This document shows positions 1-64,000 of a stretch of 64,000 nt of DNA, piece by piece. How positions within the stretch are numbered: position 1 is the stretch's first letter; each line of letters starts with the position of its first letter. The position numbers and the translations under genes were made by a program. The notes beneath the pieces were generated by a model. That model had not been told where the DNA came from. It searched no databases and saw nothing but the letters and a program-made list of their open reading frames with translations. The DNA comes from Cenococcum geophilum. Taxonomy: Eukaryota. The stretch spans positions 10,044,001-10,108,000 of the forward strand of contig CP158635.1 in assembly GCA_050273025.1 (NCBI GenBank), given 5' to 3'.

Positions 1-488
1 TAAGTAAGAATTCCGGTAAGCTTCCTATAAATATTAAAGACGTTCTATAGATTTCTTTAAGGGAAATATAATAAATATACAAAGTTTAGTAAAAGGGGCT
101 TTAATAAAAAGGTAATAAGGCGACGATATTGTTGTTAAGAGTAACCGCATTAGCTAAAACATTTTTAGGTAATAGGCGTTTAACGCCTAACCGAAAAACT
201 ACGCTACCCTAAGTGGTTAGAGGGGCAAGAGCGATATATAACCCCGCCTAAGCCTATTCATTACTATAAACTAACGTCTAGATATCTGTACTGCGCTCTA
301 CTTAACGTATATAATAGAGAGGGAAGTAAAGCGGAAAGTATTTACGTGGATTTTGTTATAAGATTATCTACTTAAATCTATAAGCTAGGGAAACGCCTAA
401 TACTAAGCATATTGCTAGCTAGGAGCGGCTTTATTAAGGATTATACTTCTATTTACTCTCTTATATACCTCCTATAGGTGTAAAAAGC

Positions 489-567
489 TAGAGTTTAGTT
501 AGAGTTTGGTTAAAGTCTAATTAGAATCTGGTTAGAACCCAGTTAAAACCTAGTTAGAGTCCTATTA
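489..567. repeat. Degenerate 11-bp minisatellite (AGAGTYTRGTT-like, about 7 copies)
   Basis: agagtttagtt agagtttggtt aaagtctaatt agaatctggtt agaacccagtt aaaacctagtt agagtcctatt. Confidence 0.75.
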
Positions 568-1096
568 GAAAATAGCCGCGAATTAGTAAATAACTAAAGT
601 CTAAACCTTATTCTGCACTTCCTTTAAAGCGTCTCTATTTCGCCATAATATATTATAATATACTAGGCGTATAGAGGCCGAGCTAGATAAAAGAAATACT
701 TTAATCTTATTTGTTAAAACGCCTAAACTAGCTCCCTAGCTTCCGTTATCGATTTAAATAGTAACCTACCCCTTTAGGATCAGAGCCGCGGTCCCTAGTG
801 CGTAGCGATCTCTTTATATATATAGTAGTAATATGCCTATATATATGCTCTAGCGTCTCCTAAGGGGGCACTAATGAAAAACGATACTATTAGCTTCCTC
901 CGTATACTTAGCTTATTACTAGTTTTATATATATAAGTAACCTCCTATACCAAATATAAGGTTCCTATAATCTACCACGATTTTATTAATTAAAGTAGTA
1001 TATATATACTATGGATTCCGGAATAGCTCTAATATTAAAATCCATATATTACCCATACTTTACCTAGACGGAAAATTATTGTCATTACCTTATAAA

Positions 1097-1295
1097 ATGT
1101 GCGACTATATTTAAATAAAGCTTAAATGCGGCCATTTTATTAATAGAGTAAAAACGTAGTGCCTAAAATACTATAAGACCTATAAACTATGTCCTTCTAA
1201 TGTTATAGAAATGTAAATATAGAGACCTTCTAATCCACTCTAAGGTTATTGCTTACGGCGTGATTTAGAAAGGGCTACCCGGATAAAAACTGCGG
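1097..1295 (+). pseudogene. RIP-degraded small Cys/His-rich fungal protein gene (MCDY..CGH..C..Y..T.K.CP type)
   Basis: Translates MCDYI*IKLKCGHFINRVKT*CLKYYKTYKLCPSNVIE, then a GTAAAT..TAG intron, a short exon (KGYPDKNC) and a GTAAGC donor. Confidence 0.55.
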
Positions 1296-1499
1296 TAAGC
1301 TTCGAAGCAGCTAAAAAGATTGGGTGGTTAGCTTATTAAAACGTATAGCGGACTGTTAATTAAAATTATAGATAAAGTAGAGGATATAATTTGCCTTTAA
1401 AACGAGGTTATTAAAGCTCTAAATAACGCGAATTCTTAACGCTTTATTGAACTCCCCTATAGGAACCAATGTTCTATAGCTTCCGTTCTCCTATTCCTA

Positions 1500-4400
1500 G
1501 CTAAGTAAAACTTAAAGATAATATCTACCTGGCTAAGTCTTCGTCCTTATAACGCTATAGCTTACGCTTTACCTATTTTATGGCTTCCTCTCCGTTTTCT
1601 ATCTTTTTAACTATATCTAATAGCACTTTGCCTAGCTTCTGCGACCTATTTAAAAGAAAAATCCTAAGTAGGGTAAACCGTCTCCTATATAGGGGGGAAG
1701 CGCTTAAAGTAGGACGGAAACCAAATATGTCTAAGACCTATAAAACTGTTAACATATAAAAAGCCATATTATTTATAATATTTACCTTAACCTGCTTAAG
1801 TTGGTCATTAAAGGAGATCTATTTAAAGAATTTTTAAGAAGATAGAGCATTTTTTATCTAAAGCCAATTATTCCTATCCTCTACCTTATATTCTACCTGT
1901 TTAATTATTTCTAGCCCGCCTTTTATAAGTATAAGATCACCTAAGAATACCGTACGTTTAACTACTAAACTATTAGAATTAAATATCCCTAAAAAGATAT
2001 ATTCGCTATAATATAGGTGCGGGCCTTATTGTTAACACTACCGTATATAGCAGAGGGCAAAAATATCTATAACCTATAGAACTATTAGACTAATATAACT
2101 AAAGGGTATATAGTATCTTTTACCTTAATACTATTATAATCTATACTAGGTTTATTAAAGCCCTATAGGAAATCCTAAGGAGAAACTAGAAGATAATCTA
2201 GTCTAATAATTAAATTGTCCTTTATAATTTCCGGCAGCTTTATTATAATGTTATTCTTAAGGTAAAAGTGCTAGGTGAGAATAATAACAAGAGTAGAGGT
2301 CTAGTGGCCTCTTTATATAGGACTAGAGGATATATATTTATATACGCTCTAGGGCATATTCTCTTTACCTATAAATATTAAGACAATTTCTATAAGTCGC
2401 CCGCACCTCTTCTATAAGGCGCGTTAGTATAATAACGGTTTTTAGGAACAGGCGGTATTATATAGGCCCTACCCTACTAAAAATCAGCCCCGCTAAAGAA
2501 AAATCAGCCCCTTTAAAGGGTCTTAATATCTATTCACTAATGCATCCATTACTTATATCTTTCTTAGACTTATTATATCCGCACTATAGATAGCTTCTAG
2601 CATGGATAGCAGATATTTAAATTACTTACGCGTCTTTCTATTAGCACGGAGCCAATCCTTATCCTCCTAAAAGAAGGACATTCCCTTTTATAAAATACCT
2701 AATAGTAAAGCAACGTTACCTTATATTTCACTATATATTAAGGTATTACCAACGCTAGGTAGATTAGCAGTATGCTAATAAAAAATATTTAGAAAATCGC
2801 TAGGTAGCACGCTGCTAAAATCCTCCGCACTACTAAAGACGCGGTCTCCGTCAAAAACCAATATCTAGTATATTACAATAATATAAATAAGGAAATTTAG
2901 GCGAACCCCGGGGATAGCGCGGTAAAGGCTATAGTAATATTAGCACTTAGCTAGCTAAGTTCGGATAACGGTTTACTAGGGTTTAAGATTTCTACAAAAT
3001 ATAAATACCTTAAACTTCAGAGCGGCAATATAATAGGCGCACTTAATAATACGCCTTAACACTTTATAGGGAAGGGGGGTGGATATACTTATATATCTAT
3101 ATAGGTCTATACGGCCACAGCCTTATAGGAGCCGTCTAAGGCCGCGGGTTCCTCGGAAGCAGAGTAGGAATGATATTAAAATATATAGGGAGTGCTATAT
3201 TGCGAATTCTAGTTTAGGTTAAGGCTTACTATATATGGAAATATAGGGTACAAATTAAGCTAGTTATTTATCACTGTAGTAACTAGCGGAGTAATTGGCT
3301 GGAGATTAGAATTTAAATCGAGAGGAATTAATAGAGGATCTGAATAGATTTTAGGAATTAAGAGGTTTAAAAGGGAAAGGTACTTTGGAATTTAAGTAAT
3401 AGTCTAGGTGTATATTAGAAGGAATTAACAGTAGATCTAAGTAGATTTAAGGAATTAAAATAGGTTTAAAAGAGAAGGACATCCTAGGGGTTAAGTAATA
3501 GCTTGGGTTAAAAGGGATTTCTAAAGGGTATAAGTAGATCTTAGGGATTAAGGTAGATCCGGAAGGCAATAGTATCTTAAGAGGGTCTAAATAAAGATTG
3601 GCTAGTATAACTATGCTATATTAGTTCCTTAAAGACGTTAGAAATATTTAATTAGAACTTCTATTAGGGACGGCTTGCGAACTACTTATTTTAGATAACT
3701 CACGCCTAGTATATTTGGTATTAGACTACTTAGTAATAATTGATCTTTTTATACCCCTAGGGTTTTAAATAGCGCTGCTAGCTTTAGGCTAACTTATAGA
3801 GTTAGTATTAGCACGATAGAGATATGCATCCTTTAGGTTCCTTGCTAAGGGGGACAATTCCGTCTATTTTTAGCATTGTGGTTATGTTTTTATCCAAGCA
3901 ATCAATATATTAAATTCTTTAAGTGCTATATGCCTTTTAATACTATTATAGGTTAGTCGTTAATTTAATAGAGATAATTAAAAACTAATATTATACTAGA
4001 ATCTAGGTTATAGAGACTAATAAGTACTTTAGGTTTAAGACGACTCCATTTCTAGCTAGCAATATTATTTAGTTTAAGGCGCTCTCCTCCTAATAGATAG
4101 GCTATCTCCTATGCCAAAGCTCTAAATCGTTAGCCCTTTTTAGGCCTATAACCTTCTTTCTTTAATCGCTCTACCTTATTATTTAGCGTCTTAGATAGAA
4201 TAGACTTTATTAACCTATAACTAACTGCATTTTTGCCTGCGTTAAGGATATTAGCTAGGTTACGAATTATTACCTAGTTATTAGCTCTTGCTAGTTTAAT
4301 ATATAGTTCCTAGAGGGCTTTAAGTAATCTACCCTTAGCCAGATTATAAAGCTTAAGGAACTATTCTAATTCGCGATTATTTAGAGACTAAATTTTCGTG

Positions 4401-7400
4401 CAAACTATAACTAGTCGCTCTATAGCTGCCGGCGATAAATTCTAGCGTTTTATAAGCGTGGTTTCTGCTCCCTTAAAGGTAGGGCTTCCTCCGTAAAGTG
4501 GGTCTAGGCTTTTATTAGGAGGTAGGGTTCCTTATCTTTTAAAAATCCGGAATAATAAAATAAATTTAACTATGGCTTTTCTAGTCTCTAGATCTATAGG
4601 GGTTGTTAAGGCCTCTAGGGCTTTTATAGCTTTTAGGGCTTTTATAGCTTTTGGGATTACTAGGGCGTTCTAGGGGCCTAAGACCGTTAGGGTTTTATTT
4701 AAGCTAAGCGCCTCTCTATAGTTAGTGGGTAAGGCCTTTAGAATTTTATCTACTACTCTTTTATAGGCTTTTACTGCTTCGCCTTTATTAGTAGAGCGTA
4801 GGAATTACGTAAAAAGCTTAATCTTATTTAACAATGACTATTATCTATAAGTACCCCTTATAAGAGGAGTAATAGAAGGTAAACCTATGGTATAATAAGG
4901 ACGGACGGTGCGAGCGAGCTATAATAGTGCACTAGGAAGGACTGCTTCTCCGTTCTATAATAAATAATAATTAGCTTTAGAAAGGGAAAGGCCATAGAAT
5001 AGAATTACCGTGGCACTAAAATCTATTTCACTACACTTCTAAAGCAAAGAGGCATTCGTAATCCTATAGGCTGGCTAAACTAAAAAAAGAAGGCAATGGG
5101 GTATAAGAGTAAGGGAAGTAGGAAATGTTGTAGGGGATTATCGTTGCGATCGCAATAATAATATCCCTATAATTTTAACTTAGTATATAAGGGTAAGGGA
5201 AGTAGGAAACGTTATAGGGGATTATCGTTACAATCGCAACGATAATACCCCTATAATTTTAACTTAGTGTGTATTAGCCCCTCGCCTTATTATCCCTAAG
5301 ACGCTATACTTTACTAAACTCTACTACTATAACTTATGCTCCTCTAAAGATCTATAATGGAAAACTAAATAGCTAATTAAAGTAAGGATTTATAGCTATC
5401 TCCTTGGTTAATTAGACGTAGCTTACCTACTGCTATAAAGTCTAGAAGCTCTTATTAATTTCTTTTTAACAATGTAATAATACGTCCTATAAGAATTAAA
5501 AGCTAAAACGCCTTAATAAACCTAAGAATGCTTTAAATCTTAAGGGTATAGAATAGAGATGAGTAATATATAAAGCTAATTTTGCCCCGTTACTAGGGAT
5601 ATATAGTTGCCTTTACTATCCACTTTACTAGTTACCTTATCGCCTTCTTCTACAGCTTTTATTTATCACTTCCTTAACTTTATTATTTTTACCGCTCCTT
5701 TTAAACTATTCCCTAGTCTATCCTATTTCTGCTAGCTATTTACAGCCACTTTATTCTTTAATATAGATGCTACTTCTTTAATAATTAGCTCGCTCTTTTA
5801 AGCCGTAATTTACTAGACCCTACTAGTCTTAAACTAGTATATTTAGCAGCCTCTTATGACCATTACTAGCAGCTAGGATTGAGATTTGGGCTATAGTATA
5901 TTAACTATTAACCTTAGCCTAGGAGTAAGTGCCTTATTATATACTAATATTAATCTAGAGAGGGCGTCTTTAATTATATTAAAAAGCTATCCTAGATTAA
6001 CCACTAAGCTTAAAACTTCTTCGCGTTTTAGCACTTACTAACTTAAGGGTATATAAGGCTAGTAAACGGAATCTTTAAAGTCGTGTCCTAGTACCGGCCT
6101 ATTGGGGCATTAAATTACTATAGGCCTAAAAGATTAATAAACGGTAGGTGTGGGTCTGGGAAATCCCAACCGCCTAAAATATTAATAAGTCGCTTAAACA
6201 CCTGATGATTTAATATTGAGTGAAATTCTCTGTATCTACCTAGATAAGAGGACTATAGATAAACTCTCTTACTTCTTAATTTATTCCTTCTCTAAGTCTT
6301 AATAGGAGTTCCTTGGTGCTCTTTATAGAAAAACTAGAGAGTAATAAGTATGGGATATTATCTATTTACCTACTTTCCTTAAAATAATATATAACTACTT
6401 TAACGTATATACGTTTTAAGTATGTTTAATATCTCTTATATAGTATCTATTCTAATTAAATTATAGACTATAATTTAGGGGAATCTCTAAAGTTTAGAGA
6501 ACTATATTAAAGAAAAAGGTATAGAGAATGTTTTAAAGTGAAGGCTACGTCTATCTATTATAGACCCTTAATAGTAGTCATTTATATCTAGCTTAGGAAA
6601 CTAAATCTTCTACCTTAGTACCTTATCTTTGCATCTAATAGTATTTGGCAGCGTTAGGCTTATATATATACATTCCTAAAGATTAAGTATTAAGTAACAC
6701 TAAGTAAATATAAAATGTATAATAATAAATTAGCATAATGTATATAGCGATAATTCTTAGCTATACCTACTGTACGGAATCCTTTACCAGATTCTATCTA
6801 AAGGAAGGGTAAAATGGTAATACTAAAGAACCTAATTCCGTTAGTTGGAGTAGGGGCTATAGCTATTATATCTATAATGGTCCCAATAGCTCTTATCTAA
6901 TTAATATTATAACTTCTTCGTATATCTTTTAAGGGTGCTCCTCCTTCTGCTACCAATTTTGCTTTCCTTTACTCTCTCCTGCGATGGCTACTTGTTAAAT
7001 TTAACCGCTTACGCATATAGATATATTTTAAGCAACCTATGTTATTATTTTAGCTTTTAAAACCTCCTTATCTTTTAAGATTTAGAGACTATATTTTAAA
7101 GAATTCCCAATAGATATATACGACTTTTACGCAGTTAATTTTATTAATACGCTTCTTAGTTCTACCTTAAGGGTTTATAGTATAGAAAGCCTATATAATA
7201 AAAACAAAGCCAAGGTAGTTAAGTCACTATAGGCTAGGCAAGATTTAACGGTACTAATTAGCGAAACTGTAATTTCTAGCGTCCTTGTTATAAGTGGCCT
7301 AGAACCCTAGCTACTGCCTAAAAAGGGCATTTATACGGTACTACTATTTATTTAGTATAAGTTTGCAAGCTAATAAAACGAAGGTATTTTCAATAGCCTC

Positions 7401-10400
7401 CTAGAGGGTATCGAAAATCTACATTAAGATAAAAACCTAAATAATATTGAGTTTTATAAGGAAAAAACTCAAGCTAAGGGGCATTAGTATAGGTCTTAGG
7501 TTGTAGGCTTAGGGGCGTAGCTAATTTTGCACTAGGTACTCTTAAAATTACTAGATAAAAATCTCTACTCTTACTATATACGGGTCTTATTAGAAGTCTA
7601 GTCTAGGTAGAATACTTATTAAAATGGCAGTAAAAAAGTAGAACGAAGAGGGAAAGAAGATATAGGTGTTAGCTATGCTAGTAAGCCAACTTATTCTAAG
7701 GCACTTTGGGTTTAATATTAAAACTAAGTTAATAAAAGGTCCGGTGGAGTATCTATACGGTTTTAGTACTTATAAACTATAGCGCCATATTATAAGTATA
7801 TAGCTAGGAGACAAAGATTAATGCGGAGCATAATAATGTAGAAAACTTGCAAGTTACTAGCTAAAATAAAAGATTTATACTCTTCTCTTTTTCTATTTAG
7901 TATCACCTAAAATTATAAATGGTATTAAATACTCGATCTAGTAATAGAATGGAGAAGGTAACTGACCCCTATACGCCCTAAGTGCCTTCTTTAGTTATTT
8001 GTCGCCTAAGGTTTAGGTAATAACTTATTAAGAAGCCGCTTGGTTAAGTCATTTAATAGTAATAATATAGCATTTATATAGCCCGCCTTATTTCTTAGGA
8101 ATAATATTGTTATAAGCTAGCCTACTTCTACTTTTATCTTTATTCTTTTCTATTTTCTTAGATATTTAAGATTATGGCTTCCTTTAGTAGATTCACCTAC
8201 CCTACCCTTGCCCTTGTCGCAACTACTTAGTTTTTACGGCATTTAAACCCTTTTATTATTAAAATAGCGTTATATAGTGCCTTTCTCTACTTACTTATTA
8301 TTTTCTTCTGGGTAATATACCTCTTTAAAAAGTTAGCCGAAGATTCCGAGGTCTAGCACGTCTAGCTTTATTGCGTTAGTATCGCTCTTAGTTAGTATTT
8401 ATGATTATAGCTTTAATAGGATTACCCTAAATACGCATTTTCTATTTGGCTATTAGGTTTCTAGTATGTGGGTATAATTGGGATAATAGCGTAAACCATT
8501 AAGACGGAAATTAAGGCTGTAAGGTCAACTTTAACGTACGAAGCCCCCCCCCTGATTTTAGCTATTTTTATAATTATACAACATTAAGAGTTCTATTTTT
8601 GGCATTAGAAAATAGTATAAAGGTGATCTTTTACTTTATAAGAAAATTATTTTTCTGGCTTATATAGAGTGTTAGGGAGGTTTTGCAATCTATGAAATAA
8701 ATTGCCCTTTTAATAACCGGGGAAAATGTAACTGTTATTATTAACTTAGCTATTGTACCTAGGAGCCCCGGCTTCTCTCGCTTTTATAATATAGTAAGTA
8801 ACTTCTGGCGCTTTAACTCCTCGCAGTAACCCTAGGACTATTAGTATAAGAAAGATCTAATGTATTAGCTAGGGGCTGCCTAAATCGTGACCTTATATAG
8901 TTCTTCTGCATATTCCGTGACGTAGTAGAAGTATTAGGTAGGCTGCGTTTAGCGCGGCTGCTAGAACTAGTGGCGTTTAGCTAAATAGTTAGTACGACCC
9001 TAGGGAAGGCGGGAGGACTAGTCTTATAAAACCAAACTAGTAGGGGTAATGCTGGTGGCGTTAGCTAAGACACTTAAATAACTTAAAATTCTCTATTCGC
9101 GAAACCCTGCTTTGCTATAATATATTAGGACCTAGTAATTTCACTAATACCTATTTCTAAACGCCACCACGCATAATAGATATTAGGGCTAATACTACTG
9201 TAAAGTAGGTACGGGATGCAGTTTAGTATAACCTAGAGTAGTGGTAGCGTTTCCTAGTAAGTATATAGGCCTAGGCTAAGGCGCCTTTTTTTAATAAGGA
9301 TTAGCAGAAATTTACGAATAAGGAAGCTAGAAATATTATTATATTACGGCGCGGCTAGAATAATATAAATTTACCTAAAAGGGAAAAAATTCTAGAACGC
9401 GTAAACGAAAAGCTAAGAAATAATAGGTTAAATAAAGTAAACTAGAAGGCTATAAGCTGGCGTATACCGAAAGCTATTAAAAGTGCTACTGGTTAGTTTT
9501 AATGTAAATATTATAACTAGTATGTTTTTACTAAGTTATATTTTAGTTTTAGGGGACAAGAAATCCTAAGGGGAATTAACTAATAAACCTATTTAGAAGC
9601 TTCCGTAGGATCCTATATAAGATAATATATAAAAATAAGTAGCGGGTAGTGCGTGTAGGCGTGTGGCTATACGGATTATTAAAGATAGGCGTTTAAATTA
9701 AAGCCTAATGCAAGCAGTGCCTATCTCGCCTTATAAAATTAGTAGCGTATCGTGCCCTAATTAACGTAGCTATGCCTTATGCAAATTTATGCCGTATAAT
9801 GCTGCTACCTATATAAGTAGTACCTAAAAATATAGAACTTTTACTCTTCTAGTCACTAAGTCTCTACTATAAAATTAAAAATAGAATATCCTATATAGGC
9901 CGGCCGTTTTAGCGCAATCCTTTAAGCTCTAAGAACTATAGGAGTAGGCCTTACTATTTGCTTCTTGTATTTAAACGTTAAGCCGTTCCATTAGGGTATA
10001 ATAAGGTATTTAGGTATAAGTATAACTAATAATAAACCTTATATATAAACTTCTGCAGTATTTCTAAGTTATTACTGTGTTTTAATTTAACTGTAGGCGT
10101 GTACGCTACGCGCTTTAGTTTATAGAGGATTTAAGCAGCCCTATATATAGGAAGCCGCTTAGTGCTAGCAGCTTTGCCGTGCTTCCCTTATATAAATACT
10201 TACTTAGTATACTCCATTTCTATTTTCTATAAATACTTTCCTTTTATAACCGGTAACGAAAATCTATTAATAACTTCCTATAATAACTCTGAACTACTAG
10301 GCTACTAGCTCTATAAGTAACTAAAGGCGAATTATACGCACTAAAGACTTATTATTAGATAAGGCTGGTAAAAGCACTACTAACTTTTACGTTAGCAATA

Positions 10401-13400
10401 TAACGAGCGATATTTAGCTCTATCTTTCTCCTTCCCCTTTAGTGGATATTAACGAGGAACTAATACCTACTAAGCTTAATAGCGTTAGGGAGATAGTAAT
10501 TACTATTAACTCTAGTGTTAACGATATAACGACGAGCATTTAGCCCTATCTTTCTTACCCTCCGGTGGATATTAATAAGAAATTAATACCTCCTAAGCTT
10601 AACTCTCCTAGCGGTGTTAGAGCGACGGTGACTCCTTCTAGTGTTAGCGCGCTAAGCTAACCCTTTCCCTCTTCTGCGAATGCTACTGAGGACCTAACCT
10701 ACCCTAATAATAATAATACCCCCTCTATATACTCTAGAGTGGAGGATAGACTTGCTTAAAACTACTTTAAAGGGAAACTAAGCACATCCTTAACCCCTAT
10801 ATAATCATCGCCAGTAACACTAGTTAGGGGTTATACCCTTTAGCCGACCGTTTTCGGTTTAGCTATAGGAGCAACAGTTGGGGATAATATTATTAAGCAT
10901 TTAAAAGTTTATATAAGTAACTAGTTTATATTCTTATAGAAGAAAACTAACCACTATAAGAAATTTATTACTACGTTTCGTAAAACGGCAAAACTTTATT
11001 TTAATAATTGTTAAACATTTGGGCTTAAAGCGGTATTGGGATATAGACGTCGCGGTATAAAGATTATCTATTAGTTATTAAATGATCCTAAACTCCTAAA
11101 GTATATTAAGATAATCTGTATAACCTATAGCCTTGCTAGCGAGTGGATACTAACGGGAATTTCTAAGGATAAAGATATACCGGTATTTACGCTTAATAAA
11201 GTAGTAGATAGATCTTATAATAATTCTCTAAGGCGCTGGCGTTCTTCTATATATATAGTGCAGACTAAAATAAATAAGGGTAAAGAGGAGATAAGGATAG
11301 TCTAGTATCTATTGCTAGGGGCGGTTATTACGCATGCGTTAAATAAGGCCGAAAGAAATAGGTGGTTATTAAGATGTAGTTTTGCGTTTATTAGTTATAT
11401 AAAGGATAAGCGGTATAAAGAAGTCCTTAAAGCCATTGAGAATTATGTACTAATAGATGGGATATTTATACTAATCTAGCTATATAATATATATTCGTTT
11501 CCCTGTAGTGGACTTTCTTTAATAACTAGGTGCTTAAAAGTTGGAATGGGATAAGTAAAAGGTAGGATGCAAAGCTATCTATATAAGCCGCTATAGGAGA
11601 TAAGCTGAGATACTAAAGTATTCTTAATTAGAGCGGTATTAAGACTTAGTATAATATAACTGGGCTAAGTAAGAATGTGACTTACGCGAGGCGGTAATTA
11701 GAGTTTCACGGCTATATATTATATGGAGTATATAAAGAATTCAAATCTATTAGACTAGTAATTATAAGATATTCCTACTAAATACGCCAAGAATAAGAAT
11801 ACTAAACTAGAAATAGACCTTTAAGCTAAAAAGAGCACCACTATTTAAGAACGAGGATATCCTAAAGCATTACCGCTGTCCCTTGCGCATGGTAGCTCTG
11901 CCCTTTACTTTTATAGAGTGTACCTATAGTGATCTAACCTTAGTATGCCGGACGCGTCTTTAGTAAGACTTAAGGGCATCTTTAGAATTTAAAAGCCCGC
12001 TTTTATAAACCTAGGTAGGCTTTTAAACTACCTTATATTTACGCCTTAACTTAGTTATTTTTTCCCCTAGAATATTATTAATCTTCTATTTATTATCTAA
12101 GTTTATTTTATTAAATTTGTCTTTTTTAGCCTGGGTACGGCGCTTTATAGTAGGCTCTAGGTCTAAAACGTCGCTCTAGTTATTAGCGACGCTATTAGGG
12201 AATTATTAAGGAATAATATCTAGTATATATAACCCGTTTTCCTAGCGCCTAAGAGCTATTTAGATTAACTATTCTTCTAAATTAGTATTTAAGGCGGCTC
12301 TAAGTATCGCTTTACTGTAGTTAGAGTTAGAGGCTAAGTTTAATAGCGGCTTTTAGGTATAAAGGCGATTATATATAGGGGATCTAGCCTAATTATAATA
12401 ATCGCTGTTAAGCGTAGTGCTCCGGTTGGACGTGTACATAGATGGAATTAAAGGGGAAAGGTAAGACCGCTAAAGATAATGCTTTACAGCATGCTTTGGT
12501 TTTAATCTACTACTAATAGGCGCTAGTAATCCTTGTCGCCCTACACACCCGTGGGCCTTATTACTCTTGTTGCTATCGCTATCGCTACTATCGCCGTCCC
12601 TAGCGTCGTTATTATCTGTATTGCCGCTGTCGCCGCTTCTATTATTGCAGTTCTCGGCCTTACCTTTATCTACAACATTCTTACCGCCCTTATTATTATT
12701 ATTATTATAATTATATTCTTTAGCTAAGCCGTTAATAAGATTATTAAGATTATCTTATAGTGGTCTAATATTACGGGAAGATAAAGATTGCTAAAGTAAA
12801 GGGCTAGTAGGCCACGTAGCAGAGGCCGCTCGCTCCTTAATATGGTTATTGCTACCGCTAAGGTTAGGGGTGGGAGGGCTAGGAGGCAAGGTTCTCTAAA
12901 AAGCTAGTAATCTTTATTGCTTTCTAGGCCGTAGGCTTTTGCTACTCTTGCTAACGGAAGTATTAGAGATATAATTAATATTGTCTAGTTGCTTAAGTTA
13001 ATTAAACCTCCGCTTTTTTAACTTCTTAGCTTCTAAAGACTCTTAACTGGCACTTATTAATGTTTTAAGCTTCTACCTAAACCGTAGAGCGGTTCTGATA
13101 TAATGCCCCTTAACTAAATTATCTATTTAACTGCTATCTAGCGTTAAAGGTGTGGTATAATTATGCGTAGGTACGTATACCTCCTCTTATAGTACTTCTA
13201 ATAAAGGCAGCTCTTTATCTTCTTTATTATCCTTATTACTGCTGTTATTCCTATTATCTACTAATTATTAGACAAGGCTATTGTAAATTAAAGGAGATGC
13301 ACGTACTAAATTCATAGGGTATTAGTTGGTTATCGGCTTTACTAGCCTTATTAACTTCGTTAGCTTTATTATTAGCGTTACTAAATTTATCGCCCTTGGT

Positions 13401-15300
13401 TTCCGGGTCCAGATCGGCTGTATTATCTTTAATAACTATTAGATTTGCTGCTAGTTATTAAAACTATATATTTAAAACTACTAGGGAAAGAGGGAGAGTA
13501 GTGGGGTAATTATTAGGATAATTACCTTAACTACTTCCCCTAGAGACTTGACTGTTATTTCCATCCCCATCTTCCTTATTGTCCTTATTATCTTTATAAT
13601 ACTTATTATAAGCTTTCTTGTAATTATATATATAGTCTATAGGCACTTTATTAGACGGAATCTCTAAATTAAGGCCCTAGGTAGAATAATATGCTATTAA
13701 GTGCCTAAGCTTTTAATGCTTCTTAACTTTTTAGGGGGAAAAGTGGTATTTTATACTTTATCTAAGGTATACTGCTTACGCCTTTTTTAAAAGCTGTAGT
13801 TATATAATACTAAGACGAAGCTATTAATTTTCTAGGGGGACTAGTGTAGAAATTGTTATTATTAAGCGAAATTTTAGGAGGGATGCGAAATAAAGATTAA
13901 GGTGGTGCTAGTATTGTTGCCGTTAGAGTTATTATTACTTTGTAGCTTTTAAAAGCCTTAAGGGGGGAATTATAGGTCTTTTTAAGTATACGCTAGTTCT
14001 CTATTTACCGCTAGCTCTTATTTATTACCCCTTACCCCTTACCCCCCGCTTAGGCTTCTTACCGAATTAAAGTACTTAATGTGTGCGCCTTTAGTATAAG
14101 CTGGAGTAGATTGCCGTTTATAGGGTATAAAGGTTTGTAAGGGCTTAAATATCTAGCGCCTAATTAACACCCTTAGTAAATTGCGATTAAACTATATCCG
14201 CCCGTCTAAGCTGGCATGTTTAGCTTTAATACAGCTATTATATCTAGCCCCTTATTAGGAGGCTGGTGGCGTAAATTCCCCACCTTTATCCCTTAGTAAA
14301 GGGTAGCGCTAATATGTCTATTTACTTTTTGGCAATACTAGTCTAGCTAATCCTCTATACCGCTTATATTGGTAGGAGGTAAAGCCCTATTTATGCGTCT
14401 GCGTTATAAGCTATCTATAATGGAAGGAGGTAGTGTCCTTATTAGTGGTGGGCGGGGCTCTTTAATACTAACCGCCTAGTAATAAATATGCCTGCCGTTT
14501 GTACGGTAATTGTATATATATCTATAAATGTACTAGGTAAAAGACTGTATAGAGATACTTACCCTCCTAATATAGCTGGCTGGTATTGGAGATTCCTATA
14601 TAGTTATGCCACTATACCATTAATCTATTATGCGCTTAAAAGCTATAACCTTTTAATTTTAATCTAAGTGGTTTCTACTATAGCCCCATAGCTTAGAAGG
14701 CTAGATTGTTGATCCTCTGCTTTACTACTAAGTGAGGTAGCTAAAGCTAATAGCCCCTTAGCCCTAAACTAGTAGATTAAACGACGTTACTAAAACATCT
14801 ATAGTAATATAACTATATTACTAGGAAGGTATGCATAGCAACCTAAGCGATACTCTATACAATATTTGTTTAAATGATGCCTAATATAGCCCTATATAGC
14901 ATAGTCGCTTAAATTAGTAATCCCTAGCTGCTTTTCTGCTAAGTAGCCTAGTAGGTATATAAGTTATAATATAGGTAGCTTTAGCTATTGGTAAACGCTA
15001 AAGCGGGCCATCTAATTAATAGCGTATCCTAGGAGAGAAACGTAGGTTACTAAAATAAGTGCGATATAAGCTCTCTTAAGCCCTTTAGGGGGCGATGTGT
15101 ATCCCTGTCCCTTCTAGCTTGGAAGGAGATATAGGGCTAAGTTAAATAAGACGATGGTGCTGACGCGGCTAGTAACTACGGAATTCCCTTAACCCCCTTC
15201 CTATGAGACGGTTGCGGGCCAGCGTTATTTAGGAGGCTAAAGAAGAAAGAGTAAGAGAGAAGAGGATTATAAAGGTATATACGCGCTCGCTAGATAAGGC
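1500..15300. pseudogene. Block of several RIP-degraded, unidentified protein-coding genes on both strands
   Basis: Long frames broken mainly by TAA/TAG stops, with protein-like composition (e.g. minus ~2650-3090, ~3800-4800, ~7000-8500, ~11900-15150; plus ~9200-9500, ~10300-11550). Relic splice signals present. No RT, DDE or helicase motif recognised. Confidence 0.5.
5102..5269. repeat. 84-bp tandem duplication, each unit with a ~45-bp palindrome
   Basis: aagggaagtagg at 5111 and 5195. Each unit contains TATAGGGGATTATCGTTGCGATCGCAACGATAATACCCCTATA (consensus of the two copies). Confidence 0.9.
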
Positions 15301-15859
15301 CGCGCTAAAAGAGCTTAATAATAATTAAAGCCATTAGTAACAGAGGCGTAATTAGAAGACTATAGTCGTCTATATATTAATATAGAAGAGAAAGTTGCCT
15401 ATTAGAAAGGCCGTAATTAACTGCATTAATTATTAGTTTAACGCGGGGGAATAAAGAAATAAGTGGGCTAGACGTGCATACATATAAGCGCTAAGGGGAC
15501 GGTAGAAATGCCTTAATGCGACCGTGTCAGGGACTAGCAGCAAGAAGAGAAGGAGGCGCAGCGTTAGGAGAAAGGAAAGATGGAAGATAAGAGGAAAAGC
15601 AGTGAGAGAAATGGCCTTTTATAGTTGAGGTCAAGGGGTAGTCTTAGCTTAGCTGGGGTTAATAAGCGAGGGCGCCTTGCTTATAAAGGAAGCCTCTATT
15701 TCCTAATACGTAGTCTTTATTTTATTTTTTACTAAATAAATAAAGGGCCTATAATAAGCCTTTATAGATACCCTTATTTAATAAAAGGCTTAACACTAAG
15801 AGACAATTAGATCCCTAAGAAAAGAAATTAAAGAGATCTACTGTAACCCACTATCTGCT

Positions 15860-18800
15860 ATACTATTACCCCCATCCGCTCCTACTAGTGTTAACCTATA
15901 AGTACTAGATAGAGGAGACGTGTTTAAAACTGGCTCCTTAACCCCAAATTTACTAATTAGTGCCCCTATAAAGAAGCTAACTAAATATCTTCTTAATCCT
16001 CCCGCCTATTTAGGTAAAAGGAGTAAACTACGCTCCTTCTTTAACCAACTTAAGAATAAGCTAAATGGTAATATTAATCGCTACCCTACCCCTAATAGTT
16101 AACTATATTATACTATAAGCTATCTAATGGGAGACGCCGCGGAAACTATATACCCGTTTTAGCTAAGCACTATAAAAGAACTAGTTACTATACTAGAAGC
16201 ATTTTATAGCGACCCTAACTAAATTATAATAGTATAAAGGAAACTAAATAAGATAATATATAGCTCTAAGAGCTTCCTATTATACTTTGCTAAGTTCTAC
16301 CGCTATACTAAAGAGACTAGATGGAATAAACCCGCCTTAATTAATCGCCTAGTGGAATCCTTAAACTCTAAACTAAAGGCTTCCCTTATAGGAGTTAAGC
16401 TGCCGGATACCCTTACTACCTACGCTAATGTTATTAACGGCCTGTATAACGATATACTACGCCTTACCCCAAAATATACACTTTAATACTTTACCCCTTA
16501 ACTATCTAAGACCCGCAAGGACTTAAACGCTATAGATATTAACGCTAGAACCCTTTCTTACGCCCTAAAAGGATCTGCTAAATATAAATAACGTATTAAA
16601 TATAGCCTTTGTTTTAAATGCGGAAGCGATACTTATATCTTAAGTTACTGCTTTATCCCCTTACCTAAAATAAATATTCAAACAACTAGTATAGGTAGTG
16701 TACCGCTATCCTAATTATATAAAAGGACAACTAGTATAAGTAACTAATTGCTTCCGTTAAGCCCTACCTACTAACCCTAATTGTTATTTAATTCCGGTTT
16801 AGTATTTAGTAAATACCACTTATAAGGACGAAGCTATAATTAATACGCTATAAGAACTCCGCCCTAATTACCTCTAAAAGGAAAGTCCTGGAGCTAAGTC
16901 GCTTTCTAAAACGGCTTTGCCTTAGGATCTTATTAAATGCTTTAGATATTATAAACTCTAACTTCTAGGACCGTAGTATAACTATTAACTGCTATCTTTA
17001 GTAGAATGGTTAATAAGCTAGTACTTAAGTCCTAATTAATATAGGAGCTAGTAGCATAGAATTTATCAATAAGATCTTCGCGTAAGATAATAGTTTTACC
17101 CTAACCCCCCTTAACCGGCATATTAACGTATTTAGATTTAATAGTAAACGCACGGTCTTAGGCTAAATTACCTATATAGTATACCTAAGACTCTAATACC
17201 TAAACCATAAAGAACTAATTAGGCTTTTTATTACCACCTTAGGTTACCTAGTAATCCTTAGACAACCCTAGATAAAGCTTTATAAGGTAACTATTAATTA
17301 AAACAACCTTAAGCTTCTATTTACCGCCTCCCGCTATAAGTAGAAGTGCCTTATAACTTACTACTTAGACCTAAAACTAAAATTTAAAAAATCTACTAAA
17401 ATCTACCCTATACCTAAGAAGTCTACCCGATTCCACTAGCCTAGGAATTCCACTAAATTCTACTAATATAAGACTTCCACCGATATCTATTAAAGATCTA
17501 AAAATTCTACCGAACCCTATAAACCGATTCTAACTACTATACCGCCCTAAGCTAAGTAGAAGCTTAAGCTTAATATACGAAAATACTAGAAGGACTAGCA
17601 TTTTACTATAAAAAGGATTCTTAAAGAACCCGAACCTAAATCTAATACTAACTCTATACCTAATACCGAACCTAAACCTAAATAAGAAACTAGGGACAAT
17701 CTAAGCGAGCTTAGCACCCTAGATATCCGCATAATTAGAGCTGCCCCGCTAGCGCAACTTGCTAAGAAACCCAAGTATACGATCTTCGCTGTTATAATAG
17801 CCGACATTAAGAAGGCCTTAGTATTAAAGAAGTATACTAACCCTACCACGAAGGTACTAGTAGAGTATTATTACCGCCTAGATATATTCTTATAAAAGGA
17901 AGCTAATAAGCTACTAGAACACCAACTATACGACTATAAGATTATACTTAAAGAAGGAAAGTAGCCTAGATTTGGACCCTTATATAGGATGTCCTAAAAC
18001 AAACTCTAAGTGCTATAAAAGTATTTAGATAAGAACCTAAGTAAAGGATTTATTAGAGCAAGCTTATCGCCTATAGCCGTACTAGTAATCTTTATTAAGA
18101 AACCCGGCAGCAGTCTGCGCTTCTATATAGACTACTAAGCTCTTAATGCCGTTACCATTAAGAACTAATATCTAATCCCGTTAATATAAGAGACGCTAAA
18201 CTAATTAAGTAAGGCGCGTTACTACACGAAGCTTAATATTATCTCTGCATTTAACCGTCTTTATATTATAAAAGGAGATAAATAGCTTACTGTATTTTAT
18301 ACCCGATATGGACTATTTAAGTACTTAGTAATACCCTTTGGCCTCGTAAACGCTCCAAGCTTGTTTTAATATTACGTAAATAACACCCTACGTCCCTACC
18401 TAGACATCTTCTATACTGCTTATATTAATGATATCCTAATATATAGTAATAACCTAACCGAATATTGGAAACACGTTAACCTTGTCCTATAAGCCCTATA
18501 TAGAGCTAGTCTATAATTAGATATAGATAAGTGCGAGTTTTATAAAACGGAAGTCCTATACCTTAGACTCCTTATTTCTATAAACGGTATATAAATAGAC
18601 CTAAAGAAAGTCGAAGTAATTATAAACTGGTAAGAACCCAAGAACGTTAAAGATATAAAAGCCTTTATAGAATTTGCCAATTTCTACTAATAGTTTATTA
18701 ATAACTTCTCCGCCCTAGTTTTACCCCTTATAGCTTTAACCTAAAAGGATAAAATCTTTGTCTTTAATAAGGAATATAAGAAGGCCTTTGCCTATCTAAA

Positions 18801-21228
18801 GGTTATATTTACTACTACGCCTATACTTTAATACTTTAACCTAAACTAAATAAGTGTTATAAAAGCCGATTTATCTAACTACGTTACTAAAGGTATCCTG
18901 TCTTAATATAATAAGGATGGAGTATTGCACCCCGTAGTATACTTCTTAAAATAACTAAGCCTAGCTAAATATAACTACGAGATCTATAATAAGGAATTAT
19001 TAGCTATTATTAGATGTTTTAAACAATAGCAACCTAAACTAAAAGGCGCTAGATTTCCAATTAAGGTCCTTAGCAACTATAAAAACCTACAGTACTTTAC
19101 AACCACGAAATAGCTAAGCCATTATTAAGCCCGCTAGTTAGAATACCTATCCCGTTTCTAATTCTTAATTATATACTATCTAGGCGTTTAAGGCTAAAAG
19201 CCTAATGCCCTAACCCAACGCTCGTAAGACGCGCTAGTACTAAAAGAAGCGCGCTCTTACTAAAATTAGACCCTGCTTTATCCCGAACTATTTAACCCTC
19301 CTACTAAAGATATTATGGTATACGCCCTTAAAATAACTAATTAATTAATTAAATAGATTATAACTAACAAATACCTAAATAACGAGTTTATTTAAGAGAC
19401 GCTTAAGCTAATATAAGATAGCATTTAACGTTCTAAAAGGATTTCCCTAAGTAAATATAAAGCCTATAGGAACCGCTTATACTACTAGAACCGCCTAGTT
19501 ATACCTAACTATAATGAACTTAAGCTTAAGCTCCTTAAATATATATATAACCTACCTATTGCCGGCCACCTGGGCTAAGGAAAAACCCTAGAGCTACTTT
19601 AATAGGAGTATTACTAGCTAAATATATATAATATAATACGAAGGTATGTCTCTAGCTACTATATCTATTAATAAGCTAAAGCTTCGCATAAGATGTATAA
19701 CGGCCTCCTAAAGCCACTGCCTGTTCCGGACCGAAGATGGAAGGATATCTTAATTAACTTTATTGTTAACCTCCCCGTAAGTAAAGGCTGTATAAATATT
19801 ATAGTAGTGGTAGACCAACTATCTAAGATAAGGTACTTAATCGCCTACCCTAATATATTAACGCCTGCTATTACCTAACTGTTTCTAAATTATGTATAAA
19901 AACTCTATAGACTTTCTAAAATAATTATCTCCGATAGGGGCAGCTAGTTTATCTTTATATTTTAGAAAAAACTAACTACCTAACTCTATATTAAAGCACT
20001 ATTGTCTACGGCATACTACCTAGAAATGGATGGTTAAATAGAACATATAAATGCTATAATAGAATAGTATATTCGGATATACACGTCGTACCTATAAGAT
20101 AACTGGATTAACTGGCTTGTATTTACTAAGTTTACCGTAAATAATTCCGTCTTGGAAACTATAAAGGTCTCCCCGTTCCTGGCCAACTACGGCTAGTATT
20201 TATAAATGGGTTTTAAACCCTTTAGTAATGTTCCTTACCCCGCTTACTACGCCTTATAAATTATAGAAGTAAATAAATTCGTAAAAAAGATAGAGGAACT
20301 ATAACAGTTTTTTACTAATAAAATAATATAGGCTTAATCTGTCTATAAAGCCGCAGTAAATAAGAAATAAACCCTAGCACCAGCCTACTAAATTAGTAAC
20401 TTTGTCTAGCTAAATATAAAAAATCTAAATATAAAACGCCCTACTAAGAAGCTTAATTAGAAGAACGCTGGCCTTATAAGATTAAGAAGGTCGTTTCCTC
20501 TTATGCCTATTAGTTAAAGCTCCCTAATACGGTTAAAATCCACCCTATATTCTATACGTTAGTCCTCTACCCTACTGCCCCCGTATTAAACGCCCTGCCT
20601 AAATAGATATAAGACCCTCCCCTACTAGTTAAAATGGATGGTGAGAACAAGTACTTTATTAAAAGAATTAATAATATTAAGTATAATAAACGGAAACGCT
20701 AGTATATGTACCTTATAAAATGGAGAGGCTTTACTAAGCCCTTATAGGAACCTGTTAACTCTATAGGACTTATATAAGCCGCAGAAGACTTTTATAAACT
20801 CTACCTAGAACTACCACAGCCTAATCTCGCAGAAGCTTAAGTTTAAAGGGGGGGTACTGTTACGGGATACCCCCGTAACACCTTACACACGTCTACCTAT
20901 TTCTACCAACTTAGCAATTAAAGATTAACCGCAAAATGGTAATCTAACGGTAATCTAATAGCAATCTAACGGCAATCTATGGTATTCTGCTATATTCTAC
21001 CAAGTTCTACTAAATTCTGCTAAGTTCTGCCAGGACTACGACCTAAACCCTATTCTGCCCTATATACGTGTTAATTAAGCAACTAAGTCAACAATATATG
21101 CCCATTCTTCCCGTTTTCCTACCTTCTTTCCTTACGCAACGTCTTGATCTTATTACACAGTTCATATACATAGCTTAATAATATCTACTTTGCTATATAT
21201 TATCGTCGCTTATACTTACTCTATAACA
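15860..21228 (+). mobile_element. Ty3/gypsy chromovirus LTR retrotransposon, RIP-inactivated, 5' LTR missing
   Basis: Domains in order: gag with Zn knuckle CFKCGSDTYILSYC (~16610-16651); protease LINIGAS (~17032); RT with YINDILIYS (18421); RNase H; integrase (GHLG, DILINFIVNLP, IISDRGS, AYYLEMDG*IE); GPY motif (~20470); chromodomain YLIKWRGF (~20710); polypurine tract; LTR. Confidence 0.95.
20858..21228 (+). repeat. 3' LTR (371 bp) of the gypsy element
   Basis: Follows the PPT AAAGGGGGGG (20845-20854). Starts TGTTA, ends TAACA. The Helitron frame resumes immediately after 21228. Confidence 0.85.
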
Positions 21229-24200
21229 TTAAGCCTTTAAAGTAGTCGTTATTATATATAGGGTAGATTTAATAAAGGCGGCGATTAATCTAGGCTAGAT
21301 ATACTTGCCTAATTATAGATTTCTCGTTAAGGATAAGATAGTAAATATCCTTAAAAGCCTGTTATAGAGGTGCAAGACTAGTAGTAGGTAAGTCCTTAAA
21401 TAGGCGATTTATTGGTAACCTTAATAGATTATATATAGTTCTGCCGTTAATATTAAAGGCAGCTACCCTAGTAGGGGCCGCTTAAGCTAATAGTATTGGC
21501 TTGCTATTAGCCCTTGCTATATTATAGAGCGTAGTAAAGAGAATAGTAATAAAATGTAATTTACTAGTTTCTGCCTCTCTATTAATATTAATCCGTAGTA
21601 AAGAGGGGCCAACACCCACTTAAATCTGCTTGTAGTAATTAATTATAATATTATAAATATAACGCTAGCCTAGTTGTAAGGAGAATAGAGTTGCTATTTA
21701 GGATAGGCGGCTCTATGGTAGAGGCTGTAGCCGTACTTCTTGCTAATAAGTCCTCTTATTAAGCTGCGGGTATGTACCCTAATATATACTCTAGTCGTAG
21801 TTATAATTAAGCTCCCTATTACTAAGCCTGTTAGGATTCTTAATTTTAACTCCATTAATATTTTAAACGCGGGTATGCAGGGCCTTAAAGAACTAGTATA
21901 GCTCTAAGTCGTCTACAAAATCGCCTTTAAACTTATTAATATTATTAGTAGTTTTGCGACCTTTTTCTAGTTTTTAATTATAGAAGTAGTTAGGTAGGTG
22001 CTAATAAGAGTTAATATAAGCCTAATAGGAAGCTATATAATTAGGGGCCCCGAATCTATTAGTATAAGTAGCTACTTCCTTATACTCCCTTTATAGATAA
22101 TAAAGAATAAGCTTTATATAGTAGAACTTAGGATACTATAAATAGGAAGGATTGTATTTATATTACGGAAAGTATAATATAACTTAAGGCCTTACTCTTA
22201 GTTAACGCTTATAAGTAGAGTAATTAAAATAGAGTAGAAAGTTAAGGAAAGTAATATCTTCTACCCTATTTAGGCGGCGCTTATATTTCTTATAGTTAGA
22301 TAGTCCGTACCCTCTTAGTTATCTATCCTTAAGCTTATATATAGCGCTTTAATTATCCTTCTAGTAGCAGTCTAAAGTTATTATATTTCTTAAGCCTTCG
22401 GAAAGGGGAATGTTAAGAAGTAGATAGTATACCTCCTATACTAACCAATCGCGTTTAGTAATAAGCTTATTTATAAACTTAGCTACTATTAAACTAAAGG
22501 TATAGAGACTATTAGTATACGGCTATACTAATTAGAGTAACTCCTAGTAGGAAGTTAACTTCTTCTCTTTCTTACTGCAATATTTGCCTATATAGTTAAC
22601 TATTACTAATATACTTATAGCGGGCAACGTATTAATATTTGCTATCTACGCCAGTAGTATAGCTAAATTAGAGCTATTAAGAAGCTTATTATTACGCTAT
22701 AGATAGAACGTCTAGTAATATAGATTTTAATCCTTTAATACAGCGGCCTTATTGTAGAGAGAGCGTAGAAAGTAAAAGCGGCACTTCTTTATTCTAGCGG
22801 AGCCTTTCTTTAATCTTAAGTAGTAAGATTTAGTATAATTACGGTGCTGTTAAAATCAATTAAGGTAGGCAGTAAGAAGCTTACTAGTGTTAAGGTATTC
22901 TTTATAGCTAAGAGTAGAAGGATATTAAAGATTAGGAGGCCTAGATTAATTAGGATTTATTATAGATATAAAAGCAGCCTAGTGCTTAGTAAAAGCCGCC
23001 CTTAATTTACTAGTTAACGGATCTAGCCTTAGGGCTGTTAAACTCTATAAAAAGCTATATATATAGCCGCTACCTTATACCTACTACTTATATCGGGACT
23101 AAAAGTTAGTGCTATTAAATAGACCTATAAGCACGTGCTTCCTAAATAGATTAAAGCGGCGATATAGCTAGTAAGCAGTAATATATAGGTTATTGTTAAG
23201 ATTTTAAGAAGTAATCTAGTAGCGCTAAGCCTTATTAGCAGCCTTATATTTATTAAATTAAGGTATATAAGAGTGTAGATTATACTAATATAGATTAGTA
23301 GTGCTAAGTGTAAAGAATAGAGACCCGCTTTTAATATTTTTAGTATAAACTATAAGCTTATTTCTTTTTTGCTTCTAGTAAAGCCTAGTGCCCTTAAGCT
23401 TCCGTATATATTATATAATCTTATTTAGAATCTAATTACCCTTACTACTATTTATAAGATTACTAAGCTTATCTAAAGATAGACTATTTTTATTTAATTA
23501 GCCGTAAAGAAAGCGGGTGGCGTTAAGGGCTTACTCTCTTATAATCTGATTAAACATATAGTAGCGAAATAAGGGATAGCGGCTAAACTAACCGTCCTAA
23601 TACTTAAGTATATGCTTGGCGTATGTAGCTAGGGTAACTATACAGCTTCGTAGCATATTAAAGTTGGCTTTACTATAAGGAAATAGAGTAGGAAAGGCGC
23701 TACGTATAATAAAACTAGCTAATCGCTTAGAGAGAGGTGTTTACCGTATAGTAGGAACCTCTAGCCCTGCTTATAGGTCTTATTAGTATTAAACCTTGCG
23801 ACCTAAAAGCTCTAATTTATTAAGGTTAGGTATTAGATTAGGAACTAGAGTATCTAGTATATTGTTATTAAATTCGCCGTCCGGTATATTACTATTAAGC
23901 TTAGTAGGTAGAGCAGAAGGACATTGTATAGGAGTAGTAAGGTAAGCCGTTAAGCCACTAGAATTAGACTTTAACTTTAACTTATTAATATAAGGTAGCT
24001 ACTCTAATATAAAGCCGTTTTTAGGTAAGCTAGTAAGCTAGGTGCTATATATTTTAATATTATAATAATTAGGATAATTAACCTTTAGAAAGTAAAGCTA
24101 CTATGCTATAATAGAGCGCCTTATAGTATACCGCTTGGTAAACCGCTAACTTAGGTATTTACTACCCTTTATCGCTATAGGCCTTACGACCAGTATATTA

Positions 24201-25100
24201 AGTTTAGTAGGTAGTTATAGTAGCTGCCTTTAAGTCTTTAGTATGTTCTAGCTAAAGTAGTAAATATAGCTAATATAGCGATATTGCTAGCCGCGTATAC
24301 GCACGACTTATAGATAAACGTATACGCGCTTAATTAGAAGCTCTTCTACCGCGGTAAGTATAGGTAGGAAGCTAGGAACAGGCCGCGGATTAAGCTCGTT
24401 GCTTTTACTAAATAGGGGAGAAAAGGTTAGATTATTAAGGTTATTAGCGTCCCTAATACAGGCTTTATATATATTTATATTATTACCCTCTATAGCTAGG
24501 CCTATTTAGAACTACCGCTCTTTATAACAACTGTATATCTCTATATATTTAGCCTATAGTATACTCCTAAACTTCTTAATTCGCACCTAATTAATAGCTA
24601 AAATAGGGTGTAGTGTAGCTAAAGCCAGAGCTTGCTGTAAGGAAGGTGGTATTAGTGCTAAAGTAGGTATTGGCGCTGGAGTAGGTATTAGCGCTGGAGT
24701 AGGTATTGACGTTGGAGTAGGTATTAGTACTGGAGTAGGTATTGGAGCTAGTCCCGGCAAGGACGTATTTAGGCTCTTTTAGATGCCCCTTTTAGCTTTA
24801 TCCGTGGTATATAGTGGAGGAGTAGGCGAGTGAGCTTTACCCTACCGAATGAGAATACGGTGCTCCCGTTGTATTACCCTAATTGTCCTCCGCCGTTGAG
24901 CTATTTTAGGGGTATCTTAGCTATTCTGGCCGCGAGGCAGGAAGGCGTTCTTAGGGTCATTTTTAGGTTAAGTAGTTTGCTGGCGCCTTACAGAATAATT
25001 CTTAGTAGTAAAACCTAGCCCTATAAGAGCTTTCCGCTTTTTTAAAATAGATATAGAGTTCTAGAAAAGTAAGTATAAGTAAAAGTGATATATAGGTAAA
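21229..25100 (-). mobile_element. Helitron Rep/helicase ORF, RIP-inactivated, truncated by the gypsy insertion
   Basis: Minus strand: DUF6570-like LTAVEELLIKRVYVYL*VVRIRG*QYRY (~24280-24360); HUH Rep motif SRYK**V*GSGYIYSF, read as RYEWQxRGSGHIHGF (~23050-23100); Pif1 motifs INREAETSKLHFI (decayed Walker A), APTRVAAFNINGRTIY, ILNEKSII, INRRL..FKGL (21229-21600). Confidence 0.9.
24646..24750 (-). repeat. 18-bp tandem repeat (about 6 copies) encoding Pro/Thr-rich APIPTP units in the Helitron ORF
   Basis: ggagtaggtattggcgct-like units repeated head to tail. Confidence 0.85.
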
Positions 25101-25788
25101 ACATGCCTTTAACTAATATAGCTGGTATAGCTTTAAAAGCTTCTTTAACGGGCCGTCTTTAATAAAGTTAATGCGGGGCTTATAGATATGGCACTTAATA
25201 CACTTAATTGCAGTAGGCTCTACTACGTTTATAATGTATATAGTGCTGTTAATTAAGGTGTCAACAAAAAAGGAATACTAAGATATTTTAACGTTCGCAA
25301 TATTTTGATATTTATTACGTGGATTCTGCTATAACTTACCGCGCGCTATATATTTTAAACTAATTAAAAGCGAGCTTGGTAAAGTTTTTAAACCAATTAA
25401 AGACAGGCTTGGCGAAGTTTGAAAATTGGGATAGGAAAGTAATAGACCACTCGTACCTCGGGTTAATAATACACTTTAGGTGCAAATACAGCAAACAAAC
25501 CCCGTTTATTTATTTTTCCGTGCCGAGCTTTTTTGCCGAGGTATATAGACACACGCCTCTCACGTGTGAAATCACGTGCCTCCCGCGCACGCCCCTAGAT
25601 TCCTCGAAGCCTGCCTCCCTTAAAGCCTCCCTCGAAGCCTCCCTCGAAGCCTTCGTGATAACCACCCCTGTGCAACTACATCGTACAATTACTACAAGTC
25701 GTGGCCACAGAGGAGCTTTTGGGTGATTTATAGCCTTAATTTTGTATACAACACCAAAATTCTATGCAAAATCAATCAAGCGGCCAAG

Positions 25789-25897
25789 CAAGCAAGCAAG
25801 CCGAACGATTTCGGTCAAGCAAGCCAAGCCAGCAAGCTCAAGGTGTCTAAAATTGCAAGCCAGCAAGCTGAAGGCTCTCAGCTTGGCTTGCTTGCTT
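25789..25897. repeat. MITE-like or foldback element built of CAAG units
   Basis: aagcaagcaagcc ... ggcttgcttgctt inverted ends, with internal caagccagcaagct direct repeats. Confidence 0.55.
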
Positions 25898-26462
25898 ATT
25901 ACCAACTCTGAGCATACGAGCTGGGGAGAGTCGGCGCAATCGCCTCTCAAGATAGCTGGGAGTGGGGAAAAAACTGGTCAAATATACCACTTCATTAGAT
26001 GCAAGTCGCTTTCTTGCCTTCAAACACGCGAAGCCTCTTAAAAATTCGCTTTGAATACAGCCGTGTTCTCTTAATGTTCTCTCTGATGCACTACGACGCA
26101 TTACTTGCTTCTTAGGAGCGACACTTTAGAATCTGCTTGTGTTTATTTAACTAGTGCACTTATTGTTCTCACATACAGTGGTCTCGGCTGCGATGTCCTT
26201 AACTTCTTAAAATTGATTGATTTGGCATGTTATTTCATAGCAATTTCTGTCTCAGCGCTCCCTTTAGCAGCCTATGAGATAGTTGCGCTTTGACAACTTG
26301 CAAGGATAACGATCACGTAGGCAGAGGCGCTGCGTATGAAGACGCCTGAGCGTTCCATGCCGTAGCCACCTGACAGCTTGTAGCGGTCGTAGCAACCCGG
26401 TTAAGGGGGGTATCCCTAATATAGGGAGGATTCCGCGCGGGACAGTGGACCTTGGGATGCGA

Positions 26463-26529
26463 CCCATGCAGCGGGTACCCGTGCAGCGAGTATCCCACGC
26501 AGCGGGTTAGCGAGTATCCCATGCAGCGG
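26463..26529. repeat. Short tandem repeat (CCCRYGCAGCGRGTA-like, about 4 copies)
   Basis: cccatgcagcgggta cccgtgcagcgagtat cccacgcagcgggttagcgagtat cccatgcagcgg. Confidence 0.7.
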
Positions 26530-26977
26530 TAATTCGTGTCCCTAGTTTAGCGTCTGACGGGTGGAGCTTGATTGTGTGTATTTCTATCTAGGTTGCCTTC
26601 ACCACTCTCCACGGAAAGATTCCCCCACTACGCACTACCAACGCCTTCATTGGCAAAATAGGCTAGTGCGACACGAGCTACAGGCGGTTTTCGTTGCAAT
26701 TGCGACGGAAACCCCCTTGCAACATATGCTTAGCGCAGCGACGCCTTGAGACGCCATGAATCGCCATATCATCAGAATAAGAAATATTCTTCCTCCAGCA
26801 GGTGATGCGCCATAGCTGTAATCTCCAAAAATCGCTCGCTCGCCAAGGTGCTGGAAACCTTCGCTCCCAGAGCTAGGTCATGAATCCACCTAATCAGATT
26901 CTCTTCTCGTCACATTTTTTCCACCACCGTAGCCCCTGCCTCCCATCCTTCCCTCTTCCTATCCGCTCATACCCCCC

Positions 26978-28827
26978 CTATCCCCAAGTCGGCAACTTCA
27001 TGGTCCCCTTCTCATTCAGATGCTTATGCATATCGAACGAATTCCACAGCAAATGCGGCTCATGGCCCCACCCCTTCCTCAAGCACTCAAACTCCGCCTT
27101 GTCGAAGTAGTCCTGCAAGATGGGCCGATACTCGGGATGCGCACACTTAGCGATGATGACCCTGGCGCGCTCGCGCGGCGACAAGCCCCGCACGTCCGCA
27201 AGGCCCTGCTCGGTGACGATGACGTCGAGGTCGTGCTCGGTCTGGTCGACGTGCGTGCACATGGGCACGATGCACGAGATGCCCGTGGGGTCCGCCTTGG
27301 ACGGCCGCGTCGACGGCGTGTGCATGATGCTGTATTTGGCCGAGCGGAGGAAGTCCGCCGAGCCGCCCAGCCCGTTCAGCATCCGGCTGCCCATGACGCA
27401 GGTCGAGTTGGCGTGCGCGTAGATGTCGACCTCGACCGGCGTGTTCATGCCGATGACGCCCAGCCGCCGGATAATTTCCGGCGAGTTCGAGACTTGCTGC
27501 GAGCGGAGGAGAAGCTTGGGCGCGTATTGGTCCCATTTCTTGCAGAAGCGGGCGAAGCCGTCAGGGGAGAAGCGGATTGAGGTTGCGGTGGCGAATTCGA
27601 GGTTACCGCTGTCGAAGAGGTCGAGGAAGGAGTCTTGGAGCACTTCGGTCCATACGCGGAGATTTTTGAAGTTGGCTTTACCGCCCTAACCGGATTGGTT
27701 AGTGGGTTATCTGCAAGAGGAGACGTTGTGGAATAGGGGCTGACATCTTGATATGATGGAGAAAAGGCGGGAAGTTTCCAGAAATAAACTTACGGCAAGT
27801 CCACCAATGACCGCATTGGCAATATTTCCAATACCAGACTGGAGTGGCAGGAGGTTGTCTGGCAACCGGCCGTGCTTAACTTCATGCAGGAGGAACTCGA
27901 TCAAATTGGTAGCAATAGCTCTAGAAGTGTCGTCCTCTGGAGCATTGGGCTGCGTCTGATCAGGATAATCTGATTCGACAATGGCAACGATCTTCTCTGG
28001 GTCAACGGGGATGTGAGGCGTGCCAATGCGATCTTCAGGTGCCATGATAAGATAAGGTTTGCGGCGAGGAGGAAGATCTGTCATGGTGATGTCGTGAAGT
28101 CCTTCGAAAGAGGGTGCAGCGGTGTTGACTTCGATGATAATCTATTCTCTGTTAACGAAATGCTCCCCGAGACGTAATAATTAAATTCAGAGACTAGAGT
28201 GGTGAGACTCGCCTTGTCAGCCATTTGAATCAGCTCTGGACTTGCGCCGACACTTGGTCCGGGGATGATTCCTCCATCCTCTGTAATGGCGCTGGCTTCA
28301 ACAATCGTGACATCTAGTTTATTGTGCGGCTTGTTCAGCGTGTAGTAGCCATACATTAAGTCTACAGGAAACATGCTCAAGTGCTTGTCGAAGAATTTGA
28401 TGTTGCCGTTGTTGATACCCTTGGCAATATCCTTGCCGACCTGATGCGGAGAGCGGCGCTCGATCATGTTCAAGCGGGCCCACCGATTCTCAGTCTCGGC
28501 ACCGGAGGAGGCGCCAACGAAGAGATTGTATTTCAGTTTACCTTGGAGTCCATTTCTCTCGACATGGTCGGCCAATGCGGTTGGAACTTTTCTAGTGGGG
28601 TAAAGTCAACAATGCTGGGAGAAACAGTAATGGGAATTAAGAAATATGGAATGATTAATTTTATTTGGATGATAGTGTACTCACTTGGGATATCCAACAC
28701 CGGTAAAGCCCGACCAGCCTATGTAGCTACCGTGCGGAAACAGATCAATCAAGTCTTCGGCCTTTGCTAGCTTCTTCAGATAGCTTGGCCTTCGCACGCG
28801 GCTTCTGAGCAGAGCGGACGCGGACAT
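26978..28827 (-). CDS. ACH1: Acetyl-CoA hydrolase / succinyl-CoA:acetate CoA-transferase (multi-exon)
   Basis: [102 protein letters not shown] introns between exons. Confidence 0.95.
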
Positions 28828-29652
28828 GGTTGATTGAACTCCAGTCAAGTGTTACAATCCTTGGGGAATGATTTGTGTGACCCGGGGGAGTCAATTGGAT
28901 TTGGGGGGGGGGAGAGGAAAGAAAAGACGGGGTGGCATTATTATAAGTGAAAAGCCTAAGAACCCAATGCTTCATGGTATGCTTACAGCTTTCAGTTCAG
29001 CGCCTTTCCCTCCGGTCCGCCTCGGGCCAGACGTGGGTGGACCCTGACCCTGAAACTGGTGGGGCTGATGGCTGTCATCCGAGAGAAATCCATGTTTGCT
29101 CCGATTTTGACGCAGACCCACTCTGTCCTTTTTTGTCTTCATTTTCCAACTCACTCCAACCTATTACAAGAGCCACGGACAACTTGTCGAGGAAACCATC
29201 CACCTTGCACCTGTACCAACGACAATCCTACATCACTCTCTAGACGTTAATAGCCACTGCTTGTCTCAGTTCATCGAACAAATCATCTGCATAATAGTCG
29301 TTAAGGCTACACTACACCAGCAGCACCCTTCCGAAGGCCCAAACGAGACCTCGGCCATCCATAGCACCAACTGGGGTGTCTCTTTCCCATCGTATCCTAA
29401 ACCACGAACAGTTATGCACAGCCAAAGTACCTTTGTCCGTCATCATCTTCAGATTCCCGTTCGTTATGCAAGAAAAGAAAACGTCATTATGCAACGCACC
29501 TGCGAGAATATTAGACTAAAAGGGTATCACCGGAACGCCGATTTTGCGATTGATGTTGCTTCTGTTTCTCTCTCCTGACTTCTTCGCTTCATCTTCTTCC
29601 CACCTCTTTCTAATGCGTTTGCTCCCTTTAACCAAGGGTCCGTGGCGTCTTG

Positions 29653-31171
29653 TCACCGCTTCTGCGACTGGAAAGGGGTCTCGTCATCACTTTCGATGGC
29701 TGTGGCTCCTGTCGAATATGCCATCATCTTATACCGGCTGTTCTGGCCTTCACCCTGCCCAGCTGTTCTTCCTTCGTCAGGTTCACTACTGCTTCCATTG
29801 CGACTCTCAAAGACTACCCTTTTCGTCACTGGGAATTCTGACCTTAACGGGCTTGGCTGAGCGTCCGCACTGGTGTGTGCTAAACGACCAGAATTGTTTG
29901 GACTGCTCATGAAGAGCAGTGTATCCACTGCATCTTTCTCCGCCTGTTGACTGGGCATACGGAGAATGCCCGCTCTTGGGCCCGTAGTTGGTGTAGTTGG
30001 CATGCCACTAAGATCACTGTAATGTTTCCTGTGTGTTGTCGAAAGCATTGGCGGTGCGTGAGTAGAGTTGGAGCGGCGGTTGCGTCGAGACACAATGTCT
30101 GCTGCTGGTGCTAGCGCCGGTGCACTTGATGCTGCTGGAGAAGCAGTAAAAGCAAGATGAGTATGAGCGGCAGGCTGAGAGTTTGAGCCGGGTCGCCAGA
30201 AAGCTGTAGTGAGAAATAAACTATTAGATATTGAAAACATCCCTAAGCTCAAATTGAGAAATTCAACGCACACGAAGGTGTTCCGCTAAGGGAACGCGAG
30301 ATGCCTGTAGGGCTAGCGTGCCCGAGAGAAGCCATATGCTGGTCAGAGTTCTCCGAAACGCCACTTGGTCTCCGTCCGCGGTCCGAAATGCGGGGAGAAT
30401 CAAGAGATCGTCTAAATGCATCTACGTTCACAGATAATGCTACTGGGGAGCCTCGCTGGGATGGGAGCTCCTCAAGCTCTTCAATGGTGTGTCTTTCCCA
30501 GCCATTTTGAACCTTGACCATGGCATACGATAAGCGCGTCTTGAGTTGAGCGGATAACTGCAGACGCAATCAGCCGTTGACGCAGAACGTGTATACAAAC
30601 CTAGCATACCTCACCAATCCTACTCGCATTTGAATCTACGCTTGTATTTCTAGAATGTCTACCCGGTGGCGCTCGCATTGGACTCTCCATAACTCCTGAC
30701 ATGGCAGTCTTCACCGTCCCACTTGCTGTCCTCTTTGAACCTTGAGTTAATAATGGTGTATCTACAGACATCGGACTCGTTGCGGTTCCGCCACTGCCAC
30801 TTCTGCCACCATCTCTTAGATCGGTATCAACCATGGGCGCAGTTGGCCTCGAGTGTTGTGGACGAGTTTGATTCGGTGACGGCGGGATCGGTTGGCTCGA
30901 ATCAAAGGTTTGAGACTGGCTTGACGGGCCATTCGAAGAAGTAGGCGACGTATATTCGGTATCTGCCCCGGTCGAGTTAGAAATGTTGCTGGAGGACGAC
31001 AGCAATCGTGGTACAGCAAAAGTGCTGGAAGAAGCAGAGACGAAAGACTCTTGCGAGTCTGGCACTATTTCGCATTAGATGGGCGTTGCAATGGTGGATG
31101 AAAGGCTGGAATTGATGGTGTGGGAGACGTGTTGGCAGTTTGTCTCGGCTTGCTGGACGCGACATACTCAT
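29653..31171 (-). CDS. Whi5/Srl1-like G1/S transcriptional repressor (multi-exon)
   Basis: Whi5-like motif LKTRLSYAMVKVQNGWERHTIEELE, many SP/TP sites, C-terminal EKDAVDTLLFMSSP. Start inferred from a micro-exon (ATGA|GTATGT). Confidence 0.85.
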
Positions 31172-31809
31172 AGTGGGGTAGGGATCTCGAGCGGGAGGCC
31201 CATTCGGTCTTTGAGCGCTGAAAGCTAGGTAACAGGATCGTGTGCCTTGGGCGAAAACACCTTCATCAGATATTCAGCCAGCCTGGAGGTATTCGTGGCG
31301 CTTTCGGGGAAGTGCAGGGCGGTCGCGGTGGACGTTGAAGGTTGAATGAGGATCGGGATTGAAAAGTCGACGCGGTGCCCGGTAAAAAGACGCGAATGGC
31401 AGGGTTGTCTCTGCGGTAGGTGCGTGAATAAAGGCACTGGTGAAATACGCGCTCTGCACGATTAAGAATGGTCACTGTCGCGTAGTCGACGAAAGCATCC
31501 AAGAAGTCGTGGTCGCTCGATAAGGGACAGAGGGTGACGGGCTTGCGTAGGCCGGGGCGAAAATGCGAAATCACGAGCGTGTATCGTGTCAAAACCCTGC
31601 CAAAGAGGCCAAACAAGAGCGCGGCGTAGAACAAACAAGATACATATTAATTTTCTCGCTCGGTATATGCAGCAATTACAAGGTTACAAGGCTACAAGAT
31701 TACAAGATTACAAGGTCCATGATCAAATACTTCAATTGTTGTTTACATGGCGCTGCGTAGGCACTACGAAGGACCGTGCAAAAATCGATATCCCTTTCCT
31801 TTTTTGGAC

Positions 31810-31954
31810 TAGTGGTTGCTCTCCATAAGGCCCCAGAGTTACGGGGGCTCTATCGCCTAAGCAACGATATTTTAGGCGGTCTCTGCTCATAAGACCCGCC
31901 AAAGGCCCCTAAGCACAGAAACCTTATGGACGACCTTATTAGAGGAAACCACTA
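31810..31954. mobile_element. Degenerate MITE-like element
   Basis: Imperfect inverted ends TAGTGGTTGCTCTCCATAAGG / CCTTATTAGAGGAAACCACTA, flanked by TA. Confidence 0.45.
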
Positions 31955-32206
31955 AGTTAATCTCAAAAGGAAGGGGAAATCTATTTTCGCACCCTCCGTA
32001 TACGTCGGTACATCACCCTCCACCCACGCCACCTCGTGTACAGATGGATTATGATCCTTCATCCTTGGAACTCGCACATGCGAACAGCTGTAGCGCTAAC
32101 ATGCAGATCTAAAACGCTCGGAAATGTAGTGAGAGCGGAACGCCACCATGCGACCAACTATTTAGTGTCCAAACGACTTCCCTTCATAAAATAGTAGTTA
32201 GCAGAG

Positions 32207-35200
32207 CTATTTCCTTCTCTTACTACCCCCTCCCGGAGCATTTTCATTCTTCCGCTTCTTCCCTTCCCGTTGCCAATACTCTTGTTTCTCGCGCTTCTCT
32301 CGCTCTGCCCTCTTCTCGTCATTTTCTGCGACCTTCTTGCGGTATGGTTCCCTTCGTCTCTCCTGTGCGGCTCGTCGCTTCTCGAGTTTTTCGTTTCTCA
32401 GTGTCATTACTTGATGCATAAGAGTTCGAGCTATTTTTTCTTCTTTGGAGGCAACTACTGCTCGTTTTTGTAGGTATGTCTCTTTCTTTTGTGGCTTCAT
32501 CTGTGCCGGCTGGGACTTGAAAGGCAGGTCTGCCGCGAGTTTTCGAGGCACTCTGAGAGGATTAAAATGTCTTGTTTGTCGTTCAATGAGCCTGTATGCG
32601 GAGTTTTTGTCTTTTGGGGTAGGTATTCCCTGCTCTCGTCGTACCTCGCCCGTTAGCCGCATGCCTTTCCAGCCGGTACTTTCTCCCTCATCCTCAGGGC
32701 TTGGTGCTACAAGGAGATTTGTGACTGGGTTATAGAATCGATGCGGCTTTACAGGATACCAAGCTCGCAAGAATACAATGTCGCTCATAAGGACCTTGTC
32801 CTCGAAAGTTGCGCGAAAGTTGCCTTCAGGCTTGCTCAGAGCCCTCTTGATCTGACCCCGGATGCCCGAGACTGTTCGGATACTAGCCCCTTCAAACTTT
32901 GCAATTTCCAACGCTGTTTGGAACATATCCTTAACGAAAGCCGTATTCTTGAAAATCTTGTACGGATGTCCAGTGAGCTTGAGCTTCTTGACTATCTCGG
33001 TGCTTTCATCCACGTTTAATACAACACCAGTTGCTGCAATACGGAATCCAGGGGTTTTGTTAGAGAGTGACTGTACACAACAGAACCCGGTATTTGGAGC
33101 AATAAGAGGTCCATAAAAGGTGCCAAAGCAATGCATATGCTCTGGCGTATACTTGAGCATACGGTTGCGTGTTTGGGAGTCAGAAATACTGTAGACCGGC
33201 ATGGTTTGGAACCTCCTCCAACCAAGCGAGAATATAAGAGGGTCATTTGTTTTTAGAATCTTCTTGTGCCACCGGTGTCGTTTGACGCGAATTTGTACGA
33301 AACCAAATCTCTCTTCAGTAGGTGTGAGTCCCCCAATGATGACAGGATACCGGGGGTTGAAGTTGGCCGAAAATTCATATGGCACTTGTTCTAGCACGAT
33401 ACGGGCGTATGTACCTGCTTTGTGTCCCTCTACTCGGATCCTAGAGACTTCGTCCAGTTGCTCAAATTCAGCGCGATTGATGGTGAGTTGCTTTTGGATC
33501 ATAGCCTTTTGAGCATCGTACCAATCATCCTCTCCAAACTCTTGTTCATCGTTGGCTTTCTCTCTTCGCTCATTGGCCTTGTCATTTGCAAAACCTTCTC
33601 TGTCTTCTTCTTCAAAACGAAGCTTTAGCTCTTCCTTTCGTCGGGCATTTTTCTCCCGTTCAGCTTCCATCGCCTTTGCATCATTATCAGGGTCTGCTGT
33701 AGGCTGTGTGCCTCCAAATGACTCTCCTGTCTCCAGATCTTCAAATGCGCCATCACCCTCGCCATCGTTGTCGAAGCCCTCAAAATCGCCCTCAGCTTCG
33801 TCATTCTCCTTTTCGCCTAAGAGATTAGACGAAGCAAAACGTCGCCTCAGTACCTCTAGATTGTCTCCATCAGTCCATTTTTGTTCTAGCTCTTCATAGT
33901 TGAAGCTTGGGATCGCGCGGTCCTCTAAATCTTCGGCATTGCCATCGCCCGGAGCTTTCTTGAAGAATTCATCTTCATCTTCGTCATCTCCGCTTTCAAC
34001 TGGCCCTCCTTCGTCTCCCCTCCATCTCCGGAGAACTTCAGCGGGGGACAAAGAGTCATTGTACATCATGCGGACAAGTTCCGTGGTGCGATATGGCTTC
34101 TTGTGGCCATGAAGTTTCTTCGCGTTTTCAGCAAGATTTTCCTTCCATCGAAGGGTACCGTCTTCATCTGAAAACTCGGAATCGTCGTCTTCCGGATCTT
34201 CTAGCTCTTGATCTTCTACCGAAGAAATAGAACCTAGGTCTGAATCGCTGTCTGCAAACGCCACGTCGTCATCGATGGCTCCATTTGAATTTTTCTTGTC
34301 CGCTATTTTTCGAAATGTTCTACCAAGACGGTCATCGGAGATTGCTTCAGCCTCAATATATCCGTTATCGTCTTCATCATCTTGTTCACTCCCGAGATCA
34401 TCTTCATCCTCCTCTTCGCTCCCGCTTTCAAAGCCTTCATCTTCTACGAGGTCATCGTCGCCTTCTCTCTCTACAATTCTCGGGTTTCGTCGTGATGTCC
34501 TGCCCTTGTTATCATCTTCCACAACGGCATCTTTTTCAACAATTTCACCACCAGTAAAGAGTCTCATGCCCGCATCAGCTTCTCCAAGCAGGCGCCTCTC
34601 ACCTTGCAAACCGACCACAAGCTGTTCGCCCAAACCACGCTCCTGTTGGTCTTCCTCACCCTGAGCAAAATTTGAGGTCTTGACGTCAATATAAACAGCG
34701 TCCTTATCCACAAGCACACCTCCAACGTCTGACATAGGCGCAAATAGAAGTTTTTGTTTCTCACCCAAACGCCGTCGCGTTGCTTTCCCGGTAGCTTTTG
34801 CCATAGCTTGATCCATGTATGGAGTCGGACAAGGATCAGGTAATGCTTCTGTCGTTGAAACACTCAGATCACCGACGCCAGGTACATGGACTCTAGCCCT
34901 TTGAGCTGGGAAATTCGTTCCTCTTATGTATCCATACAATGCTATCGTTCGGTCACATTTCGGGTTCTCTTCAATAGCGGTGGGAGGAGTTATATCTAGG
35001 AAGCGGTCGGCTAAGCAGTAAGGATGCGAGTTCCGCCACACTAATGGTCGAGGGTTTTTCATTACGGAGAGGAAGCGCGAGAGGTTGAGGACTTCTCTGT
35101 CTGGATAGCGCCCGTTAACTACTCCCGAGAGGTAGAACAACTTGGCACCTTGGTACAACTCGCTCCAGAATCTGTGTTTCAGCCTCTTTTTCTGCATCTT

Positions 35201-35896
35201 TAGTGCGTCTTGTTTCCTAAATAGATCGAGATGTGTAAGGACGCCGAAGACGTTTCCAGGCATGCCGCTCGCCGATAATATATTAAGAAATTCCATTGTT
35301 TCCATCTCGAATCCATAGTTGCCGTCGATCATGAGGAGTACAATATCCACAATCTTCGCGATATCTATCATGCTCGCGAGAGAATCTGCTGGGCATTCAA
35401 TGAACGTCAACCGTCGTCGTTTCGAGGTTACGACTGTTAGAGGTCCGGTGGGAACTGAGAGGGTTTGCTTTGTGTATCGTCGAATTAGAGATTTGATGAG
35501 TGTAGTCTTCCCAACCTAAAGAATTTATATATGTGAGCACGTTTGTAAAGAATTTGCAAGCAATAAACGTACCCCAGGAGGTCCTACTACCGCTACGATA
35601 ATAGGCGGTGCTTCCTCCGGCAAACGATCCACGAGCGGGACGTGTAGCCGCTTCTCTTTGACCTGCTATAGATCAACGCCTCATCCTTGAGAATTAGAAT
35701 GTGTAGTATACATCATGGGAGCGAGCTGCTTGCTTCTGCAGTCTACCCGGGTTTGCGAAGGCGAAGGCTTTGGGATTTAGACCTGTGAACATGGTCAGTA
35801 CACGGTTCTAGAAATATCTTCTGAGAACATCTCACCACTAGAATGCGCTTTCTTCTCCTTTGTCTTCCGGTGCGGTCGATTTGCCTGGTCTGCCAT
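32207..35896 (-). CDS. BMS1: Ribosome biogenesis GTPase Bms1 (short 5' exons plus one long exon)
   Basis: MADQANRPHRK, VVGPPG/VGKTTL P-loop split by an intron, DIVLLMIDGNYGFEMETMEFL, acidic linker, C-terminal KRHRWHKKILKTNDPLIFSLGWRRFQT. Confidence 0.97.
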
Positions 35897-36446
35897 TGTT
35901 GTGTCGTTTGCGGCCTTGCTCTCTTCACTGAAGCTCCATCCACAGAAATTTTGGGTATGGAAATTTGGAGTGACGCTAACCCGCGATTGAACTAGCGTTA
36001 ATCTAATCTAAAGTTATCGATCATCTTCCCCGCCTGTGATCTCGTCAAGCCGCGGACGGCATTGGCAATTGCCTGGCTGCAGGGACTTTTCCAGCGGATT
36101 GAACGCCATGAAGGCAGAGTAATTTTTTCCGATATCGTCCTTATGTCTGCCGGTTTGATGAGGAATTCGTGGACTCTCTGCATGGATGTCGTTCTTAACG
36201 GTGCGCCTGCCTTATCGGCTGACGCCGCAGCGCACGTCATCGGGCAGTCTGCGCCCGCTTGACGCTTGACGTTTGACGACGGCCTTGGTTGTTGGGTTCG
36301 GAGGGACATACAAAAACCTTGGTGCCCTGCTACCTTCCACTTAAATCCTTCTCCTCTTCAGCACCAACCACTCGTCGAAGAATCATAGAACCATCATACA
36401 CACTCGAGTCTTCTACCGTCGTATTACCTCCACTTTTAAAGCCAGA

Positions 36447-36818
36447 ATGTCTACCTTCAATGTGAGTGGGGTAGCACACGCTATGTTCAAGGACTGAATC
36501 AGAAACTGATGATAACCCAGGTTACTCTAAAAGAAGGTGCGAGCCCGAAGGAGATTGAGAAGTATGTATGCCCTAGTCCTTGAGATGAAGTTCTACTAAT
36601 GTATAGCAGTGCCAAGAAGACTGTTGAAGAGCAAGGCGGAAAGATTACTCACACTTTCAATTTGATTGAAGGGTTCACGTAAGTCTTGGGCTCTCAAATA
36701 AATTATAGGAGCAAGACTAATCCATCCAAGGGCTGAATTTCCTCCCGACACTGTACATGCCTTGAAGTCAAACGATCACATTACTGTTGAGGCAGACGGG
36801 GAAGTTACGACGCAATAG
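36447..36818 (+). CDS. Small peptidase inhibitor I9 (POIA/PBI2-like), 4 exons; missed by the ORF track
   Basis: Spliced product MSTFNVTLKEGASPKEIE.AKKTVEEQGGKITHTFNLIEGFTAEFPPDTVHALKSNDHITVEADGEVTTQ*; three GT-AG introns with CTRAY branch sites. Confidence 0.88.
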
Positions 36819-37399
36819 AAGAGTCCTCGAGAACCGTCCAACACACTTCACTTCTACCTTTGAGTCCTTCAAAATACCCTTTGGCATGATGAGGTGTATA
36901 CCTGTGGCATGGACTTCTATAGGGTCCCCCGGCCTAGCATAGCACAATTCTAATGAGACCTTGATCAGATAAGGCTAGGTGCCATGGTTAGTCCCATGTC
37001 AGCCTAGCATTGGATATTCTATGAGCCTTTCTATATCATGAAAGTGCATTGCTGTTGAAGTAATTGGTTACAAACAGCCATTCCCTGAGGTTGACGGTTG
37101 TCCTACCGAATCGAATGCTGATTGCCACACCAACCTATTCAGAATGTACAATGGCTACAATAGGGTTGATATGAATTATCACGTCCGTTTAAGACAAGAA
37201 AACCTTGATCTCGCTCCAATCTGTTCTCTCATACTCACTATTCCGCTAACGGGGATAGAGTATCAACCAATCTTCTTCATAAAGCAATCCATTACCGATG
37301 CCCGCAATTATCAATTCCGGGAATTATTAGGGCTAAGGAGCGGCTTAGGCCGGAGATCCAAAGACTTCAGTAAAAGTCGCTGCACATTAAATCGGCAAT

Positions 37400-38493
37400 T
37401 CAACTCCAAGCCAACAACTTTGAGACCTGCAGCCTGCATATGCCTTTTGCAATCATTCGACCACAATTATCATTCCTTTCACACCGCAGCCGAGAAATTA
37501 AGGAATGCTCTGCGGATGCATTGAAGAGCTTGAAAGCTCGATTCCATATCGTGAAGGCTTGGAGGCTAGGAGACTAACTGAAGTGTGTTGCTGAATTGTA
37601 GCATATTCCATATCCGACCGCCAAAATTTGTGCGGTCTTCTTCTAGCAATTCATCATGCTCTAGCTTTTTCTGTGTCGTGCTAGTGCGCCTCTTAAGCCA
37701 GTATATGAGTGCTAATCGAAGACCGTTGTACACCGTCTCCAAGCCAGAGGCTCCGAAGAGTGCCCAAAGGAAGTATCTGAGATACCAAGGTCTCTCCCTG
37801 CCGGAATAGGATTTCTCTAAAGCTGTGAAGAGTCCTCTTATAATACCTCCCGTTAGCATCACTCCTCAGTAGTAGGTTCCTATTAGACTTACATGGATGC
37901 AAACCAGCTTATGGACCAGCCAACCTTTCCGGCAGCCTTGTCGAGAAATATTCTGAGATGTTCACCCGTCATAATTAGATCGGACTCCAGCTGATCCTTT
38001 GTAACAACGAGTTGCCAGATATCTGGTTTCAGTGAATCCAGATTGCCCTCTAATTCTAATAAGCTTTGGTTTTCTTTTGGCTGCTAATGACTTACTTAAA
38101 GATCTGTCATCCTCTATTACAGCACCAGTGATGAGGCTGAGTAAAATGATTAACTAATTTTATAAGACATTGAAGTATCTAAGCATACTTTAACCAAATA
38201 TCACGACGTAAAGTCAGATATTCATCTAGATGGTAATCTGTAGAGCGGCGCTGTGCCTCGAAGAGCAAGTCATGTCTTTGCCGGACCCTGTCCCATGACT
38301 TGGACGAAAGATCAAATGTGAGTGCTTCTTTTTGTACAGGCGCATTTTCAGAAGAACGAGAGAGGAGCGGTATAACTGTTTCTGCATCCACACTATCAAC
38401 GTCCTCGCGAACTACTTCGTCCCGCTTGGAAAAGCTTCTCCTCCGATTTCGCGGAGTCACACTGCGAGGGCTGAAACAAACAGCACTGCTCAT
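37400..38493 (-). CDS. Hypothetical multi-exon protein with a hydrophobic segment (3' end uncertain)
   Basis: ATG at 38493 (MSSAVCFSPRS..). Later exons LKPDIWQLVVTKDQLESDL..GWSISWFAS|GTAAGT and ..RPWYLRYFLWALFGASGLETVYNGLRLALIYW..|GTTAGT. Confidence 0.5.
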
Positions 38494-39058
38494 GAATTCT
38501 AATTTCTTTTTCGGATTTTGACAAAGGTGTGGATGGGAGGCCGCAATTAAGAGCACGAATTCCCAAGTCTGAAGTTGGTGGTCTAGGCGTTGAGCACAAC
38601 TGTGTTGTAAGGCCGCAAAGGCCAAGCCACTGGAACCAACACGCTTTAAAGATGGGCTGGCTCCACTTAGTTACTGAAACTATCGCGTAAAGCTAAGCCC
38701 TACGTGTACACCCGGACTTTACCGTGGTCCATATGACCCTGGTTGGAATCCCTCCGATTCTAAGATCTAGGTGCATCCATAATAATTACCATCCCTAGAA
38801 GGATCATTCTTGTTAATATCTTAACGGCTTGAACTAATCTGAATTTATTTAAGAAAACTCCACTAAAATTACGACAGCGCGTATCTAGATTTCTTCTTAC
38901 TCGCCTTAGCTTTCTTGGACGCTTAGGTGCCAATTCCAGAGGTCTAGACAAGCAGCCACAGCCTTCCACTTCTATTTCTGCTGCTCTACCCTGCCGGCAG
39001 CAATTGTGTCCTTCTACGGACCGCTTCCTTCATACACCCCCCTGACTTTCCTGCTCTT

Positions 39059-40991
39059 ATGGCCCTCGGAGATGATGCCGTTGTGCGTCTAATTGTGTGG
39101 GAAGGCCAGCTTCGGACTGGCCCAATCCAGCAAAGACAAATTAAGGTGTATTCGGATCAGCTGAAGAGCTCAATCAACGAAAGCCTCGAAGAAACGCAAT
39201 GGCGTTACCAGATGTGGAAGACCTATCCATCAGAAACAGATGGTAATTACAAGCTTGAAGTATGCTTTGCGCGCAGAGCATAGGACTGTTGCTGAGTACC
39301 TCGCTTCAACTAGGTCCGCCTTCGACACCCTAAGATCTCCGAAACTTCCGAAAAGAGCGACGCTATACACGAGCTTTGTAGCAGGCTCCTCCACTCCGCC
39401 CTATCTACGAAGCTTCGACTCTTGAATCCTGTCGTCACTTTTACTTTTTGTCCTTCCCGGGAGGGAACACAAAATGAGCTTGACAAGACCTTCGCTCGGT
39501 GCTTTAGTACTGCAATCGTTACGCGATATTGCGTGGGAGATACATTATCCAAAGAGCTGGAGAGATTGAGAGATGATTTCTTGAACAGGAACTCTACGAA
39601 ATTCCTCTACCAACCGCGAGTAACTCCTGCCATCCAGACTAGTCCTATCTTGCTAATGAATCACTTAGGATGGTCGTTATTTATAACGCAGCAGACTTAA
39701 TAGAGCGCTATGGAGTGTTGATCGAGAAAATGCTCACCGGTATTGAATTACTAAATGGAGGAGCAATTATAGAGAAAGAGCTCATTGATGAAGCCTGCAA
39801 GTTTGCAGGTGGAAAGCTCAAATCAAAGCTTCGTCCTAAGGAAAACTCATCTGCTGTGAACAGTGAGATGGATGGTTTGGCATTGACGGACTTCTCTGAT
39901 GTAGCCGCACTTAAGATTGGCGACGACACACCTCATTCTTCAAAAAATGCTGAGCAGAATAAGGAGGCTATGAAACTATTAATAGCTATTGCCTGTTGGC
40001 TCACGAGGGCGTTTAGAGCTTATGCTCCGGATATAAAGAAGCAGGCAAGCAAAAACCGCTAATATCAAACCTATTTATCACTTCATCGGAAGCTGACTTC
40101 GTATATTGTAGCTCGGACCTAAGTTAAAGGAGCTCAATGGAGTTGTCATTCGGAGCAAGCTGACATTAGCTTCCCAAGCATACTTGAGTGCATCCAAACA
40201 CCCAATTATTGCTCTGGAGCATCTTCACAGTAATTCCATCTCAAATTCTAGGCGTGCTACTGTCTTCGCGTTTGCTAACCATAATTTTACAGATCAAGAA
40301 TCTCCAACAATAGATGACATCGCGATGACCATCAATTCCTTTGGAAACTTGATGCAATCCACATTGCCTCTTTTCGATGTGACGCTTACCATCTCAGACG
40401 CCGAATTCACATCAATCACAGCTCTAGCCGCAGCTGCAGGCGTAAGCGGAATAGCCACCGTCAGCGCTGCCGTCTGGACTTTGTGCTCTGCTGCGGGTGC
40501 GTTGGGTCCTGTAGGGTTGCTCGGTGGTGCTGCCGTTGCCACCGTAGCCTTTAGTGCTGCCGCAATAGTCGAGGGCGTCAAGTGGGGGGACCGGCAAAAA
40601 ACAAATCGTATGAGTTCAGACTTCTCTTGGCTTCTAAACCGTCAATCGCTGACTTCTAGTAGCTAGCGTCGTTCTATTAACTATTCAGAAAAGCTTGGAG
40701 GAGTGTGCTCGTTTTCTCATGGGCTTGTTGTTCATGGCCGCCGAGCAGAGCGAGAAAGGGGACAGCAGTCATCTCGAGAGGGTCCAGGCATATAAAGAAC
40801 AACTGAATAGTGTAATCTTTCTCAAACCTGGGTATATGAAAGCGTACTATAGGAATGTCAGCTTGAAGCTCGCGAAGGATATGAAGGACCTCAAGACAGG
40901 CCTCCAAAGACACGGAGCGCAAATAGCAATGACGCCAACTCAGGCTGAGAAGATTGGCATTGAACGACAGCTTGCACAGTCTAGCAAATGA
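39059..40991 (+). CDS. Hypothetical helical protein (roughly 530 aa) with a Gly/Ala-rich hydrophobic hairpin; about 6 exons
   Basis: ORF pieces 39059, 39422, 39670, 40184 and 40695 join through introns with CTRAY branch sites (two appear to need GC donors). Contains AAAAGVSGIATVSAAVWTLCSAAGALGPVGLLGGAAVATVAFSAAAIV. Confidence 0.65.
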
Positions 40992-41630
40992 GATTGACTT
41001 TGAAATATTCACATATACATATACTTCTACTGACATTTTTCTCTTTTATTGGTTTCTTATTCGCAGGTAATAATCCGCCCATCTGTTCAGTCGCAACAAT
41101 AAAGCATAGGTTGCTCCTCTAGACTATGAGGTCAACTCTTCATTTGAATCACGCTTATCCATCCAGCTTGTTACTGAGAGTTCGACCTTGTTATCGAGAT
41201 CTAAGCGGCACTACATCGGAGCAGCTTCTCTCGTAAGACTTTGATAGTGAGCCACGTGATCGATTGATTGATGGCGTTTATGTTATTGATTGAGTGATGT
41301 GGTTAAGTAATCTTCTAGGGGAGGTTTTCATTGGCAGTATGGAGTTGGTGCTGATTGCAAAGATAAAGGCGGCCGCTGCTTGATTTCGGCGTGTTCGGCG
41401 TGGTTAACATCAAACCACCCGACACTAATTTTTTGGTATAGAATATATTACTCATTTCCAACTTGTTCTTTCATTTCTCACGGTCGATGAGCTTTTAGAG
41501 AATGATTTTCAGAACAATGTGAGATAAGTCACGTGATGACAAGCTCTCACCGCAAGGCGTTTACCTCCACTCGGGCAGGTCCTAACTGGGCTTGCGACCC
41601 CAATTTCTCACAGAAGATGCAAATTCGACC

Positions 41631-43141
41631 ATGATCCAAGTCCAACGACCTCTAATCATACAGACGCAATTGATAAGGCTCTATTGCCCACTTGAGACTC
41701 GTCTGAAGCATTCCAGCTTCCGCCGACATTACCACCGCCAGCTTCATACCAAATCTGTAACCGATGACGATATAGCACGTCTAGCTTCCCGACCACTCCA
41801 TCCACTTACCCTCACCGACCTGGTCAAGTAGGATATCCTACTAAAGCTCCTCCTGCCGCTCTAGTAACTGATAGCTTCTGTCATAGACATGGCCGACCTC
41901 CGCTCTCCGCACAGGCCCTATATAGCTCCGCAAACTTTACGCTATCCATTCTCCCCGCCCGCCTCGCTTACCGCATCCAATCCCTCCGAAACCTGCCCTA
42001 TATAGTCGTCTCAAACCCCCAGATTAACAAAATTCACAATAATTACTTACATTCCCTCTCAACGCTCTTGCCATGGGCCGAAAAGGAAATTATAACTTTG
42101 GAGGACGAGGTCAAATTCACAGAGGTCATGGCCGACCTAGTCCAAACACATTCCAATACCATCTCTATATTGGCTAGGGGTTTCCTGGAGGCTAGGAAGT
42201 ATATAAGTCCTAAAGAGGTTACCAGGTTCCTCGACGAGCACCTTCGCGCCCGCATTGGCACCCGCCTCATCGCCGAGCAGCACATCGCGTTACACTTCTC
42301 ATCCCAGCCACACCAGGAGCTCTCCTCATCCTCATCCTCCTCTTCTTCTGTAGAAGACTCCTCCCATCCCGCATCCAGTTACATTGGCGTTATCGACACA
42401 AACCTACGCCCTGCTAGTATTATACAACATTGCGAATCCGTCGTCTCTGAGATATGCGAGCTTAAGTACGGCGCGCGGCCACATGTTGTGGTGAAGGGAG
42501 AGCCGGAGTACACGTTCGCACACGTCCCAGTACATCTTGAATACATACTCACAGAACTACTGAAAAATGCATTTCGCGCAACGGTCGAGAGCGGCATGGA
42601 GCGGGAGCCTATCGAAATAACAATCGCGCCGCTTCCCGAAGATCTCCTATGCGAGGACAATGAAAACATATCAGACGAAGCCATCTCCAATACCGACCAA
42701 GGAAACGCCGATGTGGCTTCCAAATCCTGCACTGGCCAAGATGTTTCGGAGACCGCTTCTGCAGTCGCTTCCCAAATGATCCGACCCCTTGCCCGCTCCA
42801 CCCCCGGCGTAACGATCCGCATCCGTGATCGCGGCGGGGGCATCTCTCCCGAGAATTATGCGCATATCTGGGACTACAGTTTCACGACGTTCAACGAGGA
42901 GCAAGTCTCCTTGACCCTCTCGGGAGGCTCTTCGGCCAAGTCCGGCAACAGCATGGATGGGTTGAACGCCATTTCTGGGCCAGGAGGGGATGGTGCGAAC
43001 AGTCTCGCAGGTCTAGGGTACGGGCTACCACTTGGCCGGGCTTATGCGGAGTATTTCGGGGGAGGCATTGCGGTTCAGAGTCTATGGGGATGGGGCGCGG
43101 ATGTTTACTTGAGCTTGAGAGGCGTTGGAAAGGTGGATTGA
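41631..43141 (+). CDS. Mitochondrial pyruvate/branched-chain alpha-ketoacid dehydrogenase kinase (2 exons)
   Basis: Arg-rich presequence, LPARLAYRIQSLRNLPYIVVSNP, RIGTRLIAEQH, ELLKNAFRAT (N box), IRIRDRGGGI (G1), AGLGYGLPLGRAYAEYFGG (G2). Confidence 0.92.
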
Positions 43142-45915
43142 AGGACTGGCGGGCTCATTGTGAGCGATTGAAAAACTTACCTACCGCCGATCGAGAAAAT
43201 GATGCCCTGCGGATCTAGGCGAGGATTAATGCCCCCAAATGCGGAGAGGTGATTTCGTGTGCTCATTCAAGTACCTAGGAAGGAAAGGCGGGGTCGGGTC
43301 ACATGCTTCCAATAGCATCTTCTAGTTGGAGTGAGTTGTTAAGGGGCAGTGCCATGATGAACCTGATCTGTCAGCACGTCGGTGAGCAGCAGTGCAGCCA
43401 TTATTTCTAGTGATCCGATAGGGTTGACTGTACTAGGGTCATTACGAACTCGTATGAATGAAATGAACTGATGAGTGCAATGTACTTCAGTATCATTTCT
43501 CTGCGTCTCAACACTTCTATCGCCTCTTTCTCTTTCCAAAATGTGACTCGATATGAAGATCCGCATTCATGTAGTGAGAACCGTCGTATTTCCTGGACGA
43601 CCGACTATTGTTTACGTTTACACCTTTCTCTCGTGCGCTCCTGCCATATTTCCTGACGCTCACTATCACTATGATAGAGATTGGCGTTCTTTGAACACCT
43701 AGAAGATTAGAGGACGACTTAAACGCGACGTTTCATGGGTATGCACAAAAAACGAAGGAAATAGCCCATTGGGTCCTCATTTCCACAGCAGCCTCAATTT
43801 AAAAGGATTGCTTCTCGCTGGGAGAAGACGGATTTCTCTATGCAGTTCCGTCGTAGAACCAAGTAAAAGCCAACGAGAGAAAAGCGCAAAGAAAAACTTC
43901 CAAAAAGAGGAAACTAGCCAATGATACTTTCCAAAAGAAAAATAGTCAGTCAATGTCCTGAGTATACCACTCAGCCAACCACTCAGCGAATTACTCAGCA
44001 GGGCATTGAAGAGGCGCGCGTATGCCTAGACAGGAATGCTGGGTCTCGTTTATCCCAAAATTCTGGAACCGCAAGTCAAAATCAGCCGCCCGATGTTCTG
44101 CAGTGTCCTCGATCGCGAAAGCATCTGCACGGTATTTGGCCATTCACTACGTTTGCAATCTTCGCAGCTGGGCTTTTAGTTAACCTAAGAGGCGGGAAAC
44201 CACCCTACAAAGCAAGTGACCTGAAAACGAGATACCCTGCGGCTGATCTGGGTGGGCAAGCAGTTCAGCGCAGCAAAAAATCCGCGGCGCCCAAATGTGG
44301 TATCGAAACATCTACTACTATTTTAAAACCCCTCCTAACCCGCATGATAGCTATGCCCCCATGCAGACGCCGCAGTATCCATTGGTCCAATTATACCGAC
44401 GAAGCTCTAAACACGGACGCCTATCAACTGGTGCGGTGTGATTTGACTGGGAGCTTTGGCTTTACAACTCTCCGTCACAGCTATACGGTGGTCGGATTTG
44501 AACGCAATCAACACGCTAGTCATGAGAATGAGTGCCACTGGAAAGAAATAGTCGATACGCCGGAACGGAAAATGTACAGGCAGACTACTGCACAAAAAGC
44601 CACAGGCGAGTTTTATGCCTTCCATGTCCTAGGTCCTATGCAAACGGCGGAATGCATGACCATTCCGGCAGCGGCGACTACCATCCCGTGAACAACGGGA
44701 ACAATCTGTCCGGGTTCCCGCCAGCAAATTTCCAGAATAGGTGGTCTTGATGCTGGAATTGTCAGGCGCTTTGGTTCAGTGCTGACAGTGGTGGGAAGGC
44801 TCGGTGCCTGGCGGGTCCCCTGGCTTACCATAAAAGTACGGGCTCTGCTGATTATGCCCTCCATCCTAAGTAAATCAGTTGAGGCTAAATGGAGAACCTG
44901 GGTGAATTGGTGAGTAGATTTGGGTTAGTTCCTTGGGCAGCCAAAGCCGATGATACTGGAAACTTGGTACTATTAGGGGCTAGTGGTTATTTCCGCTTAA
45001 AAAGCTACGAGTTATACACCGACCTTTGGGGTATTGATTGTAGATCCTCCCGCAATACTGACTGGAGCATTCAACTTGTATGTATAGTGCGCGAAGGCTG
45101 ATATTATTTGCTTATAGCTCGATGATGAAACTAATAAACGTATTCCTTTAGTTACATGCACCATTACGTAGTCTACTCAGTTTTAGGTGTCCCAGTTATA
45201 CCTAAGTTGTCACTCCTGACGAAGAGAGCGGGTAAGAAATCTAATGGGTGGAACCGTAAATGATCGTCTGATAAGCTTTATTGACGTTGTCGTGCTGTCC
45301 TTGATGGACTGGCGCAAGTGGGTTGCTGTTGGACTAGTGATTTGAATGCTGATAACGTCGGTTATAATTGATAACCGTAAAAAAGGCCCGGCTTGAACGG
45401 CCTCCCAAAACCATTAGATTGGGCTAAGGGTTATGTTGCAAGTGACATTCACATGAGCTTCCTGTGGTCGCGTGATGGAATTCGAGTATATAGATCCGTT
45501 TGGAGCGATGACTCCACGTTGTGGAGTCTCCTGCACGCAACCGTCCTCCGATCGTATCGTGATAGGTTACTTGAAGGCCATCGCCACATTTAGAAAGCGT
45601 GCGGCGAAGCCTTGATGATGGTTTAGTGTCCTTAAATACGGTAAACACATGTGAAGTAGAAATCAAGGTAAACATATCTGACGTCTTCAGTAGGCAGAAA
45701 TCTATCTCTATCTGCTAGAAGCATTTCCCTTTTAATCATGCAAAGAGAGCCATAAGCCATAACAACATAATCCAACCTTACGCCTAACCAACCCGGGCTA
45801 CATGACCCAGCGTAGCCAATTCCTGCCCGCAGTATTAGACTTTTTCTCAGACCCTCGCTAACATCGAGGAAATGAAGCAGACCAAGTATCAAAGCGGTTG
45901 CTCCGCAATAAGAGT

Positions 45916-48900
45916 CTATTCATCTTCATCGCTGAAGACCTCTTCGCCTCTCTGTAGCAGTCTGTTAGCATGTATTCTATCATTCGGAAAGTGTACTGTA
46001 GTTGACTAACCTTACGACGTGCCATACGCTCCTTCTTCTTCTTCCTCATTTCAGCGCTGGTGAGCTTCTTCTTCTTCCCTCCACCGGAGATCTTGTTGCC
46101 CATGGCATCGAACTTCTCCTCCTCGTTATCCTTCTCCGTCAACCTCGGACCGGAGCCCTGACCCTGCACCCAGTTGTGACCTGATGGTGTCATCTTGCCG
46201 TCCACGACAGCCCAAACTTCCTCAGTCAAGTCACGGGTGAATTCGGCTGAGTGAGTGATGATGATAACACCACCCTCGAACGACTTAATAGCCTTGGACA
46301 GAGCACCAAGGGAGTCACGGTCGAGATAGTTGGTGGGTTCGTCAAGGACGATCAAGTGCGGTCGTTGCCACGAGCAAGCAGCAAGGACGACCTTGACACG
46401 CTGACCACCGGAAAGACCGCGCATGCGGGAGTGAGAGACAAGCTCGGCATCGAGACCGAAGTTGGCGGCGTGAGCCTCAATCTCCTTGCGAACCAGAGGA
46501 CGGAATTGACCGCTGGCAAGAGCCTCCTTCTGATCCACCTCGGCAACCATCTTGGAGTGGGATGCCAGGATTTCGCTACGGGGAATCCATGCGTTGTCCG
46601 CAGTCATCATTGGTGTCCATCTCTCACCCTTCTGACCTACGTTCTCACCGAGAGCGAAGGAGCACTCATATTCATAGGAGTTCTTGAACTTCCTACGCGA
46701 GTGAATCCCAATGACTCGTCGCTGAGTGCCCTCAATCTTGTAGATCTTGTCCATGGCCTTCTCATCCTCGTCGGTGATGATCTTGTTGGCACGATCCATC
46801 GTCTCACGATCCTCACCAGTCTGGAAACGCCACTGAATGTATTCAGAAGGAGTCTTATCCAAATGATGATCGATATGAGCGAAGGCATGCTGCTTGATGT
46901 AGGCGATACGGATGTTCTCGTGCTGATAGACCTCACCTAAAGTGGGGATGAGTTCACCAGTCAACACGTTGACAAGAGTGGATTTGCCAGCACCGTTGGG
47001 ACCAATAACAGCGATACGAGAGCCAAGAGAGCACTGGAAGGTGATGTCGGAAATCTGGGGCTTCGCTGTGCCAGGGTACTGGAAGCTCATGTTGGTGACA
47101 CGGATGATGGCCTTGGCCTTGGTCTTGACACCCTCGAGGAAACCAGGTTCCGGGAACTTGAACTCCATCTCACTCGCGCTCAGTTCGTGGTAGGACTTGG
47201 CGGAAGGAACACGCTTGACAAACTCGCTCAGGTTGCCTCGGTATCTCTTCAGCTTGAAGCGCTCGTAGTGGATAACGTGCTGGATAACATTATCCAAGAA
47301 CTTGCTGTCGTGAGAAATGATAATGGATGTACAGGGCGAGTTTACAAGGTACTGTTCCAACCATGCGACGTTCTTCACGTCCATATGGTTAGTAGGTTCG
47401 TCCAAGAGAAGAATATCAGGTTCCTCAAAGACAGCACGGGCAAGCGCAAGCTTCATCTTCCAGCCACCAGAGAGCGAAGTGATGGGTTGAGTGAGCTGCT
47501 CGAGAGCGAAACCGAATTCAACGAGCTTTGCCTCGACTTCAGATTGAGGCTTGGCAATGCCAACATCAGCCAACTTCTTCATGGTCCAGCCGATGACAGT
47601 CTGCTCGGTATCAGCAGAGTCGAGATCGTGCTCAACATAAACTGTCTTAACCTCGCTCTGCTTGGGAAAGCCCTCAACCTGCTCGTTGTTGATGGCACGC
47701 ATAAGAGTAGTCTTGCCAGAACCGTTGGGACCCAAGAGACCATAACGCTGGCCACGCTTTAGACGAAGGTGAGTCTGGTTAAGAAGGATTTTGGCACCAT
47801 AAGCCAAGTTGAACGTGCAGTTGCAAAGGTCTTCACCTTCTTCCTCATCAGGCTCGACCTCGTCTTCGTCGGCAACACCAGGTAGGGATCGCTTCCGAAG
47901 AGCATCAGCAACGCTCTTGGCATCTGCCTCTCCAATGATAGCAGAGACGAAAGGAATTGTGTTGGTTTGCCAGCTAATCTGTTCGTGCTCTTTCTCGTCG
48001 ATGAGTTGGCCGCCGATTGCGGAGATGTAGGTCAGAATTGGGTCGAACTTGGCATCAAGCTTGTACTTGGAAGGGAAGGACTGCTTCAAGCTAGCGAGCA
48101 CGGTGGCAATGTCACCAGCCTTGGAGACTTCCGGAATCTTGCCATCTTTGACAGCACCAACGCGGATGAGGGTGTCGAGACCTTGACGGGTCTTTTCGCG
48201 AGCTTCGGGGTCAGCCAAAGTATCGTAGTTCTTGTTAAGCGCTGGCATCAGCTTGGGCAAGAAGGCGGCAACGATCTGAGGATCCTCGACGAGCTTGCAC
48301 ATGTTGTCAACGATGACGGCGGACTTTCGCTTGATGGCAGTCTCACGTTCAACGAGACCACGCTCGAGGAGGGGAACCATAATGGCAAGGGTTGGCTCGT
48401 GGACGTCGGTGACGAAAGTAGTGGCACCGAGCAGATGAACAGTCTCGGGGACGTTCTCAGGCTTGGCGATACACTTAATGAGCTCGGGAATGAAACGCTC
48501 GATATCCTTGTTGGAAATTAGAGCGCACAGCTTCTCCATTGTGCCATAAGCAGCCTTCTTCACTTCTGGCTTTGTATCCCACATAGCCTCGGAGATGACG
48601 GGGATGAGGTCTGGGACGCGGAAAGCAAGCTGGGCGGGAGCGCTCTTGCAGAGGATCTCGATGCACTTGAGGTCGGCCATCTTTTCGGGCCACTTCTGGG
48701 CATTGCGAAGAGAGTGGATTATGGCTGGGATGACGGCTTTCACGGCGTTAGCGTTTGAGGCCTCGACGATAGCTTCGGAGGCAGTCTGAGCGGCGGTTTT
48801 CACGGAGCTCATCTTATCTCCAACAGCAGCAAGAGTGTTCGGGAGGAGAGAGACTAAATATGGCTCGACAGCGGGAGAGACGGTAGAGTGCTGGGCGATA

Positions 48901-49277
48901 GCACGGATGGCATCGAGAGCGCGTTCGCGGGCAACGGCATCTTTCTTGTTGCCAAGCTGCTTCTTCAGAAGCTCAACTATTCTATAGTACTTGTTAGCTG
49001 TCTGGTTCTTCTAAGAATTGCTACTGTGCGAAAACGAAGCGAGAGCGAAAATTCCTTGCACAAAAGGCGTAAACACTCACTTCGTGGGAGCGTCGGCCTC
49101 CTCAATGTCACCATTGATGAAGGTGGCGAGATCAAGAGACGCAGCGTTAATCTCATCCTTGGCCTTTGAGACGGCCAACTTGGAGAACAGCTCCTCCAAA
49201 ACCTTCAAAGATTTCTTGTTCTCGGATTTGGCTGCGGCAGAGGATTGTGCGGCCCGCATATCGACAGCGGGAGCCAT
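45916..49277 (-). CDS. YEF3: Fungal translation elongation factor 3 (eEF3), 3 exons
   Basis: HEAT region, two ABC cassettes ([41 protein letters not shown]), chromo-like insert, basic tail spliced to [11 protein letters not shown]. Confidence 0.97.
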
Positions 49278-52200
49278 GGCGATTGTGGGAGGGGTTTTTT
49301 TGTTTCGAGTATTCGTGGGAGATAAGGGGACGGGTGAGATTAAGTAGGTTCGGCGGTCAAAGGCGAACCTGAGGTGAGCTGAAAGACTGAAAATCTATTG
49401 GGTACCGGGGTATCTCGTTCGTGGCCAGACGCGACGATGTTGCAGCAAAGCAGTCGCGGCTCTCTATGCAAATGCAAAGACAGAGATAGAGAAAGAAAAA
49501 GAAGCCTTGAAGACCCGAAGGAAAGTGAGAGGAGATTGAGAGGGAAGGAGGAGGGCGGAGTGTTGGCTGCCTTTTTAAAAAAAAAATATTGTGGCCGGGG
49601 CAGGGATGGAGGGTCCAAGCGCGCGAGAACAGCAGAGTGAAATGGCACTAGTGCGTCGGAGTCGCTCAACAGGGCAGAAACTCGGTGAGAAGGTCAGAAA
49701 AGCGCGGATACTGCACTAATTCGCCTTTTTAACGTCTTTCGTCAACCCTCGATGACTCCAAGCTTGCAAGAATTTATTGAATTATTCATCACTTCTATCA
49801 AATTCTTGCCGCCGCGTTGACTATTGTCGACATTCCCGTCCATACGGCACATCTGGGCAAAACATGTCCTGGGCTCGCCAGAAAGCTAAACCAATCTATT
49901 TTTGCCACCCTTGCACAAATCTGAATCTGAGGCTGCGTGCTGACGGGCCTGTGATTAGATAGCCCACGCTAGTAGTATTATGCACATAGGGGAGTTGAGG
50001 GGCAGTGCCATGTCCTCCAATCGTCTTCCCTAGCCCTTGGACGAACAGACAAACACGGTGGCACTGCCTCAGCCATGGCCCGCCTCGTCCATTTTGGTTG
50101 TCTGGAACAAACCCTGAAGATCCCTTTCGCTCCAGCTCGCGCACTACGGCGAAGTACGGGAGGCTCCTGACTTGCCGAAGTCTCTGACGGACATTCCGAA
50201 GTAGCTACTGTCACAATCTAACCTTAAGATACCCATGCGTCTCAACGAAAGTACCTTTTTTGCGCGCCATGCCTTGTTTAGCCGCCCACGTTACTGTGAC
50301 TGAAAACCGGCAAACGCGCCGAAGGTTTCGAGAAAACTACGGTGTACGGCCCGCCAATCACTCACAAACCATTAGCCAACTGTCGGGTCCCTTCATATGC
50401 TATCGTCATCAAGCCAACGCCGACTGCGACCCTGCAAGGCCAAACTTAGCCATGCAGGTCAGCAATGCTTCCATATTCCTTTTTCCCATCTAATCTCTCT
50501 TTCCATATCTGATATCTGATATTTGACATTTGAGCGCGGAGAGTAAACTGGATTATGCATGCAAAGGGAGATTACTCCAATCCTCTCTATCTCGCACTCC
50601 GAGATGACCTTCTCCTTAAGTTTCGCCTAGGCGCATTTAGAGGCCAGTAGTATTTTAATGCGAACAAACGCGGCTTATCGACTGTCGGGCCTGCCGCACA
50701 GAGATCGTCTTCCCCGAGAGCCGGGATCTCCGGCAAAATTTTCTTGTCTTCTTGCCTTATGAACGTGCAAATTTAATTGGTTGCTGTTATTTTTGTGGGC
50801 TCGGTTGATTTTGAGCCTCCGTTGGCGAAAAACATCAGCTTGGCGTTGTGGTGTCGCAGGTCCATCACATTCTTCAAAACTCAGACGTCGTCTTTGATAC
50901 CCCGGATTTTCTCCACATAAGCTAGATAAGGCACTCCGCAATACGCTTGTACCGATAGGAAGACGGGTGGCACTGCCTCACCGTGATTGAGAGCGTCGAG
51001 TCAAACGCAGCAAACCATGTAATGAATCGACGAATCCATCGATTTTTCAGAGAATAGGATCCATACTACTCCATCCTCGCTTTCATTTGTTTTTATCTAG
51101 TGCGCTGAAGCAGTTTAGGGTGTCTTTCACACGACAAGGTCTGTGTTGCGACGCTTTGGCCTGACCCGTTAGCAAGTTCAAAGCTTGACTGCACCATCGC
51201 GGGAAGACCCACAAGGTGGCGCCCCATCGATAAGATCCTTATGCATGTCAGCTCTATTTGAATTGGGTTCGGATATTTTATGGGCGTTTATACCTTGTCG
51301 TTGGTCCTTCCGAAAGTCTCGCTCCGCCACTGAAACCGCCTCACCGCATCTTTGCTTCCCCCGAAATTTGTATCTTTTCGCTATTTCAACCTCGACATAT
51401 TTAATTGATAGGCGCGCCCGTCTCTCCTGCGCTTCATTAATTAAACAAGAAATTAGAAGGTCTACATTAGTAATAAAAAAAAGATTATATGTTTCAGCCT
51501 CTCGCTAGGGCTGCACCACAGAATACCAATAACCAAACTTCTTATTTGATTTCGTACCTAAAAGGCGTCCGGATACTACTTCACCCACGCATGGCACGAG
51601 GGCAATAGTTGAAATCAGCTCATTACTCAGAACGTGAGCTTACAGCATTGTTAGCAGTGATTCCATACTCACGTCTCACTCGTCGCAACTCCTACAAGCA
51701 CATTACCGCCTTGTTGCATTCTCTGCCCCTCACCTGGACGATTCGCCCTTGAGGCAATTCTCAATATTGACACGTTCATCATTATGTTGGATGGTTTGTT
51801 GAACATCTACATCGGTGGTTCCCTTGGGTATGGTAAAACTTTAGAAAGCCTCCAGATCCAGCCGTTGATCGGGGTTGTCCTCGGAACGGGTGGGAAATGT
51901 GAGCGGCAGGGTTTGTCGGTCACAATGATAAGGTTGGTGCGCCGTATAAATGCTGATGTAGACGCTGTTTGAGAGACTTAGCTAGACTCAATTCCATGGG
52001 GACTTGGATCCAGAATGTAATCTTTCAACTGCCTGGCTGTGCTTTAGTCACTTGAGTTGTGTAGGTATGAAGAAAGCAGAACTGACTTTGTGTAACGACT
52101 GGTATATTTACAAAGAACCGCGAAAACAAGAAACCCACTCGAAGTAATGCCAAGGCTTCCTCTTGGACCGCCAGCACCGATGTAACACCATCGTAAAGAT

Positions 52201-52422
52201 CCCTCACTTATCCAGAACGCATAGACAAAACCAAAGCAACCTCCCAGGAAATCAAGAAACCGCCCAGCCCAACAAAAACGGAACACTCACTCAAACGCAA
52301 AAAGCAGATATCCTCCCAATGCAATCCCCCTTTCGGTAACAAACATGCCGCCAAAGTCATTACACAAGTGCTTCGTAAAAATTTAAGGTTTATCATTGCA
52401 GACATTATCGAGCCTCACTCGT

Positions 52423-52914
52423 CTAGAGCTCTGTCCAGTGGACCGCCTCGACCTTTACATACTCCTCCGGCTCGTCCCGCCGTCGTGGCTTCCGAGAGCT
52501 GTCAGCCTGCTCGCGCCCCGATGACTTTCCAAAGCAACGGCATATCTCCGCCTTCAAGCCGCGGCCGACCCGCACCAAGAACGGAGACCGAGGATGTCCT
52601 TCCGGCGACGAGACCCCCGCCGTGGGTAGAGTGGGCGAGGATGCCGGTAAAGATTCCCTTCGTTCCTTGCCGGGACGCGGCTGAAGATCGCCGTGAGGGC
52701 TCGGTTGGAATTCTGCAGAGAACATGGGCGATGGAACGGGTGTCGGAGAAGAAGAGTCGATGTGGGGAGAGCGCATACTTGCGCCATCGCTTGACCCCGC
52801 AGGCCGTGGCAAGCCTTGTGGCGAGAGAGGCGGGTATGGGGATCGGGATCGGGATCGTTCGGTGACGTTAAGGCTTTTCTCAAAGCTTCTTGGGGTAAGG
52901 GAGGGAGATGACAT
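52423..52914 (-). CDS. Hypothetical Ser/Pro-rich protein ending VHWTEL
   Basis: Single open frame of 163 codons from ATG, with an upstream TATA-like tract; low complexity with an ordered-looking C-terminal motif. Confidence 0.5.
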   Translation of the reverse strand: MSSPSLTPRSFEKSLNVTERSRSRSPYPPLSPQGLPRPAGSSDGASMRSPHIDSSSPTPVPSPMFSAEFQPSPHGDLQPRPGKERRESLPASSPTLPTAGVSSPEGHPRSPFLVRVGRGLKAEICRCFGKSSGREQADSSRKPRRRDEPEEYVKVEAVHWTEL

Positions 52915-54915
52915 GGCTGGAACCAAGGCTTAGATTGGAAACTTTATTGGTGTATGAGGAAAGGATAAAAGCGGTAAAAATGGTACTAAAGGCGTCTGTT
53001 GCGTCTAGTGATGGATCCAAGAAGTGACAAAATGGTGGCAGTATGAATTAAGGATCCAGATAAAAAATTATACTATAATAGAGGGGAAGTTACTTAGGTA
53101 TGGTGCAATGGTCCGGTATATATGCGGCTATGGCGGATTTATTTAGGAGGAGTCTGGCCACGAAGACGGTCGGGCTGTGGGACTCATGCTGCGCCGTCAT
53201 GTCAGGCCACATGGTGCCACCATAAGCTCTGTCAGAATATATTAATGTCGAGATGTGCCGCATGCGGCCGGCGTTAGTGTTGGGTGTACAATATCGCCAA
53301 CGGGTGGGTGCAGGGGTCATCCTGTCAGACAAAATACTTTGCCAGTAACAGAGGTGTAGTTTGGGTGGTGGCGCGCCTCATGTTAGGCGCTTCGGTTCTT
53401 AAGAATTGTTATAGAGTTCATCGTGTTTCTGTTGCCGCGAGTCTAATTAATCTCCTACTTTTAGAGCGGCTGTAAGGTGATGGGTGGTCGTACGGTGGCC
53501 CAGCTCGCCGTAGTAAGCTGCGAAACGTTTCAAGGTCGATCCTGGACGGCGTAGTCTAGGCGAAAGCTAACAACTCCTTCAACTCCTACAACAACCTCAT
53601 CTCCTCGAAAACGCTAACGGAAACAAGAAAATCTCAAGGGCCCTTGCTCCTGGAATCCTGATCTTCGCACACTCGCAGCGCGATATTGGAATGAAGCCTG
53701 CAGATCTCATGTGACTGCATTTGCTGCACGAAATACCTCCACAAATATTATGCATCCCGCCGTTTCGGCAGAACAATACTTTATCCTAGAGTTCCCACGG
53801 AATGCGATGATAGAATTCTCTGTAATTACATTGAGATATGTGCTTCAATTTCTCGCGGTCACAGCAAACCACTATACTCCAATAAGCATATAATCCTCGG
53901 AGGAAGAGTTTTTTGTTATTCACGATAATGTTTCCAAGTAAATGGAAGAAATTGTCGAACAGGACGATCAAGAATGAGAACTCTGGTTTATTGAGAGAGG
54001 ATCTGGAGCATTATTAAATACACGAATTGAATGGGTCAAACGCACCCCTGAACTAAGCTTGATATAGTAGTGATCGACGACAGGCCGAGAGAAATCCAAA
54101 ATCACTCTTACTTTTTCACACGAAAAGGCGATGCGGCCCGACACAGTGCTATACGACTGCACAAAGTCTTGATTTAAATATCTACTTATGTATTTAACGG
54201 GTCACAGAACGCGGATTGAGGACCGATTAAGCGACTACGCCGTAAGGGAGTATGAAAAAAAAACCTCGACATGTCGGCCCGGGCTTGTACCATCAAACAC
54301 ATTCACTTGTGTTAGGCAGAGGTCGCTTACTAGTCTTTGCTTATTTCGCCTCCCTCTCCAACGAGGCTCTGAGGCTGATGCGGCGTTAAGCGCTTGCCTC
54401 AATACATGTGGTTGGAAACCTCTTCTTATTGGGATTAGGCACTTGGCTCCGTGTTGAAGGATGCACGCTGTGCCTCTTGGTTAAAAAAAAAAAAAAAGAA
54501 GCAGGGCTAAATGGTATTCATTGGGGCCACGTTTTGATATCTGTTGGAGCAGCAAGGTTAACAAGATAATTCCTTTTTGGCACGGTAAGATCGCTTTACA
54601 GAAACCGTATGACTTTGAATCCGTATCGACCCAGCGGTAGGATTGGACGACGACTCCTGCGAGCGCTGAGGTAGGCGAAAATTCAAATAGATTCTATTTC
54701 TCCCAACGGCACCAACGGCGCCATTTGTGCGGCATTTGTCGAACGGAATTTAAGGCTATATATTGTCCTAATTCGCGCTACCTATAGCCTTTTATCCTCA
54801 ACGTCAGTGGTCCGTGCGGGAATACCAAAATTAACCTCATATTTCTGAGCACGCCCTTAAATCCTATTGATCCTATTGGCTAAATCCTTATCGATAACAC
54901 GAGGACGAATTTTAC

Positions 54916-55083
54916 TGTAAGGCATATTGCCCAGGTGTACGGTAGGGAGCAGGCAAGCCGAGCAGGAGAATCGATGGAAGAGGACGATATGGTAAAAAGT
55001 AGGTATGGCAATACCCTAATACGGAGACGCACCGATGAGGAGGGAAGGGCTGCAAGCCCGAGTAAGGGAAAAGATCCCTTACA
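54916..55083. mobile_element. Solo LTR (168 bp) with 5-bp target-site duplication
   Basis: TTTAC|TGTAAGG ... CCTTACA|TTTAC. Confidence 0.85.
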
Positions 55084-55088
55084 TTTAC

Positions 55089-55540
55089 CGTGCTAAGGGA
55101 TACTTAGTATAGGTCTATTATAACTACAATATAGTTGTAAATTAAGTGTTATAATAGCCGCGTTTTATCTTAAAGTATATTATTACTAGCCTTATAGCTC
55201 TTTATTTTAGTAGTTGATCTATAACCTTTTAATAAAAAAAGAAGTAGCTTCTCCTTATAAGTATTCCTGTAAAGGAATTGGGCTTATATTGATATCGCTA
55301 TCGTACAAGAAGGATTTGTTAAGGAAAGAAGAGGTTGGAGTTCCCCTAAGTCGTACAAGTGTTCCTCTCCTGCCAAGTAGTTCTTCTAGGGTACAACCAT
55401 TACAAATACTACTAGTATCGCAGGAGCGGCGCCGGTCTGCTAGGGGGGGTTTCCATTTTTCTATATACATGTAGACGCAGATGGGGGAGGAGAGGTAGAG
55501 AAAGTATACTTACTAAAACCGGTTACTTAGCGAGCGGATA
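55089..55540. repeat. Small RIP-like AT-rich repeat relic
   Basis: Local TpA-rich tract resembling the left compartment; no identifiable domain. Confidence 0.55.
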
Positions 55541-55681
55541 AGTAACCTTTCCGCATGGGGTAAATGCATGGGCGCATGGCTGGCCCAATAGCCAATAGTA
55601 CGCGCGCATTAGCGACCTTTACCACGCTGCAACCGCAACTGATCAGTCCGCCGTCCTTTAACCTGTGATTCACATCCAACC

Positions 55682-56281
55682 ATGCTCGCCAGATTCTTCG
55701 CCCCCGCCCACATCGGGCGGGTTGCGGGTGCGCGAGCTTTTCACACCGCGACCGCCGACTTCATCAATTATGGTCCAGACGGAGCACTCGTCACCAGTAA
55801 AGTGTCTATCAGAATCGGCGACCCCGGGGAAGCGTATGTGATGATTCCACCTAAAGTTGGCCGTGCTCTCCAGGCTGGCAGCTTGCTCACCAATGGCTCG
55901 GCTCTCACCAACGGATCAGCAAAGTCTGCGCTGAGCTACTTCCACGACACCCAACACTTTACCCATGGTAAGTTGGTCATCGCCCGCCTGCTCTCCGGCT
56001 GTTGCTAATCTCTCAACTTAAGAATCATCGCCCGGCTACCCTCGCCTAGTAATCCCTCAACAGCTCCCCCACCAATCCGCTGCAAACATGAGTCCAGCGA
56101 CGCTATTTCTCTATGGCAAACTATATACAATCGCTTTAAATGGAACTCTAGATGGTACCTCGCCCTACCCTTACCGTAGTCACTTAGCAGCTCCTAACAT
56201 AAACCAGCGGAATTTGCGAAACTTGCGAGCACTGTAGGGCCAGACCTCGGACCCGCGCTAGAAAAGTTGAAGGACATGTAA
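55682..56281 (+). CDS. Hypothetical 163-aa protein, 3 exons, possible mitochondrial presequence
   Basis: Exons 55682-55967, 56023-56154 and 56208-56281 join in frame. Introns GTAAGT..GCTAAT..AAG and GTACCT..CCTAAC..CAG. N-terminus MLARFFAPAHIGRVAGARAFHTA. Confidence 0.75.
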
Positions 56282-56558
56282 TTATTGAGGGGCGACCGGA
56301 GGATTTTTCAGAGAGCTGGGTATAGATAATGGATTATGCAGTCGCTTTTATTATGTTTCATCCTCGCTAAAGCAAACAAAAGAGCGTCCTACTCTGAGGG
56401 AGTCCTGCTTTATGGAAGCCCCTCCGCACACCAAAGAGTCCTGGCCCTGACTCCTAAAGCTATCCAGAGAGTATCCTGATCAACCAAAAAGAAAAACCAG
56501 GCACAGCACAGCGCTAATACTCAGTGGCCGCATTTCTATACTCCATAATGTCAGCGCT

Positions 56559-56996
56559 CTACTCTTCAATCTCGCTAGCCACTGACTGATAGAACTGCCC
56601 CAATTGCTCGGCTGTCCATGCACTAGTACACACCGCAACATGGGCGTCTGCTATGCTTTGGTTGACACGATCATTGGTATCATTCGCCTGAAGCGGTACT
56701 TTTTGGAGCTTGTACCCGTTAATTTTCAGGAACATATCTGCCGCCACAAGCGCTGTGCGTTTATTTCCATCCTGGTAAGCGTGGTTCTTCATAATCTTTT
56801 CGGAGAGGTTTGCGGCAAGCTGGAACACGTTTTGTTGGTTGGTGTAATATTCGATGTTCATAGGCGACTGTACTGCTGAATCCAACATGATCGGCTGAGT
56901 GGGCTGGGCATTCGGGTTGACCCAGGCGGCGTGGAGGCGCTGGATTTGAGCAACTGTCAGGAAGCGCAACGTCTTCGTCGCCGCGGCGGAGGCCAT
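56559..56996 (-). CDS. Fic/Doc (death-on-curing) family protein, 145 aa, intronless
   Basis: Doc-type motif KNHAYQDGNKRTALVAADMFLKING; N-terminal RFLTVAQIQRLH and LDSAVQSP helices typical of Doc. Confidence 0.9.
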   Translation of the reverse strand: MASAAATKTLRFLTVAQIQRLHAAWVNPNAQPTQPIMLDSAVQSPMNIEYYTNQQNVFQLAANLSEKIMKNHAYQDGNKRTALVAADMFLKINGYKLQKVPLQANDTNDRVNQSIADAHVAVCTSAWTAEQLGQFYQSVASEIEE

Positions 56997-57539
56997 TACC
57001 GGCTGAATTATTATTACTAAATACGTCGTTGACTCAGGTACCCGTGCTGTCGACTGAGGGCTGTAGGACCAAAAGCAAAGTTGACAGGCGCGGTGTCGGT
57101 CTAGACCTTAATAGCTGCACATGAAGTGCTAGGTATTTCGGAAATAAGGTGCAATCTGCACGATTATTAGTCTACTGGCACTAAATAACTTAGATCTTCG
57201 AGTACTTACTGTAGACCATGCAGTGACCCCAGCACATGTTGTATAAGAATATCGAGGCATGTCCGCAGCCAAAATACCACACGCTACCGTGGACTGCTCT
57301 GACGAATAAACTACATAACTAATCCTAGGCCCTTTCCAATAAAAAGGCATTGCTAGTTGATGCCTAGAGGTATCCTTCCATCTTCGTCTAGAGAATCTGC
57401 TAAGACTTCTTGGCACCATGTAATAGCAAGGATGGCTCTAGGCATCAATCAAAAAGAGTGCGCTTGCCTTTAACCATGGAGAGTAAAAATTAGTATGGCG
57501 CGGACGATTTAGTTAGTTTACCATACAAATGGGAGCGCT

Positions 57540-58030
57540 AACAAAAATCCGAACCGCGGCCCAGACTCATCTCGGTTCCAGACAACCCCGGTCGCTTGAT
57601 ACAACGCTTACTACTTTTGATCAATTTCACGTAGGGCTTCGAGAAGGGCTCGGTTATTGCAGCAGAGCTTGTAGCCGATGAACCTCCAGGTGTTAAACCT
57701 GGAGTAGGAGATACGCTATCGGAAACTGTGCCGACCAATTTGCCTCCAGTAACCCGCGCGTTAGGACGCTCCTCGTATACCGCGTTCTTTAAGTAACATG
57801 GTCCTCTCTGCGCCCAACCCATAACACGAGGATGCGTCCAGCGGTAACGGAGCAAAGCTCAAGGCATTCGTCCATTGTGTCGGTTCATTGAAGGAAAATG
57901 TCCCCGCCATAGTGATCTGCCCAGGTTCGACCAAAAATATATCGCCGTTTGTAGTCGTATACGTCTCAGCAAGCGCATGCCGGATGATCACGTAAACGGA
58001 AAGAATGATCAAGGGCCTCACTCTCTACTA
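57540..58030 (-). pseudogene. Frameshifted secreted PAN/apple-like domain gene relic
   Basis: Signal-like LIILSVYVIIRHALAE. Pieces MDECLELCSVTAG and VMGWAQRGPCYLKNAV lie in different frames, followed by a Ser/Thr-rich tail. Confidence 0.35.
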
Positions 58031-58985
58031 TGAAATGGAAATGATATAAGGCCGAAACAAAACAGATATTAGTTTAGGCAGTGGACATAACTAGCCGGTA
58101 AGAAAAGACAAGGCAAGACTAGTGTAGAGAGCGCGTCGAGTCATGACGAATCGGTGTTGTGGGGGGTTGCAGGATTTGAGGATTTAGAAATAGGAGAAAA
58201 GGAAGGTGTCAGTGGAAATGAAATGATAGAGGAACCCGCTATTTAGCGCGAGGCGCACATTCAAGCTTTTCTGAATAACGCCATCACATAGTGAATAAGG
58301 AACTCTCTCTCGCGGTGTAACAGTAATTGGAAGGCGGAAAAGGGTGATTGCGAAGAAGTTAACGTTGCGGACACGGTTGGCGATACTCCCAGGCAAAGAA
58401 GAAGTGTATATAGGTCATAAATAAGTGGTTGCACAACTTCGGAGAATACTGAAGTCATCGTGATGCACGTTACGAGTCGGGGCCGTGAAAACGGGAGAGA
58501 TACCTTGGCAGATTTGAGGCCTCGACAACTCCCATTTCAAAAAACTCAGGGCAGTTATCTCATAATTCTCTACATCGCCTCTTTGCGTCTCGGTGTAAGA
58601 TCCTATTAATCCTAGAGATCCAACGGCATAAGTTCATACCTTTCTGAGTGTTAAGCACGACCATTCAACATATTTCTAACTATCTTAGGTATAATTCTAT
58701 ATAGAAAGGGTATAAATCCACAATCACTCAAAGTGATTCGCCGCCACGCATGCCATCTAGTATGTGCCTAAAGTCATACAAGGTACGATTCAGGCAAGCT
58801 TGAACTCCGCGGGTTTAAATATCTTAACACCGTCTCTATCTCCACGGAGAGCCAACAGAAAATCAAACGGCCTGCAGCATACTTTTATCTGATGGGGATT
58901 CTCATCAGACTTGTCGCTTCACATACTTCACCGAACCGATTACCTTCGAGTTCGCCATATTTTCATCAACCCAAAACCAGCAACT

Positions 58986-59924
58986 ATGTCTGCCACGTTC
59001 ACCACGCCGAAGAAGCAGCTTACCTGGCTAATTACAGGCTGCTCCTCCGGCTTTGGCCTCTCACTTACTCGCATCGCGCAGGCAGGCGGACATACCGTGG
59101 TCGCGACTTCACGCAACCCTTCACGCACGCCCGAGCTCGTTGCGGAGGTCGAGGGCAAGGGGGGGAAATGGCTCCAGCTAGACGTGGACAGCCCCAACAG
59201 CGCCCAGGTTATCGAGGACCTTGAGAAGTCAGGCCAGGAGATCGACGTCCTGGTGAACAATGCGGGCTTTTCTATCCACGCCCCCATAGAAACCTTCGCC
59301 GAGGACGAAATCCGCGCTCAAATGGAGTCGATGTACTTCGGCCCTCTGCGTCTGATCCAAGCGGTGCTGCCTCACATGCGCAAGCGGCGATTCGGCGTCA
59401 TCGTGAACATGAGCAGTGGCGCAGCCCTCGAAGCCAGAGATAGCATGGGTGCTTATGCCGGAGCCAAGGCTGGACTCGATGGTACGTGTATCCTCCACCA
59501 CTCATTTGTATGTTAGTTCTAGCTCGAATTCATTCACAAGTCTGACGAAGGCCCTGGCAAAAGAGGTGGCCCCGTTCAACACCCGAGCCCTGACCGTCGT
59601 CTTGGGCACCTTTAACACCAACATGGCAACGCCGCCGTGTTCGGCAGGAATCCCCTCCCGGACGATTACAAGGGATCCGTTTCCGAGCAGATGATCCAGT
59701 TCATTTCCAGCGGCAAGATCGTCCCCAACGGCGACAAGGACAAGGCCATGAAGGCGGTCTACGAGGTCGTGGTGGGCGAGGGTGCCGGAGCCGGATGCGA
59801 AGCCGAGCGATTCCTCCCCCTGGGCACCGACATGACGGTCCGAGTGAAGATGGTGCAGGAATGCCTCGCGCACGGCCTGGAGGTCTTTGTGGACGTCGCC
59901 AACAACGTCAACATCGACAAATGA
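58986..59924 (+). pseudogene. Short-chain dehydrogenase/reductase, apparently disrupted
   Basis: WLITGCSSGFG, DVLVNNAG, YAGAK motifs. The in-frame acceptor reads CAA instead of CAG (~59539), and a 1-nt deletion near 59625 shifts FNTNM away from (G)NAAVFGRNPLPDDY. Confidence 0.75.
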
Positions 59925-60688
59925 TTCAGACTGTCTAGTTATAGTGTTGACATGAACGCTGGCAACCAGAAGAAGAGAACATAGCGAGAAAGTAGTGGGC
60001 ACGGAATGACGCAACTCACCCTAGACCCACCTGGCGAGAAATCGAGTTTTCTAGCCTTGCTGAGCGCATTGAATCTGAATTAAAATATGTCGGTGCGAGG
60101 TTTGGGGAGGCTGTGAAAACGTGTTTTTGACGAGATTGTAAGTATTGTAGCAAGCAGGCATTTACCTTGCGTTACGGTATTTGTACAAAGCCGTAGGATG
60201 AGGCAAAGCGGGGCATCTTTCTGGTTTGACAGTCACAAAATATGGTAAGGCTCTCGGATGGGGATATATTTTTTTCATATATTAGCTTACCTCGGTGCCA
60301 CTCTGGTATAGAACTCTAACTTTGTGTTATTTTACTTGCGCTACCCTCGGAGCTCCGTACGAGTCCGTGACAAGGTTTAACTCCTATTTAGCCACCTCGT
60401 TCCTTACCTGCTTCCTCATGTCACGTCTTGTACGTAGATCATAGTCCTAGCCCGCAAGTAAGGAGTTCTGCGTTCTTACAAACGGACTGCAGCCGGCGCT
60501 GCGCGAACCGAGGATTGAGCCGTTAAAGCCTGCGAGAGAGTAGGTATTGAAGTCTGGAGAATGTCGGGCGGCTAGGGAGGGTAAGGTAGTGTTAAGGGTT
60601 TGGTTGGAGGGGACTACATACATGAACTTCTCTATAGGTCGCAACCTATTCCCGCAACATATCTCTGTTCATCATGACTCCTCAGAAA

Positions 60689-62008
60689 CTATCCCCTATC
60701 TTCAATCCTCAATTTTGGCTCGTTCCCATGACCTTCAACCACGGGCGGACACCTCATCAGAACATCCGGCACCTCAAACTTAAGCTCAAACCTCTTCCCA
60801 CACCACTCCACCTCCACCTTCGCCTTGAGCCTGTACGCGAGCGTAATCGCGAAACTCTGAAAACTCGGCGTCGCATACCCGGGGATCCGCCCAGTGAACG
60901 ATGCCTCAACACCATCCCCAGAACCCCCGCCCTTTCCCTCTGCAAAAGATACATTTTGGTGTTCCGGCATCGCATTCAGTACCACGCTCCGCTCACTAAT
61001 CTCCATTTCCTGCGTGCGATACCCCGACCGCCTCGGTTCGGCAGTATGATACTCACTCGGCTCACCACGCGAAGTATTCTGAGCAGCCCAGTCCCGCGGC
61101 GCGCGAAACAGCGCGAAATCCAGCAACTCCAGCTTCTTCACACGGAACGCGACCGGCGGCAGCACGCTCACGTTCGCCGAGCGCTCCATGATCCTGACCA
61201 CGCCGCGCACGCTGAAGACGTCGCCGCAGGAGACGGCGGCCGGCATGCTGCAGCCGAGCTCGAACGTGACCTTTGGCGTCTCGCTCGAGAACCGGTCGGC
61301 CAGTTTCTGCCGGAAGCCAGGCTGCGCGACGCCGGCGAGCATGCTGCTTGCGAGGTCGAAGGTCTTGGCGCTGCTTCGTGCGGCGGGCGGCGGCATGGCT
61401 TGTGGGATGCGGTCGTTGGGGAGGAAATTCAGGGGCGCTGTGACGGACCATGGGATTGCGTCCGGGTGGCCTGCTGGGGGTTTTATGGTGGCGGTTACGC
61501 CGTAGGTGATGGAGCATTTGTGCAGTGGGACGCCCCCGGGGTCGTGTATGAAGGTGGGTGGTAGGGGGTGCGGGACGGATGTCCATATTTCGTTCCACGG
61601 ATCCTGGTAGCAGGCTGCGCGGTTGAAATTCGTTCGTTCTGGGAATTGGACCTGGAAAGGCCACTGGTATTTCGTGTTGGGTAAGAGCGGATATGGGGAC
61701 GGGAAAAGGTTGAGAGTATGGGTAAAGAGTGGGGCGTGGTCTCTGTAGTGGCGATAGGTAGTTGAGCTCGTCTCGTTATTACCAGCCCCGCTGCTGTGGC
61801 TTTCGCTTCTGCAGATATACGTCTCGCTTTGTCCCCATAAGGTGAGTTCGACGGCGCTTGGTGTCGTGTTGACCGTACTTTCGAAGATTACTCGACCGGA
61901 GATGAGTTGTCCTGGCCTGAATACCGTCCCTGGTTCGTGATCAAGAGCGATACTAGAGGAAGGGACCGGCACTTCCGGCTTAGGATCGGATTTGGAAAAG
62001 AAATGCAT
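60689..62008 (-). CDS. Arrestin-like (Arrestin_N / LDB19-type) protein, 439 aa
   Basis: VFRPGQLISGRVIF, LTLWGQSET, YQWPFQVQFPE, HPLPPTF, SITYGVTATI, PSFQSFAITLAYRLK. Confidence 0.75.
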   Translation of the reverse strand: MHFFSKSDPKPEVPVPSSSIALDHEPGTVFRPGQLISGRVIFESTVNTTPSAVELTLWGQSETYICRSESHSSGAGNNETSSTTYRHYRDHAPLFTHTLNLFPSPYPLLPNTKYQWPFQVQFPERTNFNRAACYQDPWNEIWTSVPHPLPPTFIHDPGGVPLHKCSITYGVTATIKPPAGHPDAIPWSVTAPLNFLPNDRIPQAMPPPAARSSAKTFDLASSMLAGVAQPGFRQKLADRFSSETPKVTFELGCSMPAAVSCGDVFSVRGVVRIMERSANVSVLPPVAFRVKKLELLDFALFRAPRDWAAQNTSRGEPSEYHTAEPRRSGYRTQEMEISERSVVLNAMPEHQNVSFAEGKGGGSGDGVEASFTGRIPGYATPSFQSFAITLAYRLKAKVEVEWCGKRFELKFEVPDVLMRCPPVVEGHGNEPKLRIEDRG

Positions 62009-62252
62009 GTCGAAGATGGAAAGGGTGCTTGGAAGATTTTTGGACGCTGGTAGTCATCTAAGAAATCCGGAGAGGTAAGCATCAGCCCTAAGGCGTGCCC
62101 TTATCTTGGTTACAGCCGCCTTGGTTTCGGTGGGCCGCCTGTGACGTCCGGGGGTGGCGCGAGTGTGGCCGTGATTACTATTTGCAAGGATCCGATACGC
62201 TCGCCACCTAGGTAACCAATCGCTTAACGTCTGTCAGCTAGGGCTGCAGCTA

Positions 62253-62396
62253 CAAGGGCGACCTGAGCGGGCCACTCGCCCTCCCTGCAAGTTCTGGTGG
62301 CATTATAGCCGTACACTTACTATTTCCCCAGGATATTACTATAATGTCATCAAAACTTGCAGGGAGGGCGAGTGGCCCGCTCAGGTTGCCCCCTTG
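62253..62396. mobile_element. MITE, 144 bp, ~55-bp TIRs, TA target duplication (Tc1/mariner-type)
   Basis: TA|CAAGGGCGACCTGAGCGGGCCACTCGCCCTCCCTGCAAGTT ... AACTTGCAGGGAGGGCGAGTGGCCCGCTCAGGTTGCCCCCTTG|TA. Confidence 0.9.
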
Positions 62397-62940
62397 TAGT
62401 AATCCTCAATAGAATAACTTTACCAAAATTAGGTAAATTCCAGCTGCCTTATGATTATTAAACCCATTTCGCTAGTGAGTTTACAATCTAAAATTTCATA
62501 TCTTGGGCTAATAAGAAGAGTTAGCAAAAGAGATTATAGATTGTAGAAGGGAAATATTGTGAAGGGATTTAGAGGGTATATTGTTTGCGTTTCTATATTA
62601 TCTTAGATTCCAAAGAAATAATATCCTACGACAATTCAGATTTCGAGTGATACATGCATATAGAACAATGATATAAAAAGACTTGATAAAAGGGAAATGT
62701 AACTGGGCAAAGGAAAATGGTCATAAAAAGTTAGGAACTGCTGAGATGCAGTGATGATCGCGGACACATATCCTGACCTATCCTCGAACTCAAGCCTAGG
62801 AAAGTGCTGTAGCTCGCGATCAGGCAAATATCAAAACCTCAGGTCCACCGAAGAAACCAGACAAAGCACAATACTCCCGACTAAAGCAAGTGCAGAGGTT
62901 ACTTTTTCACGGGATCCACTCCCCAAATGGTATATGCTCC

Positions 62941-64000
62941 TCAAACCTCGGAACCTGCCAGCGGCGTTGCTGATGATGTATCTTCCACCATGGCAGTTGG
63001 CATTTCCATCGACATTTTTTCGGGGTTCATCATCCTTCGGCTGTATTTGCTCCTAGCTCGTAGCGTCGGCCCCCATTTGAACAGAACCCAGGGGATAGGC
63101 AGCAACGCAATTGAGATAAAGCCGAAGGTGCTCAGAGCCCAAGCGCCGGTCAGGTTAGTGAACACTAGGAATCATATCAGCATTATATCCTAGGCTGGGA
63201 GAAATCGGGATGAGAAAGGGGAAAGGAGGGGGATCTTACTTTGGAGAATCACGAGAGGAAGCACGCCAGCTAATAAGAGACGTATGGTCGCTGCTATAGT
63301 GAGGGCCGAGAGGGTTCCGGCTGGCGGGTACGCATCAAAGAGATACGCGACGAATGATATCTAGTGCCAAAAACATGAAATTAGGACTTTAAAACTTCAA
63401 GAAAACAGCATCTCGGATTGAATAAACTCACAGCCAAAGACAGACTGCCCCACACATAGAGCATCGTACCAAGTACAGGGCTAGGCCAGCGGATGGTTGG
63501 TTTGGCTGTCCAGCCAACCCAGAAGAGGGACGTGGTGATGAAGATACCGCCGAGCATTGCCGGGATAAGGCGATATTCGATAGCTAATGTTGCTCTCCTA
63601 TCCTTGGGAGTTCGGCGGTAAATTACCTGCTCAATGAGTATAGTCGTGATAGCTGCAAGAATCGATCCTACAACGGCAGCAATGAAAGCGAGCCCTGCTT
63701 GCTGGCCAGTGAATCCATAGACTGACTCGAGAACTACTGGAACGGTGATGAACCACTGAAAGACGACAGCGAAATTGAAACCGAGGTAGAGTGTGATGAG
63801 TATTACGACCGGTTCGGTGAGTAGCATGTCAATAGGGTTGAGAACAGTAATCTTGATCATCTGTGCAAGGGTCACTCCACTCTCGGCCGGCGGCTGATTA
63901 GGAGGAGCAAGGCCACGGCGCCTGTTTCTCCGTCTGGGAATTTCTCTTCCGTAAGTCTCAGGTATGCCAACGCCAAACATAAACACGACGAGGGTTATCA
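62941..64000 (-). CDS. MFS transporter (DHA1-like), 3' part; continues beyond the window
   Basis: IPETYG, PIDMLLTEPVVILITLY, EYRLIPAM, SFVAYLFDAYPP..SAL, LLPIPWVLFKWGPTLRARSKY; multiple TM helices; two introns. Confidence 0.92.

What the first reader, a model, noticed from the sequence alone, without database searches (positions are those of the whole stretch)
55682..56996. Candidate fungal toxin-antidote pair: bacterial-type Doc kinase convergent with a small orphan, possibly mitochondrial
Seen: an intact intronless 145-aa gene with HAYQDGNKRTA lies tail to tail (277 bp gap) with a 163-aa three-exon orphan. The orphan's N-terminus is Arg-rich and acid-free (MLARFFAPAHIGRVAGARAFH). The Doc N-terminus (MASAAATKTLRFLT..) is also acid-free. 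The pair lies in a gene-poor patch next to a solo LTR, a RIP relic and pseudogenes. Known: Lys at the Fic GNGR position marks Doc-type enzymes; phage P1 Doc phosphorylates EF-Tu and is neutralised by the adjacent Phd. Inference: this may be a horizontally acquired toxin acting on mitochondrial EF-Tu or on bacterial competitors, with a eukaryotic antidote. It could act as a selfish drive, allorecognition or defence locus.
Basis: partly seen in the sequence, partly recalled or inferred. Interest (0 to 1): 0.75.

Follow-up and report, generated by a model that had tools for sequence, protein, structure and literature searches.

The report
Conserved fungal Doc toxin-partner gene pair
Many filamentous fungi carry a relative of a bacterial translation-blocking toxin right beside a previously unnamed gene, and both proteins look addressed to mitochondria, so the pair is probably a poison-and-antidote module of a kind not yet described in fungi, though no bench test has shown this yet.

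Summary
Both genes are real and they travel together. The 145-aa gene is a Doc-type Fic protein (TIGR01550 above cut-off; P1 Doc fold). The 163-aa partner is spliced as predicted (RNA) and is no orphan: its family has 323 clusters at 50% identity, with no Pfam or PDB match. It sits beside Doc in 18 of 22 metagenome loci (8 lineages) and has consecutive accessions in four named fungi from three classes, while flanking genes differ. Partner leaders look like mitochondrial presequences. Fungal Doc N-termini lack the acidic residues of bacterial Docs (71/95 acid-free versus 0/68). The host's mitochondrial EF-Tu keeps the target Thr. The partner's last exon encodes a helix modestly like the Doc-binding helix of bacterial antitoxins, and complex prediction gives weak support. 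Best reading (0.6): a mitochondria-targeted Doc kinase held in check by the partner. Toxicity, binding, localisation and drive are untested. Ten literature searches found no description.

The parts
55682..56281 (+). Partner gene (candidate antidote), 163 aa; exons 55682-55967, 56023-56154, 56208-56281
   Evidence: Splice model; both introns in RNA; 163-aa homologue P0121, 94% identical over residues 1-95; family; AF2 pLDDT 90
55682..55741 (+). Predicted cleavable mitochondrial presequence (residues 1-20, ending R-A-F before H-T)
   Evidence: Family leaders: R 16%, D+E 0.9% vs 11% in core; 38/46 acid-free; R-x-[FYL]-x-x motif 22/46 vs 10% in shuffles. Presequence features recalled; no predictor was available
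56208..56281 (+). Last exon, encoding the C-terminal helix (residues ~140-163, ending L-x-x-L-K-D-M) that resembles the Doc-binding helix of bacterial antitoxins
   Evidence: AF2 helix 138-161; hhalign E 0.001-0.002, probability 13-20%; HMM >=5 bits in 8/28 vs 23/4042 control windows and 11/1400 shuffles
56282..56743 (+). Partner 3' UTR running through the gap and antisense over the 3' part of Doc; likely 3' end about 56743
   Evidence: Stranded raw reads X21: depth 32-47 over 56310-56753 in the class that carries the + strand introns; read starts pile at 56742/56743. One library, from a strain about 95% alike
56559..56996 (-). Doc-type Fic kinase gene, 145 aa, single copy in the genome
   Evidence: Pfam Fic 6e-13; TIGR01550 54.7 bits vs cut-off 38.65; top Foldseek hits P1 Doc, TM 0.73/0.86; 1 match in own genome
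56757..56783 (-). Catalytic motif HAYQDGNKR (Lys at position 8, Doc type; Tyr in place of Phe at position 3)
   Evidence: H72, N78, K79, R80 invariant in 55 aligned sequences; motif definition PMC4177925
56514..56558 (-). Conserved 14-codon family tail plus second stop, beyond the in-frame TAG at 56559-56561
   Evidence: 145-aa and 160-aa alleles coexist in one 90% cluster (11 and 4 of 15 listed)
57156..57209 (-). Intron in the Doc 5' UTR; shows that Doc is transcribed in some samples
   Evidence: CT..AC joint in contigs of X1 and X8; GTAAGT..CTAAT..CAG on the minus strand
57108..57122 (-). 4-codon upstream ORF in the Doc 5' UTR (seen in window and L004 only)
54916..55083 (.). Solo LTR, 168 bp, TTTAC target-site duplication; multicopy
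55084..55617 (.). RIP-mutated AT-rich relic (55084-55420) and a dispersed repeat ending about 65 bp before the partner ATG

Best explanation
A two-gene toxin-antidote cassette acting in mitochondria. Shown here: the genes are linked across Pezizomycotina, both are under purifying selection and transcribed, Doc has the Doc fold and kinase-type motif, and both N-termini have presequence-like composition. Inferred: (1) both proteins are imported into the matrix, the partner by a cleaved 20-aa leader and Doc by its acid-free first ~35 residues; (2) Doc phosphorylates mitochondrial EF-Tu at the Thr equivalent to E. coli T382 and stops mitochondrial translation; (3) the partner neutralises Doc by laying its C-terminal helix in the groove that Phd-type helices fill, on a globular core of unknown origin; (4) overlap of the partner 3' UTR with Doc adds RNA-level damping. 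A cell, spore or nucleus that loses the cassette or its antidote supply would lose respiration. That could keep the pair as a selfish or addictive element, or as a host-used cell-death or dormancy switch; the data do not decide which.
For: Linkage: partner found in 18 of 22 Doc loci (17 convergent, 1 tandem; 8 sequence groups). The four misses are two contigs with only 163 and 373 bp downstream and two broken Docs, one of them also on a short contig. Flanking genes differ between lineages. Distances of the two genes correlate over 19 linked pairs, Mantel r 0.84 (shows joint inheritance, not binding). dN/dS vs L005: Doc 0.18, partner exon-1 core 0.15. Targeting signatures: partner leaders; Doc N-terminal D+E 1.2% fungal vs 14.0% bacterial, while the middle region is equal (9.8 vs 10.0%). 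Target Thr kept in host mitochondrial EF-Tu. Bacterial Doc antitoxins act through a C-terminal helix (PMC13034048, PMC4803016), and the partner's helix resembles those of antitoxin ORFs upstream of bacterial Docs. Complex prediction: score 0.51, best of 3 controls 0.01, runs agree in at least 59% of contacts, partner pLDDT at least 40. The mark was reached by 51 of 78 solved complexes and 2 of 108 mismatches, but at 0.60 or under by only 5 of 78 solved and by all 4 passing mismatches of 180; 7 of 44 blind neighbours pass.
Against: No activity, localisation or binding was measured. The helix resemblance is modest: hhalign probability only 13-20%, the closest homologue P0121 scores 3.0 bits, and bacterial leave-one-out scores (median 31) far exceed fungal ones (median 5); an amphipathic C-terminal helix could converge. 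The partner core has no detectable link to AbrB/MazE antitoxins (E 0.22-0.41) and no hit in 80 bacterial Doc loci. In Melanomma and Byssothecium the listed Doc and the listed partners lie on different contigs; paralogues may explain this but I could not check. Doc has no separable cleavable leader, and the acid-free N-terminus could be inherited from one ancestor. The window allele lacks the tail that 86 of 134 homologues keep, so this copy may be weakened. No Doc sense reads in the one stranded library. The locus is syntenic with close relatives L003 and L004, so it is not a recent insertion.
Confidence: 0.6

Rival explanations
1. The partner is an activator, chaperone or substrate adaptor rather than an antidote; the two form a domesticated mitochondrial enzyme module, for example tuning mitochondrial translation in stress or dormancy.
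For: Long conservation, purifying selection, expression in root and fungal metatranscriptomes, a well-folded partner core of unknown kind. Linkage and co-targeting fit this equally well.
Against: Changing genomic contexts, extra partner paralogues in four genomes, broken Doc copies, repeated tail loss, partner RNA present with no Doc sense RNA in X21 and the antitoxin-like helix fit an antidote better.
Confidence: 0.17
2. Doc is a toxin with the partner as immunity factor, but the target is not host mitochondrial EF-Tu: it may be cytosolic eEF1A, another GTPase, or the EF-Tu of endohyphal or competing bacteria.
For: A eukaryotic Fic modifies eEF1A at the T382-equivalent site (PMC5851678). Bacterial EF-Tu is the known Doc substrate. 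Doc has no clear cleavable leader.
Against: The fungal Doc N-terminus is short, basic and acid-free rather than secretory (no signal-peptide predictor was run). The partner's presequence implies the protection is needed inside mitochondria.
Confidence: 0.13
3. The proteins do not interact. The linkage is kept by RNA-level control (partner 3' UTR antisense to Doc, like a type I antitoxin) or by shared co-transfer history.
For: Plus-strand RNA overlaps about 185 nt of Doc CDS, with no Doc sense reads in X21. Convergent orientation in 17 of 18 linked loci.
Against: Tandem orientation in L018 keeps the pair without convergent overlap. The partner protein is under purifying selection with a conserved C-terminal motif. 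Weak complex support.
Confidence: 0.1

Closest known systems
Phage P1 Phd-Doc and chromosomal Doc modules with AbrB-type antidote (TIGR01550 with TIGR02609; E. faecalis PDB 9VZC)
   Same: Doc fold, Lys-type motif, small size, an adjacent small partner gene ending in an amphipathic helix with terminal L-x-x-L.
   Different: Nuclear eukaryotic genes, convergent rather than an operon; partner has introns, a presequence and a ~120-aa core unrelated to AbrB by profile; Doc has an acid-free N-terminus and usually a 15-aa C-terminal tail.
Fungal killer meiotic drivers (Spok in Podospora, wtf in fission yeast; search listings only; other details recalled)
   Same: Toxin plus antidote at one locus; multiple copies and shifting positions.
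   Different: No drive is shown here; no family match was found; two separate genes, one of bacterial TA origin, both apparently mitochondrial.
Arabidopsis PK3 pollen killer with APOK3 antidote (PMC11761171, abstract and outline read)
   Same: Linked nuclear killer and antidote genes whose action involves mitochondria.
   Different: Plant proteins of other families, three genes, antidote identical to half of a killer.
Eukaryotic Fic AMPylases (HYPE/FICD, C. elegans FIC-1) and other fungal Fic proteins
   Same: Fic superfamily; the host genome also has a canonical HPFLDGNGR Fic gene (L109).
   Different: Those have Gly at motif position 8 and transfer AMP; no partner homologue was found within 1.5 kb of L109, L111 or L112.

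Membership tests
Doc toxin family | HxFx(D/N)(A/G)NKR motif with Lys at position 8 (PMC4177925) | tested here: met
   HAYQDGNKR; Tyr replaces Phe at position 3, while many relatives keep Phe; K79 invariant in 55 sequences
Doc toxin family | Score above the curated Doc model cut-off | tested here: met
   TIGR01550 54.7 bits vs 38.65
Doc toxin family | Six-helix Doc core fold | tested here: met
   AF2 model with 6 helices, pLDDT 89; the five best Foldseek hits are P1 Doc chains
Doc toxin family | Kinase activity on EF-Tu Thr382; growth arrest | not testable with these tools
   Only the presence of the Thr in host mitochondrial EF-Tu was checked
Phd-Doc type II toxin-antitoxin module | Antitoxin gene upstream in one operon with the toxin | tested here: not met
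   Convergent in 17 of 18 linked loci; in the tandem case the partner is downstream
Phd-Doc type II toxin-antitoxin module | Antitoxin N-terminal DNA-binding domain (Phd/YefM, AbrB/MazE) | tested here: inconclusive
   No Pfam, NCBIfam or PHROG antitoxin hit in 62 members; hhalign to AbrB-type antidotes E 0.22-0.41; best fold Z 4.1, which cannot exclude a remote link
Phd-Doc type II toxin-antitoxin module | C-terminal antitoxin helix that binds Doc | tested here: inconclusive
   Modest profile resemblance; weak complex support, 0.51 vs 0.01
Phd-Doc type II toxin-antitoxin module | Conserved genetic linkage of toxin and partner | tested here: met
   18 of 22 loci; named genomes
Killer meiotic driver / post-segregational killer | Killing of progeny that lack the locus; presence/absence polymorphism | not testable with these tools
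   No crosses; no relatives' genomes held. Three same-label runs held next to none of the words, which is no proof of absence
Mitochondrial matrix proteins with N-terminal presequence | Arg-rich, acid-free, amphipathic leader with Arg at -2/-3 of the cut (features recalled) | tested here: met
   Partner leaders, 46 of 62 aligned members that met the length filter; composition only, import not shown

The most novel reading that the evidence does not exclude
A bacterial Doc toxin, possibly with the remnant of its antitoxin's neutralising helix grafted as a last exon onto a new fold, entered filamentous ascomycetes once. Both proteins were readdressed to mitochondria, the compartment that still uses a bacterial-type EF-Tu. 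The pair now moves between genomic sites as a selfish element that kills spores or nuclei lacking it by shutting off mitochondrial translation.
Probability: 0.3. Interest if true: 0.92.

Novelty: new variant of a known kind. Interest (0 to 1): 0.8.

Why it matters
From recall, bacterial type II toxin-antitoxin pairs are not known to persist as working pairs in eukaryotic nuclear genomes. Here a Doc enzyme and a dedicated partner stay together across at least three fungal classes, and both carry signs of retargeting to mitochondria. If confirmed, this gives a new fungal toxin-antidote or cell-death system with a named biochemical target, a function for an unannotated family of 323 clusters with no known fold, and a direct switch on mitochondrial translation. 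It can be tested in yeast and E. coli in weeks.

Tried and rejected
Partner core as two AbrB/MraZ-type repeats: suggested by eye, rejected by hhalign (E 0.22, 0.41; repeat vs repeat 0.47). Fold searches of the partner: no Foldseek match at E<=0.001; best VIA Z 4.1 among 48,161 chains; ESM Atlas hits all under 0.9; PDB sequence search best E 0.8; no PADLOC hit for three partner sequences. One member of 62 hit Aim19 (E 5e-4), taken as chance. Doc-partner 'fusion' proteins in Trichophyton (P0159, P0297) are probably gene-model artefacts: they differ in junction, and in L018, a closely similar locus, Doc stops 10 bp before the partner's own ATG and leader. A-to-I editing of the Doc TAG: no change at that base among the rows shown (20 rows not shown; reads there are antisense or contigs), so inconclusive; passages read place such editing in Sordariomycetes and Pyronema. 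Bacterial donor: none resolved; long branches meet, and the careful tree did not finish. Viral contigs: 0 of 46 candidates. Mobile-element ends around the pair: none convincing. A conserved uORF brake: window and L004 only, of 13 loci examined. Earlier scan findings: none returned.

Full report
Verdict. The two genes are real, expressed, and linked across filamentous ascomycetes. The best reading is a mitochondria-targeted Doc toxin with a dedicated antidote (confidence 0.6). Its activity and its biological role are untested.

Observation. The minus-strand ORF 56559-56996 encodes 145 aa with HAYQDGNKRTA. It matches Pfam Fic (E 6e-13) and the Doc model TIGR01550 above cut-off (54.7 vs 38.65 bits). 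Its AlphaFold model (pLDDT 89, six helices) has P1 Doc chains as the five best Foldseek hits. The plus-strand gene splices to 163 aa, ending 277 bp from the Doc stop; both introns are seen in all 4 RNA runs laid. Each gene has one copy in the 178-Mb genome. The solo LTR and RIP relic are there.

The Doc family in fungi. The word search found 314 relatives among 328 candidates; I saw the best 120, of which the 37 with an organism name are all Pezizomycotina (Dothideo-, Eurotio-, Leotio-, Lecanoromycetes; class assignments recalled). None of those 37 is a Sordariomycete, which is not a test of absence. In a quick tree of 42 fungal and 40 of the 76 extracted bacterial Docs, the fungal ones form one clade (SH-aLRT 93, not starred) on a long branch; no donor is resolved and the careful search did not finish. 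So the gene came from bacteria once and long ago, or at least not recently into this genome. Some groupings cut across classes, for example Onygenales with Leotiomycetes at 86-89 support. This hints at paralogy or fungus-to-fungus transfer but was not tested.

The partner is a family. A profile search returned 323 clusters at E<=0.001, of which I saw 150. The 62 members aligned have no Pfam, NCBIfam or PHROG family beyond Doc domains in merged gene models and single-member chance hits. The model is confident (pLDDT 90: a beta-rich core plus helix 138-161) but matches no solved fold.

Linkage. Of 22 metagenome loci holding a fungal Doc, 18 have the partner immediately downstream at E<=1e-11: 17 convergent and one tandem. 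They fall into 8 sequence groups; eight loci are one species group. The four misses: L021 has 163 bp downstream with a weak last-exon trace; L017 has 373 bp; L022 has 451 bp and a broken Doc; L024 has ample flank, a broken Doc and no partner. In named genomes the two have consecutive accessions or locus tags in Periconia macrospinosa, Cadophora sp. and Aspergillus stella-maris and Microsporum canis. They lie on contigs of equal length in Glonium, Aaosphaeria and several unnamed records. Against this: in Melanomma and Byssothecium the listed Doc and the two listed partner paralogues are on different contigs, and 8 of the 10 partners looked up could not be matched to a Doc in my partial list. 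Neighbouring genes differ by lineage (short-chain dehydrogenase, ferritin-like, ribophorin II, TOR-type kinase, COG2), and between lineages almost nothing aligns beyond the pair. Over 19 linked pairs the two distance matrices correlate (Mantel r 0.84), as joint inheritance predicts. Both genes are under purifying selection (vs L005: Doc dN/dS 0.18, partner exon-1 core 0.15, exon 2 0.32). No partner homologue was found in 80 bacterial Doc loci.

Mitochondrial targeting. Of 62 aligned partners, 46 had a Met-started leader of 15-60 aa and were scored; 16 were dropped by that filter. Leaders are 16% Arg and 0.9% Asp+Glu (core 5% and 11%). 38 of 46 are acid-free, all have at least two Arg, and 22 carry an R-x-[FYL]-x-x cleavage-type motif against 10% in shuffles. 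This is the recalled signature of matrix presequences. For Doc, the first ~31 residues are acid-free in 71 of 95 fungal and 0 of 68 bacterial proteins. D+E is 1.2% vs 14.0% there but 9.8% vs 10.0% in the next segment, although many of these columns vary freely. The fungal proteins are kin, so this is one evolutionary event kept, not 71. The genome's mitochondrial-type EF-Tu reads R-E-G-G-R, then Thr, across an intron. The exon ends at the residue aligned to R381 of 393-residue EF-Tu chains, so the Thr matches T382, the Doc site (PMC5851678, passages).

An antitoxin-like helix. Bacterial Doc antitoxins bind through a C-terminal helix: P1 Phd (PMC4803016, passages) and E. faecalis residues 52-79 (PMC13034048, passages). 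I extracted upstream ORFs from 74 of 80 bacterial loci; of 10 scanned, 2 pass the TIGR02609 cut-off and 3 more match it weakly. Six implausible ORFs were dropped before profile building. The only part of the fungal partner that aligns is its last 25-27 residues (hhalign E 0.0012-0.0022, probability 13-20%; best of 20 column shuffles 17.6 vs observed 20.3). A PSSM gives fungal C-termini a median of 5, against -20 for shuffles, -30 for unrelated ORF ends and 31 for left-out bacterial ones. An HMM gives at least 5 bits to 8 of 28, against 23 of 4042 control windows and 11 of 1400 shuffles. One Lactococcus antitoxin ends in the same six residues as many fungal partners. The helix is encoded by the partner's last exon. 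This is suggestive, not proof of homology. Complex prediction of the window Doc with P0121, without alignments, scored 0.51 (runs 0.51, 0.54, 0.31) against a best control of 0.01. The runs agree in at least 59% of contacts and the partner pLDDT is at least 40. The tool calls this weak: the mark was reached by 51 of 78 solved and 2 of 108 mismatched pairs, but at 0.60 or under by 5 of 78 solved and all 4 passing mismatches of 180.

Expression. Ten runs on record as RNA hold the stretch. In the one stranded raw library (X21, 12% read, 323 reads laid, a strain about 95% alike), reads of the class that carries the plus-strand introns continue at depth 32-47 through the gap and about 185 nt into Doc, with starts piled at 56742-56743. 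The opposite class is zero over Doc. So the partner is on, Doc sense RNA was not seen, and the partner 3' UTR is antisense to Doc. In contigs of X1 and X8 a minus-strand intron at 57156-57209 shows Doc transcripts elsewhere.

The tail. Of 134 homologues, 86 end 14 residues after a position that is most often Trp; 20 stop just before it (15 close kin of the window, 5 others). The window, L003 and L004 have TAG there and keep the tail frame, with 1 difference in 42 nt each against about 10% in the adjacent gap; this has little power. Natural 145-aa and 160-aa alleles coexist. The catalytic core is complete without the tail. Simple loss is likeliest, possibly by a RIP-type change (inference). Read-through is not excluded. 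Editing was not seen, and the passages read place it in Sordariomycetes and Pyronema (PMC10041177, PMC13123824).

Literature. Ten searches found no description of a fungal Doc-partner pair; the library lacks most subscription papers. PMC2686095 (passages) notes Fido domains in 'a few fungi'. PMC4454073 (passages and supplement passages) discusses Basidiomycota Fic transfer, not this clade. The Doc motif and kinase logic are from PMC4177925 (passages). A plant precedent for a mitochondria-linked killer and antidote is PMC11761171 (abstract and outline). Spok and wtf were seen as search listings only.

Scores. The Doc protein is a family member by every sequence and structure test run. The module is not filed as a Phd-Doc operon, because the operon layout is not met; it works like one on present evidence. 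Interest 0.8; new variant of a known kind. The selfish-drive reading has probability 0.3 and interest 0.92.

Noticed in passing
window 56559-56561 and 56514-56558 (-): In-frame TAG at a family Trp codon with the downstream 14 codons still matching the family tail; stops at the same position recur in five non-kin homologues.
   Followed up: partly
L015:3850-4323 (-): A second, divergent intact-motif Doc lies head to head with the first Doc of this locus.
   Followed up: no
L018:2430-3426: Tandem layout in a locus closely similar to Trichophyton: Doc lacks the tail and stops 10 bp before the partner ATG; the partner lacks intron 1; public gene models merge the two.
   Followed up: partly
L109 (G000:C2:3207835-3211158), L111, L112: Other Fic matches in the genome: one canonical HPFLDGNGR gene, one match without a clear motif and one degenerate copy; no partner homologue within 1.5 kb.
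   Followed up: partly
L022 and L024: Broken Doc copies; L024 lies in AT-rich DNA (GC 37%) without a partner.
   Followed up: partly
window 1-25000: AT-rich block with strong RIP signature (GC 34%, TpA/ApT 1.72), probably decayed repeats.
   Followed up: no
window 53952-54090 and 58565-58720: Short dispersed repeats of two further families flank the gene-poor patch.
   Followed up: no
window 58986-59924 (+) and 60689-62008 (-): Short-chain dehydrogenase and arrestin-domain genes on the Doc side; the dehydrogenase region also aligns in L003 and L004, the arrestin region in L004.
   Followed up: no
P0174 (Trizodia gene model, 298 aa): Partner homologue annotated with an unrelated membrane-protein-like N-terminal half, probably a merged gene model.
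   Followed up: no
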